A DNA stretch of 64,000 nt from Octopus vulgaris. Taxonomy: Eukaryota. Location of the stretch: assembly GCA_951406725.2 (NCBI GenBank), contig OX597827.1, forward strand, positions 2,046,001 through 2,110,000, in the 5' to 3' direction. The notes beneath the pieces were generated by a model. It was not told the DNA's origin, made no database searches, and saw only the letters and a list, made by a program, of their open reading frames with translations. Below are positions 1 to 64,000 of this stretch, in pieces (position 1 is the stretch's first letter; each line of letters opens with the position of its first letter). The position numbers were made by a program, and so were the translations under genes.

Positions 1-120
1 TTGAAGCAAATATGCTTAGTCGACTTAATGTATGGGGTACTTTTCCAATCATACGAACACTCAAACTTATATAGATATATATATATATGTGCACGAACGC
101 ATACACACATGCATATATAT

Positions 121-179
<59 letters not shown>

Positions 180-542
180 TACACACATATGATGTTCTTT
201 TGTGTGTGGTTGGCTTTGTAAAATAAATGACAGTGAAGAACTGGTGTCGGAAATGTACTTTTGATGGTTACAAGATATTGGTAGAGAGAAACATTCTATA
301 ATGCCTTCTCTTGGCTTTGCTTTTACTAATATAACACACTTAATGAACTCATTGCTAGCTTCGTCTTGTATGTATGTATAAATGTATGTATGTGCCTGTG
401 TTTGCATGTATACATATATGTATGTATATATATATATATACTTAATATATATACTTATATATATTTGTGTGTTTGTATAAACACAAACACAAACACACAG
501 GCGCGCATATATATATACGTACATGTGTGTGTGTGTGTTTGT

Positions 543-836
543 GTGAAGGTGCCAGGCCTGGTGATCGGCTCACGATCCTGAGTTCGATTCTCAAGTGGTG
601 CGTTGTCACTGACCATGTCATTTTATTTCATGTTGCTCCGGTCCACTGAGCTAACCATTTTGAAAGGCCAGCTTTGTCACATTCTGTGTGTAGCGCTGAG
701 TCTCCCCGAGAACTACGTTGAGTATACGCGTGTCTGTGGAGTGCTCAGCCACTTGCACGTTAATTTCACGAGCAAGCTCTTCCACTGATCGGATCAGAGA
801 GTAACCTCGATGTCGTAATCGATGGAGTACCAGTTA
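543..836 (+). mobile_element. tRNA-derived SINE (third family)
   Basis: gagttcgattc B box, ttatttcatgttgctccggtccact body, 3' end gtcgtaatcgatggagtaccagtt; related copies at 34636-34941 and 25320-25458. Confidence 0.75.
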
Positions 837-2079
837 AATATATATGTACACACGCACGCACACATACACACACACACACACATATATCATAGTCTACCAC
901 ACTGCATTTTGAGGAAAACTTAAAACGTAAGATACATCATGTACTATGGATGTGTTTACACCAAATGTCTTATAGGCAGAAAATATGGCATCGAACGGGT
1001 TAGATTTTAGTTAATCTAAAGCATCAACGTAGAAAGATTATCCATTTTCTGACCACGAACAAATTGTTGGTTATATTTTTTTGTTTTGACAAACAAATGA
1101 CTCATCTAAGCCGGATTTCCTAATTTGCATAACTGTGCTGTATAGAATTATTACCTCCTTCCACAAGAGACGAGCGTTCTTTTTCTTTTTTTTTCATGAC
1201 TATGTTCTACGCAGAGTTGAAACTGATCAAATCTGATAAAACACTTAATTCTCGTTGCATCAGTTAGAACGGAAAATGTTCTTCAATCAACCACTTTTTC
1301 AGAGCACCATATGAATGGAATCAATGGAAAACGGCATATCTGGATTTTTTTTTCACGAATTCTTAGACTCAGTCCCTTTAAAGATGAAGATTTGTTTTGC
1401 TTGCTAATGACTGGGGATGACCTCCAAGCCTGAGTCACGATGCATATTGCTTAAGGTGTATACAGTGGGTATTGAACTCCAAATCACGTGGCTTTGAAGC
1501 GAACGTCCTTATCACCCAGCCATGACAAGGAATGGTTGCGTGATTAATATAGCGATTAGTATACATATATTCAAACGCGCATACTCACGCTCACACACAT
1601 ACACTTACATATATATGTTTCATATGTATCCATATATATATAACATATACATACATACATACACATACACATTTACATATCATTTAATGAATTACCATAG
1701 AACAAGATCAAACAAAAAGACTTTCATTAGCTTACATCCGTTTCTGCAAAAGTAAGCGTGCACCTAGAGCTGAGTGCTCAAGCGACACCTTACAGCTTCC
1801 TTAGAGCCATTTGAAAGAGCTCATGTGTATGTGCTTGTGTAAATAACTGCCATGCTGTTATAGTACTTCTTTTATGGCATCATCGTAGCTACAGTTTTGT
1901 ACGGAATCAGATTCCAGTTACTAATCCAACGACCAACCGTAGCCATTAAATCTCATATCACAATTCTTGCCTGCAGCCTCACCAGACACTAAATTCCAGG
2001 TTGTAACTACTGGTTTATCTCAAAAAGAAAGAATTAAAAGATAATATATTTCTGTTAACTCCTTTCTTTATTTCTTCTT

Positions 2080-2466
2080 TTTACTTGTTTTAGTCATTTG
2101 ACTGCAGTCATGCTGGAGCACCGCCTTTATTCGAGCAAATCGACCCCAGAACCTATTCTTTGTAAGCCTGGTACTTATTCTATCGGTCTCTTTTACCGAA
2201 CCGCTAGGTTACGGGGTACGAAAATACACCAAACGTCGGTTGTCAAGCGATGTTGAGGAGACAAACAGACACACAAACATATGCACACATATACATTCAT
2301 ACATATACGACGGGCTTCTTCCAGATTCCGTCTACCAAATCCACTCACAAGGTTTTGGTCGGCCCGAAGCTATAGTAGAAGACACTTGCCCAAGATGCCA
2401 CGCAGTGGGACTGATCCCGGAACCATGTGGTTGGTAAGCAAGCTACTTACCACACAGCCACTCCTC
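2080..2466 (-). mobile_element. CORE-like tRNA SINE (octopus OR-type)
   Basis: Reverse strand: TGGCTGTGTGG A box, B-box-like GATCAGTCC, cttgggcaagtgtct core, internal microsatellite; many copies in the window. Confidence 0.9.
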
Positions 2467-3461
2467 CTCTTCCTCTTTTCGACAAAAATTCTTTAAGAAC
2501 TCACTTCATTAACAAGCCTTCTAGGAATCCTAAACTTGTTCTCTAAAATTTGCTTTAAGACGACCAGAAACTTGTGATCTTTCTTTTCACTCAATGTCAC
2601 ATTTGTAACTGCTAAAAATTAGTGTTCAGGTCCGTTAGAAAGGAACATATGCTTACCATTATGAAGAAATTAACCGATAAACGGTGTTGTATTTGTATTC
2701 TTACTTTGACCTCTCTTTCTAGCAAAGATTGAATCTTCCTTCAGCTGCGAAAAGGAGGACATTTTCACGAACATGTCAGTTAAAAAGAGCCATTAAAAAG
2801 AGCCACGCCATCAACCAAGGCAGCCCATAATGCATCTTGGCTGGATGTAGCAAATCGTGACCTTCACCAGCACATTAAAACATTTGATATTTCCGTTGCG
2901 TAGTCTGGGTTCTTGTTGAATGACAAGGAATTCCAGTGGGGAACTGTGATTTACTCTCCTATAATAGGATCGATTTTCGAATGTCCCTATTCACATAACT
3001 GCTGATCCTAACCTCACTGCCTACCACTGAGGCAACCATCGCTGAAACGTCCATCAAAGTACCCAGAGCTTTCTTAAAAGGCAGCGAAATGGCAGTGTTG
3101 CTAGGGCTTTGGATAGAATGCCGTGCACAGTTTGTCCCGAGTATTTGCTTCGTGAGCTCTGAATTAAAATCCTATCGAGTTCAATTCCACCTGTTATTAT
3201 TATTTCAAGATCTTTCAAAAATCTGCGGACTTTGTGGAATTATTAGTGGATCAGTTGAAATACCTATCTTTCCAAATCTTTGCTTTCTGAATGAATTTCT
3301 GCGTTGGTAACGAGAAGTGGAGGGCAACACTGAATTACCCAGGTCTTCAATTTCATGTACAGATGCACGATCGGTTTCAAACAACGGCTGTCCTATCATC
3401 ACTATTTATAACATTGGTAAAACAAAGTGATTAAAGCAATGCCGTAGCATTCTTACTGGGA

Positions 3462-3648
3462 AACGAAATCGGCGAACTGGTAGAATCTTTAGCGCGTCGA
3501 ACAAAATGATTAGTAGCTTTCCTTTCCGACACTTTACGTTTCGAGTTCAAATCTGGGGTCAATAAAATAAATACCAGTTGAGCACCGAGATCGATGAAAT
3601 CAACTAACCCCCTCGCACGATTGCTGATTTTATGCCAAAATTTGAAGC
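3462..3648 (+). mobile_element. Meta-like SINE with target-site duplication
   Basis: CATTCTTACTGG repeated at ~3448 and ~3649. Confidence 0.75.
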
Positions 3649-3820
3649 CATTCTTACTGGAAATTAGTAGAGCCTATAGAGGAAACTCTATGGGGAACAA
3701 TAACACTTTTCGTTGAAGAAAGCTGTCAGAATAATGATGGAGTGGAATTTTAGGGGAATCGTTCCATGCGATAAGTTCCCTCCTTTGCACTACTGCGGAA
3801 CAGACATTTTATGAAAGACC

Positions 3821-3877
3821 TTAGCATTCAGTTTCACTCAATAATAAAACGATCTTTAACTGGATAGCTCTCTCAAC
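3821..3877 (-). CDS. Candidate last coding exon (VERAIQLKIVLLLSETEC*)
   Basis: Strong acceptor ttttttcAG after a 153-nt intron; phase 0. Confidence 0.25.
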   Translation of the reverse strand, partial: VERAIQLKIVLLLSETEC

Positions 3878-4030
3878 CTGAAAAAATTATACTATGACAG
3901 TTTGTACTAAACCAAAAGTACAGGTGAAAGGACGGCTACATTGACACTAATCAACGCTATTAGTGACTTTGCTCGTATCAAACGCTGGGATGATCGAAAT
4001 GTCTCAGTGTCATCTAAAAATCGTCATTAC

Positions 4031-4206
4031 CTGGAAGATCCGCTCTGCAGAGATTCGATCTAATTCTTTCTCTGATAAACAGTAGCGTAGCTGGAAGGAT
4101 GGGGTGGTCCGCACCAAGTGACGATTTTGTGGGGATACATAGCTTTGGGGTCCCGTGAGGCCGTGAGTGGGAGAAAACTGAAGAGCAGTTTCAGATGGCG
4201 CGCTAC
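4031..4206 (-). CDS. Candidate internal exon of the same unknown gene
   Basis: GC-rich island, ttAG acceptor, phase 1 in, 58 open codons (SAPSETALQ...ELDRISAERIFQ), strong donor CAG|GTAATG. Confidence 0.35.
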
Positions 4207-4290
4207 CTAACCAACAGCGAATAAAGCGGTTTCTGTTGATGATTGCGGTGAAGTTGAATAGTTGAAGGGTTCCTTTAAGACACTCGCCCA

Positions 4291-4616
4291 AAGGACTTAT
4301 TCTTAGTAAGCCTAGTGCTTATTCTATCGGTCTCTTTTACCGAGCCACTAAGTTACGGAGTACGTAAATACACCAAACGTCGGTTGTCAAGCGATGTTGG
4401 GGGAACAAACAGACACACAAACATATACACACATATACATATATACATATACGACGGGCTTCTTCCAGTTTCCGTCTACCAAATCCACTCACAAGGCTTT
4501 GGTCGGCCCGAGGCTATAGTAGAAGACACTTGCCCAAGATGCCACGCAGTGGGACTGAACCCGGAACCATGTGGTTGGTAAGCAAGCTACTTAGCACACA
4601 GCCACTCCTGCGCCTA
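4291..4616 (-). mobile_element. CORE-like tRNA SINE, 3' truncated
   Basis: Near-identical to 2150-2466. Confidence 0.9.
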
Positions 4617-4724
4617 TATAAAAATATAAATATAAAAATATAAATATAAAATATAAAAAAATAACAACCCCAACCCCCAAATAATAATGATAATTAGCTA
4701 GTAAGTTAATTAGTTTATTAGTTT

Positions 4725-5100
4725 GATAGTCAGTTCGATCTTTCTCCGGCATGAGTCACATAAGTCTGCAATACGACCTCTCCCGCTAGTTTTGTTTTCT
4801 GTCACTGTTCTGGTCCCATTCTATGCTTCTCCGCCCTTCTCATTTCCTTCTCTTGCCAATAGTCCTTCACTACGTGGGGGTTTTAAGGCTCCTTGCTGTC
4901 GCTCTTTTCCTCTCAGGCTGTCACTTCGGTGCCACCATACAATCCCTTTCCCGATCTTGTCTGAGGATGTGCCCGATCTAGCCCCAGCCTCTTATTTCGT
5001 CACTAATTCTGTTGCTGTTCGTTCTCGTCTGAATTGTGTCATTTCGGAATCTTCGCAGCCACCTCAGATTTCGTTATCTAAGCCCCCTCAATCAACTCGT
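4725..5100 (-). mobile_element. RTE-clade LINE 3' fragment, decayed
   Basis: Minus frame LRWLRRFRNDTIQTRTNSNRISDEIRGWG*IGHILRQDRERDCMVAPK*QPERKR matches the RTE C-terminal W.GHILR...W.PEGKR pattern. Confidence 0.7.
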
Positions 5101-5614
5101 CTTCATTTCGGCGGAAAGAGACCTTGTGATGAGAATCCCTCGCTATAATTTCTCACATAGTGAGTGCGGGAGAGGACGGACGGGAGGAAGAGACAGAAAA
5201 ATGAGAGGGAGTAGGCGATTGTAGAGAGAGGGAGTGAGACAGAGAGAAAAAGGACAGACAGACAGACAACCGATCGACACATTAACTGATTAATAGACAA
5301 ACAGATGAGAAGACAATGAAGGATAGGAAAAACGGAGATTAATCGATATCAATATGTGACTGATACTTTACTTATCGATCCCAGAAGAATGAAAAGTAAA
5401 GATTGAATTTAAGTTCAATTTTCGCCTGGCATTTTCATTTACTCTTTTTATTTCTTATTTTTATTCTGCAATTTTTCTTTCCAATATTTTTCACCTTTTG
5501 CGTGAATCATTAAGAAACATTTTCTTGTCATTATATCTTATTTCGTTTGGTGTTTCAAGTAAAACTTATACATTTTTGTTCTTTTGACTTGTGCTTTTTG
5601 CTACAGTAGTAGTG

Positions 5615-5672
<58 letters not shown>

Positions 5673-5683
5673 ATGTGGTGCAT

Positions 5684-5731
<48 letters not shown>

Positions 5732-5912
5732 ATGTTATTTTTCTTGGTTCCTCTAAAAGTATAGAATAGATTTTTTTTTTATCTTCGAATTTCATTTTGC
5801 AGATTTTTGGTTATTTTTGTCATTTTTTTAAAATTTTGTTTTCTGATAACATCGAAAACTATAGATTATCAATGGATTTATTGGCAAGAGAGAGAGAGAG
5901 AGACAGAGAGAC

Positions 5913-5949
<37 letters not shown>

Positions 5950-6045
5950 TAGGCAGACAGACAGAGAGGAGGGACATAGAAATAGAAAGTAAGACAGATA
6001 TATGTGTGAGCTATATGAGTGTATGTGTGTGTGTGTGTGTGTATA

Positions 6046-6084
<39 letters not shown>

Positions 6085-6722
6085 AGAGAGAGAGAAAGAG
6101 AGACAGACAGAAAGATGCATGTAAATGTATACGTATATATATATGTTTATATATATACGCACATATATATATATATACACATACATACATACACACTATA
6201 CATACATACATATATATTGAGATAGATAGAGATAGATAGATCTGCATGTAATTCTATATACATACACACACACATGCACGCGCACCCATAAGCAAAGTGC
6301 GAGGGAAAGAGAGGGAGAGAATGTTGGGAGAGAAAGAGAGAGAGAGAGAGAATGAGAAAGTTGAGAGAGAGAGAGAGAACCGCAATGGTTAAAAAGAGAA
6401 GCGTTTAGATTAGAAAGCTAACGTGGAGTGTGCGCTCGTGGATGTGTGTGTGTGTGTATGACGATCGGACCTCAAACGCATGGAAGGCAGGGGGGGGGAT
6501 GAAAGGGGGTTGCCGTGGTGAGGTGGGAGGTATTTTACACTACATTGATTATAGTCACACCCCTCACTTCATCTCCCACTCCCACCACACTCCTTTTCCT
6601 CTCCCCCTTTCTTTCCATTTCACCTCACACTACACCACTCTATCTCCCATGTTTCACCAACACACAGCAACTAGTCTCTATTCGCCTTTTCGATTTTTCA
6701 CGTAAGCCAAAGTTTGTATCAA

Positions 6723-6885
<163 letters not shown>

Positions 6886-7184
6886 TATGTATGTATGTAT
6901 ACGTGCAATGCTGCTGCAAATTCTATTGGACGCATTCTGTTCCCGGTTCATGCTACTTCCATATTGTCTCTGCGCACACGCCAGCTGGTACATGTCTACA
7001 CATGCACAGAGACACTTAGTCGTATGCATACGTAAGCGTGTATGTGTGTATGTGTATGTGTCAAAGAACGTGCATGTGTACGCATGAATTTGCTTGTGTG
7101 CGTTGTGTGTGTGCGCGTGCGCATGAGTGTACCTGTGCACGGGTATGTGTGTAGTTAAACATCATAAAACTTCTTTGTCGGTTA

Positions 7185-8492
<1,308 letters not shown>

Positions 8493-8494
<2 letters not shown>

Positions 8495-8598
8495 TGTGCC
8501 TGGTGTACCTTTATCAGACGGGTAGTCATGATGGGTATATTGGGCTTCGTATATTTTACCCCAGTGTCACTTTGATGGCATGCACTGCTCTCTCACTC

Positions 8599-8600
<2 letters not shown>
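8493..8600 (+). repeat. Short complex insert in the (AAT)n array, probably the 3' end of a TAA-tailed retroposon
   Basis: ~105 bp of complex sequence bounded on both sides by pure (AAT)n. Confidence 0.5.
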
Positions 8601-8655
<55 letters not shown>

Positions 8656-9125
8656 CGACCAGACAGTCATTAAAGACAGGGAAGAAAATACTTGTAGGCT
8701 AATAGATGTAAGTGTTCCCACTGATAAAAATATATCTGTAAAGGAATTTGACAAATTAATTAAATATAAGGACCTGAAAATTGAAATACAAAAGATGTGG
8801 CATCCTAAAGCAAGAGCTGTTCCTGTTATTGTGGGTGCCCTAGGTATGATAAGAAAGGGATGTCAGAAGCATCTAGATAATATCCCAGGAGAACCATGTC
8901 TCACAAAAACCCAAAAGATTGTGCTAGCAAGTACTGCCCACATCCTTAGAAAAAAGCCTTTCAATTTAAATGTCTGTGTTGTATTACATGAAGATTTTTC
9001 GCTACTGCCTCAGCTATTTCCCCTTCCCAAGCTTTCAGTCTTATTGTAAGAGCCTTCACTCGCCCTTGGATATTGGGTGTGTCTCGGCAAGTGATTATAA
9101 CAAACATGCAGATTAAATAATACTA
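8656..9125 (+). mobile_element. R4/Dong-clade 3' fragment (RLE domain + 3' UTR)
   Basis: RPD...LIDVSVPTDKNISVKEFDKLIKYKDLKIEIQKMW...VPVIVGALG...TAHILRK, starting directly after (AAT)n. Confidence 0.88.
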
Positions 9126-9137
9126 ATATTAAATAAT

Positions 9138-9139
9138 GA

Positions 9140-9214
<75 letters not shown>

Positions 9215-9320
9215 AAGAAGAAGAAGAAGAAGAAGAAGAAGAAGAAGAAGAAGAAGAACAAGAACAAGAAGAAGAAGAACAAGAAGAAGAAGAACAACAA
9301 CAACAACAACAACAACAAGA
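9138..9320. repeat. Compound trinucleotide repeat (AGT)n-(AGA)n-(ACA)n
   Basis: Direct reading. Confidence 0.95.
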
Positions 9321-9528
9321 ATCTATGGGCATGTGTTTCCTACTGTAACCACTGGCTGGCCAATACCTTGTAAATGAATTTGATTGACGGTTCCTGTTTG
9401 GAATCCTACTGTATTGCGTACACATACCCATCTCCCTAAAACACACAGATATACACGCACATGGAGAGGCATATGTGTGTGTGTGTGTGTATATATGTAA
9501 TTATATATATGTGTGTGTGTATGTATAC

Positions 9529-9572
<44 letters not shown>

Positions 9573-10114
9573 ATGTACGTAAATATCGAACAATGAGAAT
9601 TAATGTTGTGGAGAAGAGATGGCTAGGCTTTGAAGTGAGTGAACTGTTGGTTTCAAATGTGGAGGGATTCTGTTCTGGGGTCTAAGGCCTAAGTTTCCAT
9701 CCTGTTCTTGTTAATTATGGTCTACTTGTGTGAAAGTATATATGCTTGTATGGTTTATTTCTATGATTGTGTATATATGTATAATCATTTTGGGATAAAC
9801 GTCTATATAAACTCATGCGGAATACACATGCTTATCTTGGATAGTGTTTATAAACCGCTGTGGTTGCTCTATATAGGTGATTACTATTGTATTCTGCAAA
9901 CAATTCATAAAAATCTGTATGCAAGGGGTTAGCAGATCTTATGTAAGCATTTTGTTTTTGCTTCTCTACGTTCATGACTGTTCTACTAACTTTTTATCCC
10001 CATACTTACTCCTTTCCTTTCAGATCATATCTCCGTCTGTTACTTCTCTTTTGTTAAATCTGTGGAAGTTTCACCAATCCCAGTTAATGGGCACACATCA
10101 GCGCAAGTTGGAAG

Positions 10115-11861
10115 TCTTGCTATTTTGGATATTTTAACGTAAAAACTGGTGACCAAGAGAAGTCTTGAATCCCCCACAAAGGTTGCAAGCAGTGTGTCGA
10201 GAGCTTATCTCGATGTGGACCCACGTGATAAGTTGTCCTTTGATACACTTATGAATTGGCAAGAGCCAAATGATCATGGTAAAAACTTAAACGTTGCCCT
10301 TTTCAAGCCTAGCCAGGTTCATGGGCCCGGTTTCCCGGTTTCTGTGGCGTATGTGTTCCCCTCAGCTGGACGGGACGCCAGTCCATCGCAGCGTTACTCA
10401 AGAAACAGGAAGAGAGAGTGAGAGAAAGTTGTGACGAAAGAGTACAACAGGGGTCGCCACCACTCCTGCCAGAGCCTCGTGGAGCTTTTAGGTGTTTTCG
10501 CTCAATAAACACACACAACGCCCGGTCTGGGAATCGAAACCGCGTTCCTTCGACCGCAAGTCCACTGCCCTAACCACTGGGCCATTGCGCCTCCACAAAA
10601 CGATCATGGTACTGACTGTTATATTTGTTTAGTGAAAACCTCAGAATATAACAAGGAAAATAAATGTAAAATTGTATATCCTAATCTAGCATCAGCTTTT
10701 ACACGTTGTATTTCCTTCAGTTGAAATCCCAACACCTGCTTTCGTTCGACTTCTCTTTCTTGAAGATATAGATCAGGAAGAAAAACTGAGAGGCAGCAAT
10801 GATCCGGATTCTGAAATTGATAACGATTCACCTTGTAAGGCATTCGATCAGCACAAGTTGAATGATTTGGTAAGAGATTTGGGACGATCAAAAAAAAAGA
10901 AAAAGGCTTCAAAACCCCCAGCAACGAGACTGAATGAGAAAAACTTACTTGGAAAATGAACAAAGGGTATTCTACTTTCGAACCAGGGAAAGTGAATTTC
11001 TGCAGTGCATTCGAAGTTTGTGTATTGTCATAACCTGCAGGGTTTACTGGAGGAAATGAGAATCCCAGTTTACAATTCAGCTGAATGGCGGCTGTTCAAC
11101 GATTGCTCAAAACGGAGTTTAAAGTGTGTCCTTCTCCACACTGGCAATTTATTTGATGTAGTCCCAATTGAGCATTTAGTTCGTTCTCGTGAAGTATGTG
11201 GTGACATAAAGAGAGTCATTGAGTTGTCGCATAACCCCAAACAAAATTGGACCATCTGTGTACGCTTTCTTCTTGGTTAGCAATGCTGATGCACCGAGTA
11301 ACCCAGCTTTCTCTACATGTGGACAGCAAAGCTCGATAGAAGTGTTGGGTGGAGAGAAATTAGCCTACAACGTCTGTCGAGCTATTTGTTAACGTAAATA
11401 AAATGATATTCCTACCTCTGCACTTGAAGGTCGCGGGGGAACGGTAACAGGATACATGGGGTGTAAATATGATGGCTGACTTTTGTTGGAGCATAAAGTG
11501 AAATTGTCATCAGATTAAACACTCCAAGAAATGCTATAAGAATAAACTTCTACCTTTACTACTTGTACAAAATTTGATTTACAGTAACAAAATAAATTGT
11601 GAACAAAATAAATTTGTACAAACAATAGAGTCAAGCAATGTTTTATTATTTTATATTGTAAAATATTAGAATATTCTATGAAATAAGCACAAACTTATTA
11701 GGTGCGTTATTTTTATGGACTTTGAGACAAAGCAGGTGTATCCTGTAACTCAAAAACTTGACGTGATACGGAAAAATTGTGGTCTTTTTTGGATTTAGAG
11801 GTCAACAGTTAGTGAAAAACAAGTGTTAGGTCTGACTCAACGAAAATTGTGTTCCCCTGTG
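10115..11861 (+). mobile_element. Chapaev3-like (CMC superfamily) DNA transposon relic, interrupted by a SINE
   Basis: GDQEKS..PHKGCKQC, WQEPNDHG/TDCYIC, EWRLFNDCSKRSLKCVLLH.GN, FLPLHLK, WGVNMMADFCWSIK; 3' terminus ...gttcccCTGTG followed by TAA. Confidence 0.75.
10282..10596 (-). mobile_element. tRNA-derived SINE with V-domain-like body, full length
   Basis: A box TGGCCCAGTGG, B box GTTTCGATTCC, ctgcgatggactggcgtcccgtccag; target-site duplication GATCATGGTA at 10272-10281 and 10602-10611. Confidence 0.85.
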
Positions 11862-12011
11862 TAATAAGTGTTCAGGGTTCAGTCCCACGCTGTACTACCT
11901 TGAGCAACTATCTTCTACAATAGCACCAACCTGCCAAAGTCTTGTGAGTGGATTTGATTGACAGAAACTGAAAAAAGCCATCGCGTATGCATATATACAT
12001 ACATACATATA

Positions 12012-12248
12012 CAGGGGTGGGGCCCAAAAGTAGGTTTATAGTTATTCAACTCTTTCACTTTCACATTCATACAGTTTAGATCTTAATTATAAAAGAAAAA
12101 TATGAAACCATTATTCTTTGCTAATTTTGTTAGCTTTGTCGAGCTCTCTTTTCAGTTTGTAAGATAGAAATTTAAATGCAATGAAATGTTTTAAAAGTAA
12201 TTTGAAGTACCTACGTGGTAACTGTAAACCTAATTTGGGGCCACCCTG
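12012..12248. mobile_element. Tc1/mariner-type MITE
   Basis: Imperfect ~30-bp TIRs CAGGGGTGGGGCCCAAAAGTAGGTTTATAGTTA / TAACTGTAAACCTAATTTGGGGCCACCCTG with TA on both sides. Confidence 0.85.
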
Positions 12249-12255
12249 TATATAT

Positions 12256-12486
12256 ATTTCTTTACTACCCACAAGGGGCTAAATACAGAGGGGACAAACA
12301 AGGACAAACAAACGGATTAAGTAGATTACATCGACCCCAGTGCGTAACTGGTAATTAATTTATCGACCCCGAAAGGATGAAAGGCAAAGTCGACCTCGGC
12401 GGAATTTGAACTCAGAACGTAACGGCAGACGAAATACGGCGACGCATTTCGTCCGGCGCGCTAACGTTTCTGCCAGCTCGCCACCC
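12256..12486 (-). mobile_element. Meta/MESC-like tRNA SINE, young subfamily
   Basis: Reverse: ggcgagctggcagaaacgttagc...gagttcaaattccgccgaggtcgactttgcctttcatcctttcggggtcgataaa; same subfamily at 25104-25314(+), 26354-26586(-) and 37262-37452(-). Confidence 0.9.
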
Positions 12487-13257
12487 TGTATATGTGTGTG
12501 TGTGTGTGGGTGGGTGGGTGTATTGTGTCTATGTGTTTGTCTCCACCATCGAGAAAGAGACCGACAGAATAGGCATCGGGCTCTAAATAAGGAAATGATA
12601 AGTACTCGAATGGATTCGTTAGCAGAGCTCTGTGATACCCATATTCCAAAGACCGAAAGAAATAAATAAAATATAAATGGAAAAGAAACAACTAAGAGAG
12701 TAAATAAAGTAGTAAATAAATAAAGATTGTAGATAATAAGTGATAATCGCCACGTCATACTGAATGGATAGGAAACCCTGCTTATGGGGTCCCCTCATTG
12801 GCCCAAATTTAGGTTAATTACTCTAGCGTGTCGGCGAGAGAACGTTTTCGTTAATCAATCGGATGGCATAGTTGTTGTTGTTGGAAGCGGTCATGGTTGT
12901 CGTAGTGATGGTGGTGGTGGTGAAGGTGGTGGTGATGGTGTAGTGATGATAGTATGCCTATAATATATACTTATATATATTTATATATATGTATATATAA
13001 GTATGTATATATATATATATATATGATGTATATATGCATAGTGACTAAAGAGTCGAGTGTTTCGTACATTGGCACTTAAACTAATAAATACCAATGTACG
13101 AAACTGTACCCTCTGTTGGTTAGTCATAACGCGCGCGCACACACACACACGTACACATTCTGAAGTATAAAGTCGATCCGATATTAAGCCATGCTGAAGG
13201 TCGACCCAGTTTACTATAACATCTATTCCTTCCATGTATTCTGGCTTTGTGCCTTAC

Positions 13258-13438
13258 AAAACAATCGATTGTAATCGCTTCCTTCTGTCATTTCACCGTT
13301 CTGCTGCAACGGGGGAATTGTAAAGCCTTCCTCCCAGAGGACCGATTTTACAGCTCTTGGATCGGAGAATGAAAGGTTGGACTGTCTGTGGCATTGTGGA
13401 TATTCTGGTGTTGACACGATCTCTATGATGCATCCCAT
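13258..13438 (-). CDS. Candidate first coding exon of an unknown gene (MGCIIEIV...)
   Basis: gacATGG start context, 60 codons + 1 nt of non-repetitive balanced sequence, donor T|GTAAGG (phase 1). Confidence 0.3.
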
Positions 13439-13561
13439 GTCAAAATTAGTCTTGTTTCTAATTATCAGAATTCGAAATTAGATATATAAATATTAAGGGC
13501 GATAGACGCCATAATTCATGCAGTAAAAGGTTTGGATCCTTATAAGTTGCAGTGAACATTG

Positions 13562-13794
13562 GATTTAAATTTTGGTGCAAAGCCAGCAAGTTCGGAGGAG
13601 AGATTAAACCGATTAGATCCATCGCAGTGCTCAAATGGTATTTATTTTATCCATCTCAAAAGGATGAAAGGCAAAGTCGACCTCAGCGCGATTTGAACTC
13701 AGAGCGTAAAGATGGACGAAATACCGCTAAGCATTTCGCCCGGTGTGCTAACGTTTCTGCCAGCACAAAATTAAAAATATAAAATGGTGACATC

Positions 13795-13838
<44 letters not shown>

Positions 13839-13871
13839 TCATATATACATATATATATATACATATATATG

Positions 13872-13950
<79 letters not shown>

Positions 13951-14975
13951 GACACTAAATGGCAAAATCAGTAGAATATTGGACAAATAATACTGCGGTA
14001 TGTGTTCCAACACTTTAATTTCTGATTTCAAATTCACCCACATCAACTTTGCCTTTCATCTTTCTGAGACTGATAAAATAAAGTACAAACAAAATTCAAG
14101 AGACCGTGTAATCGACAAGCTGTTGTACAATAAAATATGTCCCAGTAACTTAGCTAGAGGGAAGGGATAATCAGTCCATCCCGGTCGACTCTTTATCAGT
14201 GCAATATGTTGCGTTTTGTGTTCAAATTCCGCCGAAATCGACTTTATCTTTCATCCACTAGGAGGTCGATAAAGTAAGTACTAGTTGAGTACTGTGGTCG
14301 ATATAATCGACTTAATCTCCCCCTTCACCGAAATAGCTGGTCTTATGTCAAAAGTTTAGAACCAATGTTGTATTTTTATGGAAGTACAGGGAGGGAGCGG
14401 CGAACAAATGGTAAACTGAAGTACAACCACAGGCGGCACACACTATATGTGCCACTAATATAGCCTTGTGAACAATATTACTTCAACGGTGTGAGTTCAA
14501 ATTCCACCAAGGTCGACTTCGTCTTCCATCCTTTCGGGGTCGATAAAAATAACTACCAGTTTAGCACTGGGGTCGAATTAATCTTCCCCTTACCCTCAAG
14601 ATTGCTGGCCTTGTACAAAAATTAGGAAAATTATTACAAGAACTGTGATTTGGCTGAGTTGTGTCTGCAGAAATGAAGTATTTAACCAGCTCTTTAGATT
14701 CTGAGTTCAAATCAATTTTAACTTTGCCTTATATTCCTCTGGAGTCTATAAAATAAAGTACATCCAGTACTCGAGTACTCGAGTACCTGAAAATTGCTGG
14801 CGTTTGCCAAAATTAGAAGCAGCAATTGTTGTTGTTTGCATTTCGGCGGTTTGTTGGCAGAACCGTTAGAGAGTCAGACAAAATGTCTTATACAGTATTT
14901 GTCCTGGTACTTTACATTTTGAGTTCAAATCCCAATCGATGTCTACTTTGCTTTAAACCTTCTGGCGTCGATTTA
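13562..14975. mobile_element. Cluster of about six Meta-like SINE copies
   Basis: One minus copy at 13562-13765, then five plus copies sharing ttcaaat...gactttgcctttcatc...gataaaataagtac. Confidence 0.8.
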
Positions 14976-15004
14976 AATGAATATGGTATTACCATTGCTA
15001 GAGA

Positions 15005-15290
15005 CGCACGTACGGCTGAGTGGTTAAAGAGCTTGCTTAGCAACCACTTAGTTTCGGGTTCAGTCCCTCAGCGTGGCAACTTGGGTAAGTGTCTTTCATT
15101 ATAGTCCTGTGAGTGAATTTCGTAGACGGAAACTGTGTGGAAGCCTATTTCATATGTATGTGTGTGTGTGTGTGTGTTTGTATTTGTCTCCCACGTTGCT
15201 TGACAGTTGATGTTGGTTTGTTTATTTCTTCTTAACATAGCGGTTCGGCAAAATTAACCGATGATATAAATACCAGATTAAATAAAATAC
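15005..15290 (+). mobile_element. CORE-like SINE
   Basis: ggctgagtggttaa...gggttcagtccc...cttgggtaagtgtct. Confidence 0.8.
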
Positions 15291-15384
15291 TGCGGTGAAT
15301 ATGTTCCATTAAACCCTTTAAGGTGGTTTCCAAACTCAGCTGCAGTCCGGCGAATGAAATAAGTTAGAGGTAATAGCGAAATGG

Positions 15385-16250
15385 ATATCATCATCATCAT
15401 TAACATCATCACTGGACTACAGGTACGTGCATCCAGCACAACAGGACACGTCGCAGATATATCCCTGTTTATTTCCTGTGCCATAAGTTCATCAGCTTTT
15501 TTTATTCACTGTCCTTCAGAATTTTGACCATTATTTTGGGGCAGTGTCCACGGTTCCTTGTCCTATGTATCAGTTATGGCAGTCTACATCAAGTAGTTAA
15601 GTTCGTTCGTCTTCGTGAGAGATGCATATGTCAGCAATGATAGTGGGTTGTTAAACTTATCGAAATTCGCTGCTATGATTGTGGTGTAAATTCAGCAAGT
15701 TGACTACATCTGTGTCCTGGCTATGGCTGCGCCGAAGACAAAATCTTTAATGACATTGCAACCGGCATTCTAATGAATTAGGCATCTGCTGACTCTATTG
15801 TATTTTCGTCAGTCAGCCCATTTACAGATTAAAACAAGTTTTTAATTTAACCACCAAGACTTAAATGGTCAGCTGTTTGCTGATGTCATAATTTCCTGAT
15901 AAAATCCTGTTATGGGGTTTACACATGCTTTCCGTCCGAATTTAATGATTCGGGTTCAATACCTAGGCAGTTAGTTGGTTTTTGAGACTCTGCCAGTTTT
16001 CCAACTACATAGCCATTCTTAGGTGATAATTTGGCTAAAGTGAGAGATATATACAAGTACCTCAGACAATTCAACCATCTTCTTACTAATTATCTGAAGG
16101 AAATCCTCGTTGACCAATTACTCTTCGATCACTTTCTGCGTCCAACTGAAGTTGAAGGACGTCAGGAGTTTCCATCCATATGCAGCACTCCTCGAGGGAG
16201 TTGGCCAGGGACCAAAATTTTATGGTCTTGTGCCCAAATAAGAAGTAATA
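15385..16250 (-). mobile_element. Highly decayed RTE-like LINE 3' region
   Basis: HRTRNRGHCPK..VKILKD / DELMAQEINRD, followed by a (GAT)n tail; upstream limit uncertain. Confidence 0.35.
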
Positions 16251-17653
16251 AATAGTATTTGCATTATGAAGTGCAGGGAGTCTGGCATATACAATATTAT
16301 GCCTTACATTATTTAAATCTATTATTTTTAGGTTTATGCTCAAATCCACCCCACACACACACTAAAGCAAAGTTTACTCTCCATCACCTACAAACTGCAT
16401 ACATAATGTTAGAAAATGTATTGGTATATATTTGAGTAGTAAAATCCATTATGCTCGTCATTCTTATAAAATAAAGTTTGGATTTTTGCCAACGAAAACA
16501 AACCATTATATAAAAACAAATGACAAAGACTTAGGTCGTGGCCAGGCCTGCTAGACATAGCAGCTATTTAGCTATTATATTTATCAAACTATACCATACT
16601 GTCTTAAGAAAAGAAGGGCGCATTGGTCAATGTAATCTTCTATATAAAAAGAAAGGACACAGATTTTGGTTTTTTAGACACTTAGTCACGGGAGGAAAGG
16701 TAGTGCTCTGCTTCTCACTAAGGCTTCCTTAACTGATGGAAAGAATTTATCCATAAACAGATAACCCCGGAATGAATATTCCGTCAAAGGCATTCTTGGA
16801 CCAGGGGTTGATGTTAACCTAGGATATAGGATTATATCTGTGTCAAGAACAGAAACAGCCTCTCCAACAGCTTTTCACAATGATTGTTTGTTTTTTGTTT
16901 TTTTTTTCAAATGAATTTCGCTCATTAGGCGTTCGTCAAACTGAGATCAACGTAGAAGATATTTGTTTTTGTTTCTGATGTCGTCAAATTTGGGGAATGC
17001 GTCGGACAGTAGGCCACTGCAACCGAATCTGCACCTTGATCATTGGTCTCGTTAGTCGGCTGAATTGGGGATTAAAAACCGGCAAAAGACAATAACAATA
17101 TTTTGTTAAGGTTATTTCTACAGATATTCAACACACATTATATCCAGCACTGATTTTTGCTACAGCGTTTCGTATCGAGACGTCAGATGTAAACAGAGAA
17201 TGTAATCGAAGACAAAAGCGGGTAATGAGTGCGTTGTTGCTCCTTCTTAAAGGTTTGTAGGTACGTGGAACTTCGTTATGCAGACACAACACACTATAAG
17301 GTATACTAAATGCTTTCATAAGTCAAATCTCACTCGAATTTATATACTTTACCATCCTTAAAACGAAGGAGAAAGTTGGAAAATGTAGTCCATGATACAA
17401 AATGTCCCGAGAAAATAAACTGACAGGATGAACACTAGTGGAACGCCTTTGATCATAAACTGTTTACTTAGAGCTGACCTGGGATTAAGCAACAACACAA
17501 ATGTGTGTGTTTATGTGAGCAGTATATGTGTGAGTGTGTGTATGTGTGTGTATGTGTGTTTGTATGTTTACATGCACTCATACCCATTCACTCGTAAAAG
17601 TGATCCAATGTAACAGCGTCCATTAGCTTACAGACATATACACATACAACCTT

Positions 17654-17692
<39 letters not shown>

Positions 17693-18837
17693 CGTATATA
17701 CACGCATACATTTATAAACACCTTACATACACGAGGCCAACAAAAGTATATTAAAGCTTATGTATATTCATCCAACACGGCACAGAAATACCAACCTCAA
17801 TAAAAACAACAAAGGCATTACATATTTTTCAATGGATGTGTTTTCATGCGTTTCTCTGATTTATTTTTGTTACTTGTAGAGTAACGTGGAGGAAAAAAAT
17901 TCGCTGAACACAAAAACGAATTGAATAAAAAAAAAAAAAAAGGAAAAGAAAGAAGGAATCGATTTTGAAATCATTTGATTAGCTATTGGTGAGTGGCTGT
18001 TGATTTTTTTAATCAAATTAACGTTAATATCTATCACATGGCGCTCGCATTCCTTCTGGCAGACGACGGTATCATGTCCGTAACATGTACGCTTAAACAT
18101 TGATTCTCGCAGTCAGTAGAAGCTAGTTTCATTCTTTCTTTCGCTCTTTCTTTCGCTCTTTCTCACAGGCATTTTCCCTCCTCTCTGTTCCCGCTTCCTG
18201 CTCTCTTTCTGATTTAACTTTTTTTTTTTTCATATGTAGACCAAATATCTCTACTGGCTAGTAAACATACGTTACGCACATGTGTGTGTGCGTGTGTGTG
18301 TGTGTGTGTATGCATGTATGCAAACACACACACAGATTATAAGCATGCTCTAACACTAACATATATGTACATACATGCATGTAAATAGTCAATATAAATG
18401 CACAGACGTACATGTAATATGATATACATGCGTTTACGTATACATGTCTGCATGTATGTATGAATACATGTATGTATGTATGAATGTATGTATGTATGTA
18501 TGTATGTATGTATGTATATATATGTATGTATATACAGATATAGATGTAGATATATGTGCACTTATATGCATATATGTATATATATAAGACAAGGTATAAA
18601 TAATAGTCATTACATATTTTCCTTTATTGTAGTAAAGTTGACCGACAGCTGTTTCCAGTTCTCATTATAGGTTCGTTAAATAATGGCAGATTTACAGAGT
18701 TGGCCCAGTGATCGGTTAAGAAAAACTGAATGACCTAAACAATGAATGCTACTTTCGTCTGTCATTTCTGGTTATAGATATGTTATGGATAGTGAAATAA
18801 GAAGATAAATCGCTAGCTGGTTGCTTAGTTGGTTAGT

Positions 18838-18921
<84 letters not shown>

Positions 18922-19242
18922 CAGATCGTCTATGTATATGTATGTGTGCATATGTACATAATTGTGTGCATTTATGCATGTGTGCGTGTGTATGCGCACA
19001 TATGCATATATATGTTTTTTTTATCTTCGAATTGTTTCACTCATTAGACTGCGACCTTGCTGGGGCATTTTCTTTAATAATTTTAGTCGAACATATCAAG
19101 CCCTAGTTTCTATTCTTTTTCTAATCTTGGTACTTATTGTATCGGCTTCTTCTGTCAAACTGCAGGATGCGGGGACGCAAACAGACTCACACCGGTCAAG
19201 TGGTGGTGGGGAACAAGCACAGACACAAAGACACGCAAACAT

Positions 19243-19300
<58 letters not shown>

Positions 19301-19567
19301 CTCTGAGCAAGGTATAAACAGTAGCTGCACGACATTGTGAAGTATATTTGCCACTTAAATGTGGCTAACCTTTAAGAGTAGATGCTACTGCAGCTTGTAG
19401 CCCCAGGAAGACACTTCCTCCAGCTGGCTATGGACAAACTTCTCAGTATTTGCACAGGGAAGCTATCCATCCCATCTCCAACCTGACGTTGAGTATATCA
19501 TTATCGGTAAGTACTTTATCGATTGCACCCTTAATAATTTATAAAAGTGTGTTACCGTTTATCGTTC

Positions 19568-19967
19568 ACTTGTTTCAGTCATTAGACTGCGGCCATGCTG
19601 GGGCACTACTTTGAAGAATTTTTAGTCAAATGAATTGACCCTAGTACTTAAATTTTTAAGCCTGGAACTTATTCTATTGGTCCCTTGTGCCAGACCGCTA
19701 AATTACGGGGACATAAACACACCAACACCGGTGGTGGGGGACAAATGGTGTTGGGGGACAAACTGTGTTGGGAGATAAACAGACACGCACTCTCACACAC
19801 ATGCTCATACGACAGGCTTCTTTCAGTTTCCACCTACCAAATCCACCCACAGCGCTTTGCTTGACCCGAGACTATAGTAGAAGACACTTGCCCAAGGTGC
19901 CACGCAATAGGATTGAGCCACGAATCATGTGGTTCGAAACGAAACTTCTTGCCCAAAAGCCACGCCG
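19568..19967 (-). mobile_element. CORE-like SINE
   Basis: Full-length diverged copy; a partial copy at ~19030-19240. Confidence 0.8.
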
Positions 19968-20353
19968 TGGTATGTTAAAAATGATTTGGCTACTATTTCT
20001 AGCAAAGACTGGCTATCACAGGCAGGCTCTAGCGTTGGTTCAGGGTAGTTTTCTTGAATAAATGTCACCGTTGTGTATACTGAGTGACTATCACTAATGA
20101 GGACAGAAAGAAATGAGTTGGGAAGAATATGTAAGATATATATACATATATATAATGTAGAATAATACTTGTAATTTTTGAATTAAAGATCCACATCATA
20201 TATAAATACATACACACATCCATGCATACGAGCATACACATGCAACCCCGGTCACATACGCATGCACGTACATGCACACAAAAACATACATATGTGTCCA
20301 TATATATATACACATATATATATGTATATACATACACACACAAACATCTAGAT

Positions 20354-20385
<32 letters not shown>

Positions 20386-20522
20386 AGAAAGAGAAAACAG
20401 AACGAAAGATAGATAGCTATAGATATAAATATATGTGGATAGAGATAGATAGACACCTATAACTATAGATATATGTACATATGTAAATATAATATAATAT
20501 ATATATATATATATATAATTTG

Positions 20523-20594
<72 letters not shown>

Positions 20595-21050
20595 ACATAT
20601 ACGCACACGCAAACACACACATATATATATAATATAAAATATATATACGCATGCACACATGCACACACACACAGATATGTGTGTGTGTGTGTGTTTTTTT
20701 TACCCACATATACACACATACCAAATATGCGTCCAATAATCAATTTATAATTAGAGTAAGTTGGAAGAAAAAACAGGTGTTTTTTCTACACTTCCACACC
20801 CATCCACACCAAAATCATTGGAAAAATTACTTTGAGTGCATGAACCTTGAAAACCGATATACATACATCTAAGTATAAATATCTATGTGTGTATGTGCGT
20901 ATTTATATATACTTATACACACACACGCACCCATAAACACGCATGAACACACATGTACTCATGTATGCAAATGTGTATGTATATAGGCTCTCTCTTCCCC
21001 TCGCTCTACACACACACATATGTGTATATATTTATTAAGCACATATATAG

Positions 21051-21087
<37 letters not shown>

Positions 21088-21365
21088 TATGTATATCTAT
21101 ATATACACACATATAGTGATGTATTTGTGTATATATGTATGTATGTATCTCTCTCTCTCTCTCTCTTTCTATCTATCTATATATCTATATATATATATGC
21201 ACACATACATTTATATATATATATATATTTATGTATACTTGATATCTGCTTGTCTATATAGTTCTCTCTGTCTCTGTCTCTCTCTGTCTCTCTGTCTCTC
21301 TCTGTGTGTCTCTCTCTCTCTCTCTGTATATATATCTATATATATATATATATATATATACAACG

Positions 21366-21444
<79 letters not shown>

Positions 21445-21904
21445 GTGAGAAGGAGAGAGAGAGAGAGGCAGATACATATATACATGCATACATACGTAAA
21501 TAAATGCCTGCGTGTTTGTAGGTGTGAATGTGTTTGTGTGTTTGTTTGTTTATGTGAGTGTGCACGCGCGAGCCAAAATCTCTGACATTCTTACTTTCTT
21601 TATTCTGTGTAAAGCACTTCCAGTTTCGATTGCCAGTGTTTCGCACTTTGTCTGGCAGACGCATGTAGTGGGCGAGGAGGACATATTCAAGTTTGATGTC
21701 ATAGCTGTGAAATCGTGGAGACCGTAACAGAGAAGAACTCGTTGTGTGACGATGATGTGGTCTTCAGTTCTTCAACGTAGGACAAATGGCATGATGGTCC
21801 CGGCTGGGACACCTCTGGTCGTAGGTCTGTCAACTTGACAACAACAATAACAATAACAGTGCCAGCAACAACAATAGCAACAGAACAACAACAAAACAAG
21901 AATA

Positions 21905-22268
21905 ATAAGAACACTCAGAGAGAGCGTAAACCTCTACCAAGGCAACACCAACGTCCTCTCAACGATTAGCCAGAGAGGATTTTTAAAATGAGAACATCTG
22001 AAATAAACTCGACTCTTCCCACAAACGAGAATACTAAAAATGAACCCGACTGCTCTCAAAAATTAAGTATAAAAAAAAGGGAAAATAATCCAGAATCCTT
22101 GTCCGGAAATGGATTGATCCCAAAATTTAATCAGTTCGTGCAAGTCACGAGGCCAAACATCCCTGAAAGTTTCATCCGAATCCATCTCGCGGTTCTTGAG
22201 ATATCTTGTCCACAGACAAACAAACCTCACAGAAAACAATACTTCCGCCTTCGCTACGGCAGATGTAA
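21905..22268 (-). mobile_element. Helentron-associated non-autonomous element (HINE/DINE-1-like)
   Basis: Terminal hairpin tacttccgcc..ggcagatgta, related subterminal repeat acctctaccaagg at the other end next to a small stem-loop, internal tgtttgtctgt microsatellite; sits in an (AAC)n tract. Confidence 0.7.
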
Positions 22269-22409
22269 CAACAATAATAACAGCAAAAATAACAACAATG
22301 ATAACAACAACAATAGCAAAAACACCAACACCACAACTACCACCACCACCAACAACAAAAACATCGAGAATAACAGCAACAACAAAAATAAAAACAACTG
22401 TAGCAGAGG

Positions 22410-23078
22410 TTTCAAATTTTGGCACAAGGCCAGCAAATTCGGAGGAGTAGATAAGTCAATTCCATCGACGACTCCCAATACTTAATTGGTACTTATTTCA
22501 TCGACTCCAGAAGGATGAAAGGTGAAGTTGACCTCAGCAGAATTTGAACTCAAAATATAAAGACCAACAAAACGGCACTGAATATTTTGCCCGGCATGCT
22601 AAAGATTCTGCCAGCTCACCGCTTTATTGTGCAGACAGATATTGGTTTCAAATTTTGCCACAAGGCCAGCAAGCTCGTTGGAAGGGGTTAAGTTGATTAC
22701 ATCGACCCCCATTAATCAACTGGTACTTATTTCATCGAATCCGAAAGGATGAAGGGCAACGTCGATCTCCGTGGGATTTCGAACTCAGTCTTAAAGACGA
22801 ACGAAATGCCGCTAAGCCTTTGCCTGGCACGTTATCCATTCAGCCAGCGCACCGCAATATTGTTTTCTGTTTTTAGCACAAGGCCAGCAAGTTCGGAGTT
22901 GGGGACTATTCAGTTATATCGACCCCCAATACTCATCTGGTACTTATTTTATCGACTCCCGAAAGGATGTAAAAGAAAGTCGACCTCGGCGGAATTTGAA
23001 CTCAGGACGTAAAGGCGGATGAAGTGCCATTAAGCAATTCGCTCACAGCGCTAACAGTTCTGCCAGTTCGCCGCCTTT
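22410..23078 (-). mobile_element. Head-to-tail trimer of Meta-like SINE
   Basis: Three units beginning (tttcaaatttt)ggcacaaggccagcaa at ~22410, ~22645 and ~22870. Confidence 0.85.
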
Positions 23079-23452
23079 AGCCAAAACGTTAATAACAACA
23101 ACAATATCACAGCCATCACCATCAAAACCACCACCACCACCACCACCCACAACAACAATAACAACAAAATCAATAACATCAATTCTACAAGCAACAACAA
23201 CAACAACAGCATTCTTTTACATGTTTCAGTCATTTGACTGTGACCATGCTGGAGCACCGCCTTAAAAGTTTTCAGTCAAACAAATCAACCCAGGATTTAT
23301 ACTTTGTAAGACGAATACTTTTTCTATCGGTCTCTTTGCTGAACCACTAAGTTACAGGGGCGTATACACACCAATATCGGTTGTCAAGCGATGGGGTGGA
23401 GACAAACATACACAAACACACATATAAATATACATACACACATACATATATG

Positions 23453-23485
<33 letters not shown>

Positions 23486-23581
23486 TTGTTGTTATTTTTG
23501 CTGTTATTATTGTTGTAAAAATCTACCTAGACACATGACTTCACAGCTAGAAACTGCTAGAAGCTCGTGTGCACCAAATGA

Positions 23582-23623
<42 letters not shown>

Positions 23624-23836
23624 TATATAGCGAAAGAAGAAGAGAGAGAGACTGAGTGAAAGGGAGAGAGAGATGTATGTATCCTGATATCGAGCGACAT
23701 TTTTTTGCAAATTAAAAAAAAAAAATAAATAATCGAAATTATAAAGAAAGAGAAAAGTGCACCGAACTAAACACTCGAGCAAATTTCATTGTCTCACCTA
23801 CTTTAGAGACAATAAAAATAATAATAATGATAATAA

Positions 23837-23889
<53 letters not shown>

Positions 23890-24473
23890 AAAATAATAAT
23901 GATGATGATGAAGAAGAAGAAGAAGAAGAAGAAGAATGGAATACAGATGTGGAAAGGAGGGGTGACGGTGAGGAGGGGAAGCGGCGAAAACGATGACAAA
24001 GAAGAGTAGGAGAGGAATTGTGGCAATGATAACGAGGGGGATGGCGACGGTGACGATGTTAATGACGTCGATGATGATGATGATGACAATGGTGGTGATG
24101 ATGGTGATAATAATGATGATGATGAGGGGGAGGAAGTGAAGGAGAAAGGATGGTGTTGATGATGATTATGATGATGACTATGATGACGATGATGACTATG
24201 ATGATGATGATTGTCTATAATGAAAAGCAAACACGGGTGTCTTGTGTTTGTAATTTTCTCCTGTTCAATCCGTGGATAATCTATTTTCCATGTTTCTGAA
24301 GATGGATTATAAATCTGATTAAAATAGGAAAAAAAGAGGAGATTATTGAGACTCAAAGATAACTGTCAATCAATTGTATTCTTTCAGTTCGCATGCACAC
24401 ACACACACATACTGTAACAACCGCACATGTATACACACATATATACGCATACACATACACACATACACTCATA

Positions 24474-24512
<39 letters not shown>

Positions 24513-24638
24513 ATATATATATATGGTTTATAAGTCTCTGTGTGTATATATGCATACATATGCGTACGTGCGACTGTATATAAGCATATGTACGTATAAA
24601 AACTTCTGTGCCTATCTGCCTGTCTATCTGTTTGTCTT

Positions 24639-24711
<73 letters not shown>

Positions 24712-24750
24712 TTCCTTGCATATAGACAAATAAATACATATATGTGTGTG

Positions 24751-24788
<38 letters not shown>

Positions 24789-26225
24789 TACATGCATAGA
24801 TATATGTATATGTTTATAAATATGCACACACACACAGACACACACAAACACGCACACACACACACACGTATATAAACGTACATACCTAAGATATGCGATT
24901 GCGTCAACTGAAATGCTAGTCTTTTTGTTTATGAAAGTACATAAATTTTCATTCACACTGATAAGTACACAGAGTAAATAATATAAATAATATATAAGCC
25001 AGCAGTGTACTATACAGAATCACGTGTTCAGTGGCCAGATTTGCTCACACGAACGACATATATGTTCATGTATACAGGTACACATCATGTCGTCCGTCTT
25101 TTGAAGGCGGTGAGCTGGCAGAAACGTTAGCACGCCGGGCGAAATGCGTAGTCGTATTTCGTCTGTCGTTACGTTCTGAGTTCAAATTCTGCCGAGGTCA
25201 ACTTTGCCTTTCATCCTTTCGGGGTGGATTAAATAAGTACCAGTTACGCACTGGGGTCGATGTAATCGATTTAATCCGTTCGTCTGTCCTTGTTTGTCCC
25301 CTCTGTGTTTAGCCTTGCAGAACTTCCCCGGAAACTACGTTAAGTGTACGAGTGTCTGTGAAGTACATAACCACTTTCACGCTAATTACATGAGCTGGCT
25401 TTTCCGTTGATCGGATCAAGTGCTATCCCCGTCGTCACCACCGACGGATTGCCAGTTGGATATATGCGTCACGGGATTTCTCCTGTATATTTTATATTTT
25501 ACGTTTCACTCATTGGATAGGAGCCATGCTGGAGCACCATCTTGACAGGTTTAGTCGAGCAAATCATGGCCAGTACTTATGTTCCTTTATGTGTAGAACT
25601 TATTCTATCAATCTCTTGTGCTAAAATATATGTGTGTGTATACACACACACACACACACACATACATATATGTATATATATATATATATATATTCAAAGA
25701 AATATGCGTACAGATGTTTATAGAAGGATTACAGGAAATAATAGTGGCAGTGGTTGTGGTGGTGGTGGTGGTGGTGTTTTTGGTGGTGATGACAGTGGTG
25801 GTGATGGCAGTGGTGGCGGTGGTGGTGGTGGTGGTGGTGGTGGTGGTGGTAATGGTAGTAGTGGTGAGTGTAGTTGGAGAATTTTGTTGCATGGTGGTTG
25901 CGAAATTAATAATAGATTAACATGAGAATGTTGATTCCATATCCTTGAGACTTAAACGCAGGAAGGAAGTGTGCGTTAATGAACAACACTGTTTTATGAG
26001 TTCCAAGTTTGGAACTGGGATCGCTATAGCAGACTTACAAAAATATCAAATTTACGTTTGTTTTTTTTTTTAAAGAAAAAGACTGCCATTCTGAAGAACA
26101 GAACCACTTTGGAAGTTTTTGCAAAAGTCATTCAATACTTTGTTTATCTTTTGTTTTACTTCTGTATTTTTTTTTCTTTTCTCTTTTATTTGTTTCAGTC
26201 ATCGGACAGCAGCTATGCTTAAGTA

Positions 26226-26273
<48 letters not shown>

Positions 26274-26279
26274 TTTTTC

Positions 26280-26836
26280 TTTCTTTACTGCCCACAAAGG
26301 CAAAGTCGACCTCGGCGGAATTTGAACTCAGATCACAGCGACAGACGAAGTATCTATTTCTTTACTGCCCACAAGGGGCTAAACACAGAAGGGACAAACA
26401 AGGACAGACATAGGTATTAAGTCGATTACATCGACCCCAGTGCGTAACTGGTACTTAATTTATCGACCCCGAAAGGATGAAAGGCAAAGTCGACCTCGGC
26501 GGAATTTGAACTCACAACGTAACGCAGACGAAATACCGCTAAGCATTTCGCCCAGCGTGCTAACGTTTCTGCCAGCTCGCCGCCTTCAGGTAATATTACG
26601 TCTGATTAAGGTGGCGGTCTGACAGAATTGTGAGTATTCCAGGGAAAATGCCTGGCGGCATTTCGTCCTTCTGTATGTTCTGAGCTGAAATTCCGCCGAA
26701 GTCGACTTTGTTTTACATTCTTTTGGGTTCGGTATTATAGGTACCAGTTCAACACTGGGGTCGATGTAATCGACTTATCTCAACCCCGATCTTACTGGCC
26801 TTGTGCCAAAATTTGAAATCAATATTACGCCTGATT
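26280..26836. mobile_element. Meta-like SINEs, head-to-head pair plus deleted copy
   Basis: Minus copies 26280-26350 and 26354-26586; plus copy 26608-26820 with TSD AATATTACG(T/C)CTGATT. Confidence 0.85.
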
Positions 26837-27332
26837 GACGTAAGGTAATACGTACACACAGTCAGTGCTCAAGCCGACTTGCCTAAACTCCTACTTGAAT
26901 TCTCCTTAAAAATGCACGGATGTCATAACTGTCTAATGATGACTGGCTATCAGCAGTGTTTAAATCGTGCAGGTAAATATATATAAGGGAATAAAGTATA
27001 AAGAGGAAAACAGCTGGTAACAGATTAGATGATATTAGTTGAGTATTTAAACATTGACATAGCATAAGATTGCAATTCAATATTACATGAGTTTAGAACA
27101 CGTGAGGTCGATAAAATGTCACTCGAAGAATATTCATAATGCTTAGAGTTTAAGCTAACATTTCATAACAGTTACACAGTAAGTCCGAATTATTGGTATT
27201 TGGTAAAGCTGGTCATCGTGGGTAGAATCCAGAGCTGGATAACAAAAGAGAAGGAAGGAAGACAGAAGGTGAGCAGATAGTCTCTTACAGCCATTTCAAG
27301 AACAGATGAGCAGATAGTCTCTTTTACTCCCT

Positions 27333-27542
27333 TTTACTCTTTTACTTGTTTCATTTATTTGACTGTGGCCATGCTAGAGCACCGCCTTTAGTCGAGCAAA
27401 TCGACCCCCAGGACTTATTCTTTGTAAGCCTAGTACTTATTCTATCGGTCTCTTTGGCCGAACCGCTAAGGTACGGGGACGTAAACACACCAGCATCGGT
27501 TGTCAAGCGATGTTGGGGGACAAACACAGACACACAAACACA

Positions 27543-27583
<41 letters not shown>

Positions 27584-27746
27584 CATATATACGACGGGCT
27601 TCTTTCAGTTTCTGTCTACCAAATCCACTCACAAGGCTTTGGTCAGCCCAAGGCTATAGTAGAAGACACTTGCCCAAGTTGCCACGCAGTGGGACTGAAC
27701 CCGGAACCATATGGTTCGTAAGCAAGCTACTTACCACACAGCCACT
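27333..27746 (-). mobile_element. CORE-like SINE, full length
   Basis: Same family as 2080-2466; partial copies at 23215-23450, 28222-28435, 32715-32910 and 36630-36770. Confidence 0.9.
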
Positions 27747-28459
27747 CTATAGCTATTTCAAGACTAGATGTGCAGATGGTGCGTTTCTCTACGGACGATC
27801 GGCGGCCAACATAGCAACTATGTTTAAAACATCTGCACATCTATATTTGAAGCATCTGTAAGAGACTATCAGCACACTTCCTTCCTTCCTTCTTTCTTTC
27901 CTTCCTTCCTTCCTTCTTTCCTTCCTTCCTTACTTCCTCTTTTCTTCTCATTCAGCTTCGGATTCTTCTTACGATGTCAAGCTTTACCTAATAGAAATAA
28001 TTTGGATTTAACGCTTAGCTGTCCTGTAAGTGATTAACATATACCACTCTGAACATTCCTTAACTGATCTTTTATTGATCTCATGTCTTATAAACTCCTA
28101 TAATATTCAATAGCAACTTTCAGCTACGTCAATGTTAAAATATATACAGATATAATGAACTGATCTGACACCAGTTGAAAGGATGTTTATACTTTTAGTC
28201 TGTTATATGTATATTCTTTTATTCTTTTACTTATCTCAGTCATTTGACTGCAGCCATGCTGGAGCACCGTCTTAAACGGTTTTCAAGTCGAAGAAATCAA
28301 CCCCAGGATTTATTATTTTTTTTTTGTAAGCCAAGTACTTATTTCATTGATCTCTTGCAAACAGCTAAGTTACAGAGACTTAAACACACCAACATCAATT
28401 GTCAAGCGATGGTGGTGTGACAACACAGACACACACATACACGTGTATATATATATATA

Positions 28460-29234
28460 CCGGGTGCGCTGGGCAAATTATCGCCATTTTGCATTTTTAA
28501 TTTCGCGTATGCGCATTGTCCGTCCCTGATTCTGTTGACTACTCAGTATAGTAGGATCAGTTAGGTATCGTCTTAGAAAAACGTCACCATTACGCAATTC
28601 ACTGCTTGGTATTCATGCTGCACTGCTTGGTATTCACGCCAGAAGCTCCAATACAAACATTTCAGAGTGTTTGGGTGTCAACCCGAGAACAGTGTAATCT
28701 GAGATGTACCGAAAGTGATCAATAGTGATGAAGAGGTTATGCCTCCATTCATCTTCCCACACAGCCTCAGACTCAACACAGAGGCTACATCAAGTGCCTG
28801 GAGGAGGTAGTGCTGCCCTGGGTGAAGAGGGTGGCTACTGGAAGACCCTATGGTTGTCCGACAGTTCTGCGATCGCATCACCCTAACATCTGGTTATATA
28901 ACTCCCCAGATTGCATCCCCCTTCATTATTATGTGTGGGATACAGCTGAGCGATAGACCAGCAAAACTCTTTGTAACACCAAAGATGAATAAGAGGCAAG
29001 GATTATGGCAGCATTCACCATCTTCAGTGAGGATACCGTCCAAAAGAGTTTCAGGAGATTCCGAAGTTGCCTGGAGGCACTGGTTGAAGCCAATGGCGAT
29101 TTTATTGAATAAATTAACTCTTTAGTATTTCAAGGTATTTTTATGTGATTTTGGTAAAGATATCTGTTAAAATGAAATGTCTGATATTTTCATTTGTACG
29201 TCATTTAGACGATAGTATATTCGCCGCAACTGTG
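28460..29234 (+). mobile_element. Tc1/mariner (probably DD37D/maT) transposon, internally deleted
   Basis: VMPPFIFPH.LRLNTE..YIKCLEEVVLPWVKRVA.GRPY, W..NSPDC.PL.YYVW, FRSCLEALVEANGDFIE*; degenerate TIRs in a TA context. Confidence 0.85.
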
Positions 29235-29275
29235 TATACACACACACACACGCACATATACATACATACATACAT

Positions 29276-29345
<70 letters not shown>

Positions 29346-29374
29346 GTTCCGAGTTCGATTCCAGGTAGTGACCC

Positions 29375-29427
<53 letters not shown>

Positions 29428-29430
29428 TTA

Positions 29431-29462
<32 letters not shown>

Positions 29463-29469
29463 GATGATA

Positions 29470-29781
<312 letters not shown>

Positions 29782-29799
29782 TGTAACGTATGGGTCTCA

Positions 29800-31310
29800 A
29801 GGTAGTGAGCTGAGCGCACCGAGCAAAATACTGAGTGGCATTTCGTCTTTCTCTACGTTTCGAGTTCAAAATCCACCGAGGTCGATTTTGCCTACTATCC
29901 TTTCGGGGTCGATAAAATAAGTGGCATTTGGACGAATACTTACCTCCAGCTCCGAAATCGTTGGCATTGTGCCAAAATTTGAAACCAGTAGAATATCTGT
30001 GATAAACATCTTACACATCCTATACCTAACCTTAAAACTTCGTCTCTTACAGAATTCGAAAAGGTGATTGTTCGGAGATATTTCTTTCAGTTCTTTACAT
30101 TCTGTGCTCAAATCTGAGCCTCGCCGACGCCAACTTTACCTTATATCCCTAAATCTTTATGTCAAGACTAATAATTTTACTCGTAGATAGTCAACATTTT
30201 GTTTAACATTATAGAATTAGAAAGGGCGGTGGATCGGCGGTATTTCTTCCGGTTCTTTCAGCTTGTGAGTTCAAATCCTGTCGTGGTCAACTTTGCCTTT
30301 CATCCCATCGGGGGGTTGTTCAAATAGAGTACCAGAGTACCAGTTAAGAAGTGGAGTTGATAAAGTCGACTAAACGCCGTCCCCTTAAAACTACTGGCTT
30401 CGTGCTTAAATAAGGAAAAAAATTATTGAATTAGCAAGCAAGTAGAAAATAATTAAAGATAATTAACTACGTTGGCCCGGCTACATAATGTTTAGTTTGC
30501 AAATTTCGGTTCCTGCTTCTGCTAGTGATGCTGGTGCTGTTGCATATTTCAGTTCCTGTTATTGCTGCTAGTGTTGCTGCTGTTATTGTGGTTGCTGCCG
30601 CTGCTGCTGCTGCTGTCATCGTTGTTGTTGTTATTGTTGTTGTTGTTGACGACCTCATTCTCATCACATTTACTTTTATAGGTAGGATTATTTCCAATTA
30701 TTGTTGTTTGTTAAAATCGGTGAAGCGATCGAAAAAAAACTATGTTCTTTGGTATTTCATTACGTCACTTAACGTTTCTTCTTTTTAATGATTACCCCAC
30801 CCCACCCCACCCTTCCCCCAACGACTTCCGTTGCCACTGTGACGGCTTACCTCATTTTTTATCTTTCTATGCGACACAAATGAACTAAATAAAAGTTCTA
30901 TGTACCGGGTGGGTGAGTTTGGGGTTGAGGTGGAATTTTGATTTTAATCAACTTTTTCCGTTAAAAACTTTGGCAAACTGTACCAAAGTTAGAAATCGTT
31001 AATTACGATTATTTAAGGCGGCTAACTGGCAGAATAGTTAGCACGCCGAGCAAAATGCTTGATAAAATAAGTATCAGTCATACACTGGGGTCGATGTAAT
31101 CGACTTACACTCTCCCACGAACTTGCTAGCCTGTGTCAAAATTTAAAACCATTATTACGATAATTTAAGGTTTCGAGCTGGCAGAATCATTAGCACGCCG
31201 GGGGAAAAGCACAGCGGCATTTCGTCTGTCTCTATGCTCTGAGATCAAATTCCGTCAAGGTCGATTTTGCCTGTCAATATAATACGTACCAGTCAATGTG
31301 TCTTCCCCGA
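29800..31310 (+). mobile_element. Several Meta-like SINE copies
   Basis: Copies at ~29800-29985, 30223-30415, 31016-31150 and 31168-31310. Confidence 0.75.
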
Positions 31311-31494
31311 AACGACAGGGCGTAGCCGTTTGGGCTCTGACCATTATTGCAGAGCTCCCTAGACATACATCCAATTTGGCAACTGTAATTTCTGGTGCCT
31401 GAGTGTAACACACACGCCTGCGTGCGCGCGTGCACGTGTCATGCTCGGCTCACATTCTCATATCACTTGTCACCCGTTTTTATGAAAAACGTCG

Positions 31495-31635
31495 GCATAT
31501 ATTGCCCTATGGACATAGATGCCGAGTTGGCTGCATCCGTGGGTGGGCGTACACGAATACTGCAAAGAATGGGTACCCAGAAATGATGTGGTGAATTTCT
31601 TCATCGTTCTGATTGCATAACCTATACTTCAGTAT
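31495..31635 (-). mobile_element. Decayed R4-like zinc-knuckle fragment
   Basis: [19 protein letters not shown], then frameshifted QLGIYVH; parallels CRIC..ETINHIISSC..VGTYIH at ~41145. Confidence 0.55.
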
Positions 31636-31807
31636 TTCCTGTTTGCCCGTCTGTTTATTTTCATGCTTCTTTCTTTCTTCCCTCTTTTTTCTATCTCTTT
31701 CTTTTCTTCCTTCCTTCCTTCCTTCCTTCTTTTTCAATGGTTTCTCATATTCGTCGTACAAGTCATCATCGTCATCAATGCTATGAAGTGCGTATGTAAA
31801 TATACAT

Positions 31808-31857
<50 letters not shown>

Positions 31858-31977
31858 AGATATATACACATACATACATACATTTGTATATGTATATATA
31901 TATATATATCTACATGTATACATATATACATATATGCATATATACACATGTATGTATATATATATACATATACATGC

Positions 31978-32024
<47 letters not shown>

Positions 32025-32059
32025 CATATGCATGTATATGTATATAAATATTTATATGT

Positions 32060-32173
32060 CCCAACCACATGGTTCCGAGTCCAGTTCAGCCGCGTAGCGC
32101 CTTGTGCAAATGTTTTCTGCTGTAGCCTCTAGCTGACCAAAGCCTTGTCAGGGAAAACTAAAAGAATCCTGTC

Positions 32174-32218
<45 letters not shown>

Positions 32219-32446
32219 TATGGGGGGTGGGCTGCGCTCACGCGCGTGTCTTTGTGTTTGCTCGCAACTACTGCTTCACAACTGGTTTTGATGTGTTTAT
32301 GTACTTGTAACTTAGCGGCTCGGCAAAAGAGACCCATACAATAAGTAACAGGTTTTCACAAAATAAGTCCTCGAGCCGATTTGTTCGACTAAAAGTGGTG
32401 CCCCAGGATGGCTGCAATCAAAATGGCTGAAATACGTAAAAGCAAA
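32060..32446 (+). mobile_element. CORE-like SINE
   Basis: ccaaccacatggttccgag...ccttgtgcaaatgt...aaaagagacc...aaatggctgaaa. Confidence 0.8.
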
Positions 32447-32465
32447 AGGTAATATGTGTGTGTGT

Positions 32466-32518
<53 letters not shown>

Positions 32519-33105
32519 TATCATATTCATATATCTAATTTTTCATGAGAAAGGAAACTCGCGTCACGAAGTAAACTTTCATTTGTAGTTACACTAAAAT
32601 TCATATCCTCTACAACAAGTATTAAGCACTCTTTCCTCATTCGTTAGACATTAAGTAAAGTGTGTGGGATGAAACCCATTGCAGTAGATTATTTTCATCT
32701 TTCATCGTTTATTTGTTTCATTCATTAGACTGCGACCATGCTGGGGCATCGTCTGGAAGAATTTCAGTCGCACTTTTCTACCGCAGTACTTACTATTTCT
32801 TTAATAAAGTATAGTACTTTTTGTATGGGTCCCTTTTGGCCGAACTGCTAAGTTATGCGAACGTAAAATGTTGTCAAGAGCTATTGAGATACAAACGCAC
32901 AAAGACACACACTGATATATATATATATATATACGTACTACGTATATATCCACATATGTATGAGTGGATTGCTTTAGATGTATGATGAACATCTGAAAAT
33001 TTATTGGAGAAAAAACTCCTAAGCTATAACCAGCCGGCTAACCAACCAACCAGTCAACTACACAAACATATAAGGAATGTTTAACTCAAAGAAGCGCATG
33101 AGAAA

Positions 33106-33153
<48 letters not shown>

Positions 33154-34950
33154 CAGAAAATCTGGACTGAGTAAGGTGGGTGGAGCTTGAGGCAAATAAA
33201 TAATTAACGAGTAAAACAAAAACAGCAAAAATACAGGAACAACACAGAATTATAATAACAAGCAACGCAGTGACATTAAAACAGAATCCTGTGCTAAAGC
33301 AGACTATTTCCTGTGTGGCAATTTTGTCTTAACGATCCAGTCATGGCGTACACTGCTTTTAAAATTTTGTTGCTTATATATGGTCGCCATTTTGAATTCT
33401 TTGTTTTCTGTTGCTCATTGCATCAAATGAACTCTGGCAAGATGTAAGATTGAAGATGGCAATTTGGTTATAGAGAAAGACAAGAGCGTGAAAGATAATG
33501 GAAGAGAGCGAGAGAGAGAGAGAGAGAGAAGATAATAAAGTGAAAGACAGAATGAGAGAGAATAGAGTTGAGAGAATTACAAGCACGTTCATTCACAAAC
33601 AAATATACACACATCGACGCATGCAGGCACACACATCTCAAGAGAAAGTTGCTGAGGAAACAAGAAAATGTCATCAGAGTATGAATGTGAATGTGTGGCG
33701 AAGAGGCGGGGATGGGTGAAGATTCTTCGCTTGTATATCTCTATCTCAATGTTTTATACACAGAAAATATACATATACGCTTAAAGATGCGCACCAATAC
33801 AAACATACACCACTTCATATACACTCTTCACACGTAAACGTAAATATACACACATCCATAACTATACACATATCCATGTATTTCCACACATATGTATTTG
33901 TGTGTGTGCATATATAAATGTTCACACAAACACACACACATACATTTATATATTTTTTTCTTGCAGAAACAGCATATATTAGGAAAATCTAAGATATATT
34001 TAACGTGCTTAGAGACTGTAGATTGTAGCAATTCCACTGAGGTAGTAAACAGACGGAAAGCTACGTTGTTATTCTCTTCGCAAATAGAAAAATAAGTAGA
34101 CTGGTTTCACCTGTTTCATTGGTAATTGACTACCCTTATTGAATTAGGATTTCTCACCTTTATGATATGAAGCAATAGCTATTCTAAGGAATGGCTATTT
34201 ATGTTAGTCACAATCTAGTAGTTAAACAATTACATATACTAAGTTCAGAATGCTTTTATGCAAAATAAGGGTACCTTGGAAAGAAAATCTAAACTAAATC
34301 TAGAGTAATTACGTTGCAGATTGTGACGCAGACACTGCAAAATGTTAAGAATTTATTTATAAATTTTGTTATTCATTTTACAAACAGAAAAGCAAGTTTG
34401 CCGTGGAATGTTTCGTGGTTCATTGGCAACTCTTTACAGAACACGCAACCATCACCCTTGCGCTCTTTGCAATACCAGTTAAGAATTAATGCGTGGGTGT
34501 TGTAACTGATGAAACATATTTGGATGATTTTCATATTTTTCTGCTTTCGAAAGCATGATGGATCCACATGATGGATCCACATGATGGATCTACATGAGAA
34601 GCATATACATCTTGGCGTTACAAAATGTCGTTCCACCGCGTCGCTTAGTGGTTAGGATATTCCTTTTCCTGTAAGGTTGTGAGTTCGATTCCCGGTGGTG
34701 GGTTGTGCCCTTAGTAATACACTTTATTTCACTTTGCTTAAGTCCACTCTGCTGGCAAAAATGAGTTGTACTTCTAATTCAAAGGGGTGGCTTTGTCAAA
34801 TACTTTGTTAAACTGGATATCCATAAAAACTACCTTAAGTGTACGCGCATCCGTACGGTGCTCATCAATTTCACCTGAAAACTGTTCCATTGGGAAGATC
34901 AGTTCGAACCCTTATCGTCGTAACCGACGGTGTACCAGTTCACAAATACA

Positions 34951-34982
<32 letters not shown>

Positions 34983-35120
34983 CTTTTCTACTCTAGGCAC
35001 ATATATATATAAAGTTAATCCAAACAAGAAAAACAAAAAAGACAACAACGCAAAAAGTGGAACAACTAAAATATATGTGTATATATACATACATGTACAT
35101 ATATGTATATATACACACAC

Positions 35121-35212
35121 ACGCTGCCATGGACTGGCGTCCCATCAAGCTGGGGAACACATACGCCATAGAAACCGGGCCTATGAGCCTGGCTAGGCTT
35201 TGAAAGGGCGCA
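35121..35212 (+). mobile_element. 3' fragment of the same V-type SINE
   Basis: gctgccatggactggcgtcccatcaagctggggaacacatacgcc...ggctaggcttt matches 10294-10395 reversed. Confidence 0.8.
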
Positions 35213-35516
35213 GAAAAGAAAAGTACGTATATAAAGCGCTTAGTATAAATGTTGAAGACTGAATGACTGAAAATTGATCGGTTTGGGAAGAAACGATCTA
35301 TAATGATTGACTTCAATCCCAGAATGTTATTTACCTGAAAATATTTGTTACATTTGCAGCAGGGTCTGTTCTAAAGTCTGACTTGCTAGTTACATGAGAT
35401 CTCACAACGGCATTTACTAAATGAAAAGATGATATTATTCTGTAAAGAAATGGCAATCACCGTATGTATATGTATGTTTATATATATATATATATGTATG
35501 TATGTATGTTTATATA

Positions 35517-35552
<36 letters not shown>

Positions 35553-35632
35553 TGTATGTGTGCATGCATGTATCTATCTCTCTCTCTGTATCTATATAGG
35601 AGACCAAATTTCATATATATATATATATATAT

Positions 35633-35774
<142 letters not shown>

Positions 35775-35874
35775 TTATATATATGTATTTCTATATATAC
35801 ATATATGTATATTTATATATATGTATATATATAGTTAGATGGATAGATTGATAGATAGATAGATAGATATATAA

Positions 35875-35958
<84 letters not shown>

Positions 35959-36210
35959 CAATAGCGAGAGAGAAATGGATGAGAACTAATGTAGGAAGTA
36001 ACTTTGAAATAGAACGGATTAAGTAGGAAGTTGGATGTAAATGCTAGGCGAAAGGTAGTGTATACGAGTGGTTCCAGCCTGCAGCTTTCAATTTCCATTG
36101 TCTTTCTGCACGGTTTGTCAAATACAATTTATGGCGGAATGACAGAAAGAGGAAACAGTTTGTTTCCTCAACAAAAGTCACTGACCTTTTAATACCCCCT
36201 TCTCTGTCAC

Positions 36211-36265
<55 letters not shown>

Positions 36266-37012
36266 CTTTTCCACTCTCCCCCCTCCGTCATCGACTCTCT
36301 CTCTCTCTGTTCATTTAAGTATTTATCTCTGTCGAAACTAGGTCTTTTGAAGTTTCACAGTGGGACAATCTTCGTACCTGCATATTTCTATGTATATCTT
36401 TCTGCATGTCTGATAGTCTTTGTAAATTTTAGAGCGCTATCCTTCATTGTTATTTGGTAAATGTGATCGATTCCCACTCAACAGGTAGAGATAATATTAA
36501 TAAATCACGAATTTATGTTGTATGGTATTTGATGAGCCTGTATTTGTGTAATTTGTCCACTTACGTGCCACTGGCCAGTGAATAGCTCCTCTCCTCTCAT
36601 TTGTGTATTCATCCTATTATTTTTTTTCTATTTTACTTGTTTCAGTCATTAGACTACGGCCATACTGGAGCACCGCATTCAAGAACTTTTAGTCGAATGT
36701 ATCGAATTCAGTACTTATCTCTTTTGCCGGACCGCTAAGTTACGGGGACTTAAACACAGCAGCACCGTGGGATATCATTTATCCAATATACTGTTGGTAA
36801 AGTATCCAAATTCTTATTACATAAATGTTTTTAATTGCAATGCAATTAAGTCATTTATTGTATTAAACGGGTGAAGGTAAAGAAATATTTTTACCGTAAA
36901 TATATAATACAAATAAGAAAATGGAGAAACAAATTTGGTTTGTTCTAATCCAACGTTATAATATCCGTAAGTTGATGAACAAACCAAATGTGTTTCTCCA
37001 TCTTCTTATTTG

Positions 37013-37102
<90 letters not shown>

Positions 37103-37972
37103 TACATACATACATACATACATGCATGTATGTATATATTCATATATATATCTATGTGTATATTTATGTATACACATACACATGCACAACTCACACACAC
37201 ACATCTATACGTACATGCGTGTAAAATTGTGCTTGTACGTATGTGTTTGTGAGACATGACTATTTTATTGCCCGCAGGACAGACAAAGGGATTAAGTCGA
37301 TTACATCGACCCCAGTGAGTAACTGATACTTATTTAATTGACTCCGAAAGGGTGAAAGTAAAGTCGACCTCGACGGAGTTTGAACTCAGAACGTAACGGC
37401 AGACGAAACACCGCTAAGCATTTCGCCAGACGTTCTAACGTTTCTGCCAGCCTAGAAACATGACTGTTGTCTACATCTCTGTGTTCGTATGTGTTTGTTT
37501 TGGGTATGTGTGTGTGTGCGTGTGCGCGTCTGCAGGTACAATCCACCTGTATGCCTCGTTACAATCAAACTGTGTGGGTCCACTGGAAGCTACAGAAAAC
37601 GACATTTTACCCAAAATGCTACAACTTGGGCAAACGGCACATTCTGCGTCTCGAACCATGGACTTTGGAACGTTTGGTCATACTCTGCGTACATACATAC
37701 ATAAATACATACATACAAAAGTATCATAGAGATATATGTACACAAATGCACGCATACCGTTCATACAAATACATACACGCATACATATATCCATACATAC
37801 ACTTATGTATCTGCATGTATGCATTTATGTAGCATATGTGTGTGTGTGTCTATACACACACACGCATAAGCACGCAGACATGCAAGCACACAGAGACATA
37901 CAAACACATACAGACATAGTACACACGAAAGTATGTATGTATGTATGCATGTATGTGTGTATGTATGTATGC

Positions 37973-38008
<36 letters not shown>

Positions 38009-38015
38009 CTCTCTC

Positions 38016-38048
<33 letters not shown>

Positions 38049-39231
38049 ATGTATATAGATATATATATGTATATATATATATCCGTATATAGACGCACAA
38101 GTACACGGTCATACACACACTCTCGCGCATGCACAGAAGTGCACACATACAAATATACAGACACACAAATAAACACGTACACGGAGACACCAATAGTACA
38201 ATAAGCGTTTGAAGTTGGCTTTCCTCACAACTTTCTGTGGAATGAGGCATAAGTGTTAAGCAATAATCTTCTCGAAGACACCATTGTCTGCTGAGGAAAT
38301 CAGCGTAATTGGCCAACAATGGATGTTTTATCAATTCTGACGTAATAACACTTCCTTTTCCTTTCTGATCAGAAGAGGATGTAATATCGGAGTATAATAG
38401 GCATCCACCTTCTGTTACATTCTCTTACTATCACTCCATCTCTGTCTGTCTGTCTGTCTCTCTCTCACTCTCTTCCTCGCTTTAATATCTTCCATCTTCC
38501 TTCGTCTCTCCTTTCCCGTTTCTCTTTCATGTTAATTACGCGTGTATGTACGTATGTATATCAGTATCTTTATTCACACACACATACACACGGACACATA
38601 CACACACACACACAAATACACACGGACACACACGCAAACACATATACATATATATGCACACCGATGGTTGTGCGCGTGCATTGATGTATGTATGTATATT
38701 TTGCTTCTCAGTATAAATGTATATACATTTTTATGCATGTGTATCTATATGTATATTTGCGCATTGATTTGTATAAGTATATATGGACAGATACATATAC
38801 ATAGTTACGTGTCTGAAGTTAGGTACATATATATGTATATATATACGTATACATCACATCTATACTTCCTTATATGCACGTAATATAAATATATATACCC
38901 TTCTCCACACACATATACATATTTATACATACACAACCCCTCTTTATACACACACACATATCGAACAGCGTGGATGAGTGCTCAACACACATGCTTATAA
39001 GTTACCTCCCATGATTTGTATATTTATTTATCTCAAAATCCCCTTCAGTCTCGTGTAGTTTCGTATATTCTCATCCAAGATGGAGACAAATACCAACATT
39101 TCATGTGGCAGGCTTGATGATTGCTGAGAGAATTCTTTCGGCATGAAACCAAAACCATAGAGTTGTTAGTCCACAAATAAAGCATGTATATATATATACA
39201 TACATATACATACATATATATATACACACAC

Positions 39232-39293
<62 letters not shown>

Positions 39294-39465
39294 AATATTA
39301 GGGAATAAATCCAAATTTACAGGGAAAAAATCAGATTTAGGATTAAATCCAATTTTATAGTAAAATATTATATAATATTAATTAGAGACAAAACCACTAT
39401 TTTGCAAAACAAACAAGGAAAGACTTAATCAATACATAAAATTTTAATAAAAAGTAAAAAAACCG

Positions 39466-39508
39466 CCACTACAATTGTTTCTTGTCCTGATCGACAATCT
39501 TCAGGTGG
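39466..39508 (-). ncRNA. Minimal type-I hammerhead ribozyme (inverted copy)
   Basis: Exact reverse complement of 39688-39730. Confidence 0.85.
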
Positions 39509-39687
39509 ATTTCCAATTTTCAAGTCAGTTTCAAATTATGACTTCATAATTTGAAACTGACTTGAAAAGCGGGAATACTTTTTATACATATGTTAGGTTC
39601 CTATGGTAACGTAATGTTGTTTGACGTTTTTAACGGCTAGAATTTAATTTCACTTCATAATTTGAAACTGACTTGAAAATTGGAAAT

Positions 39688-39730
39688 CCACCTGAAGATT
39701 GTCGATCAGGACAAGAAACAATTGTAGTGG
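39688..39730 (+). ncRNA. Minimal type-I hammerhead ribozyme
   Basis: CCAC-CUGAAGA-UUGUC(gaucag)GACAA-GAAA-CAAUUGU-A-GUGG: stem I CCAC/GUGG, stem II 5 bp, palindromic stem III ACAAUUGU, GUA cleavage triplet. Confidence 0.85.
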
Positions 39731-39814
39731 CGGTTTTTTTACTTTTTATTAAAATTTTATGTATTGATTAAGTCTTTCCTTGTTTGTTTTGCAAAATAGT
39801 GGTTTTGTCTCAAA

Positions 39815-39883
<69 letters not shown>

Positions 39884-39974
39884 CAGACAGACAGACAGAC
39901 ATACAGACAGATAGATAGATAAGATAGACAGATACACACACACACACACACACACACATATATGCATAATTTGT

Positions 39975-40340
39975 GATTGCTCCATTTATTCACAGACGAT
40001 TGCAGTCTCTGTACATCTTCGATGTCAATGGCATTTCTGACTTTCCATCCATGGCCTCTAAGTTGGCTATTCATTTCTGTTGTAGATCTTCATGATTTCA
40101 AGCAAAGGTGACAGATGAAAGTTGTAACTTACTGTGCTCTTCCAACTGATGAAGTCTACGTTTCTATCACATAGGACTTTCAGTACATGGAATAACGAGC
40201 GAGGTCCTCATAAAAAGACATTCGTACATCATAAGATTATAATGATAAATGCTTGAAGGAGCACCATTCTCTGAGTCTCCGTAATAAGTACCTTGCGACC
40301 GGCCGAAGAGAGATGACCCATAATCATATGTAATCGCATT
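39975..40340 (-). mobile_element. Decayed CR1/L2-type RT fragment
   Basis: KVRNAIDIEDVQRLQSSVNKWS resembles the region after the ADD motif; upstream R.Q....NG..S pattern. Confidence 0.45.
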
Positions 40341-40554
40341 TACATCAGTGTCCCACTCCAAGAAGGATGCTGTGATAGCAGCTAGGGGCCCCTCACTTCC
40401 GGTGGTTTTACTGCATGCCCTGACACCAAGTAAGGGTATTTCACTCTCATATATACAAACACACTCACATATTGCAACCGAGCCTTGTTTCTCTTTCTTC
40501 TAACAATCCTTGTTGCTTGTTTTCCGTCCTTCTTTTTCTTTCCATCTTTTGGCA

Positions 40555-41825
40555 ATTCCCAAATCCCCTGAAGCAGCAAACCACAAAACTACAGACCTAT
40601 AACCTGTCTCTTACAATTTGCAAAGCCTTTACTGCAATAATATCGCAGGGATTGAGCAAGCATCTGGAAGAAAATAACCGGTTTCCAGCAGAGCAGAAGG
40701 GATGCTGCAAGGGCTCATGCGGCTGCAAAGATCAACTAATGATTAATAAAGCCATAACTGAAGACAGCCGCAGAAAGAAGACAGAGCTCAGTATGGCCTG
40801 GATCGACGACCGAAAGGCTTTTGATAGTATTCCCCACACGTGCATCCTCGAAACACTAACCATGAACAAGGTAGCAGCAATAATTATAAAATTCATAATA
40901 CACTCTATGAATAAATGGCAGACAGTGCTACAGCTCCAAACAAAAGAGGGGACTCGTGAAAACCAAAGCCATCCCCATTAGAAGAGGAATATTCCAGGGA
41001 GACACGCTCTCTCCACTCCTTTTCTGCTTGGCACTGACGCCTCTAACCGACATGCTAAATAGAACTGGATGCGGATACAAATGTTACGGCAAAACAATAA
41101 GAAGTTACCAAAAACATATAATAAAAAGAAACATAACAAATAGCTGCAGAATATGTGGAGATGGACAAGAAACAATAAATCATATTATCTCTAGCTGCTC
41201 AGTCCTGGCTAAAAAGGAATATATTCACAGACATGACAGAGTTGGAACCTATATACATTGGAAGCTATGCCAACACTATGGAATAACAATAGAAAAAAGA
41301 TGGTATAGGTACACACCAGAAAAGGTCACAGAAAACGAGAAAGCAACCATACTCTGGGCTATGCCGATACACACAGATAGAGAAATTAAGGCCAACAGAC
41401 CAGATATAGTTGTCAGAGAGCAAGAAGAAAAAATGCTTTCTAATTGAGGTATCAATACCAGCAGATGACAACGTGTCCCTCAAAGAAATGGAGAAACTTT
41501 CAAAATACAAAGACCTGGAAATAGAGGTAACTCGAATGTGGAATCTAAAAACAGAAACAATCCCTATCATAGTAGGCGCATTTGGTATGATAAAAAATAT
41601 TCAGACAAATACACAACAAAAACATCAGGACTTACAAATATATATAACATACAGAAAATTGCACTACTGGGCACTGCACACATCCTACGCAAAAAACTTC
41701 AATACAGTAACCATAAGAGCATCACAGCAAACCATAAGAGCATCACAGCATCACAGCAAACCCAAAGCACACAGAGTGCGCTCGGTAGTGAAGTGAGAGC
41801 ACATTATAAAAATAAGACTACTGAC

Positions 41826-41889
<64 letters not shown>
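40555..41889 (+). mobile_element. R4/Dong-clade non-LTR retrotransposon relic (RT + CCHC + restriction-like endonuclease), internally deleted and frameshifted
   Basis: NYRPITCL, EQKGC, MAWID.RKAFDSIPH, RGIFQGDTLSPLLF, CRIC..ETINHIISSC..RHD, RPDIVV..IEVSIP..KLSKYKDL..PIIVGAFG; 3' UTR with a 21-bp duplication, then (TAA)n tail 41826-41889. Confidence 0.92.
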
Positions 41890-41891
<2 letters not shown>

Positions 41892-42620
41892 TTTCAAAGT
41901 TTGGCACAATGCCAGCAATTTCAGGGAGGGGATAAGTCGATTACATCAACTGCAGTACTCAAAACAATGATAGTTAAAGTCGACCTCGGTGGCATTTGAA
42001 CTCAGAACGTAAGGACGGACCAAATGCCGCTATGCATTAAGCCCGGCTTGTTGACGATTCTGCCAGCTCACCACCTTAGTAGCAACAACAACAACAACAA
42101 CAACAACAACGACAATAACAATAAGAAGAAGAAATAAAAAACACAAGAAAATTTGTATATATTTTTATATGTTTATAGAAGCAGTTATATTTTCTCTTTC
42201 AGACATACACACACCAAAGTAAATCAGCGCACAAATTCGTGTACATAAAGTGTGCGTGCGCGCGTGTGTGTATGTGTATATGTGTGTATATAAATACACT
42301 GATACATATGTAAATCACAAATTATGTACAGTCCTCGCAGGAACGTATGCTTAACATGAAATAACAAGAAAATATAGTAATAAAAAATATTGAACAAGAG
42401 CATATATATATATATATATATATACATATATAATGTAATTTTATTCACATATATTTATATGTATACATATACAGATATATATATATATATATATATATAT
42501 AATGTAATTATATTCACACACACACATATATATATATATGTATGTAAATACGTACGTATGTATGTATGCATGCATGTATGTATGTATGTATGTATGTATG
42601 TATGTATGTATGTATGTATG

Positions 42621-42666
<46 letters not shown>

Positions 42667-44084
42667 CATACGTACATATATTCATACATACAGACGTATA
42701 TATACATGTGAGTGTGAGTATGTGTAAGTAAATATACGAGTTTAATTTTCGTATATTTTATGTCGTTTCCTTTCCATTTTCCACAATTTCTTATTTATTT
42801 ATTTATTTGTTTGCTTTTTTTTATGCTTTGTAATTTTTATTCAGTCTCATCTATATTTATTTCATCAATGTTTCAAGGTAGCGTGACACTACTTTCAGCT
42901 TGATCGGCCAGAGGAAGTGAAAGTAGACGGTTGTCTTTTTGTTGCTAAATCCGCCATTATTATAGTCACATTCAATGAGATTTCGGATGATTGTGATAAC
43001 TGGTTTCATTGGGAACTACTTGTATTTCTGTTGTATGGTTTTAATATGATTGCCGATGCTGTTGTTTGGTTCGTATCTCCAGTCAGTCGAATTCCTTTCA
43101 CTGTGTTATTACTACCGTTGTTGTTGCTGCAGTTGGTTTCGCTGTTGTTTCTGTTGATCATGGTTTATTTAGTTACATGTCAACACTGATCGACCAGGAC
43201 TATTAAGATAGCTATGACCATCTCGTTTTTTTATTCAAATATACTATATATATGAGTAAATTATCTAAAATGAAGACGTACATATTTATTCTTAGTATGT
43301 TGTGACAAATTTGATCGTGAAAAGGCTAATCGCTGCTGAGTTTCGCACAGGAGAAAAAACTGCTCCTTTACGATACTTGCGTGTTCACAACGCCCTCGAT
43401 TCGTTAGTCCAAGAAACTCTGGGGCATCTGGTGTCGTGCCAAACAAAGATAAACCTGCACTAAGGAATCTAACAAGAGGCAAAACACTTGATTTTTAACT
43501 TCAGCGAAGAATCTGTTGCTAGATTGGTTCTTAACAGATTCAGTAATCCGACCATCCCTTATACATTCGTCGTAAAGGAGAAATTCTTCTTCTGAGAAGA
43601 AACACAACAGCGATTTCCATATTCACGTTCGAACCTGCCGATTCTCATTGTTCACCGTCGATACGATGATATATTATCTAAAATGTTCTTCCATATTTTA
43701 AGTTGCATATGATTCTAACACTTGTGGCTGATCATATTATATTTTATCAATTCCCTATTTCGAGTGCATTGTTACATTGGAGTAAGGCTTGACACAAGGA
43801 GACCCGCTCTAAAACGTGTCATTCCTCGTTTACTTCATGTTATTATTATTAGGTGTGTCGTTCTTTTATTAAAAATGATTTTATATTAATAGGTACTGAT
43901 AAACTACCAGGCGTTGTGGACTACAGAATTGTATTAGTGTTTGTTACTTGCCAATCAAAGACGAAGAACAAAATCGAGTCCAGCAAAAGATTTGTATGTA
44001 GCTTCGAGAGAGAAAGCGACAGATAGAAAAGCAGAGAGGTAAGTAGGTTGGTAGATAGATAGATAGAAAGACAGACAGACAGAC

Positions 44085-44117
<33 letters not shown>

Positions 44118-44220
44118 TATAGATAGATAGATAGATAGATAGATAGACATACAGAAAGATAGATAGACAGATAGATAGACATACACACATATATGTGTGT
44201 ATGTATGTATGTATGTATGT

Positions 44221-44290
<70 letters not shown>

Positions 44291-45020
44291 GAAATACTAA
44301 AATGATTTTTAGTCCAGTGTTTTTATGCTTTCCTGGTCTTCGGTGACACTTTCCTTGATTGTCTTTAAAATGATGATGAGCTTACTGCTGTGAGCTATAA
44401 ACAGCTGAACAACTAAAACAAGCCACTACCCGTTTCCCTCGTACTTCACCTTCAATAACCATGAGTTGAATAATTGTGTTTATACATTACATGATGCTGC
44501 CTGGTACGAAGAGATGATTGTAATGCTAAAAAATATTCCTCTCTGTATATATTACCTTCAGAAAATTATAAGCAGCCATTCGATCTGTTGGAAATAGCAT
44601 AGTTATGGCAGAAATAATTTGATGACAGGTCGGATCGGCCAGAGTTAACCAGGGAATAAACAGCAATAACAACAATAATAATAACAACTGCAACATATTA
44701 GAAACGAAAACGTTGATAATTCATTAAAACTATCACCGCAATTTCATTTCATACTCTCAGCACGCTAAAACACGCAGTCCGACATCTTAGACAACAGACC
44801 TGGACCGATGCAAGAAGCCAAACCATCGCAAACTAATATGCAGAGACCAACAGACAGACACACACACATGCGCACACATATACAAACACTCCTTCCTCTC
44901 TATCTCTCTCTCTCTCTCGCTCCCTCACACACACACACACACGTACACTCTCTCACGCACGCGTACAGACACACACACACAGACGCGCACGCACACTTTC
45001 AACGAACGCAAATCTGGTGA

Positions 45021-45062
45021 GCATTCTGAAGATAAGGTCAAAGGAACTGAAAACGTCAATGC
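45021..45062 (+). ncRNA. Hammerhead-like motif
   Basis: GCAUU-CUGAAGA-(weak stem II)-GAAA-ACG-UC-AAUGC: 5-bp stem I and GUC triplet present. Confidence 0.4.
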
Positions 45063-45272
45063 AGAGAAACTGGTAGAAAACTAATTCTCATATTTCCATA
45101 AAGCTACAAACAAATGGAAAGCTCAGAAGGGAATATGACAGATCAGATCAGATATAAAAGACAGCATTTTAAGTAAAGAAAAACAACAACAAGAAAAGAA
45201 AGAAAGAGGGAAAAAATCATCGACTTTTTGATAAGGATGTGTCCAATAAAACAGCTGTCCACCCTTTACTCA

Positions 45273-45352
<80 letters not shown>

Positions 45353-45391
45353 CATACACGCACATAGTTCATTCATACATATATATGTATG

Positions 45392-45434
<43 letters not shown>

Positions 45435-45765
45435 AACATATATACTTACACACACACACATATATATCCCGTATATGTTTATATGTGTGAATGCATGTGG
45501 ATATATATCTATATATATATATATACATTATATAACTTTGTATGCGTGACTATATCTGAGGGTTTACATGTACATAATCCGTCCGACGTTTGAATCATAG
45601 TACTTCAGGTTCAAATACCATCAGCGATATATTTTTCATCCAAGTTTTATTTGTCTTTAATATATATACAAGTGTATGCATGCATATATATATATATATA
45701 TATATATATAGATAGATAGATAGATATATATATATACATATACATATACATATATATACATATAT

Positions 45766-45834
<69 letters not shown>

Positions 45835-45912
45835 TATGTATACATAAATATATATATATATAAGTGTTTGAATATGTGTATCTGTATGTGTGTGCGTGTA
45901 ATTATAGGTATA

Positions 45913-45981
<69 letters not shown>

Positions 45982-46405
45982 CGTGTGTGTATGATTCATA
46001 TTCCGTATAGAATAAAAAGATGAATGCTCCTGCTACACAGTATTCGAGAGTAGAGCGGAAGTTGATTCATACAAGGAGCGGGACGCAGCTTCCATATTGT
46101 TCTCAGTCCTTCGAACGTCTTCAGTAGCGTCACCTGAGAGTCTGTGAGCAGTTTGACTGGTGCCAGTAGTTTATTGTTCTTTGGGGTGTCTTTGAAAGGA
46201 TAATATTCTGCATGCTACCAGGTTTCGCTCTTGAGCATATGCGTACATTGAAGTATGTATGCATGTAAGTATGCACGCATATCTGTCTGTGTATATGTAT
46301 GTTTGTGTATGAAAGTACGTATGCATATACGAACACAAATATGTATGGGAATATGTATGTATGTATGTATATATATATATGTATGTATATGTATATATGT
46401 ATGTG

Positions 46406-46477
<72 letters not shown>

Positions 46478-46553
46478 CATATGTGTTTGTGTGTGTGTGT
46501 GGTATAATTTAAATATTATTTAATATACATAAACTGAGTTTTATGCGTATCAC

Positions 46554-46598
<45 letters not shown>

Positions 46599-46800
46599 TA
46601 CACACACATTCATATGTATGCATAAATGTGTGTATATATGTATATATATATACATATATATATATACATGTGTGTGAGCATGTGTAAATATACACATATA
46701 TATGTGTATACATACGCATACATCCGTACGCACGCAAGGTTTCTTAAAAGGTAGCATGCACGCATCATTGAAATGTAGGAAGTACATGCGTACACAAATA

Positions 46801-46878
<78 letters not shown>

Positions 46879-47478
46879 AACATGTATATATGTGTATGTA
46901 TATATGTATATATGTATGCATATATATGCATGAATACACACACAAACTCACATATATATATATATACATATATAGATATATGCATATGTGTGTGTACATA
47001 CACATACACAAATATATCCACTTGCACAAAATGACACTTGCACGCAGAGCATGAATGACCTTTCTGAGAGTGTATATAAATATATTTGCGTGTTCTGTGA
47101 TACATATCAGTGTGTGTGTATATATATATGTGTGTGTGTGTTTATGTTTATTGCATAATTGAAACTCTTTGAATTGTTTCTTGTTTGCTAATGTATCAAT
47201 GCGAAAGAATTTACGTGTGTATAGACAATCGTGCACACACACACACGCACATGCATAGAGACACATATGCATGTATGTATGTATGTATGTATGTATGTAT
47301 GTATGTTTGTATGCATTCCTGCATGTGTACATCACCATTTGGCTGCTGTTGAAAAAGATTTTAGTATCGTCTTCATCTGTACAAAATATATTGAAATATG
47401 TTACGTGAACGAAGCTTCGACACGAGAGAGTCCATTAAAGCGCCGAAATCTTTATTTAGAATATCATCATCAGGCAAC

Positions 47479-47511
<33 letters not shown>

Positions 47512-47528
47512 TATCATCATCATTATCA

Positions 47529-47578
<50 letters not shown>

Positions 47579-47620
47579 GTTATTATTATTATTATTATAG
47601 TTCATTTGTTTGCTTGTTCA

Positions 47621-47626
47621 TTTATT
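47621..47626 (-). terminator. Candidate polyadenylation signal AATAAA of the protocadherin
   Basis: AATAAA on the minus strand ~30 nt after the stop codon; the motif is common in AT-rich DNA. Confidence 0.3.
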
Positions 47627-47657
47627 TCTTAACGTCAAATTCATTGAGGCGGCACCA

Positions 47658-47962
47658 TTATCTGAAGTCTTGCGAAGGAGGAATTCTCGGTAATGCTGGC
47701 AAGGGTTTACTGTAAGTGGTGAAGCTGTTCTTCGACGGTAGATTCCAAGGTTGTGAAGATGTGTTTGGACTATTGTTGGTTACTTGAACTGATTTCAGAT
47801 CGATAACATCGGTAGGTTGAATAACTTGTCCAACATTCGGTTGATAAGCACATCTGGCAAGTGTACCTGTGCTGATATATTTAGTGGGTCTGTTAAGTGT
47901 TGGTGCTATAGACTTTTCTCCTATATTTTGCTGTTTCTCAGATGATTGGCAACTGGTTTGAC
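47658..47962 (-). CDS. Pcdh: Protocadherin terminal coding exon
   Basis: Acceptor ttttttttctttcttgtaatccAG, phase 1 (completes Gly with the upstream exon), 100 open codons QTSCQSSEKQ...KYISTGTLAR...SSQPWNLPSKNSFTTYSKPLPALPRIPPSQDFR then TAA. Missed by the ORF track because it has no start codon. Confidence 0.85.
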
Positions 47963-48229
47963 CTGGATTACAAGAAAGAAAAAAAATATGACGTTAAGAT
48001 AAAGAATTTATTATCTTTTGGTTTACAAACATACGATATTAAATAACATATACTATTTTCTTGTTCTTATAAATTCCCATTGTCAACGCGCGCGAGCGTT
48101 TGTGTGTGTGGACGTGTATGTATGTGTATGCATTCTTTTATCGGTTTCAGTTCCAAGCTGTCGCCATGCTGCGGCACCACCGTACAAAGATATATGTATA
48201 TATATGTATATTTATATCTATCCATCTAC

Positions 48230-48309
<80 letters not shown>

Positions 48310-48329
48310 ATATATATATATATATATAA

Positions 48330-49545
48330 GTTCAGCAAAATTTAGATTCAGATGAATATGGTACTTAAGTTAAAGGCACCAGAATTTTGTATGGTATTAT
48401 CCATATAAATCAAATGGGGGGATTATAATCAAAGTGAACTCAATGATAAAATCTACAGGCGGAGAGTGAACATACTACTACCATATTCCTAAGAATGAAA
48501 TCAACCTCTCTGTCTATACATCTACCTTCTTTATAATGTTGGCAAATGAAATAAGGATAAGAATGTGCATTGTCCGTTTAATTGGAAAATTCTATATGTG
48601 GCTGAAGATTGCTCTACATTTTAAAACTGATGTAATACTTACAGTGTTTAATAAAGTGAAGTAGCATGAAACAATCGTACTACTCTACCTTGGATATACT
48701 TGTTGCTTATTTTGATTATATATATATATATACAAGAGTTAAGGAATAGAGTTGATAATATCGGGGCTACATATATTTCATAGCAAGCGGAACCTCGGAA
48801 GTGGTAAATATCTAAGCGAGGTGTATACCGTAGGCTACTCTGCAGGCCAAGAGTATCTCGATTATATGAAGTTTAAATTGTCGTAACCAGGGTCCATATG
48901 CCCCTTGGCATTTCATTTAAGATTTTGTTGTTAAAGTTTACGTGCAATAAATTGCTTATAATTCTACAATACACAAAATATTTTTGGCTTCTTTAAATAC
49001 AATTTCTAATGGTGGTTAATTGTGCAATTCCTAATAGTATACGATTATAAAAATACAATTGGACTTTCAAATAGAGGAATAGTTATGAAGGTCTGCCCGA
49101 GTAAAACAAGAATCAAAGTGATCCAGAAGTAATAAACGTTTGAGGACCTCTGCTAGGGAAGGATAAATATAAGACAGCGCTTGCCTTAGTAGATTTGATT
49201 ACCGTGGGTCGTGTAGAATTCGGATGGGAGGGATATTTCTGTCAGCGAGACAAATATGAATTCTTTTGGTACAAGAACGTTGATAGGGGATACACTTCTA
49301 GTGATCGTCTCCATCTGAGGTGGTGACTAGAAGAGGTAAAGGCTTGCTTGAGAGGAGAAAAAAACAAACTGGGACAAGATGAAGTACGAAGACAAGTCTG
49401 GAGAAGAATGACTGCAAAAGGCAACCGCTGTAGTGGTGACTATCAGTCTCATTTCGGTCACTACGTTTACAGCAGACGCTGCTCTACCAATAAAACCGAC
49501 GCAAGTCTTTCCAGGCGGAAACCAGTTGTCTTGCGAGACTAACAT
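48330..49545 (-). mobile_element. Probable non-autonomous Penelope-like element in a protocadherin intron
   Basis: 1.2-kb complex sequence bounded by (TA)n tracts, with an internal (TA)n at ~48717 and the hammerhead motif; no recognisable ORF. Confidence 0.45.
48765..48848 (-). ncRNA. Hammerhead ribozyme-like motif with extended stem II and A6C core change
   Basis: Minus strand: GGC-CUGCAGA-GUAGC...ACCUCG...CGAGGU...GCUAU-GAAA-UAUAUGU-A-GCC; stems I, II and III can all form. Confidence 0.6.
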
Positions 49546-49582
49546 TTTATGTATGTGTGTATGTATGAATGAATGCATATGA

Positions 49583-49652
<70 letters not shown>

Positions 49653-49683
49653 GTATGTATGTGTTATAAATGAATGCATATGA

Positions 49684-49767
<84 letters not shown>

Positions 49768-49953
49768 GTATATTATGCACATACATACGCATACATATAC
49801 GCACACATACATATATATTTATATATGCAAACTTTTATATATGTGTGCGTGTATATATATATGTATATATTATTAGTGTACTCAAAGTAATGCATACATG
49901 TAGTGCTTGATACTGCAGTTTTCTGATATATATGTGTGTGTTATATATATATG

Positions 49954-50034
<81 letters not shown>

Positions 50035-50089
50035 TACGCACATGTGCATATATACACACATAAATATAATCTATTTTTTCTTTTCTCTC

Positions 50090-50310
50090 AAGAACTTCCT
50101 GATCGATATATCAGTCCCAAAAGACACCGAAGAATCTCCAACAGAAACGGAGAAATTATCCAAATACCTGGAAACAGAGATAATTAGTATGTGCTGATTG
50201 AAAACACAAGCAATCCCCATAATAATAATAATGATAATAATAATGATGCTCATATGTGTCTTGGAAATGATTAAAAATATACAGAGGAATATATCAGTAA
50301 AACTTCTAGA
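50090..50310 (+). mobile_element. Decayed R4-like RLE fragment
   Basis: FLIDISVPKD...EKLSKYLETEI...KTQAIPIII, with an AAT expansion inside. Confidence 0.65.
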
Positions 50311-50511
50311 ATTATGCACACATGCACACACACGCACTTACATGTATGTATATATGTATGTATCTGTGTATATGTTTGTGTATGTATAAATATATATATA
50401 TGTATGTACGGACGGACATACAAACACCCACACACACACACACACATGCACACACACAAACACCCTAGACACACAAGCACATGCGCACGCGCACACACAC
50501 ACACGCGCGCG

Positions 50512-50700
50512 AATCTGGAGGTGAGAATTCTTCTCGCAACTCAAGTTTCACTCAACTTCTCAGCTGATGATCGCAGTTGCGTGAAACTCGACACGCGAGA
50601 CAAACTCTGAATATCAGTTTCAATACAAAAACCTATATCCTCTACATGTATTTAGTACTCCTCTCTCATCCATCCAGCAGAAACCAAGATACGTATTTAC
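50512..50700 (+). mobile_element. Short repeat with decayed hammerhead (50558-50601)
   Basis: CUGAUGA-u-CGC(aguu)GCG-u-GAAAC-UCG...; cleavage triplet not intact; flanked by (CA)n/(CG)n/(TG)n. Confidence 0.45.
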
Positions 50701-50731
<31 letters not shown>

Positions 50732-51258
50732 TGTGTGTGCTGTACACTGTGGTGTCGCTCACCATAGCTTTGAGTTGTCTCAAGCCTTGGTTTGACGAAA
50801 TTCCGTATTGATAATCCGAACGATGAGTATTCCGTCGGAACGACTGTGATTTGAAGGTTCAAATTACACACGCCGATCTTTACTTGAAGATTACTTTTAA
50901 AGTTTCTGTGTAATACTCAACCACTTTAAAGTTCAATGGATCGGCAGTTATCTTGGCCGATCAACAGCCATATTCATTTATAGTAATCCACGAGGAAGCT
51001 CATCAATATTGAAACAAGGTTTTAAAATGTCATATATTGTTAGTGTGAATTCAAATAGCATGCAGGCGTGGCTGTGTGGTTAAGAAGCTCACTTTGGAAG
51101 AGAATGATTCTGGGTTCAGTTTCAATGCGCAATACCTTGGGTAAAAGTCACCTACTTTAACCGAAGGTCGACTAATACCTTGTGAGTGAATTTGGTAGAT
51201 GGAAACTGAGTGAAAGCCTGTCCTCTGTGTGTGTGTGTGTGCATATTATATATGTTTG

Positions 51259-51337
<79 letters not shown>

Positions 51338-51461
51338 TGTATGCAGAAGACTTCGCATAATCATGCACATATGTTTATGTAAATCAATGAAATTCCAGCG
51401 TAGTCTGATTTCCACCTTTCCTTTTTGTAGTTTTTATAATTTTACGGTATTACATTTAATG

Positions 51462-51534
<73 letters not shown>

Positions 51535-51922
51535 AAGGACTTTCATGATGGCTTGTTGCCAACTTAATTTGGCCGTCCCAAGAAAGGGAGAAATGTTACT
51601 GTTATTTAGCCCCAAGAAACACCGTTTTTAGTTCGCTACGCGACACAAACGTTCTGTGTCCTTAAGCTTTCAAACAGGAGAGATAAGCACCTCCACCCAA
51701 CAAAACCAGCATCCAGAGACTAGTGTCAGGGTAATTGCCTTGATCAGTCTGGCGTAGCTTGGCCTTGCTAGATGTCGATACTAAACCGCTGTTGAAAGCA
51801 CAGAATTTCAAGTGAAGTACATTCACTGATCTACAAAAATAGTACTGTCATCCTTTCGCAATATTCAGGTTTGTGTAGTAGCAGTATTAACCGATACTTG
51901 TGCTTCACAGATGTATACGTAA

Positions 51923-51956
<34 letters not shown>

Positions 51957-52178
51957 ATCCGAACACTGCTTGGAAAACCAATTTGGTTTGCCAACATCCT
52001 CGTAAGTTAGCGGTTCGGTTAAAAGGCCGAGAGAATATGTCCAGCACCAAACTTTAATAAAATATGAACTGGATTCGATTTGTTCAGCCAAAAGGCTGAA
52101 ACCAGTAAAAGAGAAAAGATAAAAGATACTCATACGATATTGATTTATGTAAGTACAAGCCCTTTGGGTCTTCCATAC

Positions 52179-52335
52179 CTGGTAGTTCTTCATAGTGTCC
52201 ATTTTCCCCTTCACTCCAACCATGCCCACTGTCAGTGTGTGAAGACGTCGACAGTTTGTTGAATTGTTCGGGGACTAAAATCATTTGGTCATCTTTATAA
52301 ACTCCAGATGTCACTGCAGGATGGGGAAGAGTCAG
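52179..52335 (-). CDS. Pcdh: Protocadherin cytoplasmic exon (penultimate coding exon)
   Basis: Pyrimidine-rich acceptor ...ttttattttgtgctaattccatttAG, then a 157-nt open exon (phase 0 in, phase 1 out) LTLPHPAVTSGVYKDDQMILVPEQFNKLSTSSHTDSGHGWSEGENGHYEELP, then donor CAG|GTATGG. DSGHG.SE resembles the conserved protocadherin cytoplasmic motif; recognised from memory as an octopus protocadherin tail. Confidence 0.85.
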
Positions 52336-53734
52336 CTAAATGGAATTAGCACAAAATAAAAGAGAAATAAAACAAAAAAATAAATAAACGAATAACAACA
52401 ATGATCATAATAAATGAAATGCGAAAAGAAATAAGACGGTTGTTTCATTGATTGTATGGAGCAATAAAACTGACATAATGATAAATTCATGGTAGGCTTG
52501 TTAGTCATACTAATTTTGTAATAGGTTTTAAGGCTTTATTCAGGTATTGCCTTTGAATATATGTGTGCGTGTGTGTATGTATGCATGTATGTATGTGTAT
52601 ATATATGTATATACAGACGTATCATCATACATATGCATATATAAATACGAACACACTTATATATATATATGTACAGACATAAATTTCCATATGTGTGTGT
52701 ATGTATATATATGTATGTATATTTATAGATACATATCATCATATCATGTGTGTGTATTTATATATGCATACATATGCATATATAAATGCGAACACACTTA
52801 TATGTACGTATATAAATTTACATATATATGTGTGTGTATGTGTGTGTATGTATGTTTATATATATGCATATATACATATATACATTCACACGCAAATATG
52901 CACAGATATTTACATATGCACATGCACACATACATATATGCGTGTGTTGTGTGTATATAAACTAAATAATAATAAATAGAATATAAGCCAACCATAGAAA
53001 AGTAGGCAGTAAGAGCAAAGTCCAACGTACCCCCTCCTCTCATCACATTCATTCCCACAACCTAATCTGAAGAGCTAAATCACTAAGGACCAATAAACAA
53101 AATATATATAGAAACATTTGACTGTTTTATTGGTTTTGTCACAAAGCGAAGGCGCGTGGTTCAATGTTTTGGGTGTTGAGCTCGCCATCATCAGACCATT
53201 GATTCGGCTGTTAGATTGGACAGAGTGGTGTGTCCTTCATTTCATGCTTTTACAATAGACTTAGCTAAAAATGATACCCAAGCATTAACCCTGTGACGGA
53301 ATGGCATCTTATTCAGGGAAGAACTTTGTACTTTGAGCCTAAATGTCTAGAACATTCCCATACTCTTCGGCATCATGAACATGTAGGTTCGAGACAGTTT
53401 CATTTTTCTTTTTATACGGGAAAGAAGGGCAGCTCCGATAAATTCTGTTTTGAAGAACCTCAAAGACTGTTGTGCGGAACCACATTTCATAGGTTATCAC
53501 AAAAGGAGACCTCACATCAAAATATATTATTCTCTGACACGGTGGAGGCGCGTTGCTTACTGGTTAGGTTGTTAAACTCGCGATTGTAAGATTGTGGTTT
53601 CGATTCCTGGACCGGGTGATGCTTTGTATTCTTGAGTAAAACATTTTATTTTAGCTTGTTTCAGTCCACTCAGCTGGAAAAAGCGAGTATCCTGTGACGG
53701 ATACTCACTTTTGTTTGGTATGCTAATACTTCGT

Positions 53735-54165
53735 TTGGTGTGCTAACGATTCTGCCACCTCACCGCCTAGTTTTTGCACTACTAATAGTACTATCTACTG
53801 CAGGGTCAATGCCTTAAACTTTGGGGGCGAATACCAATCGATTACATCGACCTCAGTGCACAACTGTTACTTTATTTGATTGACCCCAGAGGATAAAAGG
53901 CAAAGTCGACCTCATAAGGATTTGAATTGTTCTTTTATTGCGTTACCGGTAATGGTTTCAATCTTTGGCACAAGGCCAGCAATTTCGAGACAGTGGGCAA
54001 GTTGATTATATCGACCCCAGTGTTCTGCTGGTATTTATTTCATTGACACCGAAAAGTTAAAAGGCAAAGTCAACCTCGGAGGAATAGGATCTGCGAATGT
54101 AAAGTCGGAAGAAAATGCTACTAAATAGTTTTGTCTGGAATTCTAACGATTTTGCCAGCCCGCCA
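53735..54165 (-). mobile_element. Tandem Meta-like SINE copies
   Basis: Head fragment plus two units; further minus copies at 41891-42077 and 63005-63310. Confidence 0.75.
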
Positions 54166-54319
54166 TTTTTTCTGTTTTTTTTTTTTCGCTACTCGTAATA
54201 AAGCAAAAAATGTCGGAAAATAATGTTACGTATGTATGCATAGGTGGACGTGTTTCTAACGGATTTCGAATTTCCTTTAACTCCTTTGTACGCAGAAACG
54301 CGCGCACACACACACTACA

Positions 54320-54360
<41 letters not shown>

Positions 54361-54842
54361 CTTATTCAGAATATGACATGGGGAATAATGTAGAGTTGGA
54401 CCGCACACCTAATTAACAGACAAATAGTTTCCAGTGAAAAATGCGAAACTTCGGAAAACGACAAAGAAAAACAAAAAATTTATAAAACGCCATTTTTATT
54501 TTTTTCACTTTGCTTAGAACCGATTGATAAATAATTTGGATTTCATAGCTACAGTTGTTTTTGAGATATCGGACAATCACACAAGTAATCATGCAGACGA
54601 GCAAACTGGACAAAACAAAAATGAAATAAAATCAAATCAAAACAAAAGAATTAAAAACAAAAAACAAATACATACAACTAAATGAAAAATCATTGGCTTT
54701 TAATCTTCCGGTCGTTGCATATGTTGGAGGCGGGGGGGTGTGTGATTATGGTGGATGGTAATGGTGGTGGTGGCGGTGATGATGAATAATGGTAGCGAAG
54801 CAGTCCACGAGAAGGAAACAGTAAAGCGCTTAGAGAAACTAC

Positions 54843-54959
<117 letters not shown>

Positions 54960-55749
54960 CACATATATATATGCTTTCTCCCTCTCCCTCTCCCTTCCCC
55001 ACTCCTTCTCTCTCTCTGTGTCTGCGTCTGTGTATGTGTGTGTATACATATATATATATATATGCTTTTTCCCTCTCCCTCTCCCTCTCCCTTCCCCACT
55101 CCTTCTCTCTGCGTCTGTGTATGTATATATATATATATGCATATATTTCATGGGAAAAGTTTGATTACTGTATCGAAAATTACATACGACTCAATAAAAA
55201 AAAAAGTAGAGTAATATAACAATATATATAAAGTAAGAAAATATGCTGTTTCCTCGTCATAGTTATTTCAATCTTTCCGGCTTTTAAACAGCCATCGGCC
55301 ACCGTTTTTAATCAACTACTTTTATTTTTCCAAAAGTTGGTAAAGTAATTTTTTAAGTCGTGGACTCACTTCTATCTAAAACACTAGCAGTGTGGAAAAT
55401 TTGTAGTTTGTATTACTTAACATATATACATGCATGCACATACATACATACATACATACATACAAACATACATACATACATACATACATACATACATACA
55501 TACATACATAAACCCAACAATTATTGGTGAAACATTCCCATCAAAGCCTCTATCAAGCGCAATCCTAACAGACCAGATATCAGTATTTGGGACAGAAAAA
55601 AATATGTACCGTCATAATGGCCAGCTGCCCTGCTAATATAAATATCTTTTCGAAAATCACGGTGAAAAGGAATAACTACGGTTAAATGCTTCAGAAAATT
55701 CATCTTCTATACCCAAATTCTAGATTCATCAAAAGCACTCCACAATCTT

Positions 55750-55882
55750 GTTCTAGAGAATGTCTGTCAAAGTATTCGTAAATTTCTAGAGAATGTCTTT
55801 CAAAACATTAGTAAATTTCTAGAGAATATCTGTCAAAATATTCGTAAATTTCTAGAAAATGTCTGTCAAAACATAAGTAAAC
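55750..55882. repeat. 33-bp minisatellite, 4 copies
   Basis: TTCTAGA recurs at 55751, 55784, 55817 and 55850. Confidence 0.95.
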
Positions 55883-55949
55883 TGCATATCTTTTAGTCAG
55901 TTATCACCGCAATGTTCAGTCTTTGTTACAGTGCGGTTTTGTGTGCTTT

Positions 55950-56260
55950 AATGAGCATTAAACTTAAGCTAGAGGAAGGTAAGCTCCCGGTAGAGCCTCC
56001 CATGGTGGAAAGGTCAAAGAATAAAGACCAGAATGACTTGGGCCACCGCTCCTCAGAGATAAAAAAATGGGTCTGCGTAGTGCTAACATACCTATCTAGA
56101 AAAAAAAAGAAAGAATTCAGCAGCATCGATAACGGTTCAAAACCAACAAGAACTGGGAGGGAAAGCCCTCACCCACTCGTCAGAGAAACATATGACACTG
56201 TGTTGCAAAATCGAAAAAATGACCAACATCTTGCATTATCTACCAGGCCCTGACCAGGAG
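55950..56260 (+). mobile_element. Possible RTE 5' UTR remnant
   Basis: ggtagagcctcccatg...aggtcaaag...accaga...ctcctc...gggtctgcgtagtgctaacatacctatc recalls RTE 5' UTRs. Confidence 0.35.
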
Positions 56261-56484
56261 TCCATAAGGCAGGCGGAAGAGCGGACGCCCTAAAAATAGC
56301 TGGAGTCGGGATACTGACGAAGTGGTGAAAATGTAGGGATCCAACTGGAGAGAAGGTGAATAGACAGCCTCAAGTTGAGAAGTGTAGAGAAAAGTCACTG
56401 ATGACTATGCCCCATTCGAAATGGTAAGATCGAGTGAAACGAGCGTTCGTAAGTGGTCAGTTACTAATTGTTTACTAAATTCAA

Positions 56485-56812
56485 GTGAAGGCGCATGGCA
56501 CAGGGGTTTGAGTGTCAGACTCATAATCATGAGACAGTGAGTTCGATTCTCTGATTGGGCCGTGTGTTGTGTTCTTGAGCAAGACACTTCATTTCACGTT
56601 GCTCTAATTCACTCAGCTGTGGAGATGAGTTGCGACTTCACTGGTGCCAAACTCTACCGTCCTTTGCCTTTGCCTTGGATAACATCACTGGCGTGAAGAG
56701 GGGAGGATTGCATGCATGGGCGACTGGTGGTCTTCCATATACAACCTTGCCCGGACTTGTGTCTCAGAGGGAAACTTTCTAGGTGCAATCTCATAGTTAT
56801 TCATGACCCTTT
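56485..56812 (+). mobile_element. tRNA-derived SINE sharing head/body with the third family but with a different 3' half
   Basis: gtgaaggcgcatggc...gagttcgattc...gtgttcttgagcaagacacttcatttcacgttgctc; related heads at 53146-53345 and 53541-53700. Confidence 0.75.
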
Positions 56813-56934
56813 ACTCTTTCCTAAATTCAAAGAAGCGTTAAATTGGGGTTACACCGCTACTGACACCGTTAAAGTGTTATCACTGCTGAAACACGGATAT
56901 CATAGACTGTCATAGGAATGAATGTTTTACCATT

Positions 56935-57131
56935 CGTTTGTTTCACTCATTCAATTGTGGTCATCCTGGGGTGCCACCTAAAAGGGCTTAATAGAAAGAA
57001 ATAGATCCCGTTTCTTCTGGTACTTAATTTATCGAGCTTTTGTCGAACGACTATGTTGCGGGGGTATTCAAAGAAACCAAACCCAGTCGTCAAGCGGTGC
57101 TGTTAGCAACAACCACAAAGACAAAGAAACT

Positions 57132-57179
<48 letters not shown>

Positions 57180-57402
57180 CACACACAAGCACGCACACAC
57201 AAGCACGCACACACACACATATGCACATACTCACACATGTACGAGTAGCTTCCACACAGTTACCATATTCCCTTATCATATTCACTCACAAGACATTGGT
57301 CAACCCAAGCTATAGTGGAAGAAACTTATCCAAGGTGCTCCAAGTGGAATTGAACTCGAAACCATGGGATTGGCAATGTGAGCTTCTTAACCACGCAGCC
57401 AT
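56935..57402 (-). mobile_element. CORE-like SINE, diverged
   Basis: Same organisation; other diverged copies at 51062-51225(+), 51950-52110(+), 60305-60600(-) and 61266-61410(+). Confidence 0.7.
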
Positions 57403-57474
57403 ACCTATGATAATGTTTTTTTCAACAACCACTCTTGCATCACTTGATATAACGTGGTCTTCTGGATCTGAAGG

Positions 57475-57678
57475 GTGAGCCTTTACGTAGCTAATCGACG
57501 TGCTAGAAATAGTAACCATGCCTCCCCTGAAATGATACAATAAATTCTTACGAAAAAGGAATCGTCGATTAATGTACTCATGGGTGTTTTTTTTTACAAA
57601 GAAACAAACGTAAGATGATGGTCACAATTGGAATGGATTTGATCACAGCTATGCAGGTTCAAGCCTGACCTGGATTTC
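57475..57678 (+). repeat. Unclassified interspersed repeat (SINE-like 3' part)
   Basis: gctagaaatag...gatggtcac..tggaatg..tttgatca..gctgacctgg motifs recur at 16535-16660, 17345-17497, 21790-21835, 44580-44665 and, inverted, at 19968-20030 and 60145-60210. Confidence 0.6.
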
Positions 57679-57847
57679 AGTAGCAAAAAAACAGGTGGCG
57701 ATGGTGGTAGCGGTGGTGATGGTGTGATGGAGGTAGAGGTAGTGGTTGTGGGGCTGCTGCTGCTGCTGCTGTTGCCGCTGCACTACTACTACTACTAGTA
57801 GTAGTAGTAGTAGAAGCTGCTGCTACTTCAAATATTGAAATATATGA

Positions 57848-57912
<65 letters not shown>

Positions 57913-57913
57913 C

Positions 57914-57952
<39 letters not shown>

Positions 57953-58014
57953 ATATATATATGTGTATATGTATATATGTGTATATATATATATACATAT
58001 ACACACACACACAC

Positions 58015-58051
<37 letters not shown>

Positions 58052-58431
58052 CATATACATATACATATATATTATGAATAACAGAAATACATACGTACAA
58101 ACACACCCACACGCACATAAACACACAGACACACCCACAAGCTCTCACACACACACACACACACACACACAAACACTCGTGTATTACAATAAAAAATATT
58201 GAATTATCTCGTAATTATAACGGAGCATTTTGAATTTACAGGAATTTTGTCTTGCAACTCTCCTTTCAATATAATTCTCGCTGAAGATTCTACTAGACAT
58301 GGAACTACATTTTGGATAAAGACACTTCACAAATTTTTGTAAAATATTATCATCTACTTCAGGTTATTGAGGTTTTCCGCTTTGTGACATAAAATATATT
58401 AAATATATAATGCTTGTACTGTTTGGAGTAC

Positions 58432-58527
<96 letters not shown>

Positions 58528-58716
58528 GTCTGTCTGTCTGTCTGTCTGTCTGTGTGTCTAGCTATCGACCTACCTATCTGTCTATGCCTCTGTCTGCCTC
58601 TCTCTGTCTCTCTCTCTTACTCTGTACTCACAGACACACAAGCAAACACACATGTAGCGCATGTATGTATCTATGAATTCATGTATGTATGTATATATAT
58701 GTATACGTATATATGT

Positions 58717-58823
<107 letters not shown>

Positions 58824-58851
58824 CATATATATATAATATATATATATACAT

Positions 58852-58911
<60 letters not shown>

Positions 58912-60949
58912 TATATATAAACATATATACATATATATAATAGAGATATATAAGCATACATTTTATTAAATTCCTTCTTAAATTGAAATGTCTTAGACTT
59001 ACTTCTGTGCTATTTCCACTTACATCTTTTATATATAAAAATTTGATTTGTATAGATCTCTAACCTTTTTCACCTATACATATATATACATATGTCTGTC
59101 AATCTGCCTGTCTCTTGCTTTGTACTCACAGACACAGACATATATAGTATACATCTATGTATCTCTGAATTCATGTATGTATGCATGTATGTATATATAT
59201 ATATGAGCTCACACATGCATCCATTTCCATAGTAACAAACACACATATATGCACAAATAATTATATACGTACGTAACTGCATATATGTTCACACGTTAGT
59301 AAACATACGTTGTTACATGTGTGTGTATACATGCATATTCCCCGCGCTGATATATACATGCAATTATGTATCTATATGTAATATACATACATATACATAA
59401 ACACACACACACGCTCACACACACACATATATATACACTCACATAGACACATAGCTTTATACATGGATTATAAGCCACACGTAGTATTTGTACATATATC
59501 TATATTTAAGAGTATATAAATAATTATATGTATGTATATGTACTCATATATATATATACACATACATATATATATACATACACATACACACACATACACA
59601 CACACACACAAAATCTCAACTAATCAACACTATATTGTTAACTGCACTATTTACAATCTGAAGATAGGACACTCGTGCTGGAAGTCAAAGCAAAAGGAAA
59701 AAAAAAACAAATAATGTGTCACGTATATAGCTGAAGGGATTTTGTATTCCTCCAATATATTGTGCCATTGTTTACAAGAATATACACCTCTCCAGGCACG
59801 CGGCAAGCCATTGTATACACACATACATGCATGAATAATGGGGTGTCGTCTTTCAACCCGTTTGTCTCGCTGTACCCTATTTAACTGCTTGACTGCTTCG
59901 TAACTGAAACAGCAGAAATGAATGGAAATTCTGCTTCAACGCCTCTCTCAACGCACCTCTCTCTCACACACACACTCTTACATCGCTCTTTAACTGATCA
60001 CGCACGTGCACATCCATTCCATACCTACATAAATACTTCTTATTGTCTTTAACTCCGTGTGTGCCCTGTTACAGCATTGCGTCTTTTTGGTAATAAGTAG
60101 GCCTATATTATGAAACTTAACCATCCTTATTTGAGACAGCAGCGGTTTAATTGAGGACGATTTGCCTGCTACTTCTAACGTGTTAAACGCCCAAGTACAG
60201 GCTCCACTGTCGATACATTTTCCATATTCACTAGATTTAGGGGTGGTGCAGATTTTTTTCTTTTCTTTTATATTTTCTTTTACGCGTTTCTTTTCCATGC
60301 TTCATTGAAGGGTTTTCGTCGAACATCTGGAAACCGGTGCTAATTTTCAAAGACTGGTACTTATTCTACCAATCTCTTTTGTCGAACGCAAACAAACCAC
60401 CACCGCTTGTCAAGCGACGGTGAGGGAAAAAAGTTATTCAGAAATATGTATGTATATACCATGGCATTCAATAGTTTCCACCAACATAAACCACTCACAT
60501 GACACTGGTTAGCCCAAGGCTATAGTAGATGATGTCAAGCCAAGGAATTGAACCCAACACTACATGGTCACAAAGCGAGCGCCTTCACCACAAAATCATG
60601 AACAGAAATTCTTGTCAATAATTGACTAAAAATGTTTTTCTTTTCCGATACACGTTCAGAAATATCCCCCGTTAATTTTTATTCACGTTTCGCTTTGATC
60701 TAAGTTATATATTAGACAATTACTATTGTTGTATCTGTTTGTTGTAGATTGTGTATGATGCAAATGTACATACGTTGTGTTTTTAGTTATATTAAAATTG
60801 TTATTATATATCCTTTGGTATACACACACACACACACAGACACACCCTTATATATATTTTTTTATCTGTCTATGTGTAAATACAAATGTATGTATATATG
60901 TATATATATGTAGGTAAGTATATTTTATATATATATATGTGTGTGTATA

Positions 60950-60991
<42 letters not shown>

Positions 60992-61083
60992 ATATATATT
61001 ATACATATATTATTGCGGCGTACGTACACCTTGTTCTTTTATATATATATATCTGTATACATAAATCTATACATATCCATATA

Positions 61084-61154
<71 letters not shown>

Positions 61155-61432
61155 ATATATATATATATGACACACATACATACATACACATACATACATA
61201 CATACATACATACATACATACATACATACATACATACATACATACGTATGTGCAAGTATGTATGTCATTAAGAAGCTCGCTTTGCAACCACACCATTCTA
61301 GGTTCAGTTCTACTGCACAGCACCTTGTGCAAAAGACCTTTCTTATAGCGCCGGGCCGACCAATGTCATTTGGGGGAATCTTGAAGACAGAAACTGTGTA
61401 AAAAGCCACAGATACACACCTACATGCACAAG

Positions 61433-61510
<78 letters not shown>

Positions 61511-62041
61511 TTAAGATAGATAGATAGATAGATACACACACACGCGCGCACACGCACAAATACACATAAACAGATATGCACACACACACACACACATATA
61601 TATGCTTATATATATATTTATACACATATATACACATACATAAATCACAGTAATAGATACGATCTCATGTTAGTTGATGTTAATAATATATTAAAACATT
61701 ACGTTTTCTCACCATTTTTAATTTTGTGACCATGTTTTGTGTTTTGTCCATATTTCGCATATTCTTTATATTTCATATTCGTGTACACATACGCATGCGT
61801 AAGCATAAGTGTTTGCATGTATTCAGTTTGTTTCTTTCAGTTCAGTGTGTGTGTGTGTGTGTGTAACATTTGTATTTATTTGTGTTAGTTTGTGTGTTAC
61901 TGTAAATATTTATATATGTGTGTGTTCGTGAGCTGAAATTTAGTGTCTCAAACGCTTTGTGTGTAATACCGTCGACCATTTTGAAAGAAAGCAGATTGCT
62001 CTGCTTCAACCTCTCTCTTTTTCTCTTTCCTTCCACACGCG

Positions 62042-62115
<74 letters not shown>

Positions 62116-62659
62116 TCTAACTAAATAACTGTCTATGATTTACAAATATTTTTATTTTTTGTTCTGCTTTGATTTGTTTCATTTCGTGAACATCTTTGGC
62201 GTCATCACGGAGATAACGCAACAGTAGAATTAGAAAATAACTAAACAAACACGCAAACACACACACACACACACATACATACATATGTGTATATATATAG
62301 AGAGATTTGTATAACATTAAATGAATAAGTAATGAATATATGCAATATATAAGAACTATAAAAAAAGAAGCGAGTATTGAACAGATGTAAGAGAGATCAC
62401 AGGAATGTGACGAAAGCCTTTGATACACATAAGCGAAATAATGAAAGAATAATTAGCATATCTGTTAGGAAATGTTAGAAACAGTGAGTCGTATATAGAA
62501 TTAATAATAAACATAATAATAAAAAAGGAATGTTTTATTTGCCACCGTGCCGAACACGTGAGAACACTAATATGACACACTACAAACAACAAGTATATAT
62601 TATACGTGTATATGTGTGTGCGTGTGAGGGTGTATATACATTCATATATATATATATAC

Positions 62660-62690
<31 letters not shown>

Positions 62691-62699
62691 CATACATAC

Positions 62700-62731
<32 letters not shown>

Positions 62732-62779
62732 GTATGTATACATACATATATATGTATTTATATTTATATATATATGCAT

Positions 62780-62812
<33 letters not shown>

Positions 62813-63429
62813 CACACACACACATATATTTATACGTATATATGTACATGTATAGCATATGAGTGTATTCATGGAACATGATACGTGCGAATAATGAACG
62901 AAAATTAAACACTGCACTTACAAAATGCACGCGGTTCTGTGCTGGGTTGTGCTGTAAACACAAGTTAACAACAATAACAACAACAACCATAATAACTATA
63001 CTGATTTAAAATTTTGGCACGCGGCCACCAATTTCGAGAATGGGATAAGTCGATTGTGTCGACCCCAGTACTTGACTGGTACAAATTTTATCGACCCCCG
63101 AAAGAATTAAAAGCAAAATCGACATAAGCGGAGTTAGGACTTAGAACATTAAGAAGGACCGAATGCCCGGCGAACCAACGACTCTGCCAGCTCGCCGCCG
63201 GAGGTGCAAGACCACTGCATAAACTTTGGTACTTGACTGCTATTAATTTTAATTGACCCTGAAAGGGTAAAAAAACCAAAATCTACCTCGGCAGAATTTA
63301 AGTGCAAAGAATCGGAAAGAATTCTCCAAATATTTTGCTTTAAGTGTTAACAAGGGTGTCACCGAGCAACCTTTATAAGGATAACAATTGTAACAATTGC
63401 TCCTTCGATCGTTATAACAACAGTTATAC

Positions 63430-63600
63430 TCTTTACTCTTTTACTCTTTTATCTTGTTTCAGTCATTTGACTGTGACCATGCTGGAGCACCGCCTTTAGT
63501 CGAGCAAATTGACCCCCAGGACTTATTCTTTGTAAGCCTAGTACTTATTCGATCGGTCTTTTGCCGAACCGCTAAGTTACGGGAACGTAAACACACCAGC
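63430..63600 (-). mobile_element. CORE-like SINE 3' half, abutting an RLE element
   Basis: Near-identical to 27335-27495. Confidence 0.85.
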
Positions 63601-63614
63601 AATAAATGAAATAA

Positions 63615-64000
63615 AATGAAAGCACAACAGACCTGATATAATGATTTGGGATAGAGAAAAGAAACTGTGTACAGTTGTAGAAATTAGCTGCCCAGCGGAT
63701 GTTAACATAAAGATGAAGATCAGTGAAAAAGAGAACACCTATGCTGAACTATTGAGAAATTTACAGTTACTCAATCCAGCTAACAAGTTCAGGTACATAC
63801 CTGTGATTATCGGAGCCCTGGGATATGTAACACATTGCCTAAATACCAATCTTGAGAAATTAGGCTTCTCAAAACTAGAAAGGAGAAAAGGCTAATTCGT
63901 AGACTACAGTTCCAATCCATCACTGGAACTGTAAAAATCTGTAAAACTTTCCAGAAGATAATCACTTAAGTATATATGAGCATGTCTAGATACGCAACTA
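63615..64000 (+). mobile_element. RLE-type (R4-like) non-LTR element 3' fragment, different subfamily
   Basis: KHNRPDIMIWDREKKLCTVVEISCPADVN...KENTY..L...IPVIIGALG. Confidence 0.85.

Follow-up and report, generated by a model that had tools for sequence, protein, structure and literature searches.

Head-to-head copies of a hammerhead ribozyme sequence in a (TA)n tract of Octopus vulgaris: a probable Penelope-like double insertion of spliced terminal-repeat RNA

Introduction

Insertions of endonuclease-bearing Penelope-like elements (PLEs) have an inverted, 5′-truncated copy at their 5′ end and a tail, typically of 30–40 bp, on one end only (PMC8557442). A lizard PLE protein cuts and extends both target strands in vitro, and the cDNA starts at two sites bounding the tail (PMC11167929). 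Rotifer PLEs have junction palindromes of 18 and 38 bp, which were interpreted as the result of self-priming, and an Inr-like TCACT motif was reported in their pLTRs (PMC3846280). PLEs are also noted for keeping introns; an antisense RNA template was proposed for them, and the choice between antisense and unspliced sense RNA was left open (PMC3846280). In Penelope of D. virilis the intron starts 46 bp after the start site (PMC2377424), and the 5′ intron ends at helix I (PMC4209133).

The minimal hammerhead ribozymes of metazoan PLEs (Cervera and de la Pena 2014, PMC4209133) are of type I, with an intact core, a 4-bp helix I, a palindromic stem III and a dimer-type fold. A G10.1-C11.1 pair is named as conserved among them, and pairs of motifs on opposite strands, 100–700 bp apart, are already known (PMC4209133). 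Self-cleavage is ascribed to them as dimers or with the help of proteins. Animal non-LTR retrozymes are short and non-coding, carry a type-I hammerhead and are thought to be derived from PLE pLTRs (bioRxiv 10.64898/2026.07.22.740005). In the parts of that work used here this origin is argued from distribution and trees, without a mechanism, and a retrozyme is defined as a head-to-tail tandem with the ribozyme in at least two consecutive units; circular RNA is a further retrozyme trait.

Here we describe a locus within 64,000 nt of Octopus vulgaris DNA (the window, to which all coordinates refer). With the EN+ PLEs (Penelope/Poseidon, Neptune, Nematis) it has in common the head-to-head inverted pair and the one-sided tail (PMC8557442, PMC3846280, PMC11167929), as well as a junction palindrome, an Inr-like TCACT motif, a hammerhead near the 3′ end and, apparently, an AT-rich or (TA)n target. 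It differs from them in having no ORF and a tail of 78 nt instead of the usual 30–40. Its hammerheads agree with the metazoan PLE motifs in type, intact core, 4-bp helix I, palindromic stem III, predicted dimer-type fold and close pairing on opposite strands; unlike these, they have a 5-bp helix II closed by U-A, and they are known here from sequence and folding prediction. Like the non-LTR retrozymes the element is short and non-coding with a type-I hammerhead, but it has one ribozyme per strand, arranged head to head, and no ribozyme tandem. While PLEs are described as keeping their introns, both halves of this element appear spliced, and one of them has an extra exon-to-same-exon junction.

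Results

Two Unequal Copies Are Joined 5′ to 5′

The left arm (39369–39541) and the right arm (39655–39827) are reverse-complementary over 173 nt each, are separated by 113 nt and differ at a single pair of positions, 39384/39812 (1 difference per 173 nt). The arms, their spacing and the single mismatch, as given in a preliminary description of the locus, were confirmed. This is the only exact inverted repeat longer than 40 nt outside microsatellites in the 64-kb window; the remaining two that were found measure 30 and 36 nt. No ORF is present, as had been claimed: the longest stop-free frame in the element has 45 codons, 17 of them from a Met. No further copies of the element were found elsewhere in the window.

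Tracts of (TA)n lie at both ends of the element, at 39240–39290 on the left and at 39822–39853 on the right, where (AG)n follows. On the left, however, 78 nt (39291–39368) part the arm from the tract, which adds a correction to the preliminary description. The element is asymmetric because of these 78 nt. The minus-strand copy (39541 to 39291, 251 nt) comprises a putative start-site exon less 3 nt, an apparently spliced junction, the hammerhead, the 3′ part and the tail. The plus-strand copy (39541 to about 39827) has about 287 nt. Thus the minus copy reaches 78 nt further in the 3′ direction and the plus copy has 113 nt more at its 5′ end. The 3′ extension of the left copy (39291–39368, minus strand) contains two degenerate repeats of 31 nt, 38 nt apart, and would be the counterpart of the PLE tail (PMC8557442, PMC11167929).

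The 5′ ends of the two copies meet at 39541 and share this one letter. The 113 nt between the arms, called a spacer in the preliminary description, are not inert: the first 27–28 nt repeat the start of the right arm (39541–39567 is identical to 39652–39678 over 27 nt) and form part of a 25+2+25 palindrome at the junction (39517–39568), in which 39544–39568 is the perfect reverse complement of 39517–39541. The element is composed of two unequal, ORF-less copies joined 5′ to 5′ and is no symmetric unit.

Each Copy Carries a Minimal Type-I Hammerhead

A descriptor scan of both strands of the window gave two type-I hammerheads, one per arm, while 100 third-order Markov simulations gave a chance expectation of 0.01 hits per window. 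This bears out the earlier report of a type-I motif on each strand. The plus-strand motif lies at 39688–39730 with a predicted cut at 39726|39727, the minus-strand motif at 39508–39466 with a predicted cut at 39470|39469. The predicted cut sites are 101 and 179 nt away from the two 3′ ends, which places the hammerhead near the 3′ end of the insertion. Both motifs have all core letters (CUGANGA, GAAA, UH), a helix I of 4 bp and a helix II of 5 bp. Their stem III is palindromic, ACAAUUGU (15.2-16.2/loop 3 palindrome), and allows a dimer; two copies of the motif are predicted to co-fold as a double hammerhead at −22.2 kcal/mol, compared with −6.6 kcal/mol for one. The palindromic stem III and the dimer-type design noted before thus find support.

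The word “perfect” used in the preliminary description applies to the core letters only. In place of the conserved G10.1-C11.1 a U-A pair closes helix II, and Rfam gave no hammerhead match. In supplementary Fig. S3 of PMC4209133, the rows for Hydra and D. willistoni likewise have no G-C at this position. The Rfam search gave no hits in the window at the gathering score. At E values up to 10 it yielded no hammerhead but sub-threshold hairpin matches, mostly of miRNA models on the junction palindrome, which were dismissed as chance. Minimum free energy folding of the 71-nt and 46-nt motif was no better than that of shuffled sequences (z 0.47 and −0.20), so that the hammerhead call rests on the core motif. 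The motif is absent from the text supplement (5,371 characters) of the octopus repeat paper (PMC13282606), the part of that paper considered here.

Elsewhere in the window, a decayed minimal hammerhead of an unrelated family was noted at 29521–29563 (plus strand), with a 4-bp helix I, a core that is one letter short and a mismatched helix II. The insert that holds it measures 166 nt and is flanked by (AAT)n and (TA)n; the window has no second copy of it.

The Element Belongs to a Highly Repeated Family

Parts of the stretch occur in 20 of the 24 sequencing runs listed, from 10 studies with four species labels, each with at most 0.68 of 34 words; among the runs listed with parts of it, none is RNA by its record. 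We aligned contigs of four runs, X1, X3, X4 and X7 (556, 1460, 1825 and 68 contigs), to 39271–39700. X1, X3 and X4 are classed as “DNA?” and X7 as RNA by guess only, and ends of RNA molecules are not visible in contigs. Summed depth in the DNA? runs was 10^4–10^6 on the arms, and 334, 384 and 751 at the bin of the window's own junction; summed contig depth is no copy number and is used here only as a rough contrast. The existence of copies elsewhere, predicted in the preliminary description, is thereby confirmed, and the family is highly repeated. Exact-pattern scans of viral, metagenome and genome contigs gave no match; these are mostly microbial collections and uninformative on the family.

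At least nine distinct head-to-head joints (10 rows) from other places were found, each at a depth of 6–51, and the joints listed have eight different breakpoints on one side. Since the breakpoints vary, we conclude that the inversion is rebuilt at each insertion; a hairpin that moves as a unit by itself is not supported. With 31 nt required on either side, none of the contig pieces listed spans the junction of the window itself; one contig (record 15) spans a similar one, with 5 differences.

At the loop position 39487/39709 the two arms agree in a letter that is the rarer one in the DNA? runs, where the other letter makes up 96%, 72% and 97% of the depth; the two arms therefore come from one source. 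The letter at 39616 was not present in the family depth of any of the four runs. Together with the near-identity of the arms (1 difference in 173 nt), this private letter suggests that the insertion is recent, in agreement with the earlier view, although conversion between the arms could hide its age.

Some contigs end in other ways. Two X7 contigs stop at 39369 beside TA, the same end as that of the right copy. At a loose end at 39362 in X3, 10 contigs have only part of the tail followed by TA/GA repeats and represent tail-only insertions. A single X7 contig with a loose end at 39539 continues from the arm into a hammerhead that is diverged and lies on the opposite strand, and so represents an inverted pair of greater age.

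Both Arms Appear to Be Copied from Spliced RNA

Contigs of X1, X3 and X4 that match up to 39678 continue with GTATGT, whereas the window continues into the hammerhead part. In X4 there is a variant with a GTAAGT donor 4 nt before 39678, and all three DNA? runs include a form from which just these 4 nt are missing at the mirror position 39518 (depth 1048, 308 and 381). Because two donors have two matching products, 39678|39679 and its mirror 39518|39517 are likely to be exon junctions. The right-copy hammerhead exon would then extend from 39679 to 39827 (plus strand) and run into the TA tract, with its end somewhere between 39821 and 39827. No 3′ end of the presumed intron, the acceptor next to the hammerhead exon, was present among the loose ends listed.

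At 39568, contigs of the same three runs enter after ...TTTCCAG, and the window has the 27 nt preceding the donor there. The putative exon between these signals, exon E (39568–39678, plus strand, 111 nt), has ...TTTCCAG before it and GTATGT after it in the related contigs, in three of the three DNA? runs at either end. As the contigs carry CAG before 39568 and GT after 39678, 39567|39568 looks like a junction at which donor and acceptor of one and the same 111-nt exon were joined. The 27-nt identity and the donor seen at contig loose ends suggest that the 5′ end of the right copy (39541–39567, plus strand) is a first exon ending at a splice donor. The simplest source of 39567|39568 would be a tandem precursor, in which this first exon was spliced to the acceptor upstream of the start of the next unit; such a precursor, implied here by this junction, would correspond to the direct pLTR-ORF-pLTR partial tandem of EN+ PLEs. 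Back-splicing together with a template switch is a rival explanation for the junction.

Both arms thus appear to be copied from spliced RNA, a point missed in the initial reading. Spliced copies speak for spliced RNA of the sense strand as the template, at least once per spliced form, although the insertion itself could derive from a source that was already intron-less. In comparison to Penelope of D. virilis, the Inr-like motif is followed by the donor at a distance of 27 nt, and 9 nt separate the junction from helix I downstream of it; the presumed intron would end just before helix I, as it does there.

Loose ends at 39568 and 39578 show that the first 10 letters of the family sequence upstream of exon E are also those with which the start-site exon begins, which suggests that part of the sequence was duplicated internally long ago. 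In a second subfamily the sequence upstream of 39578 is different.

Joint Breakpoints Cluster near an Initiator-Like Motif

In right-arm coordinates, one partner starts at 39654–39659 in 7 of the 9 listed joints and at 39646 and 39669 in the other two; for this mapping, a shift by 111 or mirroring was applied to three rows that fall on the identical first repeat. The copies in the window start at the equivalents of 39655 and 39652. An Initiator-like motif (YYANWYY, 39650–39656, plus strand) has its A at 39652. The clustering of the joint starts has a binomial p of 4e-6 or lower for an interval chosen after seeing the data. From this we infer an RNA 5′ end near 39652; local microhomology is an alternative.

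The other partner ends 6–23 nt 3′ of the cut site in 6 of the 9 listed joints (post hoc p of about 1e-4 to 3e-4). All of these ends are in or beside a T-rich tract and none is at the cut site, and we do not take them as evidence of cleavage in vivo.

The Hairpin Is Predicted to Silence the Ribozyme in Read-Through RNA

On either strand the antisense arm is transcribed ahead of the ribozyme, of which there is one per strand. According to folding predictions, the energy cost of imposing the hammerhead is 78 kcal/mol for the full element as well as for transcripts that end just past the motif, but 5 kcal/mol for the right copy alone. Considering this cost, the single motif per strand and the dimer-type stem III, cleavage within the read-through hairpin is unlikely. 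The competition between cleavage and hairpin proposed earlier would therefore be one-sided: the hairpin has the earlier transcription of the antisense arm and a predicted advantage of 78 kcal/mol on its side.

For X7, 10 differences were listed, three of which are absent or nearly absent in the DNA? runs. All three are A-to-G on the sense strand of the element. We regard this as a weak hint of ADAR editing at the level of the family, without assignment to the locus in the window. At 39487, moreover, X7 has no loop letter other than that of the copies in the window (0 of a depth of 71.5), unlike the DNA? runs; this uniformity may mark an expressed subfamily.

Target Site and Neighboring Elements

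TA tracts of at least 6 units cover 4.7% of the window, so that a single insertion in a TA site is modest evidence of targeting. The (TA)n on both sides hides any target-site duplication. A Pfam scan of 173 frames of the window (55 aa or more) gave no PLE RT or GIY-YIG ORF; EN+ PLEs combine the two in a single ORF. The only RT-related frames, two at 40.4–41.4 kb, match R2-group proteins, and the RT 600 nt downstream was ruled out as a partner of the element on this ground.

Broken pieces of R2-group non-LTR retrotransposons are present at 40424–41796 and 8660–9046 (both plus strand). The two C-terminal pieces are 53% identical over 66 aa, and both adjoin (TAA)n tracts, which fits Dong/R4 elements. 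Other repeats in the window are a 1.3-kb (AAT)n array of about 436 units (7185–8494) and a short dispersed repeat with three copies in both orientations (12324–12353, 25234–25269 and about 26422–26457).

Discussion

Our data are best explained by two short, ORF-less copies of a repeated hammerhead sequence that were placed head to head in (TA)n. Most likely they go back to one event driven by a PLE enzyme, which would have copied spliced terminal-repeat RNA on both target strands. Membership in the PLEs is inferred from non-coding features, the 173 frames of the window including no RT/GIY-YIG partner. The inverted pLTR-like layout with a PLE-type minimal hammerhead, recognized in the preliminary description, is strengthened by the head-to-head pair, the one-sided tail and the at least nine further joints.

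In such an event, the PLE RT-endonuclease would cut both strands of the TA tract, and each 3′ end would prime cDNA synthesis at one of two start points about 78 nt apart, which would leave the tail on one end only. Both cDNAs would run through the hammerhead and the intron-less junction (39678|39679, mirror 39518|39517) to the RNA 5′ end near 39652, and the two cDNA ends would then be joined. The template of the left copy would consist of the first exon and the hammerhead exon. The template of the right copy would have undergone an extra splice, from the donor of the first exon to the acceptor upstream of the start site of the next unit (39567|39568), skipping any ORF in between. Alternatively, a genomic copy already devoid of the intron could have given rise to the insertion template. 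The hairpin would be a by-product, predicted to silence the ribozyme in read-through RNA.

The extra splice would be dispensable if the 25-nt copy at the junction of a PLE-type insertion had arisen by snap-back self-priming of the left cDNA, followed by a 5′-truncated right copy. The perfect reverse complementarity of 39544–39568 and 39517–39541 suits this alternative, and so does the interpretation of the rotifer junction palindromes (PMC3846280). We nevertheless consider it unlikely. The position of the join coincides exactly with the donor used at 39678 and immediately follows the CAG of the related contigs, and CAG occurs at only 0.9% of the element's positions. Moreover, the copy holds two letters (39542–39543) that are present in the element but missing from the left arm, and a microhomology join on the shared AG would give one A fewer than is present.

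It is quite improbable that the whole inverted repeat is a non-autonomous element, of the hairpin RNA or retrozyme-like type, that spreads as a unit, as the preliminary description had proposed. The absence of an ORF, the X3 contig that crosses a similar junction and a depth in the junction bin (334, 384 and 751) above that of single joints would fit a spreading unit. However, this depth is far below the 10^4–10^6 on the arms, the listed joints differ in their breakpoints, and nearly identical junctions would arise in any case from two copies that both begin at the RNA 5′ end. A mobile inverted repeat is thus not upheld, and neither is a retrozyme-like unit: with one motif per strand in the window there are no ribozyme-bearing units in tandem, and according to the folding predictions the hairpin would block the ribozyme.

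An assembly or library fold-back artefact, for which one could cite that no listed contig bridges the exact junction, is very improbable, because the structure is asymmetric (tail, extra exon, one mismatch, different flanks) and three independent DNA? runs contain comparable head-to-head joints. Hardly credible is a MITE-like DNA transposon that would have inserted at TA and would have the 173-bp arms as its terminal inverted repeats: inverted repeats, missing ORF and TA site would agree with it, but the left end lies 78 nt beyond the repeat, so that the repeats are not at both fixed termini, the joints vary, the junctions match splice signals, and the hammerhead is of the PLE type.

While the layout of the probable PLE double insertion corresponds to known PLE architecture, its splice anatomy is the new point. 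Our literature search found no report of spliced or ORF-skipping pLTR copies; most subscription papers, among them the first PLE intron paper, were outside this search. Spliced copies bear on how PLEs copy themselves. In a family of high copy number, with spliced as well as unspliced genomic copies, two donor variants and numerous joints, the template of each half could be read directly from the genome.

We tentatively suggest, as a possibility that we hold somewhat less likely than its opposite, that short spliced sense RNAs, transcribed from the terminal-repeat promoter, are the form in which the family spreads in bulk, and that one splice form leads from the first exon past the whole ORF to an acceptor upstream of where the next unit starts and lets the ORF-less copy regain the promoter region. 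If this is true, both halves of the PLE inversion would be copied from sense spliced RNA, with neither an antisense nor an unspliced template, and splicing would provide PLEs with a route to make their own non-autonomous, retrozyme-like parasites.
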